Positions 1 through 64,000 of a stretch of DNA of 64,000 nucleotides are shown here, piece after piece. Made by a program: the position numbers and the translations under genes. Location of the stretch: positions 5,970 through 69,969 of the forward strand of contig CAYMUI010000034.1 of the NCBI GenBank assembly GCA_964393645.1. The letters are read 5' to 3'. Numbering within the stretch: position 1 is the first letter of the stretch; every line of letters begins with the position of its first letter. Under the pieces are notes generated by a model that was not told the origin of the DNA, made no database searches, and saw nothing but the letters and a program-made list of their open reading frames with translations. The DNA is from an uncultured Desulfobacterales bacterium. Lineage in GTDB: Bacteria > Desulfobacterota > DSM-4660 > Desulfatiglandales > JALVZP01.

Positions 1-2002
1 CTGTCTTCTTCCACCTCGTTCTGCTGGTCTCGTATCTTCCGCAGTCTCCTCCCCATATGCTTTTTCTTCCACCAAAATCGTATATCTTTAGTTTGCACTG
101 ATTAGAACAGCTGGGATCTGCGTTACATATCTTCTCCACATACTCCATCTTGTCATTTATAGCGCTTTCCAGTCCTCTAAAACTGCTTTCTTTTTTGCCT
201 TCCTGTTCCATCATCTCCTGCACACTAATAGCTGCACCGTATGCCCCTAAAACCTCTCTATGGGGTGGCACAAGGATCTCCCTTCCAAGGACATTTTCAA
301 ATGCAGCCACCACTGCTTTGTTAAGAGAAGGGCCTCCCAAAAACATTATCCTTTTGCCGATCTTTCTTCTTCCTACTACCCTGTTTAAGTAATTGTAAAC
401 TATAGCATAACATAAACCTGCCATAAGATCTTTTATGTCAATGCCTCTTTGATGATATGAAACCAAATCAGATTCCATAAATACCGTACACCTTTCTGTA
501 AGTCTTACCGGTGCATCAGATGAAAGAGCTATCTCTTGAAATTCCCCCACTATGTTTATTCCGTATTTATTGGCAAGTTCGTGTAAAAAACTTCCTGTTC
601 CCGCTGCACACACCTTGTTCATGTCAAAGTCGAGAGGATGTCTATTTTGGATGTATATGTATTTTGAATCTTGCCCGCCTATCTCGAATATAGTGTCCAC
701 ATCGGGATCTATCTCTACAGCACCTCTTGCATGTGCTGTTATCTCGTCTATTATCAGATCTGCGTTCAGAAAATCGCCCACTACATTTCTGCCAGATCCG
801 GTAGTAGCAACACCTATTATTTCTACCTTATCACCCACTTCCTCCTTTATCACTTTTAAAAGATGTTGAGTTACTTCTATGGGTCTTCCCTGAGTGGGAA
901 CATAACATTTGTGAACTATTTCTCTATTTGTGTTTATAAGAGCATACTTTGTGGAAGTAGAACCTATATCAATCCCAAGAAACACTTTTTCTCTTTTAGA
1001 TATAGGAACAAGTTTTATTTCCTCTGGTTCTGGAAAATGGGTAAACCTTAATCTGAGCTTTGGTGCAGTAGGAACAAGCTCCGTCTGTTCTTTTCTCATA
1101 GAATCTAACCTGTCCAGATCAAAGCCTGACATAAGCTTAGAGCCTTGTTCTTCCGCTTTATCCTGTCTTAACACCTGTAAGGCAACCCCGATTGCACCTA
1201 TGGAAGTGCTGAACGGAGGAACTATCAGATTTGGAAAATATTCTTTAAATGCTTTTACCTGGAGTTTATTTAAAGAGAGTCCTCCTATAAAAATTATTGG
1301 CTCCTTAAGAGTGCGGGTCCCAACAATTGTGCTTATGTAATTTCTGGCGTTACCTATGTGCAGCCCGTATATAATATCTTCTAATTTCTCTCCTCTATTC
1401 TGCAAGTGAATCATGTCTGATTTCGTAAATACGGTACATCTACAGGCAACGCTTGCCGGTCTATCACTTTTTAAGCCAAACTCGATAAAATCTTTTAATA
1501 CATCATCAATCTGTTCCTGAGAAATACGCACATCCTCGGAGTACATCGAAGTGGCAAGCCTTTGGGCTTGCTGATCAATAAACGAGCCTGTTCCAGAAGC
1601 ACACGGGCCGTTGGCATTAAAATATTCCAGCTCCCAACCTGAATCTGTGTGATTAATCTGAAATAGTTCTGTATCCTGCCCGCCCATAGATATGATGGTT
1701 CTTACATTAGGCACCACCTTCAATGCACCCAGTACCTGACTTATGGTGTCAAACTCATAATGGGTGTTCAGCCTCTTGCTTAGCTTTCTTCCATGATTAC
1801 CAGTAAAAGATATAGCTCGGATATTATCTTTTCCAAACTTTTCATATATCTCCTCTACCAGCTTAAATACAACCTCTTCTATCCTTCCAAAATGCCTTCT
1901 GTAAGGAGCTTCATACACTATATCTTCATTTTGATCGACCACCACACAATTTACGCTTACCGAACCTGCATCTATACCCACATAAAATTGCTTCCTGCTC
2001 AT
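1..2002 (-). CDS. BadF/BadG/BcrA/BcrD-type ATPase, 2-hydroxyacyl-CoA dehydratase activase-like; N-terminal ~667 codons only, 3' end runs off the window
   Basis: Absent from the ORF track because it has no stop inside the window. Manual minus-strand translation from ATG 2002..2000 gives MSRKQFYVGIDAGSVSVNCVVV. A second in-frame KVFLGIDIGSTSTKYALIN motif (codons ending near 931) indicates two tandem ASKHA-type activase domains. The plus-strand ORFs at 150-1340 are low-complexity antisense shadows. Its ATG overlaps the upstream gene's stop as ATGA. Confidence 0.7.
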   Translation of the reverse strand, partial: MSRKQFYVGIDAGSVSVNCVVVDQNEDIVYEAPYRRHFGRIEEVVFKLVEEIYEKFGKDNIRAISFTGNHGRKLSKRLNTHYEFDTISQVLGALKVVPNVRTIISMGGQDTELFQINHTDSGWELEYFNANGPCASGTGSFIDQQAQRLATSMYSEDVRISQEQIDDVLKDFIEFGLKSDRPASVACRCTVFTKSDMIHLQNRGEKLEDIIYGLHIGNARNYISTIVGTRTLKEPIIFIGGLSLNKLQVKAFKEYFPNLIVPPFSTSIGAIGVALQVLRQDKAEEQGSKLMSGFDLDRLDSMRKEQTELVPTAPKLRLRFTHFPEPEEIKLVPISKREKVFLGIDIGSTSTKYALINTNREIVHKCYVPTQGRPIEVTQHLLKVIKEEVGDKVEIIGVATTGSGRNVVGDFLNADLIIDEITAHARGAVEIDPDVDTIFEIGGQDSKYIYIQNRHPLDFDMNKVCAAGTGSFLHELANKYGINIVGEFQEIALSSDAPVRLTERCTVFMESDLVSYHQRGIDIKDLMAGLCYAIVYNYLNRVVGRRKIGKRIMFLGGPSLNKAVVAAFENVLGREILVPPHREVLGAYGAAISVQEMMEQEGKKESSFRGLESAINDKMEYVEKICNADPSCSNQCKLKIYDFGGRKSIWGGDCGRYETSRTRWKKT

Positions 2003-2955
2003 CTTTGCCCTTCCTTTGAAACATAATAAGTATCACCCAAGTGTTCATATTCGGAGATCATGCCCTTTATCAAGAGCCCCTTTATTATGGAACGAACCAC
2101 ACTTGTATCTACTCCTAAGGCATCTGAAATATCTTTGTCCCTCACAGGTCTTCTTTTTATCATCTCTAAAATAGCCTGCGTGATATCTCCTTTAACTTCT
2201 TTGAAGGCAGACCTGTAAGTGTGAGCTATTATCTCTGCCTTACTGCCTAAAAACTTGCGGATCTTTTCCAGTCCCTCTCTGTCTACCGCAGTTACCACCC
2301 TTTCTGAGGGTGGTCTTACCGGCGTGTTTATTTGTATCTTTTCAGGATTTATTTTGTCAATCACCTCTTTTAATGGGTTCAATTCATCTTCATTATCATT
2401 TATTCCCTTTAACACAAATAGTTCTAAAAAGATCTTTCCTTTGTATTCACTTCTCAATCTGATCAACCCATCTATTACCTTTTCTATGCTTAACACAGGG
2501 TGAGGTCTGTGAATAAGTTTATATGTCTTTTCAAATATACTCGTAATAGTGGGAAGTATTATATCCACGCCCAGTACTTTTCTTCTTACTTCATCCCTCC
2601 ACAAAAGAGAACCATTTGTGAGAAGGGCAATCTTGGTATCCGTTATCTTTTTTATCTCATATACAAGCTCGTCCAACTTGTTATAAAGGGTTGGCTCTCC
2701 AGAGCCAGAAAAGGTGATCACATCAAAAGAGTCAGATAACACTCTTTTTCTAAGCTGTGACAATATATCTTCTACAGGAAAGAATTCTTTGCACTCCACA
2801 GTCTTATTTGTGGTTCTTCCCACTTGACAATATATACAATCGTAAGTGCAGGTTTTGAAAGGTACGAGATCTATCCCCAAGGAAAGACCCAACCTTCTGG
2901 AGGGAACAGGACCAAATATACGAGAATCAGTGGGCTTCATCCCAATTTTTTCCAA
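1999..2955 (-). CDS. radical SAM protein
   Basis: 318 aa with a CTYDCIYC (CxxxCxxC) cluster motif after GPVPSRRLGLSLGIDL. Its 3' end is translationally coupled (ATGA) to the activase-like gene. Its 5' end overlaps the polA stop by 29 nt. Confidence 0.85.
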   Translation of the reverse strand: MEKIGMKPTDSRIFGPVPSRRLGLSLGIDLVPFKTCTYDCIYCQVGRTTNKTVECKEFFPVEDILSQLRKRVLSDSFDVITFSGSGEPTLYNKLDELVYEIKKITDTKIALLTNGSLLWRDEVRRKVLGVDIILPTITSIFEKTYKLIHRPHPVLSIEKVIDGLIRLRSEYKGKIFLELFVLKGINDNEDELNPLKEVIDKINPEKIQINTPVRPPSERVVTAVDREGLEKIRKFLGSKAEIIAHTYRSAFKEVKGDITQAILEMIKRRPVRDKDISDALGVDTSVVRSIIKGLLIKGMISEYEHLGDTYYVSKEGQR

Positions 2956-5605
2956 CGCTTATATCTACTTTCAAGGGCACACGCATCGGGTAAACCCCTT
3001 CCATTTCTTCCTTTACCATATTTTTTACCTTTTGCACATCCTTTTCAGGCACTTCAAAAACCAACTCATCATGTACTTGCATGATCATTTTTGTAAGAGA
3101 ACTTTCTCTCTTAATCCTTTCGTGAATATTAATCATGGCTTTCTTTATAAGATCAGCAGCAGTTCCCTGGATAGGAGTATTTATTGCCATCCTTTCTGCT
3201 TCTGATCTGATTCTGTGGTTTTCACTATTTATGTCTGGCAAGTATCTTCGTCTGTTAAAAAGAGTGGTAACATAGCCGTTTTTTCTGGCAAATTCTATTA
3301 TATTTTCCCTAAATTTTGCTACTCCTTTGTACTTTTCATAATATCTATCTATGTATTCCTTTGCTTTTTTGTAGTCTATTTCTATCTCTTCACTTAATCT
3401 CTTAGGACCCATTCCGTAAATTATTCCAAAGTTTATTGCCTTTGCAATCCTTCTTTCCTCAGCAGTTACCTCCCTTCCTTTTACTCCCAGCACTTCCTTA
3501 GCGGTTTTGGTATGAATGTCCTCATCGTTTTTAAAAGCATTTATTAACTCTTCATCGTTTGAATAATGAGCAAGGATCCTGAGTTCTATTTGACTGTAAT
3601 CAGCAGACATCAGCAGATACCCATCTTCTGCTATAAAAGCCTTTCTTATCTGTCTTCCTTCCGGATCTCTTATTGGTATGTTTTGAAGGTTTGGATCACT
3701 GCTGCTCAGCCTCCCAGTTGCAGTAACGGTCTGGTTATAAGAAGTGTGAATCCTGTGGGTCTCAGGATCAGCCATACTTATCAGGGCATCCAAGTAAGTA
3801 GACTTTAACTTAGATATTGTTCTGTACTGAAGCACAAGGGATGGTACTTTGCTGTTATATGCACACAACTTTTTTAACACACTTACATCGGTAGAATATC
3901 TCTTTGTCTTTTGCGTCTTTTTTAAAGTGGGAAGTTTTAGCTTCTCAAAAAGAACAAATCCGAGCTGTTGAGAAGAATTTATGTTAAAGCGCATTCCTGC
4001 TTCTTTGTAAATCTCTTCTTCTATCTCTCTTAGTCTATTCTCGAACTCCACGGACAATTTTCGTAAAAGATCCACATCAACTTTTACTCCGGCCATTTCC
4101 ATGTCCATAAGGACGGGAACAAGCCTCATCTCTATATTGTAGAATAGCTCTTCATTTTTATCTTCTTTCAGCTTTTTTTCTAATATGTCTTTAAGTCTTA
4201 AAGTATAGTCCGCATCCTCACACGAATACTTAACAGCAGTGTCAATACTTACTTGAGAAAAATCTTTTATTCCTTTTACTACCACTTCTTTGTATCCTAT
4301 CATCTTGTGGCCAAGATAGTATTCAGTTAGGTAGTCCAAATTATGTTGTCTTAGGCCAGGATTTATTACATAAGAGGCGATCATGGTGTCAAAGTGTATC
4401 CCTTTAAGTTCAATCCCATGAAGTCTCAATACTTCGGCATCATATTTTATGTTGTGACCTATCTTCTTTATGTCTTCATCTTCCAATATCTTTTTAAGAG
4501 GTTCTCTAATTTCGTCTAAGTTCAATTGTTTTTGAATTCCTAAGTAATTATGAGCTACAGGCAGATAATATCCCTTACCTTGCTCCCAAGACATGGATAT
4601 ACCCACAAGTTTTGCTTTAAAAGGATTTTCACTTGTTGTTTCGGTATCAACTGAAACAAAACCTTTTTTCTTCACATCCTCGACTATTCTGTTTAGAAGC
4701 TCGAGATCATCACACACCCTGTAATCAGTCTTTTCCTCTTTTCTGGAAATAAACTGACTCAAAAGCTCTCTAAACTCAAGCTCTCTGAATATCTGCACCA
4801 GACCTTCTCTGTCAGGCTCTTTTATTTTCAGCATATCAATATCCCAATCTATAGCAACATCACTATTTATCCGGGCAAGTTCTCTGCTTAAGAAAGCAGA
4901 GTCTTTGTATTTTATAAGGTTTTCTTTGAGCTTTCTTTGAGTTATTTTGCTTATGTTCTCGTATATCCCTTCTAACGAACCAAATTCTCTTATCAGTTTG
5001 ACAGCCGTTTTTTCTCCAATACCTGGGACTCCGGGAATGTTATCAATGCTATCTCCTGCCAGCGCCAAGACATCCACATACTTAGACGGTTCAAAACCAA
5101 GCTCTTTTTTTAGCTTTTCATAATCGGTCTTCTCATCTTTCATAGTATCCCAAATAACAGTATCAGGGGTAACAAGCTGCTTGAAATCTTTATCTCCTGT
5201 AACCAAAACTACTTTAAAACCATTTTCTTGGCATCTTTTTGACAGAGTAGCAATTATATCGTCTGCCTCATATCCTTCTAACTCAACTATTTTTATTCCC
5301 AGCTTATTAACTATCTCCTTTATCTTTGGAATCTGTACACTTAGATCTTCAGGCGTAGGAGGGCGATTTGCCTTGTAGTCAGAATATATCTTGTGTCTAA
5401 AAGTAGGACCTTTTGCATCCAGCGCAACCACCATATACTCTGGCTTTTCTTCGGATAAAAGCTTTATGAGCATTCTGGTAAACACATATATAGCATTGGT
5501 GGGAAACCCTTTTGAATTAGACAAAGAACCTACCGCGTGATATGCACGGTGTATATAAGAAGTTCCATCTATTAAGTAAACGGTCTTTTTATCTGGCATA
5601 TTCAA
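2927..5605 (-). CDS. polA: DNA polymerase I
   Basis: 892 aa with an N-terminal 5'-nuclease domain. 3'-5' exonuclease motifs: [27 protein letters not shown]. Polymerase motifs: [31 protein letters not shown]. Confidence 0.97.
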
Positions 5606-7151
5606 TAGCCCTTGTCTCTCTAATAACAGTAACCTTTATCTGACCTGGATAGGTCAATTCCTTTTCTATTTTTTTCGCGATATCCTTGCAGATCATATAC
5701 GCCTCATCGTCACTTACCATGTCCCCTTCTACAATTACTCTAAGCTCCCTGCCAGCTTGAATAGCATAGGCTTTTACCACTCCCTTGAAAGACAAGGCAA
5801 TCTCTTCCAGATTCTTTAACCTTTTTATATATGTCTCAAGCATTTCTTTTCTTGCCCCTGGCCTTGCACCTGAAAGAGTATCTGCTGCCTGAACAAGAAT
5901 CGCCAAGATGCTTTTAGGAGGCACATCTTCGTGATGGGCAGCAATAGCGTGAACCACTTCTTCAGATTCTCCGTATTTTTTTGCCAGATCAGCACCTATA
6001 AGTGCGTGAGGGCCTTCTACTTCATGATCCACTGCTTTCCCAATGTCATGTAATAATCCTGCTCTCTTTGCTTGTTTTACATCCATTCCAAGCTCAGACG
6101 CCATTATGCCACATATGAAACTTACTTCTATGGAATGTTGCAGCACATTTTGGGCGTAACTGGATCTGTACTTAAGCCTTCCCAAAAGTCTTATGAGTTC
6201 GGGATGGATTCCGTGCACTCCTACATCAAAAGCGGCTCTTTCCCCTGCTTCTTTGATAGCTTCCTCCACCTCTTCTGTTACCTTTGCTACTACCTCCTCA
6301 ATCCTGGCAGGATGAATTCTTCCATCGTATATAAGCCTTTCTAAGGCGATTTTGGCCACCTCTCTTCTTATAGGATTGAATCCAGACAGTATCACCGCTT
6401 CTGGGGTGTCATCTATAATAACATCAACCCCTGTAGCAGCCTCTATAGCTCTTATGTTTCTCCCTTCTCTTCCTATTATTCTGCCTTTCATCTCTTCATT
6501 GGGTAAATGAACCACAGAAACCGTTTGTTCCGCCACATATTCACCAGCATACCTCTTTATGGCAAGAGCGAGAATCTCTTTTGCTTTTTTATCAGCCTCT
6601 ACTTTTGCCTCGGTTTCTATTTTACGAACCAACTTTGCTGCCTCATTCTTCGCCTCTTCTTCCATGGACTTTATAAGAAGTTCTTTAGCCTCTTCCTTGG
6701 ACATTCCGGCTAAGGATTCTAACTGTCTTTTTTGCTCATTTTTTAACTCCTCTATCTGTCTCCTTTCCTCTTCTAACTTTTTAATGATTTCCTCTACCTC
6801 TTTTTCCTTTTGTGCAACCCTTTCTTCTCTCTTTTCTATTTGATCTAACTTTTTGTCTATACTCTCCTCTTTGTGCATCAGTCTTTTTTCTTGAAGTAGG
6901 AGCTGCTCTCTTTTATCTTTTGCCTCCTTTTCAAATTCCATCTTCATTTGATACAAGAGGTCTTTTGCTTTTAGCTCTGCCTCTTTTTTTATATTATCCG
7001 CTTCCTTTTGAGCTTGAGAAATCAGCTTTTTTGAATACTCCTCCAACTTTTCAAGCTTGCTTTCTACAAGCTTCTTTCTCACTAAAAAGCCTATAGGGAT
7101 GCCTAATATAAACCCTAACCCCACAAAAATAACCACATGTGCACCTGTCAT
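5589..7151 (-). CDS. rny: ribonuclease Y
   Basis: 520 aa with an N-terminal TM helix, a long Lys/Glu coiled coil, a KH motif ([15 protein letters not shown]) and an HD domain (HSIEV...LLHDIGK). Confidence 0.95.
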
Positions 7152-7332
7152 CTTGTATCACCCCTTAAATATTTTATTTAAGGAGCAGGCAAGTTAGGAG
7201 AGGATATAGGGAAATGAGAAAAGGATACGATAAGTGTTTAAATCAACAATTGATTTTGGTTTATAGGCAATTAACATTTTTTCTTTACTAATTTGAGTGA
7301 CTTTAAAAGTCTTAATTATATCAAAGGGTTTT

Positions 7333-7617
7333 TTATTCCCCTATGTCCTCTCCAATAGCAGAGTCTATACTATAACTTATTGCCTGCACCTTTTTTTGTC
7401 TTTTTATTTCTTCCTTTAATAATTTTAAATATTCACTTGCTATCTCAAAAGCAGCCAGTATAGCGATCTTTTTTTCTGTAAGCCCCTGCACCGAGTTTCT
7501 TATTTCTCTGCATTTTTCATCCACAAACTGAGCTACCTCTATTATTTCTGTTCTATCCAAATCACTCTCTATTATATATTCGTTATCTAAGATCCTAATT
7601 CTCACTCTATTTGGCAC
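7333..7617 (-). CDS. zapA: cell division protein ZapA
   Basis: 94 aa. N-terminal VRIRILDNEYIIESD and a C-terminal coiled coil, typical ZapA size and layout. Lies 3 nt after the preceding coiled-coil gene. Confidence 0.75.
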   Translation of the reverse strand: MPNRVRIRILDNEYIIESDLDRTEIIEVAQFVDEKCREIRNSVQGLTEKKIAILAAFEIASEYLKLLKEEIKRQKKVQAISYSIDSAIGEDIGE

Positions 7618-7620
7618 ATC

Positions 7621-7917
7621 CTATTCCCCATTCTCTTCCGTATCTATCTGATCAATTTTGCTTAATACATAACTGATCCTCTCTCTGGCTCTCTCCTTGT
7701 CTGCTTGAAGTCTTTCTACTTGTTCTCTTAACTCCATTATAAGCTGCTCTTGATCTTGGACTTTCTTTTCTAAAGAGATTTTGTCCTGCTTTAACTTATT
7801 TACGAGCCTAATAAGACGGTCAATCTTTTCCTCTAATAACTGAAACTGGTCCGTTTCTTCTATTGTATTCTCTACTTTTTCTTGCTCACTTATATATTCT
7901 TCCATATACATATTCAC
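7621..7917 (-). CDS. ZapB-like coiled-coil cell division protein
   Basis: 98 aa, almost entirely heptad-like Glu/Lys/Leu/Gln coiled coil, directly upstream of zapA. GAAAGGAG RBS at 7918-7925 (minus strand). Confidence 0.55.
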   Translation of the reverse strand: MNMYMEEYISEQEKVENTIEETDQFQLLEEKIDRLIRLVNKLKQDKISLEKKVQDQEQLIMELREQVERLQADKERARERISYVLSKIDQIDTEENGE

Positions 7918-7945
7918 ACTCCTTTCAATTTTTTTATACAGAATT

Positions 7946-7973
7946 ATAATATCCTTTACAGATTAAAAGTCAA
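7946..7973 (-). promoter_or_regulatory. sigma-70-type promoter for zapB-zapA
   Basis: Minus strand reads TTGACT (7973..7968), a 16-nt spacer, then TATTAT (7951..7946). It sits about 30 nt upstream of the zapB-like ATG. Confidence 0.5.
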
Positions 7974-7974
7974 C

Positions 7975-8009
7975 AAAAAAGGCAAGTCTTTAAAAAGACT
8001 TGCCTTTTT
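7975..8009. terminator. bidirectional rho-independent terminator (ends the atp operon)
   Basis: Perfect 10-bp stem GGCAAGTCTT / AAGACTTGCC (7981-7990 / 7995-8004) with a 4-nt loop. It is flanked by A6 upstream and T5 downstream, so a U-tract follows on either strand. It lies 28 nt after the atpC stop. Confidence 0.85.
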
Positions 8010-8036
8010 CTCGCTTTTTTGTCTTTTAGTTTTTAG

Positions 8037-8447
8037 TTACTCTTTAATCCTTCCGGCTACTTTCAGCCTTGCCATTGCTCTTCTTAAGGCTGCTTCAGCT
8101 CTTGCAATATCCACCCCTTCTTTCTGTTCTAACCTCTTCTGAGCTCTCTCTAACGCCCTTTTTGCTCTTTCTACATCTATTTCCTCTGCTTTCTCTGCAG
8201 CATCTACCAAAATAGAAACCCTGTTATTAGAAACTTCGGCAAAACCCTCCATTACAGCACAGTATTCTGTTTTACCATTCACGGTATATCTCAACTCTCC
8301 TGGCACTATACCGGACAGAAACGCTACATGATCTTCCAGTACCCCAAACTCTCCTTCAATTCCAGGAGCAACCACCATGTCTACTTCTTTACTTACCAAT
8401 ACCTTATCGGGTGTGATTACCTCCAAAAATATTTTTCCCATGTTCAA
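8037..8447 (-). CDS. atpC: F0F1 ATP synthase subunit epsilon
   Basis: 136 aa. LEVITPDKVL... beta-sandwich followed by a C-terminal helical hairpin. Position after atpD. Confidence 0.93.
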   Translation of the reverse strand: MNMGKIFLEVITPDKVLVSKEVDMVVAPGIEGEFGVLEDHVAFLSGIVPGELRYTVNGKTEYCAVMEGFAEVSNNRVSILVDAAEKAEEIDVERAKRALERAQKRLEQKEGVDIARAEAALRRAMARLKVAGRIKE

Positions 8448-8456
8448 AACCCCTTT

Positions 8457-9908
<1,452 letters not shown>

Positions 9909-10784
9909 TTATGCCTTCTTTAAAGCCTCTGCTCCGCCTACAATATCCATAAGTTCTGCTGTAATGGCAGCCTGTCTGGCTTTATTGTATAGAAGGGTAA
10001 GGTCCTGAATAAGCTCTCCACAATTCTTAGTAGCATTGTCCATAGCAGTCATACGAGCCGCATGTTCACTGGTTTCATTCTGAAAAAAAGCATTCATTAT
10101 TTGAACACTTATATGCTTAGGTAAGAGCTGAATCAAAAGCTCTTCTGGCCCTGGCTCACATACATATTCTCCACCTTTTGCCTTTTCAATTTCTACTTCC
10201 GGAGGTTCTACCGGAATAAGCTTAACCATGGTGGGTTCTTGCCTAAGCATACTGATAAATCTACTGAATATCATATTTACTTCGTCAACTTCTTCCATTA
10301 AGTAGCTGTTTATAATTTTATCAATGAGCTGGTTTATAAATTTCATATCTACTTTTCCGTATATGTTCACATAACTTTCTCGAATGTTAAACCCTTTTTT
10401 TGAAAAATAATCTCTACCTTTTTTCCCAATAAGGATTAAGTCACACTTAATACCCTTTTCTTCCTGGTCTTTTATCCATTCTTCCGCCTTGTTTATCAAG
10501 TTGGTATTAAAACTGCCACACAACCCTCTGTCAGCAGTAAATAAAATCAAAAGACTTCTTCTTATCTCCTCCCTTTTCACTAAAAGGGGATGAATATCGG
10601 GTTCTATCCTGCTGGCTATATGTCCTAACACCTCGCTAAACTTTTCAGAATAAGGGGCAAAACTTTCCGCGCGAGCCTGAACTCTCCGCAACTTAGCAGC
10701 TGCCACCATGTTCATTGCTCTTGTAATCTGCATTGTCTTTCTAACAGCAGCAATCTTTCTTTGAATATCCTTTAATTTTGCCAT
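9909..10784 (-). CDS. atpG: F0F1 ATP synthase subunit gamma
   Basis: 291 aa. N-terminal LKDIQRKIAAVRKTMQITRAM and C-terminal ITAELMDIVGGAEAL. Confidence 0.96.
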   Translation of the reverse strand: MAKLKDIQRKIAAVRKTMQITRAMNMVAAAKLRRVQARAESFAPYSEKFSEVLGHIASRIEPDIHPLLVKREEIRRSLLILFTADRGLCGSFNTNLINKAEEWIKDQEEKGIKCDLILIGKKGRDYFSKKGFNIRESYVNIYGKVDMKFINQLIDKIINSYLMEEVDEVNMIFSRFISMLRQEPTMVKLIPVEPPEVEIEKAKGGEYVCEPGPEELLIQLLPKHISVQIMNAFFQNETSEHAARMTAMDNATKNCGELIQDLTLLYNKARQAAITAELMDIVGGAEALKKA

Positions 10785-10796
10785 AATTCAATTCCC

Positions 10797-12329
10797 CTAT
10801 TCAGAAACACTCGGTTGAAATACATTTCTAAATTCGTCTAATGCTTTTCTTAACTTCTGATCTAATTCATCGCTTATGTCACCTGTCTCTTTGATCTCTC
10901 TCAGGATTTCAGGATATTTCGTTTCCAAAAACTCCAACATCTGTTTTTCATACTCTGATATTGCCTCTACAGGCCATTCATCTAAGTAACCATTTGTTCC
11001 AGCAAAAAGTATTGCAACCTGTTTCTCCACAGGCATCGGCTGATATTGGGGTTGCTTCAGTATCTCTACCAATCTCTGACCTCTGGCAAGCTGTTTCTGA
11101 GTCGCTTCATCTAAGTCACTACCAAACTGAGCAAATGCCTCCAGTTCTCTATATTGAGCCATTTCTAACCTTAAGGTTCCTGCCACCTTTTTCATAGCCT
11201 TGGTTTGAGCCGCACCACCAACTCTTGAGACAGAAAGTCCCACATTAATTGCAGGCCTTATACCCGCAAAGAACAGCCCGGGTTCTAAGTAAACCTGACC
11301 GTCAGTAATAGAAATCACATTTGTCGGAATATATGCCGAAACATCTCCTGCCAATGTCTCCACAATAGGCAGTGCAGTAAGAGAACCTCCACCTTTTTCA
11401 TCGCTCAACTTCGCTGCCCTTTCCAATAGTCTGGAATGGTTATAGAAGATATCTCCTGGATACGCTTCACGGCCTGGCGGACGTCTTAACAGCAAAGACA
11501 CCTGCCTGTACGCCTGCGCCTGTTTTGAAAGATCGTCATACACAATTAAAGCGTGTCTTCCTGTGTCTCTATAATACTCTCCTATGGCGCAACCTGCATA
11601 TGGAGCTATGTACTGAAGAGTAGCTGGATCACTGGCACAAGCAGCTACCACAGTAGTATATTCCATTGCTCCGTATCTGGTAAGTATATCCACCACCTGA
11701 GCCACAGTGGACTTTTTCTGTCCAATAGCAACATAAATGCAGAAGATATCACTATCCTTTTGATTTATTATAGCATCTATACAGATAGCTGTCTTTCCGA
11801 TCTGTCTGTCCCCAATGATTAACTCTCTCTGTCCCCTACCTATGGGTGTCATCGCGTCTATGGCCTTGATTCCCGTATACATTGGCTCGTTCACAGGTTG
11901 TCTTTCAACCACACCCGGAGCAATCCTTTCTATTCTTCTGAATTCCTTTGCTTCTATGGGTCCCTTTCCATCTAATGGTCTTCCTACAGGATCTATTACT
12001 CTCCCGATTACTGCTTCACCAACTGGAATTTCTGCAATTCTTCCGGTCCTCTTTACTATGTCTCCCTCTTTTATGTGAGTATCCTCTCCCATAATCGCTA
12101 CACCGACATTATCCTCTTCCAAGTTTAAACAGATACCATAGATTCCACCGGGAAACTCCACCATTTCCATTGCCATAGCATTCTCCAACCCATAAACACG
12201 AGCTATACCGTCACCCACAGAGATAACCGTTCCTGTTTCTCTTAAATCTATCCTTTTTTCATAATGTTTAATTTGATCTCTAATGACCTTGCTTATTTCT
12301 TCTGCTCTTATCTCTACCATTATCTCCAC
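10797..12329 (-). CDS. atpA: F0F1 ATP synthase subunit alpha
   Basis: 510 aa with Walker A GDRQIGKT and strong alpha-subunit similarity throughout. The start may be the fourth codon (M at 12320). Confidence 0.98.
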
Positions 12330-12871
12330 CCACTCCTTTTTAAAGATTCTTTTAGCCCTTCTAATTGGGCTACTATGCTACCATCTAATATAAGATTTCC
12401 TATTTTTACCACTACTCCGCCTATAATAGACTCATCTATCTCCGTTTCCGCCTTGATCTTCTTTGAAGTAAACTTCTCGAGCGCAGCTATAAGCTTCTCT
12501 AAGGTCTTCTTTCTAATAGGTCTGGCTGTTATAATCTTCGCTCTTGCAATCCCGAGAAATTCGTCCAGAAGAACAGAATAGTACTCTGAAATTTCGAGAA
12601 TCCTGCCTATTCTCTTTCTTTCCACCAGCACTCTCAAAAAGTTATTCACCACTTCAGAAAATCCCGCCTTTTCCAAGACACTGTCCAGAATCTTCATCCT
12701 TTCTTCTATAGAAAATATAGGGCTCGCCAGGACATTGAAGAAATCCTTATTTTCTGAGCACAGCTTAGCAAATTCTTTCAATTCATTGCCGTAGCGCTCG
12801 TAATTCCCGTCTTCTCTTCCTATATCCAACAATGCTTTTGCGTATCTTTTGGCTATCTTGGATATTCTCAA
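12320..12871 (-). CDS. atpH: F0F1 ATP synthase subunit delta (OSCP)
   Basis: 183 aa. [13 protein letters not shown]-terminus and [18 protein letters not shown]-terminus, typical of delta. Confidence 0.92.
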
Positions 12872-13428
12872 TGTATACTCTCCATTTTTTCTATAAATTC
12901 TTGAATCAGTTTATCCTGATCCTTATCCTTAATAGAGCTACTGATAATCTCTTTTGCCCTTTCTGTAGCAAGATCTACTATTTCTGCCTTTAACCGTTCT
13001 TTTGCAGCTTCTATCTCTTGTTGAATGGTCATATCCGCCTGTGCCATAATTTGAGCTGCCCTTTCCTTAGCCTCAGCAATAATCTTTTCTTTTTCTCTTA
13101 ATCCCTCTAAGCGAAACTGCTCAATAATCTCCTTTTTTTTGTCTTCTATTTCCTTAAGTTTTGATTCCAGCTCATCTGCCTTTTTCTCAAACTCGTATTT
13201 CTGTCTTTTTAGCTCCTCAAACCTCTTTTTTATCTCTTCTCTTCTTATCGAAAAGAAGTCTGTAATTGCCATCCTTTTCGCTACTATGTAAAGTATAGCC
13301 ACCATAACAGAGAAATTAAGCAATCTATACAAAAAATCTGTAAAAGCAGAACCATTCGCTCCTGCCTCTTCAGCAGCCATACCAACAGAGGAAAAAAGGA
13401 AAAAAGTAGCAATTAAGATATATTTCAT
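12868..13428 (-). CDS. atpF: F0F1 ATP synthase subunit b
   Basis: 186 aa with a signal-like/TM N-terminus and a long charged helix. Position between b' and delta. Confidence 0.85.
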   Translation of the reverse strand: MKYILIATFFLFSSVGMAAEEAGANGSAFTDFLYRLLNFSVMVAILYIVAKRMAITDFFSIRREEIKKRFEELKRQKYEFEKKADELESKLKEIEDKKKEIIEQFRLEGLREKEKIIAEAKERAAQIMAQADMTIQQEIEAAKERLKAEIVDLATERAKEIISSSIKDKDQDKLIQEFIEKMESIH

Positions 13429-13877
13429 ACTCTTACTCTCCTTCCTAATATCCGCTCTGCCAGTTCTTTTGAAAATAAAGCCACCTCTTTTTGCAGCTCT
13501 TCATGGATGACCATTAATCTCTTCTCAAGCTCTGCCTTGGCCTTTGAAAGCTTTTGCTCTACTGTTGCATATGTCTGTTTTAAAAGCTCTTTTTCGTATT
13601 TAACAGCCTCTTCTTTTAAAGCCTCCCTCTCTGACAAGCCCAGCTTTTTTGCTTGTAAAAGGGCTTCTTCTATCTTTCTTTGTCTTTCCTCCACCTGTCT
13701 TTTCATTTGCTCTATTAGTCTGTTAAGATTATCAAATTCACCGTTTCTCTTTGCGAGTATATCTCTTATAGGCTTATACAAAAAGATGTTTAAAAGGAAA
13801 AGAAGAATCAAAAAATTGATCATCTGAATAATCAATGTAAAATCCGGATAGATCGTCATCTCTTTCTCCCTCAACAA
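13425..13877 (-). CDS. F0F1 ATP synthase subunit b'
   Basis: 150 aa with a single N-terminal TM helix (LIIQMINFLILLFLLNIFLY) and a long charged helix. It is a second b-type subunit, with a 4-nt overlap with atpF. Confidence 0.8.
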   Translation of the reverse strand: MLREKEMTIYPDFTLIIQMINFLILLFLLNIFLYKPIRDILAKRNGEFDNLNRLIEQMKRQVEERQRKIEEALLQAKKLGLSEREALKEEAVKYEKELLKQTYATVEQKLSKAKAELEKRLMVIHEELQKEVALFSKELAERILGRRVRV

Positions 13878-13915
13878 CCCGCAAGGCTTTTACAAAATAA
13901 AAATTTATTTGTCAA

Positions 13916-16900
13916 CTAATTTTGAAATACGGTTTCATAAAGGTGTCTTAAGTAAGGTAGATAATTATCTCCTTTTTGTTCAACATCGTCCATATATCTT
14001 TCCAGCTGTCTCGTGAAAGACTCATCCACAAATGGTGCCAGTTTTTTGTTTTTTTCTATGATTTCCTGAACAGATCTGCCCAGTTTTGTAGGTATAAGGA
14101 GTCCCTTCTTTTCTATCACATATCCTCTGTCAAGCAGTTTCTGAATTGTCACAGCATAAGTGGAAGGTCTTCCGATGCCTTTGTTTTTCATCTCCTGAAT
14201 AAGGGATGCAAAATTAAAGAGAGCTGTAGCGGGTCTATAAAAAAGCTCTTTATCTTTAACATCCAAAGACTCTTTTTCTATTTCAGAAGTTTTTACAGGA
14301 ATTAACAAGTTGTTACCATCTTCGAGAATCTGGGTGATTAGTTCGAGTTCTGTTTCTCTGTCTTCTGCGATCACTCTGAGCTTTGCCTTTTCTAACTTTG
14401 CAGGTTTCATTTGAGATGCCATAAAATGTTTAAAAATCAGATCATAAAGTCTTAAGTGTTGATAGGTTATGTCTTTAAGATTAAAAAGGCTCTGTTCAAG
14501 CAATTCATCTGCACTGACGGGCTTTGTCGGTCTTATGCATTCATGGGCTCCTTCTGACTCTGAAAAAGATCTAAGTTTAAGAAAATCCTCACCAAAATGT
14601 TCTTTTATGTATACGGATGCTATACTTAGACCCACATGTGATACTCTTATACTATCAGTTCTATGGTAGGTAATAAGACCTGCTTCAAAGAGATCCTGAG
14701 CAAACTGCATAGTCTGTTGAGGTGAAAACCTCAACACAGAAGCAGCCTCTCGCAAAAGAGAATGGGTACTAAATGGCTGGACATTAAACTGGTCTGTCTT
14801 CTTTTCAAGAACTTCTATCCGCACCTTTTTTACGGATTCATAAAACTGGCGAGCATCTTTTACATTCTCAAATTCGAAGTTTACTTGAAAAGTGTCAAGT
14901 TCGAGTCTTACGGTAGGTATTTTTTTCTTAGATTCTGTCTCTCTCTTTATTATCCAGCTTAAAACAGGGCTTTGAACCCTTCCCGCACTAAGCCAGCTTT
15001 TCTGAAACGTCTTCTGTAAATATTTTGAAACCTCAAATCCTATCCATCTATCAGCGATCCTTCTTAACAGTTGGGCTTTTACAAGATTAAAGTCAACGGC
15101 TCTTGGATTATTGATGGCTTCCATAAAGGCTCTTTTTGTCACTTCATGAAATTCTGCCCTTTTTATATGCCTTTGATACGGTCTTATGCTCAGCAGAATA
15201 TCGTATGCTATCTTTTCTCCCTCTGTATCAGGATCTGTAGCGATGAAAACTTCGTCCACTTCAAGAGCTATTTCTCTCAGAGCCTTGATAACCTCTTCTC
15301 TATATTCGTCAATCACTTCAAACACTGGCAGAAAACCACCATTCTTTGTAACAACTCCGTAAAGTCCCTCCGTTTTATTCAGGTCAAATATGTGACCTCT
15401 TGAGGCTGTAATGATCAGATGTCTTTGCTGAATAGGAATTTCATAGATTTCGAGTCTGTTGATCCTTCTTCTTGAAGGATTCCCAAAAAACTGGGCTATT
15501 GTTCTTGCCTTATTGGGGGATTCAACAATTATTAATGTGCTCTTTATCTTCTGCTTAGTTCCATCTTTTCTGAATTCCTTTTTTCTGTCCTCATCTATTT
15601 CCCTTAGGGTTTTTTCTATGTCCACCTCCTCTATGCTTTTGAGTTGAACTTCTTCGCTAACGAATCTCAGTTTTTTTACAAGTGCGTTTAATGCCTTCTT
15701 ATCATCCACAATTATGTAGCTTAAACCTCTTGTAAGCCTGTCCATAAACAGCCTTGAAGTCCTTCCAGATGCCTGAATGTAGCCGGTTATGTCCGGAATT
15801 ACGGCTATGAGCTGGCCCTGTTCATCAATTTTAAGAGGCACATCTTCTGATTCCTTTATTTTACTGAGAAAGCTTTTATCCTGAAAAAGTAAATCCAAAA
15901 ATCCTATTAACTCAAAAACTGTCTTCTGAACTTTGGAAGGAAGTTTTTCATAAGACGGGGTTTTATAACCTTCTATCTTCCGAAACTGCTCAGTTAACTC
16001 TCTTATCTTTTTTTTGTCAAAAACAGAGCTCTTTGAAAGATAGGGAAGAATAATCCTTAACAGAGTTATCAAAGATGAGAAGGACTCTTTGTATCGAAGA
16101 GGAAGCTCAATTCTCGGCACCCCAATAAAAATTGCATACCTAACCCTTTCAGGAAGATCAATTCCTCTGGCAAGAGGATTGTTATAACTGGAAATACCAA
16201 CAAGCACTTGAAGTTCCCCTTTTTTAAATCCCTCTAAGTCCTTCTGCTGATAAGTACCTGCCATTATTCCAGCTTTTCTTAGATTGTCCAGGTATTCATC
16301 GAGTTTTTTACTGTAAACAGAACTTAAAAATACCAGACCCCCCTCCCCAAACTCTTTTATCAGCCTAAAAGAGTCTTCAAAAACTCCTTTTTCAGGAAAA
16401 GCAAAGCACTCTACTATGTTCCTCAGCATCACTGCTGGCTTTCCAACTTCAAAACCCAATATTTCTCTCAGAAGAAAGACTTTTTTCGAACGAGGTCGGG
16501 AGGTTGCAGAAGAAAGAATAAGAGAACCTTTTACTTTTCTCTGGATCTCTAATATCCTGCTGTAATCCTCTTTTTTACTCAGATACCTTATAGCCACATC
16601 TATATCTTCCTTATCCAAACCCATAAGATAAAAAATTTTGTCCAAATTCTTTGCTGATTTTAAAAGACTGTCCACATCGTCCACAAATATCAAATCAAAG
16701 AAAGATCTCGGAATTATTTCGCTATTTTTGTAAAGAAACATTGTTGTGGTTATGAGAAGATCAAAATCTCCCAGTGCAATCTTCTCTTTTATCTCTTTTC
16801 TATTGGAAAGGGATGACTTATAGATGAGTATCCTTTCTTTAACAAAATCTTTTAATCTCTCATAAGCTTGAGAAACAAGCAGTTCTGTAGGAAAAATAAG

Positions 16901-17266
16901 GTATACCTTTCCGGAAAGAGAAAGCGTGTAAAGAGCTAAAGCAAGTCCAAAGGTGGTTTTACCTATTCCTGTGGGAGCTAACAGTGCAAAAGAACGATTA
17001 TTTAAATACCTCACTGCCCAGCTCTGCTGGATGGAGTAAGGCTCATCTCCAACAAATTCCTTGAAGATATCTTTAAATTTTTCGACTTTTTCCCACAGGT
17101 TACAAACCTTTGTAAAATTTCCGCTCTTTAAATAAGAACACAAATCTTCACTTTTCACCTCCCGAGAAAGACAGTTTTCACAAACCAGACCATTAAAAAG
17201 TCTTACCGAGGATATAATACCCCCGCAATTAGGGCATAAGCCCTTATAAAGGGCAAGCTCTTCCAT
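13916..17266 (-). CDS. rgy: reverse gyrase
   Basis: 1116 aa. N-terminal zinc finger CPNCGG...CENC; SF2 helicase motifs APTGIGKT and VDDVD. C-terminal topoisomerase IA part has TOPRIM ESPNKA and DPDTEGE plus the catalytic-Tyr context ITYHRTDS. Confidence 0.97.
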   Translation of the reverse strand: MEELALYKGLCPNCGGIISSVRLFNGLVCENCLSREVKSEDLCSYLKSGNFTKVCNLWEKVEKFKDIFKEFVGDEPYSIQQSWAVRYLNNRSFALLAPTGIGKTTFGLALALYTLSLSGKVYLIFPTELLVSQAYERLKDFVKERILIYKSSLSNRKEIKEKIALGDFDLLITTTMFLYKNSEIIPRSFFDLIFVDDVDSLLKSAKNLDKIFYLMGLDKEDIDVAIRYLSKKEDYSRILEIQRKVKGSLILSSATSRPRSKKVFLLREILGFEVGKPAVMLRNIVECFAFPEKGVFEDSFRLIKEFGEGGLVFLSSVYSKKLDEYLDNLRKAGIMAGTYQQKDLEGFKKGELQVLVGISSYNNPLARGIDLPERVRYAIFIGVPRIELPLRYKESFSSLITLLRIILPYLSKSSVFDKKKIRELTEQFRKIEGYKTPSYEKLPSKVQKTVFELIGFLDLLFQDKSFLSKIKESEDVPLKIDEQGQLIAVIPDITGYIQASGRTSRLFMDRLTRGLSYIIVDDKKALNALVKKLRFVSEEVQLKSIEEVDIEKTLREIDEDRKKEFRKDGTKQKIKSTLIIVESPNKARTIAQFFGNPSRRRINRLEIYEIPIQQRHLIITASRGHIFDLNKTEGLYGVVTKNGGFLPVFEVIDEYREEVIKALREIALEVDEVFIATDPDTEGEKIAYDILLSIRPYQRHIKRAEFHEVTKRAFMEAINNPRAVDFNLVKAQLLRRIADRWIGFEVSKYLQKTFQKSWLSAGRVQSPVLSWIIKRETESKKKIPTVRLELDTFQVNFEFENVKDARQFYESVKKVRIEVLEKKTDQFNVQPFSTHSLLREAASVLRFSPQQTMQFAQDLFEAGLITYHRTDSIRVSHVGLSIASVYIKEHFGEDFLKLRSFSESEGAHECIRPTKPVSADELLEQSLFNLKDITYQHLRLYDLIFKHFMASQMKPAKLEKAKLRVIAEDRETELELITQILEDGNNLLIPVKTSEIEKESLDVKDKELFYRPATALFNFASLIQEMKNKGIGRPSTYAVTIQKLLDRGYVIEKKGLLIPTKLGRSVQEIIEKNKKLAPFVDESFTRQLERYMDDVEQKGDNYLPYLRHLYETVFQN

Positions 17267-17270
17267 ATAC

Positions 17271-18035
17271 TTAGAAAATTCCTTCCTTAAATCTTATGAT
17301 CTTCAAAAAAGAATCCGGCTTAAGACTTGCCCCTCCTACAAGGACACCGTCAATGTCTTCTTCGGACATCAGATCTTTTATATTTTCTGGTTTTACACTG
17401 CCTCCATACAGAATTCTCACAGCAAAGGCCTTTTCTTCACCAAACTTTTGCTTTAACCACTCTCTTATAAAAGAGTGCACCTCCTGTGCCTGAGATGGAG
17501 TTGCAGTACGCCCTGTACCGATTGCCCATACAGGTTCATACGCAATTACAAAAGAATCAGGTATATCATCTCTGTTCCCTATTGCTCCCTCAAGCTGCGT
17601 TTTCACTACAGTAAATGTCTGTCCACCTTCTCTTTGTTCAAGCTTTTCTCCCACACAAAGTATAGGATACAGACCTATCTCTAAAGCCAGATCTACTTTT
17701 TTTGCAATTTGAGAGTCTGTCTCTTGAAAAATTATTCTTCTTTCTGAATGTCCAATAATTACATGGGTACACCCTACATCCTTTAGCATCAACCCAGAAA
17801 CCTCTCCCGTAAAAGCGCCCGTTTTTTCCCAGTGCATATTCTGGGCACCTAAATAGAGTCTGCTATCCCTTAGAACCAGATTTATAGGATAAAGATAGGG
17901 GAAAGGGGGAGCAATAAGGATGTCTCTGTCTTCTATGTCCAATACTCCATTAGCTATTTCTTTTGCCAAAGAGATAGCTTCCTCAAGAGAAAGATTCATC
18001 TTCCAATTGCCAGCAATAAGAGCCCTTCTCTGCAT
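17271..18035 (-). CDS. tpiA: triose-phosphate isomerase
   Basis: Motifs IAGNWKMN, GHSERR, YEPVWAIGTG. I moved the start from the ORF-track 18110 to the ATG at 18035. That ATG is preceded by GGAGG (18041-18045) and begins right after the gap stop (18046). Confidence 0.95.
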   Translation of the reverse strand: MQRRALIAGNWKMNLSLEEAISLAKEIANGVLDIEDRDILIAPPFPYLYPINLVLRDSRLYLGAQNMHWEKTGAFTGEVSGLMLKDVGCTHVIIGHSERRIIFQETDSQIAKKVDLALEIGLYPILCVGEKLEQREGGQTFTVVKTQLEGAIGNRDDIPDSFVIAYEPVWAIGTGRTATPSQAQEVHSFIREWLKQKFGEEKAFAVRILYGGSVKPENIKDLMSEEDIDGVLVGGASLKPDSFLKIIRFKEGIF

Positions 18036-18045
18036 CTTCCCCTCC

Positions 18046-19056
<1,011 letters not shown>

Positions 19057-19515
19057 TTATCTTTTTAGATTCAATGCCATAACAATGGCATCTTCATGGG
19101 TATCTGAATAATACCCTTTTCTTACGCCCACTTTCTTAAAACCTAAGTTTTCATAAAGAGAAATGGCGCCCTTATTGGAGGGTCTTACTTCAAGCCATAT
19201 CTTAGATATATTGTTTTGTTCTGCTGACTTTATCAGCTCTTTTAACAAAAATTTTGCCATGCCTTTTCTTCTCATATCAGGCCTGATCGCAATATTCATT
19301 ATATGAACCTCGTCTAAAACCGTCCAGAAACAGATGTATCCTATTAAATCTTCCTCTTCGATCAGCCCCCACATGTGAGAATAAGGGTTATTTAGCTCAT
19401 CTACGAACTGGGTAAGACCCCACGGAGTTATAAAAGAGCTCTTTTCTATAGACAATATATCCTTTTGAAATCTTTTGAACACTTTCTTATCTATCTCTAT
19501 AACAGAAGGCATCAA
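19057..19515 (-). CDS. rimI: ribosomal-protein-alanine N-acetyltransferase (GNAT)
   Basis: 152 aa GNAT fold with IAIRPDMRRKGMAKFLL acetyl-CoA motif. RimI-like size. Confidence 0.75.
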   Translation of the reverse strand: MMPSVIEIDKKVFKRFQKDILSIEKSSFITPWGLTQFVDELNNPYSHMWGLIEEEDLIGYICFWTVLDEVHIMNIAIRPDMRRKGMAKFLLKELIKSAEQNNISKIWLEVRPSNKGAISLYENLGFKKVGVRKGYYSDTHEDAIVMALNLKR

Positions 19516-19922
19516 GAAGAAAGGAGCTCTCCAGCCAAAGTTATACTCTCCCTGCCCGCTATAGCAGCCCTTTTGCTCAATTCTTCTAAAGAAACTCCTT
19601 CTCTGTCTTTTGCTATTTCTATAAGCATCGGCAGGTTCACACCTGCCAAAACCTCAACCTTTTCTTTTTCCAAAAAAGGAAGACTAATGTTACACGGAGT
19701 TCCTCCAAACATATCGGTTAGTATAAGTACTCCCTCACCTCTGTCTAATTTTTTTATCTTCTGGGATATAACTTTTAACAGTTCTTCACTTTCCGTAGAT
19801 TGTGTTATAGATACGCTATCTATGGCTTCAAGATGTCCCATTATAAGCTCAGCAGCATTTATTAATTCTCTGCCAATATCGCAATGAGACACTATTAAAA
19901 TGCCTATCATAGACACAACCAC
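19512..19922 (-). CDS. PTS EIIA component, mannose/fructose family
   Basis: 136 aa. IGILIVSHCDIG (phospho-His context) and LTDMFGGTP, typical of EIIA-Man. Confidence 0.8.
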   Translation of the reverse strand: MVVSMIGILIVSHCDIGRELINAAELIMGHLEAIDSVSITQSTESEELLKVISQKIKKLDRGEGVLILTDMFGGTPCNISLPFLEKEKVEVLAGVNLPMLIEIAKDREGVSLEELSKRAAIAGRESITLAGELLSS

Positions 19923-19925
19923 CCC

Positions 19926-20405
19926 TTAAACAGATATTTCTTTATCTGCCTCTGTGATTATTTTGTAAATCTCCTCTTTGGACTTTGCTTCCATGAGTTT
20001 TTTCCTTAGCTTGTTATCCTTCAGGAGCTTAGCTATACGAGCCAATATGTGTAAATGCAAACTTGATGAGTTTTCAGGGGCAACAAGCAAAAAAAATAAA
20101 TGTACCGGTTTATTATCAATAGCTTCGTAATCAACCCCTTCTTTACTCCTCCCAAAAGCAAGAAGAGGGCTCCTCAATATGTCTATCTTTCCATGCGGAA
20201 TAGCTATTCCTTCTCCTATCCCGGTGGTTCCAAGTCTTTCTCTTTCTAAAAGGATCTTAACTAACCTGTCTTTTTTAAGCAAAGGTTCGTGTCTACAGAT
20301 TACTTCGGCTAACTCTTCCAAAACACCGGTTTTGTCCTTTGCTTTCAATTCGGGTATTATGTCGTCTTCTTCTATTATTTGTCCTAATCTCATACGACTA
20401 TCCAA
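19926..20405 (-). CDS. ptsN: PTS EIIA-Ntr nitrogen regulatory protein
   Basis: 159 aa with GIAIPHGK active-site His context. Conserved position after rpoN-hpf. Confidence 0.85.
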   Translation of the reverse strand: MDSRMRLGQIIEEDDIIPELKAKDKTGVLEELAEVICRHEPLLKKDRLVKILLERERLGTTGIGEGIAIPHGKIDILRSPLLAFGRSKEGVDYEAIDNKPVHLFFLLVAPENSSSLHLHILARIAKLLKDNKLRKKLMEAKSKEEIYKIITEADKEISV

Positions 20406-20937
20406 CAGGTTGAATCAAACCAAGATTTCCATTTTTTTTCTTGTATATCACATTTATCTGATTGGTATTTGAATTTCTGAATACCAGAAAATCCTGATTA
20501 GAGTAACTGAGTTGCATGGCCGCTTCTTCTGGATCCATAGGTTTGGCCTCCATCTCTTCTAATTCTATAACAAATTGATCCGAAGAAAACGCTGCTTCTT
20601 CCTCTCTTTCAGCAGATGTTATCTCTGACTGCCATGTTTCTGATCTTCTATTCCTTATCTTTTCCATGTATTTTTTCACCTGTTTTTCTAACTTGTCTGC
20701 TACCTGATCAATAGCAGAGTACATGTCTTCAGTTTCTTCCACTGCTTTTATCCACGTGCCATTAAGGTTAAGAGTAACATCTACCTGATGCCTAAATTTC
20801 TCCACACTTAACACAACACGAGCTTCTGCAGGAAAATCTAAGTACTTGTCCAACTTGGATATCTTCTCTATGGCGTAATCTCTGAGGCTATTCATTGGCT
20901 CAGTATGGCGAAATGTTACTGTAATCTCCATAAACAA
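20398..20937 (-). CDS. hpf: ribosome hibernation promoting factor (long form)
   Basis: 179 aa. MEITVTFRH... S30AE/YfiA N-domain plus a C-terminal dimerisation domain (FLVFRNSNTNQINVIYKKKNGNLGLI). The start is probably the third codon. Confidence 0.92.
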   Translation of the reverse strand: MFMEITVTFRHTEPMNSLRDYAIEKISKLDKYLDFPAEARVVLSVEKFRHQVDVTLNLNGTWIKAVEETEDMYSAIDQVADKLEKQVKKYMEKIRNRRSETWQSEITSAEREEEAAFSSDQFVIELEEMEAKPMDPEEAAMQLSYSNQDFLVFRNSNTNQINVIYKKKNGNLGLIQPVG

Positions 20938-20954
20938 CCTCCATCATTTATTTT

Positions 20955-22358
20955 TTACATCCTTCTTTTTTTGGAAGAAAGGATGCCCAGCTCTTCCCTG
21001 TACTTGGCCACCGTTCTTCTGGCAATCTTTACATTATACCTCTTTTCCAGTATCTGTTTTATCTCTTCATCACTGTAAGGCTTTTTCTTATCCTCATCTT
21101 TTATGATTTTTCTGATATATTCTTTAACACTTTTAGAAGAAACCGACTCCCCATTTGTACTATTAATAGAACTGGTAAAAAAGAATTTCAATTCAAATAT
21201 ACCTTGAGGAGTATGAACATATTTGTTAGCCGTTATTCTGCTTACGGTAGACTCGCTCATCCCTATATCCTCTGCCACATCTTTCAGTACAAGAGGCTTT
21301 AAGTATCCTATACCATATTCTAAAAAGTCTCTCTGAAACTTTACAATACTTTTGGTAACCTTATATATAGTGCTCTGGCGCTGATATATGCTTTTTATGA
21401 GCCAAAGAGCAGAATTAAACTTTTTCTTTAAATAGACCCTGTCCTTTTTGCTTAAGAGCTCTTTTTTTCTCAACAATTCTCTGTAATAAGGATTTATTCT
21501 TAAAACAGGTATGTCTTCCTGATTCAGTACCACCTCGTACTCGTCTCCTACCTTTATAACATACACATCCGGCACAATATATATTGTTCTTTCATCAAAG
21601 TATTCAGAACCGGGCCGTGGATCTAAACTTCTTATCACCATTACCGCAGAAATTACATCATCAGTGGTCACCGAAAGTTCTTTTGCAATTTTTTCATATC
21701 TTCTGTTTTCTATATCTTCGAGATGATCCGTTATGATTTTTTCCACCAGCGTACCACCTAAATTATAAGCTCGAGCCTGAATCAGTAAACATTCCTTAAG
21801 ATCCCTCGCAGCAACCCCTACAGGATCAAAGTTTTGTATAATCTTTAAAACCGCTTCCACCTTTTCAGGAGAAGTTCCAGACAGTTTTGCTATCTCCTGA
21901 ACCGAGGCTTCTAAGTATCCGTCTTTATTTAGATTTCCTATTATGTAAGTGCCAATCTTCTTTCCTTCTTCATCCAAACCGCTTACATTTAACTGCCACA
22001 TAAGATGAGAGAAAAGATCCACCTTTGATGCTGTAGTACTTTCAAAAGAGGGAAGTTCTACCTTTCCAGGATTTATAAGCCTGGACTTATCGTCATACCA
22101 GTATTCATTCTGGTATTCTTCGAAGTATGCGTCCCAGCCCGCATCGTAAGATTCTGTTTCTGGCGATTCAGAATCAAGATTCATTTCAGACATCTCTGGC
22201 TCTCTTTCCTCTAACACTGGATTAGCCTTTATTTCCTCTTTTATCAGATCCAACAACTCTACCCTGGAAAGCTGAAGCAGTTTTATGGCCTGTTTTAACT
22301 GAGGAGTGAGAACAAGCTGTTGTTTTAAATAGAGATTTTGTTTTAACCCTATTTCCAT
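20955..22358 (-). CDS. rpoN: RNA polymerase sigma-54 factor
   Basis: 467 aa with a Gln/Leu-rich region I (LKQQLVLTPQLKQAIKLLQLS) and the C-terminal RpoN box ARRTVAKYRE. Confidence 0.97.
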   Translation of the reverse strand: MEIGLKQNLYLKQQLVLTPQLKQAIKLLQLSRVELLDLIKEEIKANPVLEEREPEMSEMNLDSESPETESYDAGWDAYFEEYQNEYWYDDKSRLINPGKVELPSFESTTASKVDLFSHLMWQLNVSGLDEEGKKIGTYIIGNLNKDGYLEASVQEIAKLSGTSPEKVEAVLKIIQNFDPVGVAARDLKECLLIQARAYNLGGTLVEKIITDHLEDIENRRYEKIAKELSVTTDDVISAVMVIRSLDPRPGSEYFDERTIYIVPDVYVIKVGDEYEVVLNQEDIPVLRINPYYRELLRKKELLSKKDRVYLKKKFNSALWLIKSIYQRQSTIYKVTKSIVKFQRDFLEYGIGYLKPLVLKDVAEDIGMSESTVSRITANKYVHTPQGIFELKFFFTSSINSTNGESVSSKSVKEYIRKIIKDEDKKKPYSDEEIKQILEKRYNVKIARRTVAKYREELGILSSKKRRM

Positions 22359-22361
22359 TTT

Positions 22362-23093
22362 TTAGTATGAAAAATCCTCTCCTAAATAAGAATCACGCAC
22401 TCTCTTGTTCCGCACTATCTGATCAGGTGGACCGAAATCTATGATTTCTCCGTGACTTATAACATACGCTGACTCGCATATACTCAATGTCTCTCTTACA
22501 TTGTGATCAGAAATCATAATACCTATTCCTTTATTTTTCAACTGCCTGATAATCTGCTTTATTTCATTTACAATTATAGGGTCAACCCCTGCAAACGGTT
22601 CGTCCAAAAGCATGAATTTTGGCTGAGTAATAAGGGCACGAGTGATCTCAAGTCTTCTCCTCTCACCGCCCGAAAGAGAGGAAGCCTTTTGTTTTGCCAA
22701 GTGTTTTAAGTTCAACTCATTTAAAAGATTTTCGAGTCTTTTCTTTCTTTCCTCTTTATCGATCTCGAGCAGCTCCAGTATGATCATAAGGTTTTCTTCT
22801 ACAGTAAGTTTTCTGAAAACAGAGGGCTCCTGTGGAAGGTAATATATTCCCTTTCTCGCTCTCACATGCATCGGCACATATGTGATCTCCTCCTCGTTCA
22901 GGTAAACATGTCCTCGTGTTGGCTGCAGCAGTCCTGCTATCATGTAAAAAGTTGTGGTTTTTCCAGCACCATTTGGGCCTAACAGTCCTATCACCTGACC
23001 TCTCAGAAGCTCTATTTCCACATTGTTAACCACTCTTTTGCCATTAAATTCTTTTACAAGACCTTTGGCATACAGTCTGTCCATAACTGTCAT
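22362..23093 (-). CDS. lptB: LPS export ABC transporter ATP-binding protein
   Basis: 243 aa with Walker A GPNGAGKTT and signature LSGGERRR. Position between lptA and rpoN. Confidence 0.93.
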   Translation of the reverse strand: MTVMDRLYAKGLVKEFNGKRVVNNVEIELLRGQVIGLLGPNGAGKTTTFYMIAGLLQPTRGHVYLNEEEITYVPMHVRARKGIYYLPQEPSVFRKLTVEENLMIILELLEIDKEERKKRLENLLNELNLKHLAKQKASSLSGGERRRLEITRALITQPKFMLLDEPFAGVDPIIVNEIKQIIRQLKNKGIGIMISDHNVRETLSICESAYVISHGEIIDFGPPDQIVRNKRVRDSYLGEDFSY

Positions 23094-23632
23094 TTCTTAG
23101 ATTTTGGAAATATCACTGCCTTCACAGGCTTATTTTTGGAACTTTCCACAATGCTTCTATTTTGTTTCAGATAAATTATTATCCTGTCTCCCTCCACGAA
23201 GTCTTTTCCCTGTTTTACTACAGGCTTTCCGGTTAAAACCAGCTTGTCCTGATTCTGATAATATACCGCTTTACTGGAAGTGGCTATACCTCCCTGTTTT
23301 CCTCTGTAGATCCTTACATTTCCTGTACACACAATCTTGTGGATCTTGGATCCGGTTTTGGTATTAGACTTATTAGAAGCAAGGTAATAAACCACCATCT
23401 TTTCGCATCTTATCTTCAACTCTCCCTGAGTAGCCACCACATTTCCTGTAAAAGTTATCCTTTTTAGTTCGTCATCTATCTCTAACCTATCAGAGTTTAT
23501 AACGATCGGGATGCTCTTTTTCTTTACCTTAGACAGAACATCTATTGCCTGGCAACAGGACACCAAATAAGAAGAGTACAGGGTAAGAAACAAGGTGCTA
23601 ATGAGAAGTTTTTTGAATAATACTTTTGACAT
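23090..23632 (-). CDS. lptA: LPS transport periplasmic protein LptA (OstA-like)
   Basis: 180 aa with a signal peptide and OstA-type repeats (ITFTGNVVATQGELKIRCEKMVVY). Synteny supports the call. Confidence 0.8.
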   Translation of the reverse strand: MSKVLFKKLLISTLFLTLYSSYLVSCCQAIDVLSKVKKKSIPIVINSDRLEIDDELKRITFTGNVVATQGELKIRCEKMVVYYLASNKSNTKTGSKIHKIVCTGNVRIYRGKQGGIATSSKAVYYQNQDKLVLTGKPVVKQGKDFVEGDRIIIYLKQNRSIVESSKNKPVKAVIFPKSKK

Positions 23633-24161
23633 CTGAAAGAACCTCTATCTTTTTTCTTTTTAGATCCAGAACAAACCCCTTTCCCCTGATGTTAAAAAAT
23701 GGGCCTTCTATTTTAACAGGATCATCAGAATATGCCCGGGATGTTTTTTCGTTAAAGACCAGACGATCAGTGTAAAGCCTACAATTCTTTCCATCTGTTG
23801 CTTTGATATTACCGCTTAGGAAGATAAGACTCTTCTGTCTTTCATATCTTCCCTTTTGACCTTTTAGATCAAAGGTTTTCTCCCCTTTTGAGGTTACTGT
23901 CAGACAGAAGTCAAAAAAGAAAATAGTGGATCTATCCTTAGAAAATCTCACCTTTTTTGCGTCCAATTCCCATTTTGCCCCTTTCTTGGGATCGTCGTGA
24001 ACATAGTGGACATCCTTAAGCTGTAGAGCATAGGGAGGAATCATGGCTATAGTTTTTGAACTTTTTATTATGTTCTTGCGACCATGTACAACATAGTAAG
24101 TTACTATTAAAAGCGTGAATCCCAGCCCTAAGATAGGCCAATAACGTTTTATAAAATTCAT
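23598..24161 (-). CDS. lptC: LPS export system protein LptC
   Basis: 187 aa with an N-terminal TM anchor and a beta-jellyroll-like remainder. Position kdsA-lptC-lptA-lptB. Confidence 0.7.
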   Translation of the reverse strand: MNFIKRYWPILGLGFTLLIVTYYVVHGRKNIIKSSKTIAMIPPYALQLKDVHYVHDDPKKGAKWELDAKKVRFSKDRSTIFFFDFCLTVTSKGEKTFDLKGQKGRYERQKSLIFLSGNIKATDGKNCRLYTDRLVFNEKTSRAYSDDPVKIEGPFFNIRGKGFVLDLKRKKIEVLSDVKSIIQKTSH

Positions 24162-24985
24162 CTGTCTTTCCTTCTTACTATATCGTAGATCTCCATCAGA
24201 GTTTCCAAAATAGGTTTTACATCCTTAAGAGGCAAAGAGTTAGGGCCATCACACAGTGCACTGTCTGGATCAGGGTGAATCTCCATAAATATCCCGTCCG
24301 CACCAGCTGCAATTGCTGCCCTGGAAAGATGAGGTACAAATTGTCTCTGTCCAGCAGACCTGTCACCTGCTCCAGATGGAAGCTGAACACTATGGGTAGC
24401 GTCAAAAACAACCGGATACCCAAATCCCTGCATCACAGGAATGCTTCTCATGTCAACAACAAGATTGTTGTATCCAAAACAAGTCCCCCTTTCGGTCAAA
24501 AGTATCTTATGATTTCCCACCGAAGAAACCTTTGCGATCACATTTTTTATGTCCCAAGGCGAAAGGAATTGCCCTTTTTTTATGTTTACAGGAAGGCCGG
24601 TCTTTGCAGAGGCTATTATAAGGTCGGTCTGTCTGCATAAGAAAGCCGGTATCTGAATCACATCTAAGACTTCGGAAGCTTTTTTTACTTCTTCCTTACA
24701 GTGCACATCAGAAAGTACGGGTAAGGCAAATTCTTCTTTCACTTTTTTTATTATTTCGAGTCCTTTTTCGATCCCTGGACCTCGATATGAAATGTGAGAG
24801 GTTCTGTTTGCTTTGTCATAAGAGGTCTTGAATATAACGGGTATAGAGAGTTCTTCTGAAACATCTTTCAAAAACTCTGCTACCTCTAATGTAATTGCTT
24901 CACTTTCTATAACACAGGGTCCTGCTATTAAGAAAAGCGTGTCTCTTTTTTGAAAGATCTCGTCTATGAACTTTTTAGCATCCAT
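24158..24985 (-). CDS. kdsA: 3-deoxy-8-phosphooctulonate (KDO-8-P) synthase
   Basis: 275 aa. LIAGPCVIES, KTSYDKANR, FDATHSVQLP. Confidence 0.96.
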   Translation of the reverse strand: MDAKKFIDEIFQKRDTLFLIAGPCVIESEAITLEVAEFLKDVSEELSIPVIFKTSYDKANRTSHISYRGPGIEKGLEIIKKVKEEFALPVLSDVHCKEEVKKASEVLDVIQIPAFLCRQTDLIIASAKTGLPVNIKKGQFLSPWDIKNVIAKVSSVGNHKILLTERGTCFGYNNLVVDMRSIPVMQGFGYPVVFDATHSVQLPSGAGDRSAGQRQFVPHLSRAAIAAGADGIFMEIHPDPDSALCDGPNSLPLKDVKPILETLMEIYDIVRRKDR

Positions 24986-25060
24986 CTGTTTTGTTTTGCC
25001 TCGATTTTGGTTTTATTATAATATAGGCATGTTTCATTTTCTACTACAAAGGGGGATAAA

Positions 25061-25243
25061 ATGAGTATAAGCAAAGAATTGCTCGAAATCCTTGCCTGCC
25101 CAAAATGTAAAGGGGACATAATCTTAGACGAAGAAAAAGACAGACTTATATGTAAAAACTGTAAACTTTATTACGAAATAAAAGACGGGATCCCCGTTAT
25201 GCTGATTGAAGAAGCCAAACCTCTTGAAGACTCTAACTCGTAG
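25061..25243 (+). CDS. Trm112/YcaR family zinc-ribbon protein
   Basis: 60 aa. [12 protein letters not shown]...[20 protein letters not shown]. Confidence 0.85.
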
Positions 25244-26198
25244 GATACACATATAAATACACAACATAAGCAGAATACAACAGCAACAGCACAAGACCAT
25301 CTTTTCTGTTGATGACGAGATCATGTCTTGCCATAAGATATGGCATAACACTTATGAGTAACATTATTACATAATCCACCAAAAGTCTGCTCTGAAAGAT
25401 ACCACCGGGAATATATATTGGTCTTACAAGAGCGGTTATCCCTAACACGCACATTATGTTGAAAGCATTGCTTCCTATGAGATTGCCTATGCTTATATCC
25501 GTATGCCTTTTATAAGCTGCTACTGCTGAGGTAGCCAGTTCAGGAAGAGAAGTTCCAAATGCTACTATACTGAGACCTATAACCTTTTCACTAATTCCAA
25601 ACATTCTCATTATATCTTCTGCTGAATTTACCACGAGCTTGGCTCCTAATATTACTGACAACATTCCGCAAGCAAGCAAAAGGATGTTTTTTATTATAAG
25701 ACCCGTTTTTACTGTATCCTCTTCTAAGGGCTCTTCTTGTATGACAGAATGTTTTTTGTCTTGCAGATAATTAAAAGTAATGTATGCCACAAGAGCACAG
25801 AACAGGACAAATCCTTCAGGCCGAGAAATCTTGGAATCCAAGGAGATCAAAATTAAAAATACAGAAATCCCCATCATTACAGGGATATCTCTCTTTATCA
25901 CTTCTCTCTGACATGCTATCGGATACAGGAGACTCGATATTCCAAGAATCAAAGCAATGTTACATATATTACTGCCCACAACATTACCTATAGCAATCAT
26001 ATCTTTGCCTTTTATTGCAGAAATTACGCTGACCAAAAGCTCCGGAGCAGAGGTTCCAAAAGCTACCACAGTAAGTCCTATAAGAAGAGGACTCAGTCCC
26101 AGAAAAACGGCCAGCTTGGAAGCTCCTTTTACCAACAATTCAGCCCCTATGTACAAAATAAAGAAACCCGTGATAAGAGAAAGACATGTCAGCCACAT
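25233..26198 (-). CDS. calcium/sodium antiporter (CaCA/YrbG family)
   Basis: 321 aa, polytopic, with duplicated alpha-repeats [16 protein letters not shown] and [16 protein letters not shown]. Confidence 0.88.
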
Positions 26199-26256
26199 GC
26201 TTTATGTTTAGCAAAAGCTGTGGTAAATTAGCAAACTCTTTTTAAGGAGCGATTTT

Positions 26257-27576
26257 ATGCTCGAAACCTATTTTGAGATAAAGAAAAGGGGATCAGATCT
26301 AAAAACAGAACTCATAGCTGGTGCCACCACTTTTTTAACAATGTCTTACATCATAGTGGTAAATCCCATGATCTTAAAAAAAACGGGAATGAGTTTTGAT
26401 GGGGCTTTATTTGCAACAGTTTTGGTCAGCTCTATTTCTTCAATTCTTATGGGACTCTATGCAAATCTGCCTTATGCCCTTGCTCCTGGAATGGGAATCA
26501 ATGCTTTCTTTACATTTACTCTGTGTTACGGGATGGGAATATCTTGGCAAGCAGCACTTGGAGCAGTGTTTTTGTCTGGCCTGGTTTTTGTTTTGCTTAC
26601 CATAACAAAAGTAAGGACAGCAGTAGTTCAGGCTATTCCTGAATGTCTGAGATACGCAGTGGCAGCGGGTATAGGATTGTTCTTGGCCCTTATAGGTCTC
26701 TCAGAAGTAGGTTTTATAAGGACAGGTGCAACAATAGTAAGTTTTGGAGGTTTTAATCCAAACACCCTGCTCTTTTATGCGGGTCTCATTATTACTTCGG
26801 TATTGGTGGCAAAGGGAATAAAAGGCGCTTTACTTATTTCCATCTTTATAAACTCTGCTATCTCGATACTTATCTCTATAGTTGGATTGAAGTCAGGGCT
26901 TTTAAAACACCCTATAGCCCAAGTTCCTGTAAATTTTATCTCTTTACCTAAGCCAGAATTATTTCTTAAGTTTGACCTGCTCGAAACACTAAGGCTGGGA
27001 ATGATTGCTCCTGTCTTTACTCTCCTTTTTACAGACATGTTTGATTCTATCTCCACATTTGTAGGGGTAGCCCATGTAGGCGGGCTTGTTGACAAAGATG
27101 GCCAGCCTCTAAATATAGACAAAGCGCTAATGGTGGATGCCCTTGCTACCGTGTTTTCCGGGATTTTTGGCACCTCTTCTGCCACTACTTATATAGAGTC
27201 TGCTTCAGGAGTAAAAGAAGGGGGAAGAACAGGAATAACAGCAATTGTGGCAGGACTTTTATTTCTTCCGTTTATGTTCTTAAGCCCGATCTTAAGCCTT
27301 ATCCCTTCTGTTGCCACTTCACCGGTGTTACTAATAGTGGGGGTATTCATGGCGCAGGCACTCAGAAATATAAAGTGGGATCGCATGGACGAAGCTATAC
27401 CTGCTTTTGTGGCTTTTATATTGATTCCTCTTACCTACTCCATTACTCAGGGAATTGTATGGGGATTTCTGACATACACTTTTTTAAAGGTGCTTACTGG
27501 AAAAGCAAAAGAAATCAGCACCACTCTTCTGGTAATCGATATATTTGCAATAGTGGCTTTGATTTTGTTGAAATAA
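26257..27576 (+). CDS. NCS2/AzgA-family purine (adenine/guanine/hypoxanthine) permease
   Basis: 439 aa. FEIKKRGSDLKTELIAGATTFLTMSYIIVVNP N-terminus, typical of AzgA-like permeases. Confidence 0.88.
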   Translation: MLETYFEIKKRGSDLKTELIAGATTFLTMSYIIVVNPMILKKTGMSFDGALFATVLVSSISSILMGLYANLPYALAPGMGINAFFTFTLCYGMGISWQAALGAVFLSGLVFVLLTITKVRTAVVQAIPECLRYAVAAGIGLFLALIGLSEVGFIRTGATIVSFGGFNPNTLLFYAGLIITSVLVAKGIKGALLISIFINSAISILISIVGLKSGLLKHPIAQVPVNFISLPKPELFLKFDLLETLRLGMIAPVFTLLFTDMFDSISTFVGVAHVGGLVDKDGQPLNIDKALMVDALATVFSGIFGTSSATTYIESASGVKEGGRTGITAIVAGLLFLPFMFLSPILSLIPSVATSPVLLIVGVFMAQALRNIKWDRMDEAIPAFVAFILIPLTYSITQGIVWGFLTYTFLKVLTGKAKEISTTLLVIDIFAIVALILLK

Positions 27577-27578
27577 AT

Positions 27579-29354
27579 TTACACATTAGAGACTATCACA
27601 CAGTCACCAGCCTTTAGCCCTTTTATGATCTCAACAGAGTCTAAGGTCGTGATACCAGTTTTTACCTTTACTTCCTTTATCTGCTTTGTTTTTTTATCGA
27701 GCACCTTTACAAACTTACCATCATCTTTCACTATTACGGCCTCTATAGGTACCATCAATGCCTCGGGATTGCTGTACACTATAACTTCTAAATTGGCGGA
27801 CATGCCGATGCAAAGTTTTTTACGCTGATCTGAAGTAAGATGATCTACTGTAACCACTACTTCAAAATATGGGATCCCTTGTTCCGAAGAAACGCTTGCT
27901 TGAGAAGAAATGCTCGCGATCTTGCCTTTTAGTCTTATATCAGGGAAGGCATCCCCAGTAATTATTACATCTTGCCCTTTTCTTATTTTACTCACATCTA
28001 CTTCATCAACAGATGCTTTTACAGAAATCCCTTCCATGTCTCCAATAGAGATCATGACCTCGCCCTGATCAAAAGAAACCCCTTTTTCCACTATCTTTGA
28101 ATGATCCTTATCAGAAGATATCTGAGGAATAATGATCACCCCAGAAACTGGAGCATAGATCTTGGCATTATTAAGCTGTTCTTCCAGCTCTTTAAGCTTT
28201 ATCCGTGCGTTTTCCATCTCGATACGGGCAATACTCACATTTTGTTTGTTTCCCTTATCTAAGACAGAATCGAGCTCCTCCTTAGCTGCTATAAAATCAA
28301 GCTCTGCGTTCTTTAACTCTCGTTTGGCTGTTTCGTATTCATTTGCAGGGATTATCCCTTTTTCATACAAACGCTTTGCTTCTTGAAATGACCTCTTTTG
28401 CGCTTCTAAAAACAGTCTTGCTCTTGTAACGGCACGACGAGCCTGTTTGACTTCTGGACTGTTTTCCCAGTTTTCTAATCTTTTTAATTCTTGTAATGCC
28501 TTTATGTATGTTATCTTTGCACTGCGATAATTAGCTTCTATTTCTGAGGTATCCATTTCTATCAAAAGCTGTCCTTTTTTTACATACTCACCGTAATTAA
28601 AATACTTCCTTTTTACTTTTCCTCTGAAAGGACTCACTATGTTTAAGATTCTCAATGGTCTTAAATTTCCGGTTAGAGAAATAGTAGATTGAACAGGAGT
28701 TGGAGACACAGTAAAAATCTTGATCGGCTTTTTAGACCCTTTCACAAACCTTGCTTGTGGCACTTCGGTTGCAGGATGGAACTTCTTATTCCACACATAA
28801 AAGCCTGTTCCCAAGAATAAAACGAGTACAAATACGGTGGTAATTGCTCTTATAACCTGAACTTTCTTTAACGCAGATTCTAACTCTTTCTTACTTTCTT
28901 CTAACTGAATGTATGCTTGCTGTAGTTTTTCGTGATTTTTTTTCAGTTCTTCAGTAAGCTTTACCTCTTTCTCTCTGAGTCTTTCTATCTCTGTTATATC
29001 GCTGAATACAGCTATTACTCCAGCTTTTTTTAGCTTTCCGTCTTCCTTTTCGTGAAGAAAAGAGGTTGTAAGAGAAAGAGTTATAAGAGAGCCTCCTCTG
29101 TTAAATTTTACAGTCCTATGATGACTTATATGAGATTCGTATATCGCATCTAAGATCGCCTGATTAAACTCATCATTACCTTCTAACATGAGAAATACTT
29201 CAGCAAATGTCTTTCCTATCGCATCCTCTCTTTTAATGCCTAAGATAGAGGAAGCAGCAGGATTAAAAGCAATGATCCTGCCGTCTAAATCAATAGTCAT
29301 TACTCCATCGCTCATGTTTTCAAGTATGTTTTTGTATATAACCTCTTTTACCAC
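27579..29354 (-). CDS. PAS-domain-containing HlyD/MacA-family periplasmic adaptor (membrane fusion protein)
   Basis: 591 aa. Residues ~1-120 are PAS-like (NMSDGVMTIDLDGRIIAFNPAASSILG), followed by a coiled coil and one TM helix (AITTVFVLVLFLGTGFYVW). The remainder is a HlyD-type alpha-hairpin, lipoyl domain and beta-barrel. Last gene of the exporter operon. Confidence 0.85.
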   Translation of the reverse strand: MVKEVIYKNILENMSDGVMTIDLDGRIIAFNPAASSILGIKREDAIGKTFAEVFLMLEGNDEFNQAILDAIYESHISHHRTVKFNRGGSLITLSLTTSFLHEKEDGKLKKAGVIAVFSDITEIERLREKEVKLTEELKKNHEKLQQAYIQLEESKKELESALKKVQVIRAITTVFVLVLFLGTGFYVWNKKFHPATEVPQARFVKGSKKPIKIFTVSPTPVQSTISLTGNLRPLRILNIVSPFRGKVKRKYFNYGEYVKKGQLLIEMDTSEIEANYRSAKITYIKALQELKRLENWENSPEVKQARRAVTRARLFLEAQKRSFQEAKRLYEKGIIPANEYETAKRELKNAELDFIAAKEELDSVLDKGNKQNVSIARIEMENARIKLKELEEQLNNAKIYAPVSGVIIIPQISSDKDHSKIVEKGVSFDQGEVMISIGDMEGISVKASVDEVDVSKIRKGQDVIITGDAFPDIRLKGKIASISSQASVSSEQGIPYFEVVVTVDHLTSDQRKKLCIGMSANLEVIVYSNPEALMVPIEAVIVKDDGKFVKVLDKKTKQIKEVKVKTGITTLDSVEIIKGLKAGDCVIVSNV

Positions 29355-29357
29355 GCC

Positions 29358-30833
29358 CTATTTCCTCTTTGGCTCTACTGTTATGTTCCAAGTCTTCAAG
29401 GTTGTTCCTAACACTCTATCCAGATTTGTAACGGCATTTTCATAGGCAATTATTGCATAAAGTTCATTGTTACGGGCAGCAATTACATCATTTTGAAATG
29501 TGAGAACCTCGAAATTTGTGGTTCTCCCAGCTTTTAACTTTTCTTTTTCTATTCTGAGCTTTTCTTCTGTCAGCTCTCTTGCCCGTCTTGCCAATTCTAC
29601 CTGTTTTAGCTTCATGTTCACATCTCTTATGGCATCCATAACTTCTATTTCTATGTTTTCCTTTATTTCCTTTAAATTAATCTTGGTTTGCTCTAAGTTT
29701 ATCTTGGCATTCAAATAAGTCTGTTTTAAGGTAAGATCTCCAAAAGGTATGGTGAGACCAAAACCCACATACCACTCTTTCATAGATGCATTAAAGGTGT
29801 CATTAATAGCACTGAGCATACCTCTTTTATCTCTTCCTGTTATGTTATAACCACCTTCTAAGTAAAGATCCCATAGCCTGTTATTCTTCGCAACTATTAA
29901 GTTTGTTTTGGCAATTTCTAAGTTTAAAAGGGCTATTCTGTAGTCTGGTCTGTTTTCGAAAGCCAGCTTTAAACATTTGGACAAATCAGGATGAACAGGG
30001 GTCACCTTTACTATGTCAACCGGGATAATCTCAGTATCCTTATCGATGTCCAAGACCTTGATAAGATTCAGTCTGGCAGAATCAAAGGCATTTTTTGCTT
30101 TAGAAAGATTAAATCTTTGGGTAGCCAGATTTGCTTCTGCCTGCACAATGTCTACCGGCGCCATTCTTCCAGCTTGAAGAAGCTCTTTGTTCATCTTTAA
30201 AATCTCTTCTGCCATCTCTAAGGACCTTTTGGCTATCTTAAGCTCCTTGTAAGCTTGATAAAATTCTCTATAAGCCAAGATCGCAGAGGTTATCACTTCG
30301 ATTAAGGTCTCTTTTAAAGTAAGCACATTTATCTTTTCAGTAAGTCTGGCGATCTTTAAAGAAGCAGTAGCAACCGGAATTCCGGCTTTTTTTAACAGCG
30401 GTTGTTTAAAGTACAGCTCGATAGACGAACCGTAGTCTTGCTGTGAAATATCCCCCATGGTGCTCTGAGCAGTATTACTCCATACAAAGGAAAGCTCACC
30501 ACCAGTGGGTATTCGTTCTTTTATTGTGAAAGATATGCCACCTTCTGTACTAAAACTTCTTTGTGTTCCTATCTGATTGCTATCATACTTAAAAGAAGGT
30601 GTAATAAACAAATCTGGTACAAATTCATCTTCCGCAACTTTTAGATCGTATCTTTGAGTTATTCTTGAAAGATAAGCATTCTTTATTGTCCTGTTGTTTC
30701 TCAAAGCAAGTTCCACGCAGTCGGCAAGACTCATGCGTATCTTTACTCTTTTGGCTGCTAAGGAAACCGAAGAAAAAAAATAGATTGCGCCAACTGTCAA
30801 GATAACAAAAACGACTATATTTTTACCCTTCAT
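29358..30833 (-). CDS. TolC-family outer membrane efflux protein
   Basis: 491 aa with a signal peptide and two OEP-type repeats of long helical segments. 3-nt gaps to both neighbours. Confidence 0.88.
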   Translation of the reverse strand: MKGKNIVVFVILTVGAIYFFSSVSLAAKRVKIRMSLADCVELALRNNRTIKNAYLSRITQRYDLKVAEDEFVPDLFITPSFKYDSNQIGTQRSFSTEGGISFTIKERIPTGGELSFVWSNTAQSTMGDISQQDYGSSIELYFKQPLLKKAGIPVATASLKIARLTEKINVLTLKETLIEVITSAILAYREFYQAYKELKIAKRSLEMAEEILKMNKELLQAGRMAPVDIVQAEANLATQRFNLSKAKNAFDSARLNLIKVLDIDKDTEIIPVDIVKVTPVHPDLSKCLKLAFENRPDYRIALLNLEIAKTNLIVAKNNRLWDLYLEGGYNITGRDKRGMLSAINDTFNASMKEWYVGFGLTIPFGDLTLKQTYLNAKINLEQTKINLKEIKENIEIEVMDAIRDVNMKLKQVELARRARELTEEKLRIEKEKLKAGRTTNFEVLTFQNDVIAARNNELYAIIAYENAVTNLDRVLGTTLKTWNITVEPKRK

Positions 30834-30836
30834 AAC

Positions 30837-32024
30837 TTACTCGGACTTAAGTGCAGCTATAGGATCCAATCTTGCAGCTTGATTAGCAGGATAAAAACCG
30901 AAAAAGAGTCCGACCAATGTTGAAACTCCAAATCCCAGAATTATCGCCAAGTAAGAAATCATAAATTCCCATTTTGAGACTTTAGAGATTATATACGAGG
31001 ATATAATTCCCAAAAAGATTCCCATTATGCCACCTATAAGACACAGTATCACCGATTCTGTTATAAACTGCATCTGGATGTCCTTTTTTCTCGCACCTAA
31101 CGCCCTTCTTATCCCTATTTCACGTCTACGCTCAGTTACAGAAACAAGCATGACATTCATAACTCCAACACCACCTACAAGCAGGGATATACTTCCTATA
31201 GCTCCAAGTAAAAGGGTGAAAAGCTTCATCTGTTTTTCCATTTGTTGTATTATCTCTTCAGCACTTCTTATATCTATATTTGCTTTTGGAAGTTTTCTTT
31301 TAAAGAAATCGATTATTTCCTTTTTAGCTACAGTATAGTGAACGTCTGAGCTTATTTTTACCATGATGTCGTTTATTTCAGCATCTGAGGTAATCCTTTT
31401 GACAGTCTGTATCGGTATAAAGATAGCGTGATTTATCCCGTAAGGTCTCATACCTCCTGTGGGAACAGCTCTTAGCACTCCTATTACAGTAAATAAGTGC
31501 CTGTTTATCTTTATTTTTGAACCCAAAGGATGAACAAGTCCTTTGACCTTCAACTCGTCTGCTCTTCCACTGCCTAAGACACAATAACAGCTCATTCCGT
31601 CAAGATCACTGATAAAACGCCCTTCTTTAAGCTTTAATTTGTTTATATCCATGAAGGAGCTGGTAACCCCAAGCAATTTTACATATGATCCTTTACCCTT
31701 ATAATTTAACCGGCCACTGGTATCGATGTATGGTGCCACAGCTACAATTGAATTACAGCACTTCGTCATCTCGTGGACAATTTTAAGCGAAAGCTTTTTA
31801 CTTTTATGAGGAGATGAAAAACCAGACATCTTATTTATCAGAAGTATATCTGTGCCCATATCTCTGAATTGTTTTAGTGCTTCATGTTCTACTATCGTAC
31901 CTATTGAAACCATGGCTATAACAGAACCTATCCCTATCATAATGCCAATCAATGCGAGCAGTGTCCTCTGCTTAGCACCGTACAAGCTTCTTGCAGCTTC
32001 TTTTAAGATGGCTGTAAAAATCAT
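30837..32024 (-). CDS. MacB-type ABC transporter permease (FtsX fold with large periplasmic domain)
   Basis: 395 aa. TM1, then a ~220-aa periplasmic domain, then three C-terminal TMs with ERRREIGIRRALGA, typical of MacB/FtsX. Confidence 0.9.
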   Translation of the reverse strand: MIFTAILKEAARSLYGAKQRTLLALIGIMIGIGSVIAMVSIGTIVEHEALKQFRDMGTDILLINKMSGFSSPHKSKKLSLKIVHEMTKCCNSIVAVAPYIDTSGRLNYKGKGSYVKLLGVTSSFMDINKLKLKEGRFISDLDGMSCYCVLGSGRADELKVKGLVHPLGSKIKINRHLFTVIGVLRAVPTGGMRPYGINHAIFIPIQTVKRITSDAEINDIMVKISSDVHYTVAKKEIIDFFKRKLPKANIDIRSAEEIIQQMEKQMKLFTLLLGAIGSISLLVGGVGVMNVMLVSVTERRREIGIRRALGARKKDIQMQFITESVILCLIGGIMGIFLGIISSYIISKVSKWEFMISYLAIILGFGVSTLVGLFFGFYPANQAARLDPIAALKSE

Positions 32025-32695
32025 CTTTCTTCTTTAAGAAGACCGTCCTCCATCCTGATTATTCTTCTACATTGTTTTGCAATATTCATATCATGGGTAA
32101 TAATAACGGTTGTGATTCCCTTTTCTTCGTTAAGTTCGATGAAAAGATCCATTATTTCCTGACCAACTTTGCTGTCCAATGCGCCTGTTGGCTCGTCTGC
32201 CAGAAGAATGGAAGGTTCATTTACTAATGCTCGAGCAATAGCTACTCTCTGTTGCTGACCTCCTGAAAGCTCGTTAGGTTTGTGATAAGCGCGTGTGTCC
32301 ATCTTTACTTTCTTTAAATAATACCAGCAACGCTCCTGAATCTGCTTTTTGTTTAATCTGCCACAATAAATAAGAGGAAGTGCCACATTTTCTATTGCTG
32401 TAAGTCTGGGAAGGAGATAAAAGGATTGAAACACAAATCCTATTTTCTTATTTCTGAGTACAGAAAGCTCGTCATCGTTTAGTTTAAATACATCCTTTCC
32501 TTCCAAAATATAAGAGCCTGCTGTTGGTCTATCCAGCAGACCCATGATGTTCATAAGGGTAGATTTTCCGCATCCAGAAGCACCTATTATGGAGACCAGT
32601 TCCCCTTTTTCTATTTTTAAAGAGATTCCCTTTAGTACTTCTACACTTATTGGCCCTATTTTGTAGGTCTTTCGTATGTTATAAAGGTTTATCAT
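32021..32695 (-). CDS. MacB/LolD-type ABC transporter ATP-binding protein
   Basis: 224 aa with Walker A GASGCGKST, signature LSGGQQQR and Walker B ILLADEPT. No C39 peptidase domain. Its start is 10 nt after the stop of the last Cys-rich paralog. Confidence 0.93.
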   Translation of the reverse strand: MINLYNIRKTYKIGPISVEVLKGISLKIEKGELVSIIGASGCGKSTLMNIMGLLDRPTAGSYILEGKDVFKLNDDELSVLRNKKIGFVFQSFYLLPRLTAIENVALPLIYCGRLNKKQIQERCWYYLKKVKMDTRAYHKPNELSGGQQQRVAIARALVNEPSILLADEPTGALDSKVGQEIMDLFIELNEEKGITTVIITHDMNIAKQCRRIIRMEDGLLKEER

Positions 32696-32705
32696 TCATC
32701 TGGAA

Positions 32706-33056
32706 TCAGAATCCTGTCTCACAGAAGTAATGCCCGTTTTTTCCTTTTACAACAAGCCAACCCCCTGCTTTTACATAGACTTCAAAACATATGTCTTCCC
32801 GGGGAATTTTATCTTTAAACACCTGAAATGACACATCCGCATCTCTCTTACCGCTTTTATTACAATCCCTATTTGACCAATGACAACACGCCTTCTGACC
32901 CGGACCAAGCTTGGCACGAAACTTTTTAAACTTTCTGCCTCCTTTCACTTGATATACTTTAATTCCTATATCTGTTTTGTTATAAACACAGAAAGCATGT
33001 GCATTTTGTATCGTAAAAAGTGCTATCAACAACAACACCATACTGCTTAACCTCAT
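32706..33056 (-). CDS. secreted Cys-rich small protein, paralog 1 of 7 (unrecognised family)
   Basis: 116 aa. Signal peptide ...NAHA|FCVYNKTD. Core ACCHWSNRDCNKSGKRD and KAGGWLVVKGKN..Y.C. Most divergent member. Confidence 0.85.
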   Translation of the reverse strand: MRLSSMVLLLIALFTIQNAHAFCVYNKTDIGIKVYQVKGGRKFKKFRAKLGPGQKACCHWSNRDCNKSGKRDADVSFQVFKDKIPREDICFEVYVKAGGWLVVKGKNGHYFCETGF

Positions 33057-33093
33057 AAGCCACCCCCTTTTATCCTTATGTCTTCAATCTCAC

Positions 33094-33447
33094 TTAAAAG
33101 CCTGCTTCACAATGATAATGCTTGTTTTTCCCCTTTACTACAAGCCATCCTCCTGCCTTTATGGGAAAATTCTGGCATATAAACTTGTAGTCACCATAGT
33201 AAACATCAAACTTTAAAATAGAATCTTTCTTTCCTTCCTTGTTACAATCTCTGTTTTTCCAATTACAGCAGGCTTTTTGCCCCGGCTTAAGGCATGAAGC
33301 AAAGAAACTTTTACCAAACTTACCTCCTTTTACTTCTTCAACAGCCACAGTTGTATCGCTAAAATTGTAAACGCAAAACGAAAACGCATGATCCACAACG
33401 AATAACATTACTGCCAAAAAAACGATTAAAACCATCTTTCTTTTCAT
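33094..33447 (-). CDS. secreted Cys-rich small protein, paralog 2 of 7
   Basis: 117 aa. Signal peptide ...HAFS|FCVYNFSD. Core ACCNWKNRDCNKEGKKDSILKF and FPIKAGGWLVVKGKN. AGGAGG RBS upstream. Confidence 0.87.
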   Translation of the reverse strand: MKRKMVLIVFLAVMLFVVDHAFSFCVYNFSDTTVAVEEVKGGKFGKSFFASCLKPGQKACCNWKNRDCNKEGKKDSILKFDVYYGDYKFICQNFPIKAGGWLVVKGKNKHYHCEAGF

Positions 33448-33471
33448 CCCACTGTCCTCCTTCGCGCGCTT

Positions 33472-33858
33472 TTAATAATGCCCCTCACAGAAATAGATCT
33501 TTGTTGTTCCGAACCTTTTTATCTCAAGCCACCCGCCTGCCTTTATAGGATAGTTTTCACAAATCTTGCCTTCTACTTCAAGACCTGCAGGATCATAGTA
33601 ATAAACAGTAAACTTAACAATAGAGTCTTTTTTACCACCTGTATTACAGTCTTTATTTTTCCAGTTACAGCATGCGTGTTGCCCTGGGTCTAAGATGGCT
33701 CGAAAATCTTTTAAAAGTTTACCTCCTCTTACCTGTTTAACTTTTACTTTTACATCGATCTTGTTATACACGCAAAAGGCATGAACACAAGGAGCTACAA
33801 ATACTGCTGTTGTTATAAAAGAAATAAAACAAAATATCTTTGCTTTTCTTCTTAGCAT
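33472..33858 (-). CDS. secreted Cys-rich small protein, paralog 3 of 7
   Basis: 128 aa. Signal peptide ...CVHA|FCVYNKID. Core ACCNWKNKDCNTGGKKDSIVKF and YPIKAGGWLEI. AGGAGGAGGG RBS upstream. Confidence 0.87.
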   Translation of the reverse strand: MLRRKAKIFCFISFITTAVFVAPCVHAFCVYNKIDVKVKVKQVRGGKLLKDFRAILDPGQHACCNWKNKDCNTGGKKDSIVKFTVYYYDPAGLEVEGKICENYPIKAGGWLEIKRFGTTKIYFCEGHY

Positions 33859-33870
33859 GACCCTCCTCCT

Positions 33871-34242
33871 TTATTTAAAATGGGCTTCACAAAAATAATT
33901 ATCCCCTACTTTCTTTACCTCAAGCCAGCCCCCTGCCTTTACAGGAAAATCACGACATACAGTCTTATACCAGTTTATCCCTCCTATATCATTCCGGGTT
34001 ACGGTAAACTTAACGATAGAGTCTCTTTTGCCTCCAGTATTACAATCTTTGTTCTTCCAGTTGCAGCACGCATGTTTCCCAGGCTCAATCCGCGCCCAGA
34101 AACCTCTTTGTGTTCTATTCCCTGCTGTTTGGGTAACCTCTATCTCTACGGAAGTTTTGTTATACACGCAAAATCCATATGTATAACCTGCTATAGACAG
34201 TACCGCTATGAATAATGCTAATAGAAAAGAGAAACCTTTCAT
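33871..34242 (-). CDS. secreted Cys-rich small protein, paralog 4 of 7
   Basis: 123 aa. Signal peptide ...YTYG|FCVYNKTS. Core ACCNWKNKDCNTGGKRDSIVKF and FPVKAGGWLEV. Confidence 0.87.
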   Translation of the reverse strand: MKGFSFLLALFIAVLSIAGYTYGFCVYNKTSVEIEVTQTAGNRTQRGFWARIEPGKHACCNWKNKDCNTGGKRDSIVKFTVTRNDIGGINWYKTVCRDFPVKAGGWLEVKKVGDNYFCEAHFK

Positions 34243-34262
34243 GATTTCACCCCCCTGTTAAG

Positions 34263-34655
34263 TTAATAATCATGCCTGATACAACGATATGATTTGTTCT
34301 TGCCCACAATCTCAAGCCATCCCCCTGCTTTTATAGGAAAATTAAAACATACTGATTTGTCCACAAAGTTACTTTCGTAAAACACCTCAAACTCCACGAT
34401 AGAATCTCTTTTACCACCTGTGTTACAGTCCTTGTTTTTCCAGTTGCAACACGCATGTTTCCCTGGCTCTATGTACGCACGAAATGATTTAAGAGGGCGT
34501 CCTCCACGCTTTTGAATTACTGCCATCTTTCTGTCCGTATGATTGTAAACGCAAAATCCATAGCTTTTCTCTACCAGAAACAAAGACCCAAAAACTATTA
34601 TCATGATCAACAAACAGATCATCCTTTTCATAACTACATCCCCTTTTTTATTCAT
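34263..34655 (-). CDS. secreted Cys-rich small protein, paralog 5 of 7
   Basis: Signal peptide ...KSYG|FCVYNHTD. Core ACCNWKNKDCNTGGKRDSIVEF and FPIKAGGWLEI. The ORF-track start 34655 overlaps paralog 6. The ATG at 34631 (MKRMICLL..., preceded by AAAGGGGA) is the more likely start. Confidence 0.85.
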   Translation of the reverse strand: MNKKGDVVMKRMICLLIMIIVFGSLFLVEKSYGFCVYNHTDRKMAVIQKRGGRPLKSFRAYIEPGKHACCNWKNKDCNTGGKRDSIVEFEVFYESNFVDKSVCFNFPIKAGGWLEIVGKNKSYRCIRHDY

Positions 34656-35034
34656 GAGTAACGCAATGATATAGCTGTCCGTATTTTCCTCTTATCTCTA
34701 TCCATCCGCCTGCTGGAATAGGGCAACGGTGACATACCTCTTTGTCTATGAGCCTTCTTCCATCCTTGCTCGTAACTTTGTAGTACACATTGAACCTTAC
34801 GATAGAATCCCTTTTGCCCTCTTTGTTACAATCTCTGTTTTTCCAATTACAGCATGCATGTTGTCCCGGCATTAACTCTGCATAAAAGGATTTGAGAAAA
34901 CGGCCGCCGCTTACCTGTTTCACATACATAACCTTGTCTGTCTGGTTATATATGCAAAATCCATAAACCTTCCCCATGAAAGAAAGAAAACCGATGCTTA
35001 CTGCTAAGATAAAGATCTTTATCTTTCTTGTCAT
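34648..35034 (-). CDS. secreted Cys-rich small protein, paralog 6 of 7
   Basis: 128 aa. Signal peptide ...KVYG|FCIYNQTD. Core ACCNWKNRDCNKEGKRDSIVRF and CPIPAGGWIEI. AGGAGGTGG RBS upstream. Confidence 0.87.
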   Translation of the reverse strand: MTRKIKIFILAVSIGFLSFMGKVYGFCIYNQTDKVMYVKQVSGGRFLKSFYAELMPGQHACCNWKNRDCNKEGKRDSIVRFNVYYKVTSKDGRRLIDKEVCHRCPIPAGGWIEIRGKYGQLYHCVTHE

Positions 35035-35064
35035 GATCCACCTCCTAAGGATTGTTCTGTTTTT

Positions 35065-35442
35065 TTACTGATAATAACCTTTGCACTGATAATGTTGGTT
35101 TTTACCAACTACCTCTAACCAACCTCCCGCTTTTATAGGAAAGTCCTGACAGATCGGAACATATACTACGCTGTCCCGTCCTGTATGCAGTAGATATTCT
35201 ACCTTAAATCTTACAATAGAGTCTCTTTTTCCACCGGTATTGCAATCTTTGTTCTTCCAGTTGCAGCATGCATGATTATTAGCACTTATAATCGCCTTAA
35301 AACGCGATAAACCTTTACCTCCCTTTGTTTCTGTAACCATTATTTCCGCATCAGTCTTGTTGTAAACACAAAAGGCATAAGATGCACTTTCCAGAAGAAA
35401 AAGCATCAATGCAAGGATTAAAAAAGAAGCCACTCCTTTCAT
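35065..35442 (-). CDS. secreted Cys-rich small protein, paralog 7 of 7 (first gene after the sigma-54 promoter)
   Basis: 125 aa. Signal peptide ...ASYA|FCVYNKTD. Core ACCNWKNKDCNTGGKRDSIVRF and FPIKAGGWLEV. GGAGG at 35451-35455 lies 8 nt before the ATG. Confidence 0.88.
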   Translation of the reverse strand: MKGVASFLILALMLFLLESASYAFCVYNKTDAEIMVTETKGGKGLSRFKAIISANNHACCNWKNKDCNTGGKRDSIVRFKVEYLLHTGRDSVVYVPICQDFPIKAGGWLEVVGKNQHYQCKGYYQ

Positions 35443-35471
35443 TTTTGCTACCTCCTTTTTGCTTTACATTT

Positions 35472-35488
35472 AAGCAAAATCCATGCCA
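35472..35488 (-). promoter_or_regulatory. sigma-54 (-24/-12) promoter
   Basis: Minus strand reads TGGCATGGATTTTGCTT. GG at 35487-35486 and GC at 35475-35474 are separated by exactly 10 nt, matching the consensus TGGCAC-N5-TTGCW. It lies between the EBP stop (35509) and the paralog-7 ATG (35442). rpoN is encoded in the same window. Confidence 0.8.
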
Positions 35489-35508
35489 AAAATCTGCTCT
35501 TGCGAGCA

Positions 35509-36741
35509 TCATATTAAGCCATATTTTTGCAGCTTTTTTCTTAAACCTTCCCTGCTTATGCCAAGAATTTTGGCAGCTTCACTTTTGTTGTTACCAGTAT
35601 ATTTAAGGGTATCAAAGATGAGCTTCTTCTCCATCTCTGCTATAGAACACGGTGGGCTTAAAGGAGAAACTGAAACAGAGTCCTGAGAAAAACCTTGTCT
35701 GATATCTTCAGATAGATCTTCGGGACGAATTTCATCATAGGGTGCAAGGGCTACCAATCTTTCCACCTCATTTTCCAACTCCCTCACATTTCCTGGCCAG
35801 CTATACTTCTTCAGTATTTCCATAGCTTCTTGAGAAAAGCGCATATTTTTGCGTCCGTATCTCTGACTGTATATACGCAAAAAATTGTTTAAAAGTAGAG
35901 GAATATCATCCTTTCGCTCTCTTAAAGGCGGAATATGGATGTGAACCACATTTATCCTGAAATAAAGATCTTCTCTAAAACGACCCTCTTTTACTTCCTT
36001 TTTCAGGTCCTTATTAGTAGCAGCTATTATTCTTACATCTACAGGAATGCTTTTACTTCCTCCAACTCGGGTCACGGTTCTTTCTTCAAGAACTCTGAGT
36101 ATCTTGGCTTGACTCATTAAAGGCATATCTCCTATCTCATCTAAAAACAGGGTACCTCCATTAGCTTGTTCAATCCGACCTATTCTGCGATCAACTCCAG
36201 TTGCTACCCCCTTTTCTATACCAAACAGTTCGCTTTCAAAGAGGGTATCTGGAATTGCTGTACAATTGACCGCTATAAAAGGCTTATCTCTACGGATGCC
36301 ATTGTAATGAAGGATCTTGGCTATGAGTTCTTTTCCGGTCCCGGTTTCTCCGGTAATAAGAACGCTTACAGGCATATCGGCCAGTTTAAGCGCCTTCTCC
36401 ACTATTTCCACTATAGCCTTACTTTGTCCGATTATCCGTTTTGGAGAGAAATGTCTGTACACGGACTGCCGTAGACCTATGTTCTCTCTGGCCAGTTTTT
36501 CTTTAGCAAGCTGCAGTTCAGCCTGAACCTTTTTTAAATGATCTATTGTTTGCTTCAAATGAAATTCTCTTGCCTCCACTCGCACAAGCATGAGTCCAAA
36601 AGCTTCGGCAAGTGCATTTATATCCGGGGGATAAGATCCTTTTTTTGTCATCTCAAAAAGGGCTTTCGCTTCACCGTACTGTCCCAAAGCTATCTTTTCG
36701 GTAATGGTGATGAGCCGGTCAATCAGATCTTTATGATTCAT
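35509..36741 (-). CDS. sigma-54-dependent transcriptional activator (bacterial enhancer-binding protein) with a short non-canonical N-terminal domain
   Basis: 410 aa. AAA+ core with Walker A GETGTGKE, Walker B GGTLFLDEIG and RVGG...RIIAATN. C-terminal Fis-type HTH (NKSEAAKILGISREGLRKKL). The N-terminal ~100 aa is helical with no REC, PAS or GAF motifs that I can see. The GAFTGA position reads GVATGV. Confidence 0.9.
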   Translation of the reverse strand: MNHKDLIDRLITITEKIALGQYGEAKALFEMTKKGSYPPDINALAEAFGLMLVRVEAREFHLKQTIDHLKKVQAELQLAKEKLARENIGLRQSVYRHFSPKRIIGQSKAIVEIVEKALKLADMPVSVLITGETGTGKELIAKILHYNGIRRDKPFIAVNCTAIPDTLFESELFGIEKGVATGVDRRIGRIEQANGGTLFLDEIGDMPLMSQAKILRVLEERTVTRVGGSKSIPVDVRIIAATNKDLKKEVKEGRFREDLYFRINVVHIHIPPLRERKDDIPLLLNNFLRIYSQRYGRKNMRFSQEAMEILKKYSWPGNVRELENEVERLVALAPYDEIRPEDLSEDIRQGFSQDSVSVSPLSPPCSIAEMEKKLIFDTLKYTGNNKSEAAKILGISREGLRKKLQKYGLI

Positions 36742-36758
36742 GCCGACCTCACTCTATT

Positions 36759-37175
36759 TTAAGTCTTTTTTTTATAAGCAATAAGTTCGAGCACATTTGC
36801 GTTCTTCTCTCTTCTATAAGAGACCTTATCCATTATGTTCTTTATAAGAAAGATACCCAATCCTCCTATTTTTCTATCCGCCAAATCTGCTTTTATATCA
36901 GGGTCACGAACAGATAAAGGATTAAAAGGAATTCCCCAATCCCTTAGTTCAATCTTTAAACACCCCTCGCCAACACAGTAGCACTTCAGCTCTACATCAC
37001 CTGTCTTATCAGGATATGCATAGTTGCATACATTCACCAATGCCTCTTCTACTGCCATCTGTACTTTTATTATCTGTGCCTCATCAAAACCATTTTCTCT
37101 CATACATGATTTCACTATTTCTCTAAAATTGTTTATGTTATTTATGTGGGCTGGAAGCTTTAAGTAGTTGTTCAT
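36759..37175 (-). CDS. RsbW/SpoIIAB-like anti-sigma-type serine kinase (HATPase_c_2)
   Basis: 138 aa. N-box-like EEALVNVCNYAY, G1-like RDWGIPFNP, G2-like GGLGIFLIKNIMD. Lies 17 nt upstream of the EBP gene. Confidence 0.75.
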   Translation of the reverse strand: MNNYLKLPAHINNINNFREIVKSCMRENGFDEAQIIKVQMAVEEALVNVCNYAYPDKTGDVELKCYCVGEGCLKIELRDWGIPFNPLSVRDPDIKADLADRKIGGLGIFLIKNIMDKVSYRREKNANVLELIAYKKKT

Positions 37176-37249
37176 TCTTTAAGTAAATACCACAAACTGT
37201 ATTAATATGAAGCTAAACCAGATAACAAATCATAGTCAAGAAATTTTTG

Positions 37250-37277
37250 TTGAAAAATCCTTCAATCTCACTATAAT
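37250..37277 (+). promoter_or_regulatory. sigma-70-type promoter for secG-tRNA-Leu
   Basis: TTGAAA (37250-37255), a 16-nt spacer, then TATAAT (37272-37277). The secG ATG is only 11 nt after the -10 hexamer, so the leader would be very short or absent. Confidence 0.5.
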
Positions 37278-37288
37278 TAACTTTTGAG

Positions 37289-37597
37289 ATGATAAAGTTG
37301 TTACTGATAATATTACACATATGTCTGTGCTTTGTGTTAGTTGTAGTGGTACTACTGCAGAAAGGAAAAGGTGCTGACATAGGAGCAGTGTTTGGAGGAA
37401 CAAGTCAAACTCTTTTTGGAAGCACAGGTGCTGGTTCTTTCTTGCAAAAGGTTACAGCATTTGTAGCTGCAGCCTTTATACTGACTTCTCTCGTGTTGTC
37501 CGTATTTATGGCGCATCCGAAAAAGTCTGTAATGGAAAATGTAAAGGTCCCTGTTACTCAAACAAAGCAGAAGACCGAACATACAAGGAGTAAATAA
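37289..37597 (+). CDS. secG: preprotein translocase subunit SecG
   Basis: 102 aa. TM1, then LLQKGKGADIGAVFGG...LFGSTGAGSFL, then TM2, the canonical SecG layout. Confidence 0.9.
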   Translation: MIKLLLIILHICLCFVLVVVVLLQKGKGADIGAVFGGTSQTLFGSTGAGSFLQKVTAFVAAAFILTSLVLSVFMAHPKKSVMENVKVPVTQTKQKTEHTRSK

Positions 37598-37600
37598 TGT

Positions 37601-37684
37601 GCCGAAGTGGTGGAATTGGTAGACACGCTATCTTGAGGGGGTAGTGGGCGAAAGCCCGTGCGGGTTCGAGTCCCGCCTTCGGCA
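37601..37684 (+). tRNA. tRNA-Leu (anticodon GAG)
   Basis: Hand fold: acceptor GCCGAAG/CTTCGGC plus discriminator A, D-arm GTG..CAC, anticodon stem CTATC/GGTAG with loop TTGAGGG (GAG). Long variable arm GGGC-GAAA-GCCC and T-arm GCGGG-TTCGAGT-CCCGC. No encoded CCA. Confidence 0.93.
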
Positions 37685-37692
37685 CTTATTTT

Positions 37693-38514
37693 ATGAAAGT
37701 AGCTCAGTACTGCCTGAATGGAAAATTACAGGTTGGTTTGATAAAAGGGGATTTACTAATCCCCTTTAAATTTTGTGGAGACCTTAAATCCTTTATAAGC
37801 CTGCCTGAGCCTCCTCAAACAGACAATTCAAAAACGGTTTCGCTAAGAGAGGTAAAACTTGCCCCGCCCGTTGTAAATCCGAGTAAGATAATAGCTATAG
37901 GCCTGAATTATAAGGGTCACATAAAAGAGAGCAAGGGAAAACTGCCAAAATTTCCGTTGATATTTTCAAAATTTCCCAACAGCATCATAGGGCACGGGGA
38001 CATTATAAAGTGGAGCAGGAGTATAACAAAAAAAGTAGATTACGAAGCAGAACTGGCTGTGGTGATAGGTAAGAAAACAAAAAACATTTCTGAAAAAGAG
38101 GCATTAAAGGCTGTATTCGGATATACATGTGCAAATGATATAAGTGCAAGAGACCTTCAATTTGGAGACGGGCAGTGGACAAGAGGAAAGTCTCTGGATA
38201 CTTTCTGCCCGATTGGTCCATGGATAGTAACAAAAGAAGAATTGAGCCCTGATAATTTAAAAATAAGGTGCTATCTAAATGGTAACGTAATGCAGGACAG
38301 CAATACAAATCAGATGATATTTGATGTACCGGCTTTGATAAGTTTTATTTCAAAACACTTCACTCTCTACCCCGGTGATCTTATCCTTACAGGAACACCA
38401 GAAGGAGTCGGAGCCTTTAGAAAACCTTCGGTGTGGCTTAAAGATGGAGATAAGGTAGAAGTAGAAATAGAAGGAATAGGAAGGCTTTCTAATACTTGTA
38501 AAGAGTTAGAATAA
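37693..38514 (+). CDS. fumarylacetoacetate hydrolase (FAH) family protein
   Basis: 273 aa. GLNYKGH, EAELAVVIGK, GTPEGVG, typical of the FAH / 2-keto-4-pentenoate hydratase family. Confidence 0.88.
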   Translation: MKVAQYCLNGKLQVGLIKGDLLIPFKFCGDLKSFISLPEPPQTDNSKTVSLREVKLAPPVVNPSKIIAIGLNYKGHIKESKGKLPKFPLIFSKFPNSIIGHGDIIKWSRSITKKVDYEAELAVVIGKKTKNISEKEALKAVFGYTCANDISARDLQFGDGQWTRGKSLDTFCPIGPWIVTKEELSPDNLKIRCYLNGNVMQDSNTNQMIFDVPALISFISKHFTLYPGDLILTGTPEGVGAFRKPSVWLKDGDKVEVEIEGIGRLSNTCKELE

Positions 38515-39564
38515 CAGTGCTTTTACTACTTCATCGTGTATTAGCGGTCTAAAAGCCTTTATTTTATGATTATTTCTGCTCGGATGGATTCTGTTAGTTA
38601 GTAAAACGGCAATAATTCCTTTTTCCAAATCTATCCACACAGATGTACCCGTAAATCCTAAATGCCCGACGCTGTTGCTTGAAAAGAGAGTCCCGGCACT
38701 CGATTCACCCGTAGGCGTATCCCAACCCAGTGCCCATCTGCTGTTCTGTTTTTTAAAAAATTCTCTCACTGTTTCTCTCTTAAACAGATCACCTCTTTCA
38801 CCATAATAGTGACTTAGCAGGATGTAAGAAATAAGAAACAGCTCATCTGCGGTACTAAAAAGACCGGAATGTCCAGAATATCCTCCCAAAGCAAATGCAT
38901 TTTCGTCGTGAACTTCTGCCTGAATCACCCTCTTTCTCCATGTGCAAAGCTCTGTGGCAGCAAAATCGCGTACATGAAGTTTTTTATCAGGACATCCTAA
39001 AAATGTTCTATTTAGTTTTAATCTTTCATATATGCCCTTTAAAAGTGTTCTCATATCCGTGCCCGAAATTTCCTCTATCACATGTGCCAAAAGTATAAAA
39101 CCTAAGTCACTGTAAAGCTCGCCTTTTCCCGGAGGAAAAACGAGCTTCTCTTTTAAGATCCACTCTATTACCAGCTTTTTTCTCATTGCAAGAGGAAAAC
39201 CGGACAAGCTTAGATAATACGGCCTCCAGTCTGGAAGACCAGAACAGTGGCTTAAAAGCATTCTTATAGTAATGTCTTGTTTATCCACGGGAACGAAAAT
39301 TATACTGGACAATTTCATGTCCAGATCTAAGATCCCTTCTTCTGTAAGCTTCATAGCTATTAAAGAAGTGGCAAAAGGTTTAGTTAGAGAAGCAAGATCA
39401 AATATGGTCTCTTTTTGAATCGGGATGAGCTGAGGAATTTTCTTCGAATATCCCATTGCCAGTCGGATTAAAGGCTGACCCGAAATCCCTGCTACAAGAA
39501 CAACGCCCGGATATACCTCTTCCTTTAACCCTTTTAAGAGAAGCTCTCTTATCTTGGAACTCAT
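38506..39564 (-). CDS. serine hydrolase (class C beta-lactamase / DD-peptidase family)
   Basis: 352 aa with the SxxK motif SLTKPF, a YSD(LG) second motif and HLGFTG third motif. Confidence 0.8.
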   Translation of the reverse strand: MSSKIRELLLKGLKEEVYPGVVLVAGISGQPLIRLAMGYSKKIPQLIPIQKETIFDLASLTKPFATSLIAMKLTEEGILDLDMKLSSIIFVPVDKQDITIRMLLSHCSGLPDWRPYYLSLSGFPLAMRKKLVIEWILKEKLVFPPGKGELYSDLGFILLAHVIEEISGTDMRTLLKGIYERLKLNRTFLGCPDKKLHVRDFAATELCTWRKRVIQAEVHDENAFALGGYSGHSGLFSTADELFLISYILLSHYYGERGDLFKRETVREFFKKQNSRWALGWDTPTGESSAGTLFSSNSVGHLGFTGTSVWIDLEKGIIAVLLTNRIHPSRNNHKIKAFRPLIHDEVVKALLF

Positions 39565-40757
39565 AAAGGCACGGTTGCCTTATATATGGTAGCATCTCCT
39601 TTTATAACGTATCTGGGCATGATAGAAGGGATAAGAACAGAGTCTCCTCTTTGAAGCGCTACGCTTTTATCTGAATCAAGCAGACTTATCTCTGCGTTCC
39701 CATCTAAGACAATCATTATTTCCACAGCCCTGGACTTAGCAGAAAAGAAGTGAGTCCCTTCTTTTACCCTTATCTCATGTAAAGCAAACTCTTCAACTGG
39801 CGTTGGATAGACCACCTCTGTTTCCCCTAATGGGCTCGGCTTAAGTTTTTGAACCGGACTCGATTCAAATCTTAGTATGTTGAGAAGTTCTTTTACATCC
39901 ACATGCTTATGGGTAAGACCACCTCTCAGTACATTATCTGAATTTGCCATGAGTTCTACTCCGACCCCTTTTATGTATGCATGAAGTTCACCAGCAGGTA
40001 GAAATATAGCCTCTCTTGGCTCTAATACATACATGTTAAGTATAAGAGGCGAAAATATTCCGATGTCTTTTGGAAAGTACTTGTTAAGCCTTAAGACAAG
40101 AGAAAATACAGGGTCATCTTTCAGCTTCTCTGAACTGGATAAAAGTTCTGATATTGCGGACTCCTTTTTTTCTCCTTTAAGCTGCATAATAGCAGAGAAA
40201 AAAGGCTTCAACCCATCCTTTTCTAAGATTGAAATCTCCTCTTTCAAGGAATTAGGAACAGCCTTTTTCAAAAAGCCCAGTATCTCCTCCTCTTTTCTAA
40301 ATCCCTTGAGAGCTTCAAATCTCGTAATAGCACACAAAATCTCTGGCTTGTGATTTCTGTCTTTGTAATTCCTTTCCGGAGCATCTAAAGGAATACCCTG
40401 TCTGTTTTCTCTTTCAAAACCCTGAATTGCCTGTTCTTTATTAGGATGAGCTTGTATAGAAAGAGGCTTGTCCGCAGCTATTATCTTAAAAAGAAAAGGA
40501 AGCTGATTAGAGAATCGCTTTGCAACACTTTCTCCTAACACTTCTACCGGTTGTGCGGATATAAGCTCATCAAGTCTGATCCACTTTCCTTCCACCTCCA
40601 CTTCAGAAGGGGCTTTTGGATGCGCACCCATCCACAGCTCTGCCACAGGATTCTTGCTGGGAGTAGGCAGGCCAAGAATAGAGGGTATGGCTGTCCTTGA
40701 ACCCCACTCATATTCCTGGATCTTGTTTTTAAGTCTTAAAGGTCTCTTAAGTTCCAT
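39561..40757 (-). CDS. manA: mannose-6-phosphate isomerase, class I
   Basis: 398 aa. ELWMGAHP, LSIQAHPNK, NSDNVLRGGLT. Confidence 0.9.
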   Translation of the reverse strand: MELKRPLRLKNKIQEYEWGSRTAIPSILGLPTPSKNPVAELWMGAHPKAPSEVEVEGKWIRLDELISAQPVEVLGESVAKRFSNQLPFLFKIIAADKPLSIQAHPNKEQAIQGFERENRQGIPLDAPERNYKDRNHKPEILCAITRFEALKGFRKEEEILGFLKKAVPNSLKEEISILEKDGLKPFFSAIMQLKGEKKESAISELLSSSEKLKDDPVFSLVLRLNKYFPKDIGIFSPLILNMYVLEPREAIFLPAGELHAYIKGVGVELMANSDNVLRGGLTHKHVDVKELLNILRFESSPVQKLKPSPLGETEVVYPTPVEEFALHEIRVKEGTHFFSAKSRAVEIMIVLDGNAEISLLDSDKSVALQRGDSVLIPSIMPRYVIKGDATIYKATVPL

Positions 40758-41397
40758 GATACCGCCTCAAAAATTCAATTATAATCCTTTTTATTTCTTC
40801 AGAATAACCCCAGTAAAAATGATCAGCGCCCTCTATTACAATCAATTTTGCCTCTGGATTCCATTTAGATAACATGTCCTTAAGCACTTCTGCTGGCGCT
40901 ATATCATCGTAGGAGCCGGTTATTACAAGCTTTACTTTTGAACCATCCTTCAAAGAGGAAAAATCCGATACAGCAACAGGAGGAGATACAAAAAGTGCGT
41001 GCTCTATTTCGTTAAGATCTTTTAAGCAAGATGCTATCACCCAAGAACCAAAAGAATATCCTGCCACTGCTGTTTTGTTTACCTTTAAAGACTCAAGATA
41101 TCTTAATACTGTCTTTAGATCCTCAGATTCTCCTATTCCGTTATCAAAAGTACCTGTGCTTCTTCCTACCCCTCTAAAATTAAACCTTATCGTGGTATAT
41201 CCTTCTGAATAATAGGCCTGCGTTATTGCCTCTACTACATTGTTGTACATGTTTCCACCATAAAGGGGATGCGGATGAGCTATCACCACGCCTTTATCAC
41301 TATTATTTTTAGCTATTAGTGCCTCAAGCCTTACCCCTGGCTCTGAGTTTATGAAAACACTTTCTTCTTTATTTGCTCTTTGCCACATACACTCCAT
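40747..41397 (-). CDS. alpha/beta hydrolase
   Basis: 216 aa with nucleophile elbow GYSFGS and a C-terminal GADHFY. The start is uncertain because it overlaps the cyclase gene 3' end. Confidence 0.75.
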   Translation of the reverse strand: MECMWQRANKEESVFINSEPGVRLEALIAKNNSDKGVVIAHPHPLYGGNMYNNVVEAITQAYYSEGYTTIRFNFRGVGRSTGTFDNGIGESEDLKTVLRYLESLKVNKTAVAGYSFGSWVIASCLKDLNEIEHALFVSPPVAVSDFSSLKDGSKVKLVITGSYDDIAPAEVLKDMLSKWNPEAKLIVIEGADHFYWGYSEEIKRIIIEFLRRYHGT

Positions 41398-43501
41398 CCC
41401 AGTTTTCTGGAGGTGGATTTAACATAAATTCTTTACATCTCTGAGAAAAGACATGAGAAACAGTATCGTTGTACCTTTTTTCTAAGTCAGAAAATATCTC
41501 CAAAGCCTCTTTAAACCTTCCATGACGGTAAAGGTAAAGAGCCCTGTGGAACATAGTTATAAGTTCATCGTCTAATTCCACTGAAAGCTCATATATGGTT
41601 ACGGGGAGCTCTTTTCCTTTTACTTTTATCTTGTCAAGCTCCCTAAATTTAAATTCGTCTGACTTTGCTTTATTTTTGGTAAACTCGCTTACAATGATGT
41701 GAGTTCCATACTGCTTATTCAATGACTCAAGTCTTGAAGAAAGATTCACGGTATCTCCTATAGCAGTGTAATCAAATCTTACATCTGTTCCCATGTTTCC
41801 AACCACTGCGTCTCCCGTATGAATTCCTATACCTATGTCTATTTCGGGAAAACCTATTTGCCTAAATTCTCTGTTTACCTGTTCAAGTGCCTTTATCATT
41901 TCTACAGCACTTTTACAAGCAAGATAAGGGTGATCTTCTATATCTAATGGGGCATTGTATATAGCCATTATGGCATCACCTATGTACTTATCCAAGGTTC
42001 CTTTATGGTTCAAAATGATGTGAGTCATGGGATCCAGATATCTGTTTAATATCTCAACAATTACTTCTGGAGGAAATTTCTCAGATATACTTGTAAATCC
42101 TCTTATGTCTGAAAAGAGGATCGTAACCTCTTTTTTTTCTCCTCCAAGTCTCAACATATCCGGGTTTTTCACTATCTGAGATACCAGCTGAGGTGATATG
42201 TAACTGGAAAAAGCCTTTTGCAGAAACCTGCTCCTTCTCATCTCCACAAGGTTTCTATACGCCTCACAGCCAATATAGGTAAGAAGAAGAGGAAATGCAG
42301 GATACACCATGCTCATATTTAAACCATACTCTGAAAAGATCCCTATGTTAAAGATTCCATAACCCAAGAAAAAACCTACAAACAAAACCACAGAAAAGAG
42401 CACATGTTTTATAAGAGAAAGCAAAACAGACATAATCAATGGAAGGATCAGTATCAGTACCACTTCCAGTGCTATTACCCTTCCATCTCTTATGATGAAT
42501 CTGCCCTGCAATATATTGGACAATACTGTTGCATGTATCAATACTCCTGGCAAAACAGGATCCACAGGAGTTGCTCTGAGATCATATATGCCTATTTCTG
42601 TTGCTCCTACAAATACAGCCTTTCCTTTTATCTTGTCTTTTGGCACTCTTCCTTTTATTACATCTACAGCAGGGATCATGGGAAAATCACCGGATTCGCT
42701 GTAGTAGTTTATTACACACCTTCCCGTCTCATCCACAACCACATGTCTGTTTCCAATCAGAATGGAATCTATTCCATAAGAGGCAATGGATATAATCGGC
42801 TCTTGAGAAAGAAACTCCTTTGCAGAAGCAAGAGCAAGGGAAGGGAAAAGATCGCCTTCATATCCAGCAACAAGATTATAATTTCTACATATTCCGTCTC
42901 TGTCAGGAAATATATTAAAAAATCCAAATCCTTTAGCATACTTGGATATCTCAGGTATATTTAACTCAGCATAAGGAAAAACCGGCACCGGCACCTGTTT
43001 GACTTCTTTTCCGATAAATCTGAAAAGCCCGAGTTTATAGTTTCTTAAAGCCTCTACAGACTCTTTATCTGCTTCTTCTGGATTGTATCTAAAAAAATAT
43101 CCAAGAATTACATTACCAGCATCTTTCACCGCACTGGCTAACAGATAATCGTTCTTGGGATCTGATCTTTCTGAAAAGACGATGTCTAAGGCTATTACTT
43201 TTGCTCCATACTCTGAAAGCTGTCTAATAAGTTTTGCTATAATAGCACGGGGCCATGGCCATCTTCCCAGCTCGTTGATACTTTTTTGATCAATTGTAAC
43301 TATCGCTATACAGGGATCAGGATGAAACCCTTTTCTGAGCTTAAATCTTACATCCTGCATCTTTAGATCTATTCCTTTTATCAGGGAAGGGTCATATCTG
43401 TAAATGAAAAGAACTATAAGAGACGAAATTAAGGCAATACCCGAAAATATAAGCCACCTTGCCTCCTTCCACCTAAATTTCAATTTAAATTTCATGATCA
43501 A
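41369..43501 (-). CDS. CHASE2-sensor adenylate/guanylate cyclase
   Basis: 710 aa. N-terminal TM plus a periplasmic CHASE2-like region, a cluster of TM helices, a class III cyclase domain (TILFSDIRGFTSISE ... GDAIMAIYNAP ... GIHTGDAVVGNMG) and a short helical C-terminus. Confidence 0.85.
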   Translation of the reverse strand: MIMKFKLKFRWKEARWLIFSGIALISSLIVLFIYRYDPSLIKGIDLKMQDVRFKLRKGFHPDPCIAIVTIDQKSINELGRWPWPRAIIAKLIRQLSEYGAKVIALDIVFSERSDPKNDYLLASAVKDAGNVILGYFFRYNPEEADKESVEALRNYKLGLFRFIGKEVKQVPVPVFPYAELNIPEISKYAKGFGFFNIFPDRDGICRNYNLVAGYEGDLFPSLALASAKEFLSQEPIISIASYGIDSILIGNRHVVVDETGRCVINYYSESGDFPMIPAVDVIKGRVPKDKIKGKAVFVGATEIGIYDLRATPVDPVLPGVLIHATVLSNILQGRFIIRDGRVIALEVVLILILPLIMSVLLSLIKHVLFSVVLFVGFFLGYGIFNIGIFSEYGLNMSMVYPAFPLLLTYIGCEAYRNLVEMRRSRFLQKAFSSYISPQLVSQIVKNPDMLRLGGEKKEVTILFSDIRGFTSISEKFPPEVIVEILNRYLDPMTHIILNHKGTLDKYIGDAIMAIYNAPLDIEDHPYLACKSAVEMIKALEQVNREFRQIGFPEIDIGIGIHTGDAVVGNMGTDVRFDYTAIGDTVNLSSRLESLNKQYGTHIIVSEFTKNKAKSDEFKFRELDKIKVKGKELPVTIYELSVELDDELITMFHRALYLYRHGRFKEALEIFSDLEKRYNDTVSHVFSQRCKEFMLNPPPENWDGVYVAKSK

Positions 43502-43597
43502 CTTTATACAATAAATACTTAGATAAGCAAAGGTTTAAGGTGCAGATCTTTTTCTTGACGACGGCATAGTATTAACTTAAAAAATAGCGAGGCAAAA

Positions 43598-44713
43598 ATG
43601 AAGGCGCTTCTTGCATTGGAGGACGGAACAGTTTTTTGGGGGCGATCTTTTACGGGCCCGTGCGAGGTTACAGGAGAAGTGGTGTTTAACACGAGTATGA
43701 CAGGGTATCAGGAAATACTTACAGATCCGTCTTATTGTGGTCAGATAGTGACCATGACTTACCCTCTGATAGGAAACTATGGCACTAATTATGAGGATGT
43801 AGAATCAGAGAAGATCCAAGTAACCGCTTTTATTATAAAGGAATATCAGGAATATCCGAGCAACTGGAGATCTAAAATGAGTCTTGCGGATTATCTGAAG
43901 AAATGGGGCGTTCCCGGAATAGAAGGAATAGACACGAGAGCACTTACAAGACACATAAGACTACAAGGGGCCATGAAAGGGGCCATCTCTACCTACGACC
44001 TTGACCCTGAGTCTCTGGTACAAAAAGCAAAAAATGCACCGGACATAAAAGGCAGAGATCTGGTAAAAGAGGTCACTCACAAGACAGCAATGCTTTGGAA
44101 AAACGGAAAGGCGATTCCCAAAGAGATTGAAAACTTCAAATGGCCTGATGACAGAAGGTATAAGGTTATAGCTATGGACTACGGAATAAAATATAACATA
44201 TTGAGATGCTTGGAACAGAGAAACTGTAGCATTTTGATCCTGCCAGCAGACACCAACTCTGAGATCATAGACATGCTCAATCCTGACGGTCTTTTTTTAA
44301 GCAATGGCCCTGGAGACCCTGCTCCTTTGCATTATGCTATAGAAACCATAAGGGCACAATTGGGAAAAAGGCCTATATTCGGTATATGTCTTGGTCATCA
44401 GTTGCTTTCCCTTGCTCTTGGAGCAAAGACTTACAAACTTAAGTTTGGGCATAGAGGTGCAAATCAACCGGTAAAAAACCTAAAGACAGGCAGGGTGGAA
44501 ATCACATCTCAAAATCACGGTTTCTGCGTGGACGCAAGCACCTTGCCAAAAGAAGCAGAGGTAACCCATATAAACCTGAATGACGATACGCTGGAAGGAA
44601 TCATGTGTGAAAAGCTTTCTGCCTTTTCTGTACAGTATCATCCTGAAGCTTCTCCGGGTCCACATGATGCAAACTATCTATTTGATGTTTTTATAGAATT
44701 TATGAACAGATAG
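43598..44713 (+). CDS. carA: carbamoyl-phosphate synthase small (glutaminase) subunit
   Basis: 371 aa with the catalytic GICLGHQ and a C-terminal HPE triad context. Confidence 0.97.
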
Positions 44714-44721
44714 ATGTTTTT

Positions 44722-47700
44722 ATGCCAAAGAGAACAGACATAAAAAAGATACTTATAATAGGTTCTGGCCCAATAATAATAGGTCAGGCATGTGAATTTG
44801 ATTATTCGGGCACTCAGGCATGTAAGGCTCTTAGAGAAGAAGGCTACGAAGTAGTTCTCATAAACAGCAACCCTGCCACTATCATGACAGATCCCGAAAT
44901 GGCACACCACACTTACATAGAGCCTATCACGCCAGAGTTCACCGTAAAAGTGATCCAACGAGAAAGACCCGATGCCATCCTGCCAACACTTGGAGGACAA
45001 ACAGGGCTCAATACAGCAGTAAAGGTTGCTGAAACGGGTATATTAGAAGAACTGAAAGTGGAAATGATCGGTGCATCCATTCCTGTTATACATAAGGCAG
45101 AAGACAGGGAAGAATTCAGAAAGGCAATGGAAAAAATAGGTCTCAGGATTCCAAAGAGCAGAATAGCAAGAAACATGCAGGAGGCAAGAGAGGCAGCCGA
45201 AGAAATTGGTTACCCGCTCATAATAAGACCGAGCTTTACCTTAGGTGGTACGGGCAGTGGCGTCGTGTACAACAGAGAAGAGTTAGAAGTAATCGCAAAA
45301 GCCGGACTTGATGCAAGCCTTATTTCAGAAATTCTTATTGAAGAGTCTTTGATCGGATGGAAGGAATACGAATTAGAAGTAATGAGAGATTACAAAGATA
45401 ATGTGGTAATAATATGTTCTATTGAAAACTTTGATCCCATGGGAATACATACAGGAGACAGCATCACTGTTGCTCCTGCTCAGACCTTAACCGATAAAGA
45501 ATACCAGAGAATGAGAGATGCCGCGATCGCAATCATAAGAGAGATAGGAGTTGAAACAGGTGGATCAAATATACAGTTTGCCATAAATCCAGAAAACGGG
45601 GAAATGATGGTAATCGAGATGAATCCCCGGGTTTCTCGAAGCTCTGCTCTTGCTTCTAAAGCTACCGGTTTTCCTATTGCAAAGATTGCTGCCAAACTTG
45701 CTGTAGGTTACTCCTTGGATGAACTGGCCAACGACATCACGAAAGAAACAAAGGCATCCTTTGAGCCTACCATAGACTATTGTGTGGTCAAGATCCCGAG
45801 ATGGGCGTTTGAAAAATTTCACGGTTCAAAAGACTTGCTCAACACTTCCATGAAGTCGGTCGGAGAAACCATGGCTATTGGAAGGACCTTCAAGGAGGCG
45901 CTTCACAAGGCTATAAGATCCTTGGAAATAAACAGGTTTGGCTTTGGGCCATTTACAGACATGGACGAAGAAGAAATCAGAAAAGGCTTAATAAATCCCA
46001 ACTCCAAAAGACTTTTTTACATATACGAAGCATTCCACAAGGGATTTTCTGTGGACGAAGTGCACAAACTTACCTACATAGACCCTTGGTTTCTGCATCA
46101 CATATTCCAGATATACCAGTTAGAAACGAAACTGAGAAATCTGGCCAAGATGAGAAATACCCCGGATATGTGGGACAAAGAATTTCTTTTTACTGTAAAG
46201 TCATTCGGATTTTCTGACAAATACTTAGCAGACATATACGGATGTGAAGAAGCAGACATAAGGCGGATAAGAGAAGAAAAAGGGGTAAAACCCGTGTACA
46301 AACTTGTAGATACATGTGCGGCTGAATTTGAAGCATACACTCCATATTACTACTCCACCTATGAAGTGGAAAACGAGATAAGAAGGTCTAACAAGAAAAA
46401 AGTGGTGATTCTGGGAGCCGGACCCAACAGAATTGGACAGGGCATTGAGTTTGATTACTGTTGTGTGCAAGCCTCTTTTGCCCTGAAGGAATTGGGAATA
46501 GAAAGCATCATGGTAAACAGCAACCCGGAAACAGTTAGCACAGATTATGACACATCTGACAAGCTGTACTTTGAACCTCTTACTACCGAAGATGTCTTAA
46601 ACATTGTGGAACAAGAAGGTGCAATGGGAGTGATTGTACAGTTTGGCGGGCAAACTCCTTTGAATATAGCGGTTCCATTAGAAAACGCGGGAGTAAAAAT
46701 TCTTGGTACATCTCCTGACAGCATTGATAGAGCAGAAGACAGAGAAAGATTTCAGCAGCTTTTAAATAAGCTCGGACTGATCCAGCCGAAAAATGGAATT
46801 GCCACTAACGAGAGAGAAGCAATAGAAGTGGCAGAAAGAATCGGGTATCCTGTACTGGTCAGACCCTCATTTGTGCTGGGTGGAAGGGCTATGGAAATAG
46901 TGTATGATAGAGAAGACTTAGAATATTACATAAAAAGTGCCGTAGAGGTTTCTCCTGGAAAGCCTGTTCTTATAGACAAGTTTTTAGAAGACGCCACAGA
47001 GATAGATGTAGACGCTATATCTGATGGAAGCACCACCATAATCGGAGGAATAATGGAGCATATTGAAGAGGCGGGAATACACAGTGGAGATAGTGCATGT
47101 GTGCTTCCTCCCATCTCTTTAAAAAAGGAGATAATAGAAGAGATAAAAGAGCAAACCAAGGCTATAGCAAAAGAGCTCAATGTGGTCGGGCTTATGAACA
47201 TACAGTTTGCTGTAAAAGACAATACCGTATATGTTCTGGAAGTAAATCCCAGGGCATCCAGAACCATACCTTTTGTAAGCAAATCAACAGGGATTCCTTT
47301 AGCCAAGCTGGCCACAAAAGTAATAATGGGGCATAGCTTAAAGTCACTCGGACTCACAAATGAAATAGTACCTCCTCATATATGTGTAAAAGAATCGGTA
47401 TTTCCATTTGATAGGTTTCCCGAGGTAGATATAATATTAGGCCCTGAAATGAGATCCACGGGTGAAGTTATGGGAATAGACGAAGAATTTGCTCTCGCAT
47501 TTGCAAAGGCACAATTGGCAGCAGGGCAAAAACTTCCTCTGAAAGGAACGGTATTTATGAGTATAAAAGACGAAGACAAGATGGCCTCCTTGGAAGTGGC
47601 TTTTGGCCTTTGTGATATGGGATTTAAGATCTTGGCTACAAAAGGAACCTCTTCGTTCCTATCTGCCCACGGAATCCCGAACAAAACAGTAAAAAAGTTA

Positions 47701-48000
47701 AATGAAGGGAGACCTAACATAGTAGACATGATAAAAAACGGAGAAATAGATTTAGTTATAAACACAACGAGCACAAAAAGAGCCGTAACAGATGCCTTTT
47801 ATATAAGAAGAGCTGCTGTAGCCTTCAGAGTTCCTTACACAACCACTATTGCTGGGGCCAAAGCCACTGTCAAGGCAATAAGAGCAATGAGAAACAAGGG
47901 TCTTTCAGTAAAGAGCCTGCAGGAATACCATGAGGACATTTCAAGAAAGTATGCTCTTAGAGTATCCAAAAGAGAAGTGCGGGATATTTGCGGTATATAA
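44722..48000 (+). CDS. carB: carbamoyl-phosphate synthase large subunit
   Basis: 1092 aa with duplicated ATP-grasp halves ([14 protein letters not shown] / [14 protein letters not shown]) and an MGS-like C-terminal domain. Confidence 0.98.
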
Positions 48001-49381
48001 TCATCCAGAAGCAGCAAAGCTAACTTATTTTGGCCTCTATGCCCTTCAACACAGAGGCCAGGAAAGTGCAGGTATAGTAAGCTCTAATGGAAAGAACATA
48101 TTTGAGTACAAAGCCATGGGGCTTGTCCACGATGTATTTAATGAAGAGATATTGAGTAAGCTAAAGGGTCACATTGCACTGGGGCATGTGAGATACTCCA
48201 CCACCGGCTCTTCTTTAATCTCAAATGCCCAACCCTTCCGGGTTCAGTATTCAGGAAAATCTTTTGCTATTGCCCATAATGGAAATCTGGTTAATGCGGT
48301 AAGGCTCCGTAATGAGCTGGAAAAAAGAGGCTCTATATTTCAAACCACTATGGACAGTGAAATAATCTTACACCTCATAGCAAAAGAGCTAAACAAAGGG
48401 ATCGAAAACGCTGTACTGAAAACTATGAAAAGAGTAAAGGGCGCCTACTCTCTGGTCATTATGACAGAAGACTCTCTCATTGCCGTAAGGGATCCCAATG
48501 GATTCAGACCGTTGTGCCTTGGAAAAATAAACTCCGGTTATGTAATTGCTTCAGAGACATGTGCACTGGATCTGGTAGAAGCAAAGTATGTAAGAGATAT
48601 AATGCCGGGAGAAATCCTGATAATTGATAAAAAAGGATTGAGAAGCATAAAATCCGGAATAAACGCCAAGGTAAGCCAGTGTATATTTGAGCTTATATAC
48701 TTTGCCAGACCAGATAGTATGGTGTTTGGAGAAAATGTGTATATGTTCAGAAAAAGACAAGGGATGCTTCTGGCTAAGGAATATCCAATAGATGCAGATC
48801 TTGTGATGCCATTTCCTGATTCAGGCACTTATGCAGCAATTGGTTATTCTCAAGCTTCAGGCATACCCTTTGAAATGGGAATGATAAGAAATCATTATGT
48901 AGGCAGAACATTCATTCAGCCATCTCAAAGCATGAGAGACTTTGGGGTAAAAGTAAAACTAAATCCTGTAAGGGACCTTATAGCTGGAAAAAGGGTAATC
49001 ATAATTGAAGATTCCATAATAAGAGGAACAACTGCCAGATTAAGAGTAAACACTTTGAGAAAGATCGGAGCAAAAGAGGTGCATATGCTTGTAAGCTGTC
49101 CTCCACACCGTTACCCGTGTGTATACGGGATAGACTTCTCTACAAAAGGGGAACTCATAGCGGCCACAAAGTCTATAGAACAGATAAAAGAGTTTTTGGG
49201 ATTAGATAGTCTCGGTTATCTGTCAAAAGAAAGCTTGGTTAAGGCCAGCACCATACCTGAAGAAAAACTCTGTCTTGCCTGTTTTACAGGAAAGTATCCG
49301 GTACCGATAGAAGATAAGTTTAACAAATACTGTTTTGAACTCAGCGAGAATATATCCCTATCAGCACAGCCTTGTCTATGA
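47930..49381 (+). CDS. purF: amidophosphoribosyltransferase
   Basis: N-terminal nucleophile context KEKCGIFAV, PRTase loop [13 protein letters not shown], and Fe-S cysteines ([17 protein letters not shown]). The start is either 47930 or ATG 47951; both overlap the carB 3' end. Confidence 0.95.
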
Positions 49382-49868
49382 TATGTTCACCTATTAACCT
49401 TAGAAGCTGCTCCTTCGTAAGTCCTGCGGGCAGATCCAACATGTCGTCCAAGGCATAAAGTTTAAAAAAATACCTGTGTGTTCCCCATGGAGGGCACGGG
49501 CCACCATAGCCTATTTTCTTAAAATCGTTCAAACCCTGCGTTCCTCCTATAGAAGGATTCTCCTCTGGCAGTATGTTTTCCGGCAGACTTCTTACCTCTT
49601 TTGGGATATTATAATACACCCAGTGCACCCATGTTCCCATAGGCGCGTCGGGATCGTCACATATAAGAGCAAAACTCTTTGTCCCATCCGGTACCCCTTC
49701 CCATCTGAGGGGAGGTGAGATGTTCTCGCCGTCGCATGTGTACCTTTTAGGTATCTTGTGTCCGTGTTTAAAAGCCGGGCTTTCCAGCCTGAGTGTCTTC
49801 CTTTCTGCATAAACAGAACCAAAGAATAAGAAACAGAGAACAAAGGCAAAACATAAAGCCCTTCTCAT
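49341..49868 (-). CDS. YbhB/YbcL-family phosphatidylethanolamine-binding (PEBP) protein, secreted
   Basis: [29 protein letters not shown] moved the start from 49934 to ATG 49868 ([21 protein letters not shown] signal peptide). GGAGG lies upstream, and there is an ATGA overlap with the thiC stop. Confidence 0.88.
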
Positions 49869-51157
49869 TTCTTTCCTCCCCTGAAAAAATCCCTTACCTG
49901 TTTTATGGCACAGTACTTCCCGCACATAGTACACACCTCTTTTTCAGAAGGAGGAAACTTTTCTCTGTATTGTCTGGCCTTTTCAGGATCGATTGACAGT
50001 TTTATCTGAGTTTCCCAGTCCAGCTTTTCTCTTGCTATGGACATCTGTCTGTCTCTTTCAATAGCAAGTTTATTACCCCTTGCAATGTCAGCCGCATGTG
50101 CAGCTATCTTTGCTACTATAACCCCTTCTCGTACATCCTCGACATCTGGAAGACATAAGTGCTCCGCAGGAGTAACATAACATAAAAAGTCAGCTCCGCA
50201 TGCCCCTGCTATTGCTCCCCCAATGGCTGCAGCCACATGATCATATCCGGAAGCAATGTCTGTAACAACCGGCCCAAGCACATAAAAAGGCGCTCCTTCA
50301 CACAAACTTTTCTGAAGCTTTATGTTCGTCTCTATCTGATTTAAAGGCACATGCCCGGGACCTTCTACCATGGCCTGAACATCATTTTCCCTTGCCCTTT
50401 TTACGAGTTCGCCCAAGATTATAAGCTCATGAATCTGGGCTCTGTCTGTGGCGTCCATTATAGAGCCCGGTCTGAGACTGTCTCCAAGGCTTAAGGTTAT
50501 GTCATACTTCTTTGCTATCTCTAAGAGCCTGTCATAGTGCTCATAAAGTGGATTTTCCTTTTCATGATATAGCATCCAGGTAGTAAGGAATGATCCTCCT
50601 CTGCTTACTATATTCGTAACTCTTCCCTGCTCCTTTAACAGTTCGAGTCCTTTCAGAGTTAAACCAGAGTGCACTGTCATAAAGTCAACCCCATCTTCTG
50701 CCTGCTTTTCTATTACAGAGAATATTTCGTCCACCGTAAGAAATATTATACCGCCTTTTTTTTCTGCTACCTCAATTGCTGCTTGATATATTGGCACTGT
50801 TCCCACTGGTACCGACGAATTTTTTATTATAGCCCTTCTAAAGGTATCCAGATCTCCTCCGGTAGATAAGTCCATAACCGTATCAGCACCCGCCTTTATT
50901 GCTACCTCTAATTTTTTAAGCTCTTCTTCCAGAATAGCCCTGTCAGAAGATGCGCCAATGTTGGCATTTATCTTGACCCTTAAACCTTCACCTATACCAC
51001 ATGGGACAAGTCCGGTATGTCTTTTGTTACACGGAATTACCACTGTCCCCTTAGCTACCCGCTCTAATAGTACATCTACAGAAATACCCTCTTTTTTAGC
51101 CACCTCTTGCATTTCTGGGGTAACAATACCCTTTTTGGCTGCTTCTATCTGAGTCAT
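49865..51157 (-). CDS. thiC: phosphomethylpyrimidine synthase
   Basis: 430 aa with strong ThiC similarity and the C-terminal CTMCGKYCA cluster motif. Confidence 0.97.
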
Positions 51158-51189
51158 ACCATCTCCGTTGATCTTATTGGTTTTAAAGT

Positions 51190-51217
51190 ATTATAGGGTA
51201 TTTGAAGATTTTATCAA
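51190..51217 (-). promoter_or_regulatory. sigma-70-type promoter for thiC
   Basis: Minus strand reads TTGATA (51217..51212), a 16-nt spacer, then TATAAT (51195..51190). It is about 30 nt upstream of the thiC ATG. Confidence 0.55.
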
Positions 51218-51239
51218 GAAAATTACTAAAATTACCTTT

Positions 51240-52085
51240 TTAATGTATGCTCTTTTTTACGCACAGTTGTTCCACTTTATCCGCGATCTCACTAATAGCC
51301 TTTGTAAAAGTGAGACTTTTGTCGTCCAAAAAAGAGGTATCTCCTCTATCTCCTGCTTCTACTACCTTGGGATCAATGGGAAGTCTTCCCAGAAAGGTTA
51401 ATCCTTTTACTTTTGCTACTTGTTCTCCGCCCTCTTTCTTGAACAAAGCTATTTCCTTTCCACAGTATGGACAAACAAATCCGCTCATATTTTCGATAAT
51501 ACCCAAAATCTGCATGTTTACTTTCTGGCAAAAGTTTATAGACTTTCTTACATCCGCAAGAGAAATCTCCTGCGGTGTAGTAACAATGATTGCCTTTGAG
51601 TCAGAAATGGTTTGGGCTACGGTTAAAGGTTCATCTCCTGTACCAGGAGGTGAATCAATGATGAGAAAATCAGGATCTGACCACTCAATATCTGCGATAA
51701 ATTGTCTTATGACCCCTATCTTTATAGGTCCTCTCCATATAGTGGCTATATCTTTATCTTCTCCCATGAGAACTTCTATTGAGATCACCTCCAGATTTTC
51801 GGACAAGCGAGCAGGAAATGCCTTTCCAGGTGTAGGAGCTGGAATAATTCCGCTTTTAAGACCGAGCAGTCTCGGAATGCTTGGTCCGTGAAGATCTATA
51901 TCCATAAGTCCTACTTTATATCCTTTTTTAGAAAGCAAAATAGCCAAGTACGCGGCAACACTGCTTTTTCCTACTCCTCCTTTTCCGCTCATTACCATTA
52001 TTTTGTGCTTAATCCTGCTCAGCTTTTTCTTTATCTCTTCATCCTGCAATTGTCTGGCATCTTTAAAAGACTTCTTCTCCTCCAT
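51240..52085 (-). CDS. Mrp/NBP35/ApbC-family Fe-S cluster carrier ATPase
   Basis: Deviant Walker A SGKGGVGKS, plus CPYCG. I moved the start from 52154 to ATG 52085 (MEEKKSF...), which is preceded by AGGAGG. Confidence 0.9.
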   Translation of the reverse strand: MEEKKSFKDARQLQDEEIKKKLSRIKHKIMVMSGKGGVGKSSVAAYLAILLSKKGYKVGLMDIDLHGPSIPRLLGLKSGIIPAPTPGKAFPARLSENLEVISIEVLMGEDKDIATIWRGPIKIGVIRQFIADIEWSDPDFLIIDSPPGTGDEPLTVAQTISDSKAIIVTTPQEISLADVRKSINFCQKVNMQILGIIENMSGFVCPYCGKEIALFKKEGGEQVAKVKGLTFLGRLPIDPKVVEAGDRGDTSFLDDKSLTFTKAISEIADKVEQLCVKKSIH

Positions 52086-52250
52086 TTTTACACCTCCTTT
52101 TTTGTTGACTGCTTCACAGTAACACCTATTTTGAGCATTTGCCCTTTTAAGCAACCTCCATATAGCACTACATTATTTCAAGATCAAGCAATTATAAACT
52201 TTGGATAAATAGACTTGACACGGCAGTGACCAAAAGATAATTTTCATTTT

Positions 52251-53183
52251 ATGAAATGTTTTCTTTACACTTTAATATTTACCTTTATCAGCTTGTCTGC
52301 TTTTGCTCTGTACGCTCAATATACCTACCAGTCAGAAACAGAGGTATGTTTAAAGGACAGACTGGGAAACTTTAAGTGGATAAGAGAAAGATTGTCCAGT
52401 GAAAAACCAAAAGAAAAGTTCTCCTTTGCTGTTATAGGAGACACAAAAAGTAGAGGTACATTTGAAGAGATAGCAGAAAGGTTAAAAAAAGAAGACCTTT
52501 CCTTTGCGGTCAATTTAGGAGACTTTGTAAGAAAAGGAACAGAGTATTACCATGCGTGGTTTAGAGCTGAATATGCTACAGAAATCAACTTCCCATTCCC
52601 TATGTTCCTGATTGTAGGAAATCACGATATAGACCCAAACGGGTTTCCCTTATCTAAATTTGAAAAGCTGTATGGACCAACTATATTTTCGTTTCCTTAT
52701 CAAGGATGCCTGTTCGTATTTCTGAGGATACTTCCAAAACCATATTCTGTAGAGCCAAGTATTAACTTTTTAAAGTCTCTTATAGCTAAGCATCCGCATC
52801 AAAAGTACAGGTACATATTTGTCTTCATGCATATTCCACCTCCTGTTTCAAAAGAAATTCGATCCAGGCAATTTGAAAAAGAAAAAGAGCTGATCAGCAC
52901 TTTAAAAAAGCTTCAACCAACTTATGTGATAGCAGGTGATTACCATGGATATGCACATTTCGAACAAGATGAGATAATATATCTGGTCTCAGGTGGAGGA
53001 GGAGCAAAATTAAAGAAAACAAAATACGGCGCCTTTCACCATGCAATTGTGATTACGGTGTCAAAATCCGGAATTTCTGAGAAATTGCTCGTAGTAAAAG
53101 AAAGAAAAGACCTTCAGGATGCAATAGAAAGATTTGCCATAACACAAGTGTATCCTATCCTTCATAGGCTCGGATTAAATTAA
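52251..53183 (+). CDS. metallophosphoesterase (calcineurin-like), membrane-anchored or secreted
   Basis: 310 aa with a hydrophobic N-terminus and motifs GDTKS, GDFV, GNHD, MHIPP, GDYHGY. Confidence 0.85.
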   Translation: MKCFLYTLIFTFISLSAFALYAQYTYQSETEVCLKDRLGNFKWIRERLSSEKPKEKFSFAVIGDTKSRGTFEEIAERLKKEDLSFAVNLGDFVRKGTEYYHAWFRAEYATEINFPFPMFLIVGNHDIDPNGFPLSKFEKLYGPTIFSFPYQGCLFVFLRILPKPYSVEPSINFLKSLIAKHPHQKYRYIFVFMHIPPPVSKEIRSRQFEKEKELISTLKKLQPTYVIAGDYHGYAHFEQDEIIYLVSGGGGAKLKKTKYGAFHHAIVITVSKSGISEKLLVVKERKDLQDAIERFAITQVYPILHRLGLN

Positions 53184-53202
53184 AATAAGGCTTAAAAAAT
53201 AA

Positions 53203-53230
53203 TTGACAAAATCTGAGTAACTAATATTAT
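53203..53230 (+). promoter_or_regulatory. sigma-70-type promoter of the rpsU leader
   Basis: TTGACA (53203-53208), a 16-nt spacer, then TATTAT (53225-53230). Confidence 0.6.
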
Positions 53231-53455
53231 ACCTTTTACCTTGAAATCCTAAACTTTCTGAGCAAGGGGGTGAGATTATTGAATTATTTCTCCGAGAGAT
53301 GCTTTTTTGCCTGCAAAGGGGGTGATAATGTGGTAAAGTTTATGTAAAATAAGTTTACACTAAGTCCCCTTATCAAAGGCAAAAAAGCATCTCATCGTTA
53401 AAATGAGATGCTTTTTTGTTTGTAAACAAAATAGAAAAAGAAAGGAGTAAAAAGA
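53231..53455 (+). promoter_or_regulatory. structured leader (candidate transcription attenuator or ribosomal-protein leader) upstream of rpsU
   Basis: The 16-nt segment GAGATGCTTTTTTGCC (53296-53311) is perfectly complementary to GGCAAAAAAGCATCTC (53378-53393). That second segment overlaps the 5' half of a terminator hairpin (53387-53417), so the two structures are mutually exclusive. Confidence 0.6.
53387..53417 (+). terminator. rho-independent terminator inside the rpsU leader
   Basis: 9-bp stem GCATCTCAT / ATGAGATGC with a 7-nt loop CGTTAAA, followed by TTTTTT (53412-53417). It lies 38 nt before the rpsU ATG. Confidence 0.8.
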
Positions 53456-53653
53456 ATGAAGGTAGTTGTAGAAAACAACCAAATAGAAAAAGCAATTAGA
53501 GAATTAAAAAAGAAACTTACAAAAGAAGGTTTTTTCTCTGAAATCAAAAGAAGAAGATTTTATGAAAAACCCAGTATGCAAAGAAAAAGGAAACAGGCAA
53601 AAGCAGCAAAAAGAAGAAAAAAGAAGGAGAAGAAAAAGAAGCTTCTTGGATAA
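53456..53653 (+). CDS. rpsU: 30S ribosomal protein S21
   Basis: 65 aa. IEKAIRELKKKLTKEGFFSEIKRRRFYEKPSMQRKRK, typical bS21, with a Lys-rich tail. AAAGGAG RBS. Confidence 0.93.
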   Translation: MKVVVENNQIEKAIRELKKKLTKEGFFSEIKRRRFYEKPSMQRKRKQAKAAKRRKKKEKKKKLLG

Positions 53654-53673
53654 AAGTTTACCAATAATTTTTC

Positions 53674-53701
53674 TTGACAAATAATTCTCTATTTTTATAA
53701 G
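53674..53701 (+). promoter_or_regulatory. sigma-70-type promoter for the cytochrome / molybdopterin-family operon
   Basis: TTGACA (53674-53679), a 16-nt spacer, then TATAAG (53696-53701). Confidence 0.5.
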
Positions 53702-53740
53702 AATCCCTCTTGAATGAGATCTGAAGGAAGAGGAAAGAAA

Positions 53741-54388
53741 ATGACCTTACTAAGTATTCCTGGCGATAAGGTAAAAGACTGGTTAGAGGGCCTGTGCTTT
53801 TTTCTTTTGGGTTTTATAGGTGCATTGATAGTTGGCTGGTTTTTATTTCCTATGGCTCTTTATTCTGAACATACTCAGCCGATAAATTTTGACCACGCTA
53901 TTCACTTAGAAAATGTAGAAGGAGACACCCTCACAGAGAAGTGTCTTTATTGCCACGAGTTTTATGAAGACGGCACATTTGCCGGTATACCTCGAATCGA
54001 GAAATGCGAAGACTGTCATGACCCTGAATCTCCGCTGGGGGATAGCTTAGAGGAGAAAAAATTTCTCACAAAATATTTAGCGCAGGGAAAAGAAATACCT
54101 TGGTATCACTACTACAAACAACCCCCATGTGTCTATTTCCCGCACATCAGCCATGTAAAGATGGCAAAAATAGCCTGTAAGACATGTCATGGAAATCATG
54201 GAACAAGCGAGTTTCTGCCGGTTTACCAAGAAAACCGCATTTCCGGATACAGTAGAAACATATGGGGAAAACATATCTCTGGTTACAAAGAACATAGCTG
54301 GGACAGAATGAAAATGGACGATTGTGCAGAGTGCCACACAAAGAAAGGCCATGAAGAGTATAACTCATGTTTCACCTGTCACAAATAA
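53741..54388 (+). CDS. membrane-anchored pentaheme cytochrome c
   Basis: Five CxxCH motifs (CLYCH, CEDCH, CKTCH, CAECH, CFTCH) after one N-terminal TM helix. I prefer ATG 53741 (GAGGAAAG RBS) over the ORF-track start 53714. Confidence 0.88.
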   Translation: MTLLSIPGDKVKDWLEGLCFFLLGFIGALIVGWFLFPMALYSEHTQPINFDHAIHLENVEGDTLTEKCLYCHEFYEDGTFAGIPRIEKCEDCHDPESPLGDSLEEKKFLTKYLAQGKEIPWYHYYKQPPCVYFPHISHVKMAKIACKTCHGNHGTSEFLPVYQENRISGYSRNIWGKHISGYKEHSWDRMKMDDCAECHTKKGHEEYNSCFTCHK

Positions 54389-54406
54389 ACTCATAGACGG
54401 GGACGA

Positions 54407-56827
54407 GTGATGAAACTGAACAGAAGAAACTTCATACTTTCTCTGGCCGGGGGTTTAATAGGAATCAATTTTACTCCGCTTCCGTGGAAACTGATGGACG
54501 ACATTGCCATATGGACTCAGAACTGGCCTTGGGTACCTGTGCCGGAAAAGGGCAGATTCCACCATGAAAAAAGTATATGCACTCTTTGTCCTGGTGGATG
54601 CGGGATAAAAGTAAGAAAAGTGGACGGCATTCATGGAGACAGGGCAGTAAAAATAGAGGGAAGAACAGATTACCCGATAAACCCGCTCGGTATCTGTCCT
54701 ATAGGCATGGGCGGTCTTCAGCTACTTTATGATGAAAGCCTCCGTTTTACCGGGCCAATGAAAAGAGGGGGCATGAGAGGAGCCGGGGAATTTGTGAATA
54801 TATCCTGGGAAAAAGGCATTTCCCTTTTAGCAGAAAAGATTCGAGATCTTAGAGCAAAAGGCAAGCCTGAAGGTATCGTTGTTATAGACGGAAACAGAAA
54901 AGGAAGCACATGCTCTTTGCTAATAGAACGGCTTGTAAAATGCATTGGAAGTCCGAACTATATCAGAATCTCTAACATGGAAGACACATACGAGATAGCT
55001 TGTAAACTTATGACCGGAAAAAGGTCTCCTCTCGCTTTTGATCTGGAAAATTCTGACTATATCTTGAGTTTTGGCTGCGCACTTATTGACGGATGGGGAT
55101 CTGCTGGCAGGATAATAAATAGCTGGAGCATGTGGCATGACTACAATCTGAAAAAAAGGCCCAAGATAGTCCAAATAGAGCCCAGATGTTCTGATACTGC
55201 GTCAAAGGCAACGGAATGGGTAGCTATAAGACCTGGTACTGAAGCTGCTCTTGCCTTGGGAATTGCTCATGTAATCGTAAAACAGGGTCTGTATGATAAG
55301 AGATTTGTGGAACAATGCTGCTTTGGTTTTAAGGACTGGGTAGGAAGTGATGGCCAGATACACACAGGATTTAAGAACATACTTTTAAAAAGGTATTCAC
55401 CCGACAGGGTGAGTAACATCACGGGAGTTCCAAAAGAGAAGATCGTCTCTTTGGCACAGGAGTTCGCAAAAGCAAAACGTCCTGTAGCAATATTTGGAAA
55501 AGATAAAGGAGAGCTGCCGGGCGGAGTCTTGGAATACATGTCTGTTATGGCACTAAATGCGCTTGTGGGAAGTGTAAACAGAATAGGCGGTCTTATAATT
55601 CAGGACGGCTTACCTTTAAAGGATCTTCCTGAGCCCGTTTTAGATAACATTGCCAAACACGGGTTAAAAAAAGAAAGACTGGATGGTGCTGGTACTGAAG
55701 AAGCACCGTTTACTCATTCTATTGCAGAGGCAATTTCTGAAAGAGCAGAAGAGATAGAATTGCTCATGATATTCTCCTCCAATCCACTGTATACCTTACC
55801 TGACGCCAAGTCTTTGAGAAAAGGGTTTGGCAAGGTACCTTTCATCGTTACATTTTCGCCTTTCTTGGATGACACTGCAATGCTGGCCGATCTTGTGCTT
55901 CCAGACCATGTATACTTAGAAAAAACAGAAGAGGTAATTTGGCCTACAGGTCTTCAGTATCCTTTTTATGGTCTTTCAAAACCTGTGGTGACTCCGATAT
56001 ACAACACCAGACATACAGGAGATGTGGTGATCCAGATTGCAAAGAAGATAGGAGGAAATGTGGCAAGATCATTCCCCTGGAGCTCTTTTGAAGATGTGGT
56101 TAAGTACAGAGTAAAGGGACTGTACGAAGCTGGAGGCTCAGTAAGATACAAACCAGACAAACCGATCTGGAAGATGATAGAAAAGGGCGAAAGACCTGAA
56201 AAGGGATACTCCGGCTTTTCAGATATGTGGAAGAAAATAAAGGACAACGGATTTTGGTTTGATCTTCCAAACTACGACAGGCATTCTTTTGCTACTCCTT
56301 CGGGTAAATTTGAGTTTTTTAGTCAGCTTCTCTTTCGTTACAAAAAGAAGATCAAGTCCATGGGGATAAAGGCAAAGGATGATGAGGCATTCATGCCTCA
56401 TTATGAATCTTCAGAATCGAGAGCTTCTGGATATGAACTAAAGATGATTCCTTATGGAATGATAAATCTTTCCAGCAGTTGGGTGCCAAGTCCTCCATTT
56501 GTTTATAAAACCATATTTGACAATCAGCTTATCAAAGAAGATTCGTTTGTAGACATCAATCCAAAACTTGCTAAAAAGCTCAAGCTCAAACAAGCAGATA
56601 AAGTAATGCTTTCTTCTCCAGCGGGCAGTATAAAAGTTAGAGTAAACATAACAGAAACAGTGCCTCCTGACTGCGTTTATGTGCCTATGGGATTTGGACA
56701 TACAGGATATGATGAATTCATAAGAGGAAAAGGAGCAAATCCCAACGAAATAATAGTTGGTGAAAAAGACCCAATAAGTGGACACAAGATATGGTGGAAC
56801 ACACCCGTAAAAATTGTTAAGCTCTGA
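54407..56827 (+). CDS. molybdopterin-oxidoreductase-family large subunit with Tat signal (Qrc/ACIII/Psr-like)
   Basis: 806 aa. Twin-arginine motif NRRNFIL; N-terminal Cys cluster CTLCPGGCG ... GICPIG; MopB-type body and C-terminal beta-barrel domain. GTG 54407 or ATG 54410 could be the start. Confidence 0.85.
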   Translation: MMKLNRRNFILSLAGGLIGINFTPLPWKLMDDIAIWTQNWPWVPVPEKGRFHHEKSICTLCPGGCGIKVRKVDGIHGDRAVKIEGRTDYPINPLGICPIGMGGLQLLYDESLRFTGPMKRGGMRGAGEFVNISWEKGISLLAEKIRDLRAKGKPEGIVVIDGNRKGSTCSLLIERLVKCIGSPNYIRISNMEDTYEIACKLMTGKRSPLAFDLENSDYILSFGCALIDGWGSAGRIINSWSMWHDYNLKKRPKIVQIEPRCSDTASKATEWVAIRPGTEAALALGIAHVIVKQGLYDKRFVEQCCFGFKDWVGSDGQIHTGFKNILLKRYSPDRVSNITGVPKEKIVSLAQEFAKAKRPVAIFGKDKGELPGGVLEYMSVMALNALVGSVNRIGGLIIQDGLPLKDLPEPVLDNIAKHGLKKERLDGAGTEEAPFTHSIAEAISERAEEIELLMIFSSNPLYTLPDAKSLRKGFGKVPFIVTFSPFLDDTAMLADLVLPDHVYLEKTEEVIWPTGLQYPFYGLSKPVVTPIYNTRHTGDVVIQIAKKIGGNVARSFPWSSFEDVVKYRVKGLYEAGGSVRYKPDKPIWKMIEKGERPEKGYSGFSDMWKKIKDNGFWFDLPNYDRHSFATPSGKFEFFSQLLFRYKKKIKSMGIKAKDDEAFMPHYESSESRASGYELKMIPYGMINLSSSWVPSPPFVYKTIFDNQLIKEDSFVDINPKLAKKLKLKQADKVMLSSPAGSIKVRVNITETVPPDCVYVPMGFGHTGYDEFIRGKGANPNEIIVGEKDPISGHKIWWNTPVKIVKL

Positions 56828-56841
56828 TAGAGGGATTTATC

Positions 56842-57654
56842 ATGAAAGGAAGTCATAAGGAGCCTTTGCACAGATATGGAATGGTAATCGATCTGGATAA
56901 GTGCACAGGATGTGGCACATGTGTTGTGGCATGTGCATCAGAAAACAACATATCTGTTAGACCTGACGAATCCGATAAAAAAAGATTCATAAGCTGGATG
57001 CAACTTTACATGATCACAAACGGGAAAGAATATCCTCACACAGAAGTGTGTTATATCCCCAGACCATGTATGCACTGCGAGGAAGACGGACATGGCGGAC
57101 ATCACCCTCCATGTGTTACTGTTTGCGTGGCCACTGCCACCAGAGTGGATGTAAACACCGGAATAGTAAGTCAGATACCCACCCGTTGTATAGGATGCAG
57201 ATACTGTCAAGCAGCCTGTCCTTATCATGCAAGATACTTTAACTGGTGGGATGCATACTTTCCAAAAGGAAAAGGATTAGAAAGATACCTGTCTCCCGAG
57301 GTCTCTGTCAGGATGAGAGGCGTTGTGGAGAAATGCACATTCTGTCATCACAGGTACATGAGAGCAAAAAGAAAAGCAGAAGCAGAAGGCAGAAAGACAC
57401 TGAAAGAGGAAGAATACATCCCTGCCTGTGCTGAAGCGTGCCCTGCTGGGGCTATAACTTTTGGAGATCTGAACAATCCGAATCACAAGGTATCTCAACT
57501 GATCAAAAGTGAAAGGGCATTCAGGTTGCTGGAAAGACTTAATACAAAACCAAAGGTCTATTATTTGTCTTCCAAAGAATGGGTAAGAAGGATGGCAGAT
57601 CATTATTTACCTGAAGAGTTAAAACCTGTTACACCTCTATCTTTGAGGAGGTAA
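56842..57654 (+). CDS. 4Fe-4S ferredoxin-type iron-sulfur subunit (PsrB/QrcC-like)
   Basis: 270 aa. RYGMVIDLDKCTGCGTCVVAC plus further clusters CIGCRYCQAACP and CTFCHHR...CAEACP. Confidence 0.9.
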   Translation: MKGSHKEPLHRYGMVIDLDKCTGCGTCVVACASENNISVRPDESDKKRFISWMQLYMITNGKEYPHTEVCYIPRPCMHCEEDGHGGHHPPCVTVCVATATRVDVNTGIVSQIPTRCIGCRYCQAACPYHARYFNWWDAYFPKGKGLERYLSPEVSVRMRGVVEKCTFCHHRYMRAKRKAEAEGRKTLKEEEYIPACAEACPAGAITFGDLNNPNHKVSQLIKSERAFRLLERLNTKPKVYYLSSKEWVRRMADHYLPEELKPVTPLSLRR

Positions 57655-57657
57655 AAG

Positions 57658-58893
57658 ATGGATTCAGCACTTATTCCGGAAGGGGTAAGCAGATGTTCAG
57701 CAAAAAAGTTCTTTTTGTGGACGCTTCCGTGGATATTAATACTTATCTGGGGCGGTATCTCTGCTATCTTGTGTCTCTGGAAAGCACTGAACCAAACTAA
57801 CATGAGCAATATATTTGCATTTGCCCTCTGGATTGTATTTGATCTGGGCCTTATTGCCTTAGGAGCAGGAGCTTTTTTTACTGGATTTCTCACATACATA
57901 ATAGGCAAAAAAGAACTAAAAGATATAATCAACGCAGCAGTTATAATAGGGTTCATATGCTACTCTGGAGCTATGGCTATACTCGGTATAGATATTGGAC
58001 AGCCACTGAGAGGATGGTTCATATTCTGGCACGCAAATATACACTCCATGTTGGTAGAGGTTTCATTTTGCATCACCTGTTATCTTATGGTCTTATGCAT
58101 CGAGTTTCTGCCCATTATTCTGGAAAATAGAAAACTTGAAGAAATCAAACCTGCCCGGCTGTTTGGTAAAAACCTGCATGGTATTATGGCTGTATTTGCA
58201 GCTACAGGCACCTTTCTTTCTTTCTTCCATCAGGGTTCCTTAGGAGGAATGTTCGGGGTAATGTATGCCAGGCCATTTGCTGCCAGAGGAGGCTTTTACA
58301 TATGGCCATGGACATTCTTCCTGTTCATTCTTTCTGCCATAGCAGCAGGCCCGTGTTTTACTATATTGATTGTAAAGATCACCGAAAAGCTCACAAAGAA
58401 AAAGCTTGTGCCAGATAAGACTGTTCAGTTTCTTGCAAAGCTGTCGGGCATTCTTCTATCTTGCTACATAGTGTTAAAAATAGCAGATACCATATCCTGG
58501 ATCTACACAGAAGCTCATAAAGCCGGTTTTACTTTTATGGACTTTTACAAAGAAGGGCCTTACGGAGTGTGGCTTCCAATCGCAGAAATAGGGGTGTGCG
58601 GGATTATACCGGCTGTACTCCTGATGGTGCCGAAACTTAGAAAGGAGCCCAAGTGGCTTATAATCGCGTGTATTCTTAATTGTACCGGTATCATATTGAA
58701 CAGGTTTTCCTTCATTATTGTAACGCTTGCCATACCTGTTCTTCCATTTGAGAGATTCTGGAGTTACTTACCAACATGGCAGGAATGGGGAGTAGCGCTT
58801 GCGTCTATTGCTTACGGAGTTCTGGTGTTTTCGTTAGCATACAGGTATCTGCCCGTTTTTCCTAAGGAAAGGGAGTTAAATCCCGTTTCATAA
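57658..58893 (+). CDS. NrfD/PsrC-family integral membrane quinone-interacting subunit
   Basis: 411 aa, about 10 predicted TM helices. Position after the Fe-S subunit, with a 3-nt gap. Confidence 0.85.
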   Translation: MDSALIPEGVSRCSAKKFFLWTLPWILILIWGGISAILCLWKALNQTNMSNIFAFALWIVFDLGLIALGAGAFFTGFLTYIIGKKELKDIINAAVIIGFICYSGAMAILGIDIGQPLRGWFIFWHANIHSMLVEVSFCITCYLMVLCIEFLPIILENRKLEEIKPARLFGKNLHGIMAVFAATGTFLSFFHQGSLGGMFGVMYARPFAARGGFYIWPWTFFLFILSAIAAGPCFTILIVKITEKLTKKKLVPDKTVQFLAKLSGILLSCYIVLKIADTISWIYTEAHKAGFTFMDFYKEGPYGVWLPIAEIGVCGIIPAVLLMVPKLRKEPKWLIIACILNCTGIILNRFSFIIVTLAIPVLPFERFWSYLPTWQEWGVALASIAYGVLVFSLAYRYLPVFPKERELNPVS

Positions 58894-58902
58894 GGAGGAA
58901 AG

Positions 58903-59067
58903 ATGACCCCTTTTAGCTTTGAATGGCAGTGGGATATAGGTCACATAATATTTTTTGGATTTCTCTATCTTATCCTCACGATAGTAGCTCTTGGACTTGG
59001 ATGGACGGGACTAAAAACAATTCTGCAGATGTTGGGGCTTCTGTGGGAAAGAGACCTGGAAGATTAG
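58903..59067 (+). CDS. small single-TM membrane protein (54 aa), candidate extra subunit of the complex
   Basis: Below the ORF-track length cutoff. AGGAGG (58894-58899) lies 3 nt before ATG 58903. Translation: MTPFSFEWQWDIGHIIFFGFLYLILTIVALGLGWTGLKTILQMLGLLWERDLED, stop TAG at 59065-59067. It starts 9 nt after the NrfD-like stop. Confidence 0.55.
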   Translation: MTPFSFEWQWDIGHIIFFGFLYLILTIVALGLGWTGLKTILQMLGLLWERDLED

Positions 59068-59098
59068 ACATACCTTAAAGCTCAAGGTCAAGTTCTTA

Positions 59099-60721
59099 TT
59101 AAAGCCATATAACAGTATCTCTTTTCCAGTGAGTGTCATCTTTGTAAGGATAGTCGAGGTTATAGTGCAAGCCTCTGCTTTCTTTTCTTAAAAGAGCACA
59201 GGTTATGATGAGCTCTGCCGTAAGTGCCAGATTTCTCAGCTCTAAAAGGTCTCTTGTTACTATAAAATCCCAGTAATACTCTTTTATCTCCTCCTGAATT
59301 ATCTCGATCCTTCTTCTTGCCCTTTCTAACCTTTTATTTGTCCTTACAATTCCAACATAATTCCACATAAACCTTCTTATCTCATCCCAGTTATGGGATA
59401 CCACAACTGCTTCGTCACTGTCTACTGCACTGCCGGGGTCCCACTCAGGAGGTTTTGGAAAAGGCTCGTGTCTTTTTTCTTCAAGATACTGCGCAGACCT
59501 TATGGCTGCCCTTTTTGCAAATACCAGTGCTTCTAAAAGGGAATTGCTGGCCAGCCTGTTTGCCCCGTGAAGACCTGTGCACGCCACTTCTCCTATGGCA
59601 TAAAGATTTTCTAAGTTCGTAAGTCCGTCCTTGTCAGTAAGAACACCCCCACACATATAGTGGGCAGCAGGAACCACCGGAATAGGTTCTTTTGTAATGT
59701 CAATGTGAAACTTAAGACATGTCTCGTATATGTGGGGAAATCTCTTTTTGATAAAGTCTGCTGGCTTATGACTTATGTCCAAGTACACACACTCGTCACC
59801 GCTCTTTTTCAATTCCATATCTATCGATCTTGCCACAACATCCCTTGGAGCCAGTTCTTTCATAGGATGGTATTCCTCCATAAATCTGTTGCCCCTTTTG
59901 TCTATTAATATCCCGCCTTCCCCTCTTACGGCTTCTGAAATGAGAAAGTTTTTTGCCTCTGGATGATAAAGACATGTAGGATGAAACTGAACAAATTCCA
60001 TATTAGCTATCTTTGCACCTGCTCTGTAGGCTACTGCCACCCCATCTCCTGTGGCTATATCAGGATTGCTTGTATAAAGATATACCTTTCCGGCTCCTCC
60101 GGTAGCCAGCACTGTTATCCTCGCCAGAAATGTCTTGACCACTCCATTCAACACATCCAACACATAAGCTCCCCAACAAGTTCTTTCTCCGATCTCCTTG
60201 GTCACAATACCCTTTTTGATGAGCTTTGCAGTAGTTATAAGATCAATCACCATGTGGTGTTCGTATATAGTTATGTTTTCATTTTCTTCGGCCCTTTCCA
60301 AAAGCACCTTCTCGATAGCATGACCCGTCCTGTCCTCTGCGTGTACAATCCTTCTCTTAGAGTGTCCACCTTCCCTTCCAAGATCCAGCAGGTGCGTCTC
60401 CTCGTCCACAGAAAAATTTACTCCCCAAGATATAAGCTCCTGAATCACTTTTGGCCCTTCGTATACCACCATCCTAACGACATCTTCATGGCACAATCCA
60501 TCCCCTGCTTTAAGGGTATCCGAGATGTGATATTCAAAATGATCAGAAGGATCTATCACGGATGCAATTCCCCCTTGGGCATAATTAGTTGCCCCTTCTA
60601 TCTTTTCTTTTTTGGTAACAATGGCTACCTTGCCGTACTTAGATGCATGAAGAGCAAAAGCAAGCCCTGCTATTCCACTACCAATTACCAGATAGTCGGT
60701 TTTAATCTCCATTTCTTGCAC
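59099..60721 (-). CDS. nadB: L-aspartate oxidase
   Basis: 540 aa. FAD motif [34 protein letters not shown]. Confidence 0.96.
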
Positions 60722-60771
60722 CTTTTAAGATTACTTTTTATAAATTTACTTCATTGCTCTTAAGATGTAAA

Positions 60772-61728
60772 CTAAACAGAACCTACAGCATCTTGGTTTC
60801 TAAGGCTGAGAGTGAAAAAATTACAAACAAATGGTCCCACAATGTTTTGAACCACACTGTACACTATAGGGGGTATAGCTGATAAAGGCCCCCACTGAGA
60901 TAGTGCAAGTACCGTTGCAAGGCCCGAATTCTGCATGGCTGTTTCAATAGAAATGGTCACGCAATTTATCTTTTTCAGTTTAAAAAACCTTGCAAAACAA
61001 AAACCCAATACATATCCGCTCATAAGATGCAAGAAAGATCCGGCTATAAGTATCAAAACCTGAGTCATTTTAAGGTGCAGAATCTTTGACTGTCCCGCTG
61101 CTACTACATATCCGATAATGAAAACCACAGCAATTGTTGAATAAACAGGCAAAAACGGCTTTATTCTTTCTGTATATCGGGGAAATAAGTGACTCATAAG
61201 AAGCCCAAAAAAGACGGGCAAAAGCGTAACCTCGAGCATGTCAAAAAACAGTTTTATTACATCCACATGTATGAATCTGCTGGCCAAAAACTTTGTTATA
61301 AAAGGGGTTAGAAAAGGTGCAATAAAAGTGTTAAGTGCTGAAAGACAAATTGACAGAGCCACATTTGCTTGAGCAAGAAAATTATAAACATTAGAAACAA
61401 CCCCTGTAGGACACGAACCTGTTAACACCTGACCAGCAATATACTCAGGAGAAAGTCCACCTAAGTAACTGAAAAGTAAGCTGGCAATAATAAAACCAGA
61501 AATTGGCATTACCGAGTATTGCGAAAGTATTCCCACCACAGTTAAAAAGGGTTCTTTTAGAATTCCTTTAAAGTCGTCAACACTTAAAGTAAGCCCCATT
61601 GCCATAATAACAGAGCCAAGCAAAGGTTTTACTACAAATTTAATAGGCAGTAAGATAGGGGAACAGAACAGAGCTAACGGAATGATGATTATTGTCCACA
61701 ACCACAAAAGATTCGAAAATCTGCTCAT
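60772..61728 (-). CDS. bile acid:sodium symporter (BASS) family transporter
   Basis: 318 aa, polytopic, with BASS-like segments (MAMGLTLSVDDF, PTGVVSNVY, ETAMQNSGLA). Confidence 0.8.
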   Translation of the reverse strand: MSRFSNLLWLWTIIIIPLALFCSPILLPIKFVVKPLLGSVIMAMGLTLSVDDFKGILKEPFLTVVGILSQYSVMPISGFIIASLLFSYLGGLSPEYIAGQVLTGSCPTGVVSNVYNFLAQANVALSICLSALNTFIAPFLTPFITKFLASRFIHVDVIKLFFDMLEVTLLPVFFGLLMSHLFPRYTERIKPFLPVYSTIAVVFIIGYVVAAGQSKILHLKMTQVLILIAGSFLHLMSGYVLGFCFARFFKLKKINCVTISIETAMQNSGLATVLALSQWGPLSAIPPIVYSVVQNIVGPFVCNFFTLSLRNQDAVGSV

Positions 61729-61807
61729 GCGCTTGTTTATATATGAGCGTGCTCTACAGTGTCAAGGAAAGCAAAATGCTATCCGCGATTATAGTCCTTA
61801 GGGGAAT

Positions 61808-63937
61808 TTATGTAATAAAATTACTCAATAGCTGCTGGAGTTCACCAGATAAATCTTTTAGTGTGTGAGCTGTATATTTTACTTGTTCAGCCCCTTGAGC
61901 AGTTTGATTCCCCGCCCTGGTTATAAGTTCACTTACCTGTAACATATTTTTGATTTCCTTGTTAACCTGTTGGGTATTAACATTTATTTCGTTAGTAGTA
62001 GTACTTTGTTCGTTTACTGCAGTAACTATGTTTTCTGAAAACTCAGATACCCGCTGAATAACATCCGAAATATTCTTTACACTGCTAAAAGTTGTAAAGA
62101 CCCCGTCCCGGAAGTTCTTTACCATAGAGTCTATATCAACAACCGAATTGCCTGTTTGCTGAGCAAGTTCTTTTACTTTGTTAGCAACCACCGTGAATCC
62201 TTTGCCAGCTTCGCCTGCTCTTGTTGCTTCAATAGTAGCGTTTAATGCCAAAAGCTTCGTTTGTTCAGCTATAGAACCTATAAGCTTGCTTATTTCACTG
62301 ATATTGTTGGATGATTGTGTAAGTTCTTTAATTACTTGCTCGACTTTACCAACTTCTTCGTTTGCTTCTTTAGCAACCATATTTGCCTTATTTATATGTT
62401 CTGCAATTTCATTTATTGTTGCGCTCATTTGTTCCATAGCCACTGCCACTGAGGAAATATTTTCTGAAGCAATCTCAACCATAGTATTTATCTTTTGGGC
62501 TTGTTGTCTGGTACTATCGGCTCCATTAGCCAGCTGCATAGATATGTCAAATAATCGTTTAGATTCTGAAACCACTTTGGAAGCTTGTTTTTTTATCTTG
62601 GATATAAGAGTGTAAAACCGATGGATAAGAGAATTCACTACTGTAGAAATCTCGTCAATCTCTGTAATCACAGCCTTTTTATAAACAGAACACTCTTTGC
62701 AAGAGCTGTATGACCCTTCTTTTATTTTAAAGCATTTGATTTCAGGAGCAAAACTTCCCACTTCATACCAGCAATGAGATTCTTTACCATATACCGGGCA
62801 GTTATTATTTTCACAGCCGGTCATTACCGAACACTTCACATATTTAAGAGCTAATCTTTCTGTAAGATTTGCTTTTTCTCCTATTAACTTTAGTTTCTCT
62901 ATAAAACTATTGATGGACTGGTATACCTTTTGCGTGCTAAGCACAATTACAACCAAAACAATAACAGCAATTGAAAATTCAATCAGTGAAAGCATAATGT
63001 GTTTATCAGCACTTTTTATAGCACTGGAAATCACATCTGTTTTAATAGGATCAATTTTACTCTCCATTACGAATTCTGCTTCTTTTTTCAGGTCTGAAAC
63101 TTTTTTGATAAGTAAGCCTGTCAGAGACTTACTCTTCTTTACATCGCTCTTTATAAGTGGCCAAATCTTGCAAATTCTATTTATAGAATCTCTGATCCTT
63201 AAAGCTACTTTATTGAGTGACTCGTCTTTTTTAACTAACTTCTGCCACTTATTTAACCCTTGCTTTAGTATATTTAGTTCTTTTTCCACTTCACTTCCTT
63301 GTTTCTTATTAAGCAAAAAATCTTTTAAAAAATTTTGAAATTTCAAAAAACGTTGAGTAATTTCTTCATTCATGATCATATCCACATCAGACCAATAAGA
63401 AAGACGACTTATGTTACCTGAAGATGCGGCTTTTTCTTTTGAAGGATCTATAACTTCTTCCATGAAATCGTCTAAGAAAAGCTGTAGATTAGTGTTTTCT
63501 GTTTCTATCATTTTCATATACTTTTCTTTCCTCTTTTGAACTTTTTCACAGCCTTTCACTATGTTCTCTATTTCATTTAAAATACTTTCCCATTTTTTAA
63601 TTAAGGAATTAAATTTCAAATCTTTTTTATCTGAGACCATATTTATCCACTTATTTAATCCCGTCCTGGCCCTGCTAATGCTATCCCACAACTTTTCAGT
63701 TCTCTGTCTGGTAGGATTCTGTTGCCAATATAAAAAAGAAGTTCTTATTTCCTCAAATTTACTAAGCACATCTTCATTCATTACCATATCTATGTCACTC
63801 CAGTAAGCTAATTTTAATATGTCCTTTTTTTGTATCTTAAGAATTCTGTAATTTAAGAAACAAATGGAAAATATAATCAAAAATATCACACCAAGTGCTA
63901 TAAAAAGGCGCTGCTTGAAACTTAGGTTCCAGTTCAT
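61808..63937 (-). CDS. methyl-accepting chemotaxis protein with a duplicated periplasmic module and a Cys-rich cytoplasmic insert
   Basis: 709 aa. TM1, a ~275-aa helical periplasmic region, TM2, a 7-Cys segment, then the MCP signalling domain (IAEQTKLLALNATIEATRAGEAGKGFTVVANKVKELA). Confidence 0.92.
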   Translation of the reverse strand: MNWNLSFKQRLFIALGVIFLIIFSICFLNYRILKIQKKDILKLAYWSDIDMVMNEDVLSKFEEIRTSFLYWQQNPTRQRTEKLWDSISRARTGLNKWINMVSDKKDLKFNSLIKKWESILNEIENIVKGCEKVQKRKEKYMKMIETENTNLQLFLDDFMEEVIDPSKEKAASSGNISRLSYWSDVDMIMNEEITQRFLKFQNFLKDFLLNKKQGSEVEKELNILKQGLNKWQKLVKKDESLNKVALRIRDSINRICKIWPLIKSDVKKSKSLTGLLIKKVSDLKKEAEFVMESKIDPIKTDVISSAIKSADKHIMLSLIEFSIAVIVLVVIVLSTQKVYQSINSFIEKLKLIGEKANLTERLALKYVKCSVMTGCENNNCPVYGKESHCWYEVGSFAPEIKCFKIKEGSYSSCKECSVYKKAVITEIDEISTVVNSLIHRFYTLISKIKKQASKVVSESKRLFDISMQLANGADSTRQQAQKINTMVEIASENISSVAVAMEQMSATINEIAEHINKANMVAKEANEEVGKVEQVIKELTQSSNNISEISKLIGSIAEQTKLLALNATIEATRAGEAGKGFTVVANKVKELAQQTGNSVVDIDSMVKNFRDGVFTTFSSVKNISDVIQRVSEFSENIVTAVNEQSTTTNEINVNTQQVNKEIKNMLQVSELITRAGNQTAQGAEQVKYTAHTLKDLSGELQQLLSNFIT

Positions 63938-64000
63938 TTTTTACCCTCCCCTTTATCAAATCAAAACTTTTTCTCTTAATTCGGAAAGTTCTTCAAAAAA

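Follow-up and report, generated by a model that had tools for sequence, protein, structure and literature searches.

A conserved leader upstream of rpsU that pairs a terminator/antiterminator switch with an upstream open reading frame: a candidate for ribosome-mediated attenuation

The ribosomal protein bS21 is small, binds late, is often substoichiometric and affects initiation that depends on the Shine-Dalgarno (SD) sequence. To our knowledge, little has been learned outside Bacteroidia about how cells match its amount to that of their ribosomes. The 64,000-nucleotide stretch of DNA analysed here (the window) bears on this question: directly upstream of its rpsU gene lie a promoter, two extended SD sites and three strands that can pair in two mutually exclusive ways. 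What is this leader, and to what might it respond? A 2026 study describes information on bS21 control as limited and no bS21-binding motif as having been described (PMC13374519).

Competing helices upstream of rpsU

An earlier note on this DNA had proposed a promoter, a direct repeat with a complementary segment between its copies, and a terminator and antiterminator that exclude each other, and each of these elements was found (Table 1). The promoter scores 11/12, is the top promoter-like site within 52500-54500 and lies downstream of an A-rich stretch; we infer a transcription start at about 53237-53238. Two + strand copies of the motif GAGATGCTTTTTT start at 53296 and 53405, and its reverse complement lies between them (53381-53393), making three matches against 0.39 expected, a number reached by 0/100 shuffles. 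The antiterminator repeat (17 nt, 100%; 53296-53312 with 53377-53393) and the terminator repeat (16 nt, 100%; 53380-53395 with 53403-53418) overlap at 53380-53393, so that the central arm is shared and the two helices exclude each other. Only three perfect inverted repeats of at least 16 nt within 150 nt exist in the whole window, and two of them are these helices. The terminator itself, GCATCTCAT / ATGAGATGC with its T6 (53412-53417) and a loop at 53396-53402, lies between the upstream open reading frame uORF1 and rpsU.

Table 1. Features of the rpsU leader in the window
Feature	Position	Strand	Sequence or basis
Sigma-70-type promoter	53203-53230	+	TTGACA-N16-TATTAT; TTGACA 53203-53208, TATTAT 53225-53230
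Tentative 5' hairpin masking the 5' part of SD1	53239-53267	+	Fold of the nascent transcript
SD1, extended SD	53264-53273	+	AAGGGGGTGA; complementary to the canonical 16S 3' tail AUCACCUCCUU, one G-U pair
uORF1, 22 codons	53279-53347	+	MNYFSERCFFACKGGDNVVKFM; TTG start 5 nt after SD1; stop TAA 53345-53347
Strand A, 5' strand of antiterminator helix P1 and upstream direct-repeat copy	53296-53312	+	GAGATGCTTTTTTGCCT; repeats, fold, family-wide pairing with B
SD2, second extended SD	53315-53326	+	AAAGGGGGTGAT; -18.0 kcal/mol with the assumed 16S tail
Mini-ORF behind SD2, 2 codons	53328-53336	+	ATG TGG TAA; near the apex of the antiterminator hairpin; overlaps uORF1 in a different frame
Anti-SD-like 3' strand of inner helix P2	53366-53371	+	CCCCTT; fold
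Strand B, shared strand	53377-53395	+	AGGCAAAAAAGCATCTCAT; pairs with A (antiterminator) or with C (terminator)
Strand C, 3' strand of the intrinsic terminator and downstream direct-repeat copy	53403-53418	+	ATGAGATGC; repeats
SD3, ordinary SD of rpsU	53441-53447	+	AAAGGAG; -8.2 kcal/mol with the assumed canonical 16S tail
rpsU, 30S ribosomal protein bS21, 65 aa	53456-53653	+	PF01165 in all homologues

For a stretch of 190 nt the predicted fold (-56.1 kcal/mol, z = -4.4) is the long hairpin that had been proposed. A perfect helix, here 17 nt long, closes it, and it contains the inner helix P2, in which AAGGGG (53316-53321, within SD2) pairs with CCCCTT. The antiterminator conformer is predicted at -54.4 kcal/mol against -48.5 for the terminator, and when the uORF1 region was blocked in folding the fold switched to a 17-bp terminator. 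In the compact clade, to which we return below, the consensus fold has a P2-like helix, and counterparts of CCCCTT in relatives include TCACCTCTTT (L106) and GCCCTTT (L194). Since the helices are palindromic, the minus strand gives an equally good fold (z = -5.3), but promoter, ORFs, U tract and the link to rpsU are all on the + strand, and the minus-strand reading was rejected. So was assignment of the terminator to the preceding gene, which in relatives is a different one or is on the opposite strand.

Near the 5' end, CCTTG (53239-53243) is predicted to pair with CAAGG (53263-53267) in the tentative hairpin over SD1. Analogous pairings of different sequence, read by eye and without statistics, are CCTTATC/GATAAGG in L081 and CCTTTACTT/AAGTAAGG in L194. 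RNAalifold on the region from SD1 to A of 16 large-type leaders gave a weak consensus (-5.3 kcal/mol), consisting of a hairpin after the start codon (P0) and of SD1 paired with ACCTTC, which we regard as a hint only.

A family of leaders tied to rpsU

Alignment with related rpsU upstream regions showed the layout to be conserved in about 37 distinct rpsU leaders (among the matches listed) from uncultured Desulfobacterota-type genomes, with S21 69-98% identical. Large-type leaders came from an S21 search of genome contigs (again among the matches listed). A promoter-pattern scan of metagenomes returned 117 stretches, mostly chance matches, the only rpsU leaders being L106, L177, L184, L185 and L194; another of its matches, L087, proved to be an unrelated palindrome and was set aside.

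The common plan is a promoter of the leader's own, a 10-11-nt SD (AAGGRGGTGA), a uORF, the shared strand, the terminator and rpsU, often with a second strong SD and a mini-ORF. The promoter sequence is conserved in close relatives, and TTGACA-N16-18-TAnnnT stands upstream of SD1 in 27 of 32 members. SD1 is present in every member, and a terminator stem with T5-T9 in nearly all, the U tract being interrupted in L207 and L208. The repeated motif is nearly invariant throughout the family (AAGCATCTC / GAGRTGCTTTT); within strand B, G41, C42 and A43 are invariant and TCTC nearly so (28-34 leaders). In every locus examined the unit stands immediately before rpsU and nowhere else; it is oriented like rpsU, and the identity of the upstream gene makes no difference. 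The close relatives L083-L085 and L086 have retained promoter and SD1 without the A/B/C switch. The more distant rpsU genes of Nitrospirales, Nitrospinota and Alphaproteobacteria have no such leader before them, and analogous terminators were essentially absent there as well.

Both helices beat slid and shuffled controls across the family. P1 is paired in 78% of cells compared to 42-54% in slid controls and carries 22 double-sided changes, a value reached by 0/500 shuffles; its pair 16-32, for example, is AU5/GC5/UG3. For the terminator helix the paired fraction is 93.8% of cells (slid controls 42-68%), and its pair 44-64 is UA11/UG14/CG3. In transcripts truncated before C, B was predicted to pair upstream in 28/34 leaders, mostly exactly with A, whereas the full-length minimum-energy fold was the terminator in 29/34, with differences of mostly 1-8 kcal/mol. 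As far as predicted folds can tell, this pattern is the signature of a kinetic switch.

As the earlier note had supposed, the leader does not belong to a described family. At the gathering score Rfam gave no relevant match in the whole window or in ten relatives, and at E<=10 (53100-53760) it gave only weak terminator-shaped matches such as SpF11, PyrR and Phe_leader. Such weak matches at E<=10 or E<=1 are at chance level, and Phe_leader reached 19.5 bits against a threshold of 55, over the terminator part only. The leader does not qualify as a riboswitch either, having no Rfam riboswitch match and, between promoter and switch, an open frame of variable sequence. No S21 leader is listed in Rfam 15 or in Eckert & Weinberg 2020 (PMC7247131), and the literature searched held no description of an S21 leader of such form. 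Even without a link to S21, this is a new, well-defined RNA leader family, compact, of fixed geometry and suitable for Rfam.

Extended Shine-Dalgarno sites and an open frame over strand A

About 225 nt before rpsU had initially been taken as untranslated. This is probably not so: the stretch holds a 22-codon ORF and a 2-codon mini-ORF, each behind a strong SD. With the 16S 3' tail of the carrier organisms assumed to be canonical, not read, SD1 forms a duplex of -16.4 kcal/mol against -8.2 for the SD of rpsU. The rpsU ATG lies 192 nt downstream of SD1 and 140 nt downstream of SD2. Each of these sites belongs to a separate upstream ORF, and both are among the strongest SDs of the window. In the 64 kb the 10-mer AAGGRGGTGA occurs only at 53264 and 53316, both in the rpsU leader, and in nearly all related loci it is likewise confined to that leader. 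Many long ORFs of the window have clear SDs, for example AAGGAGGTGT, GGAGGTAA and AAGGGAGG, and with a crude assignment of start codons about 40% score <= -6 kcal/mol, compared to 24% at control positions.

Strand A corresponds to codons 6-12 of uORF1. All 34 leaders have an open frame that leads from the start near SD1 across strand A, compared to 16% for other frames, and the product of the shuffle probabilities over 23 divergent leaders is 8e-17; the start used was the SD-proximal candidate yielding at least 15 codons, which brings some selection bias. Across the family the uORF has 17-49 codons, begins 5-7 nt after SD1 and in every case spans the 5' antiterminator strand. In many members the presumed start is TTG, ATA, ATT or CTG, codons of unknown efficiency here. 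Between start and A there are 84 nt in most large-type members, as against 21-24 nt in the compact clade. uORF1 never ends closer than 36 nt to B, and the distance from its stop to B is conserved at 48-51 or 63-65 nt. What the sequences show directly is how the leader is built, that it is conserved, that its helices compete and that the frame across strand A is kept open.

The peptide itself is not conserved. Substitutions in uORF1 fall evenly over the codon positions (152:141:154), uORF1 peptides have no Pfam or NCBIfam match, and no conserved codon runs that might serve as regulatory codons were found among those compared. Peptide length falls from about 45 residues to 17-22 in the window's clade; in L207 the uORF was annotated by a gene caller. 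We considered and dropped a conserved or arrest peptide (motifs MxGS, GP, PL, ECFQTF and EVKS), because no codon position is favoured for substitution and these motifs fall on RNA helices or SD-like segments. To judge from these sequences, selection appears to act on the act of translation rather than on the uORF1 peptide. SD2 followed by ATG and 1-5 codons was detected in 22/34 leaders, and the mini-ORF retains its ATG across leaders in which the uORF1 codon overlapping it encodes N, H, D or Y.

Attenuation by ribosomes and its alternatives

A conserved uORF with an extended SD covers the 5' antiterminator strand. Ribosomes, rather than a small ligand, are therefore the likeliest operators of the switch, and free S21 need not be involved. 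With moderate confidence, we interpret the unit as a cis-acting leader that sets rpsU transcription through ribosome-mediated attenuation. The strong promoter would start a leader of about 218 nt in which strand A is transcribed first. If A is free, emerging B would pair with it and close the long antiterminator hairpin, burying SD2 as well; B:C pairing would be blocked, no terminator would form and rpsU would be transcribed. uORF1, with its 10-11-nt SD and, in many members, a presumably weak non-AUG start, lies over A, and frequent loading of 30S subunits there would put ribosomes on A, while ribosomes on the mini-ORF may also occupy the apical part of the hairpin. B would then remain single-stranded until C appears, the 16-17-bp terminator with its U tract would form and transcription would end about 40 nt before rpsU.

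The position of the uORF1 stop means that a ribosome can reach A but never the terminator. A ribosome waiting at that stop leaves A uncovered, so the model needs repeated loading, a lagging ribosome, or blockage by way of the mini-ORF and the apical helix. Both the translation of uORF1 and its favouring of termination are inferred; there are no transcript, ribosome-profiling or reporter data, and the loci are all from uncultured genomes. The model predicts that loss of SD1 or of the uORF start increases read-through, that breakage of A:B decreases it, and that loading differs between 30S subunits with and without bS21.

What might set the rate of loading? In the model above, the more often SD-dependent initiation occurs on the leader, the less S21 is made. 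On the 30S subunit bS21 adjoins the anti-SD, and in E. coli initiation led by an SD requires it. If bS21 is what matters, ribosomes replete with it would switch rpsU off, and those poor in it would fail to load and allow read-through. We offer only tentatively, as a reading with less than even support, that the leader senses ribosome composition in this way, the 11-nt SD and weak start making initiation at uORF1 dependent on bS21 and the switch converting this into rpsU transcription. That the quantity sensed is specifically the bS21 occupancy of 30S subunits is the more speculative part, inferred and not shown. If such sensing is real, it would be a second, independently evolved extended-SD route to stoichiometric bS21, after the translational one in Bacteroidia, and the first ribosomal-protein feedback loop read out via uORF-dependent transcription attenuation. 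If the link to S21 holds, sensing of ribosome composition through extended SDs would be a recurring solution in unrelated phyla, and uORF-driven attenuation would join the known modes of ribosomal-protein regulation.

There is a close mechanistic likeness to the amino-acid attenuators (trp, his, phe, thr, leu, ilv), which also have a short leader ORF with its own SD, strand-sharing competing hairpins and an intrinsic terminator before the structural gene, and in which ribosome position during transcription decides. The rpsU leader meets three structural criteria for a leader-peptide attenuator: a leader ORF with an SD, an antiterminator partly inside the ORF that shares a strand with the terminator, and an intrinsic terminator. 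Unlike the amino-acid attenuators, it controls a ribosomal-protein gene, lacks regulatory codon runs and a conserved peptide, and has three pairing segments (A, B and C) rather than four. Because there are only three, untranslated RNA would read through rather than terminate. Its signal is likely the frequency of initiation at an extended SD, whereas that of the amino-acid attenuators is the speed of elongation at hungry codons.

The bmrCD and vmlR leaders of B. subtilis control antibiotic-resistance factors and use drug-stalled ribosomes together with an anti-antiterminator layer; we know of no 11-nt SD, non-AUG starts or mini-ORF described for them. They likewise have a uORF before an intrinsic terminator, and poorer uORF translation gives more read-through downstream (Reilman 2014, cited in PMC12054373; PMC9226507).

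The alternative that survives best, which we nonetheless consider unlikely, is direct binding of the leader RNA by free bS21 or by some other factor acting in trans, which would shift the balance to termination and make the upstream ORF secondary. Most known ribosomal-protein leaders act by a protein bound to an rRNA mimic, and those for L20, S15, L10 and S4 (Eckert & Weinberg 2020, PMC7247131) are, like this one, conserved structured RNAs directly upstream of a ribosomal-protein gene; some, such as B. subtilis L20 and L10, act through a choice between terminator and antiterminator. Candidate sites would be the SD:anti-SD-like helices, of which the leader has several and which would mimic the SD-anti-SD duplex that bS21 neighbours in the 30S subunit. 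The AAGCAUCUC stem, which hardly varies, would be another candidate; no bS21 motif has been defined (PMC13374519). In Francisella tularensis the rpsU2 5' UTR suffices for bS21-dependent control of rpsU2 mRNA, so that transcript abundance depends on S21 as proposed here (Schmidt et al. 2026, PMC13374519). That control works through mRNA stability and a 61-nt region, however, with stem-loops dispensable and no uORF or terminator switch reported (PMC13374519), and no sequence relationship between the two leaders, none having been tested, is apparent. The known ribosomal-protein leaders are untranslated, whereas this one has a conserved frame over the switch strand, for which translation is inferred, and binding by a protein gives no role to that frame or to the fixed distance from start to A. 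The conservation of strand B, unusual for a terminator, is already accounted for, because B must pair with both A and C. Moreover, bS21 binds late, has no described RNA-binding motif and shows no evidence of binding RNA alone (PMC13374519), and if it bound at SD2 or the antiterminator helices it would promote read-through, the opposite of what feedback requires.

Attenuation by ribosomes could also run with the same parts and the opposite sign, or with another sensor, which we judge improbable. bS21-less ribosomes would prefer the extended SD, as in Bacteroidia, and promote read-through, a ribosome parked or stalled at SD1, SD2 or the uORF1 stop blocking invasion by C or holding a coupled RNA polymerase; or the leader would report general translation capacity or stress, not S21. 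In Flavobacterium johnsoniae rpsU is autoregulated through an extended SD (McNutt et al. 2023, PMC9976891), in an mRNA whose unusually long complement to the 16S tail is, as here, rare or unique in the genome (PMC9976891). By analogy this suggests that bS21 synthesis may be tied to engagement of mRNA by the anti-SD, as in Bacteroidia. There, bS21-less ribosomes use the extended SD of rpsU (PMC9976891), and if they did so better here, too, the geometry of the leader would give positive, not negative, feedback. The conserved distances from stop to B suggest a tuned spacing of ribosome and polymerase, and the default terminator fold of 29/34 leaders means that termination may need active prevention in most members. 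Against this, uORF1 covers A and never B or C, so that the simplest steric effect of its translation is loss of the antiterminator. In F. johnsoniae, furthermore, the extended SD lies directly before the rpsU start and mediates translational control by bS21-less ribosomes in an SD-ignoring lineage (PMC9976891), whereas here it drives an upstream ORF 190-390 nt before rpsU and the read-out is an intrinsic terminator. The SD of rpsU itself is ordinary, and other genes of the window use ordinary and strong SDs, unlike those of the SD-poor Bacteroidia, whose anti-SD is sequestered.

The earlier note had also allowed for a stand-alone RNA of about 180 nt with rpsU expressed by read-through. The RNA might, for instance, sponge 30S subunits, or the unit could instead encode a small protein (uORF1, a peptide of 22-49 aa), rpsU expression being mere leakage in either case. 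Such a stand-alone product is very improbable in spite of the gene call in L207 and the two strong SDs on the unit, since the unit is found only before rpsU, an antiterminator sharing the terminator strand would be purposeless in a plain sRNA gene, and the peptide shows no purifying selection, has no family match and shrinks in the window's clade. Strict linkage to rpsU argues for a primarily cis-regulatory role of the element, but part of the earlier proposal stands: with a strong promoter and a good terminator the short transcript should be abundant, and the terminated product may accumulate.

Anatomy of the rpsU leader

The gene for ribosomal protein bS21, rpsU, is preceded by a promoter-driven leader with two alternative helices, in which a shared strand B pairs with either an upstream strand A (antiterminator, A:B) or a downstream strand C (terminator, B:C), and A lies inside a conserved open reading frame (uORF1) behind an extended Shine-Dalgarno (SD) site. 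Every feature listed in the earlier note, which had described a terminator/antiterminator leader with its own strong promoter, was present where that note had placed it. Its direct repeat, GAGATGCTTTTTT, occurs on the + strand at 53296 and 53405, with the single complementary segment at 53381-53393; these 3 matches compare with 0.39 expected, and 3 were attained in no shuffle. The mutually exclusive helices correspond to two perfect inverted repeats with a common central arm, and the long irregular hairpin was recovered on refolding the leader region (-56.1 kcal/mol, z = -4.4). Only three perfect inverted repeats of at least 16 nt within 150 nt exist in the entire 64 kb, two of them in this leader. 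The third, at 7976-8009 (AAAAAGGCAAGTCTTT / AAAGACTTGCCTTTTT, 2-nt loop), looks like a bidirectional terminator.

That ~225 nt before rpsU are untranslated, as also claimed, is unlikely: a 22-codon frame follows the first SD site (SD1) and a mini-ORF the second (SD2), their translation being inferred from sequence. AAGGRGGTGA has just two occurrences in the 64 kb, SD1 and SD2. Assuming a canonical 16S tail, pairing energies are -16.4 (SD1), -18.0 (SD2) and -8.2 kcal/mol (rpsU's own AAAGGAG).

Coordinates of leader features in the window and in related sequences
Feature	Position	Strand	Remarks
Promoter TTGACA-N16-TATTAT	53203-53208 / 53225-53230	+	Score 11/12; best promoter-like site in 52500-54500
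SD1, AAGGGGGTGA	53264-53273		5 nt upstream of TTG 53279
uORF1	TTG 53279 to TAA 53345-53347		22 codons; crosses 5' strand of long helix
Perfect inverted repeat, 17 nt (A:B)	53296-53312 / 53377-53393		Arms 64 nt apart
SD2, second copy of SD1 10-mer	53316-53325		Immediately upstream of mini-ORF
Mini-ORF ATG TGG TAA	53328-53336
Perfect inverted repeat, 16 nt (B:C)	53380-53395 / 53403-53418		Arms 7 nt apart
rpsU	53456-53653		Downstream of leader
Insert in L081	735-1125		GC-rich, ~330 nt, in antiterminator loop of otherwise typical compact leader
Intermediate-size members	L207 640-900; L208 170-450		uORF start to strand A 51 nt
Switch-less leaders	L083 2868-3045; L086 301-421		S21 93-95% identical; extended SD AAGGGAGGTGG / AAGGAGGTGA; leaders just 120-170 nt

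No terminator is visible downstream of rpsU in the window. A promoter-like TTGACA-N15-TATAAG (53675-53701) lies directly 3' of the rpsU stop, before multihaem cytochrome c and molybdopterin oxidoreductase genes, and the TTCTTGACAAAT motif 3' of rpsU is also found in two relatives, L185 and L086. The exact 65-aa S21 (53456-53650) was reported absent from the protein collection, yet a 65-aa gene without any Pfam on record is called there on the same contig in the assembly index; this mismatch is a matter of bookkeeping, not biology.

A conserved plan in related genomes

Close relatives were gathered through S21 homologues and a scan for the promoter pattern. The promoter, both SD sites, the ORF, three pairing segments and the terminator are common to relatives L106, L177/L082, L185, L194, L184 and L081. 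Unexpectedly, Desulfobacterota-type genomes among the matches listed by a genome scan have the same plan in a longer form, 240-600 nt upstream of rpsU; these large-type carriers, whose S21 is 73-85% identical, are metagenome-assembled genomes labelled Desulfatiglans, Desulfobacteraceae, Desulfobacterales or Thermodesulfobacteriota. L207, L208 and L209 are further members, intermediate and more distant; the terminator U tract is interrupted in L207 and L208 (TTTTCTATTTC / TCTTCTATTTC), and automatic gene calling placed a 43-aa ORF across the uORF in L207. The leader is thus real, strongly non-random and conserved across about 37 distinct leaders among the matches listed. More distant rpsU genes, from Nitrospirales, Nitrospinota and Alphaproteobacteria, had no extended SD and essentially no terminator upstream. 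The window lies on a metagenomic contig of 225,638 bp; a near-identical protein elsewhere is labelled 'Deltaproteobacteria bacterium'. One sequence, L087, proved unrelated, a chance match to the promoter pattern; it carries a perfect palindrome at 7224-7264, TTCACCTCCTTACTATATAATTATTATATAGTAAGGAGGTGAA, in which an SD and an anti-SD face one another.

The genes upstream of the leader vary between loci or sit on the opposite strand, so the element belongs to rpsU, and at each locus the 10-mer SD is essentially confined to the rpsU leader. This strict link, together with a uORF1 peptide that is unconstrained (see below), makes a stand-alone sRNA, the earlier note's alternative, or a small-protein gene unlikely.

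From 5' to 3', the plan begins with a promoter, TTGACA-N16-18-TAnnnT, in 27/32 leaders with sufficient upstream sequence, followed by SD1 (consensus AAGG[AG]GGTGA). The uORF1 start codon lies 5-7 nt further 3'; with one start assigned per leader across 34 leaders, it is ATG in about 14, TTG in 12 and ATA, ATT or CTG in the other 8, and the frame spans 17-49 codons. The distance from the start to strand A, consensus (G)AGTGCTTTcaaACCTTC, is exactly 84 nt for the majority of large-type members; in the compact clade that includes the window it is 21-24 nt. In 22/34 leaders we detected a GAGGTGA-like SD2 with ATG and 1-5 codons, its mini-ORF ending within a few nt of the uORF1 stop. Strand B follows (GAAGGy...GGAAAAGCATCTC). 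Its terminator stem has a GCATCTC core that starts 36-81 nt past the uORF1 stop, except in L081, where a ~330-nt insert pushes this distance to 364 nt. Strand C (GAGrTGC) and T5-T9 are separated from rpsU by a further 24-360 nt with an ordinary SD before the gene. Promoter and SD1 are retained in L083-L085 and L086, which have lost the A/B/C switch; this shows SD1 to be the most persistent element and the attenuator to be dispensable in some lineages.

Large-type leaders (e.g. L001 and L025) also have a hairpin, GGyCGG... / ...CCGGyC, at or after the start codon within the first ~50 nt of uORF1. It occupies alignment columns 38-43 / 79-84, shows AU, GU and GC variation, and could gate uORF1 initiation.

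Pairing, folding and the open frame

For 28 large-type leaders we aligned the three pairing strands, with partners slid by 1-3 columns as controls, and both helices exceeded the controls. A:B pairs in 78.3% of cells versus 42-54% when slid, with 22 double-sided changes and a covariation score reached in 0/500 shuffles; pair 16-32 alternates among AU (5), GC (5) and UG (3). The terminator pairs in 93.8% versus 42-68%, with UA 11, UG 14 and CG 3 at pair 44-64 and double changes at 45-63 and 46-62. Covariation is modest overall because strand B is almost invariant, as expected for a strand that matches two partners. For most members, per-sequence duplex searches picked out the shared A motif as the best partner of B. 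Even in L081, A and B still pair (ACC/GGU versus the window's GCC/GGC) around the structured insert, which folds at -145.7 kcal/mol (z = -5.3), leaves both strands and the terminator intact on either side and has no match in Rfam.

In the window, the predicted antiterminator conformer is at -54.4 and the terminator at -48.5 kcal/mol, and blocking the uORF1 region in the fold gave a 17-bp terminator. Across the 34 leaders, B pairs upstream in 28 when transcripts end just before strand C, mostly exactly with A. Folding the full-length RNA gives the terminator as the minimum-energy state in 29, and the gap between the two conformers is usually 1-8 kcal/mol. Such behaviour, in these models, matches a kinetic switch whose outcome would be decided as strand B emerges from the polymerase.

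The SD1-proximal frame is open through strand A in 34/34 leaders, compared with 16% for the other two frames over the same span. Shuffle probabilities are 0.07-0.46 per leader, with a product of 8e-17 over 23 divergent leaders; a caveat is that the start taken was the first candidate yielding a frame of 15 codons or more. Substitutions between related leaders are even over codon positions (152:141:154), and 71 codon changes are synonymous and 240 non-synonymous. Recurring peptide 'motifs' overlie RNA elements, namely the post-start hairpin (whose two strands are 'xGS' and 'xGP'), an anti-SD-like CCCCU, strand A and SD2, and the peptide matches no Pfam or NCBIfam family. These comparisons, which are of sequence alone, therefore suggest that selection keeps the frame open and does not conserve the peptide, as expected of a regulatory leader ORF. 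The mini-ORF retains its ATG even though the uORF1 codon that overlaps it changes (Asn, His, Asp or Tyr, all xAU then G), which points to selection on that start codon itself.

Proposed mechanism and relation to known systems

Because uORF1 always ends well before strand B, ribosomes would reach A and never the terminator. Without ribosomes, we infer that A would capture B once B is made, closing a hairpin over SD2 and the mini-ORF; no terminator would form and rpsU would be transcribed. If loading at SD1 is frequent, A or the apical mini-ORF would carry a ribosome as B emerges, leaving B unpaired until C appears and the terminator forms. A lone ribosome already at the uORF1 stop would leave A uncovered, so the more likely read-out is initiation frequency, through a ribosome train or a lagging ribosome, aided by ribosomes on the mini-ORF.

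On the ribosome, bS21 adjoins the anti-SD. SD-led initiation needs bS21, according to older E. coli work summarised in PMC12054373. Hence, more speculatively, uORF1 might report on 30S subunits replete with S21, through its combination of weak start codons and a very long SD, and a negative feedback loop on S21 would thereby be closed. The anatomy is firmly established. Which way control runs, and whether it is tied to S21 occupancy, are for experiment to decide.

It remains plausible that free bS21 or another factor binds the leader RNA directly, by analogy with other r-protein leaders, but this leaves the conserved uORF1 frame unexplained, and no bS21 RNA motif is known (PMC13374519). Control might also have the opposite sign or a sensor other than S21. 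In Flavobacterium, it is ribosomes lacking bS21 that use the extended SD of rpsU (PMC9976891); were that preference to hold here, feedback would be positive on the simple steric reading, and sign or sensor would have to differ. However, the window's other genes use SDs, favouring E. coli-like over Bacteroidia-like behaviour.

The leader is not represented in Rfam 15, and literature searches found no S21 leader of such form, in line with the earlier note. S21 is not represented among the 20 r-leader candidates listed by Eckert and Weinberg, and a 2026 Francisella paper describes bS21 control in other bacteria as little known (PMC13374519). We rate the rpsU leader as a ribosome-mediated attenuator, a known type of mechanism in a new variant that serves S21 and has an extended SD at its core. 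It works like leader-peptide attenuators but has no regulatory codon runs and three rather than four pairing segments, so that untranslated RNA would read through. Closest in biology is the extended-SD control of rpsU in Bacteroidia, whose definition it fails because the start codon of rpsU is not the one served by its extended SD. Closest in logic are the bmrCD and vmlR uORF attenuators, which respond to poor translation.
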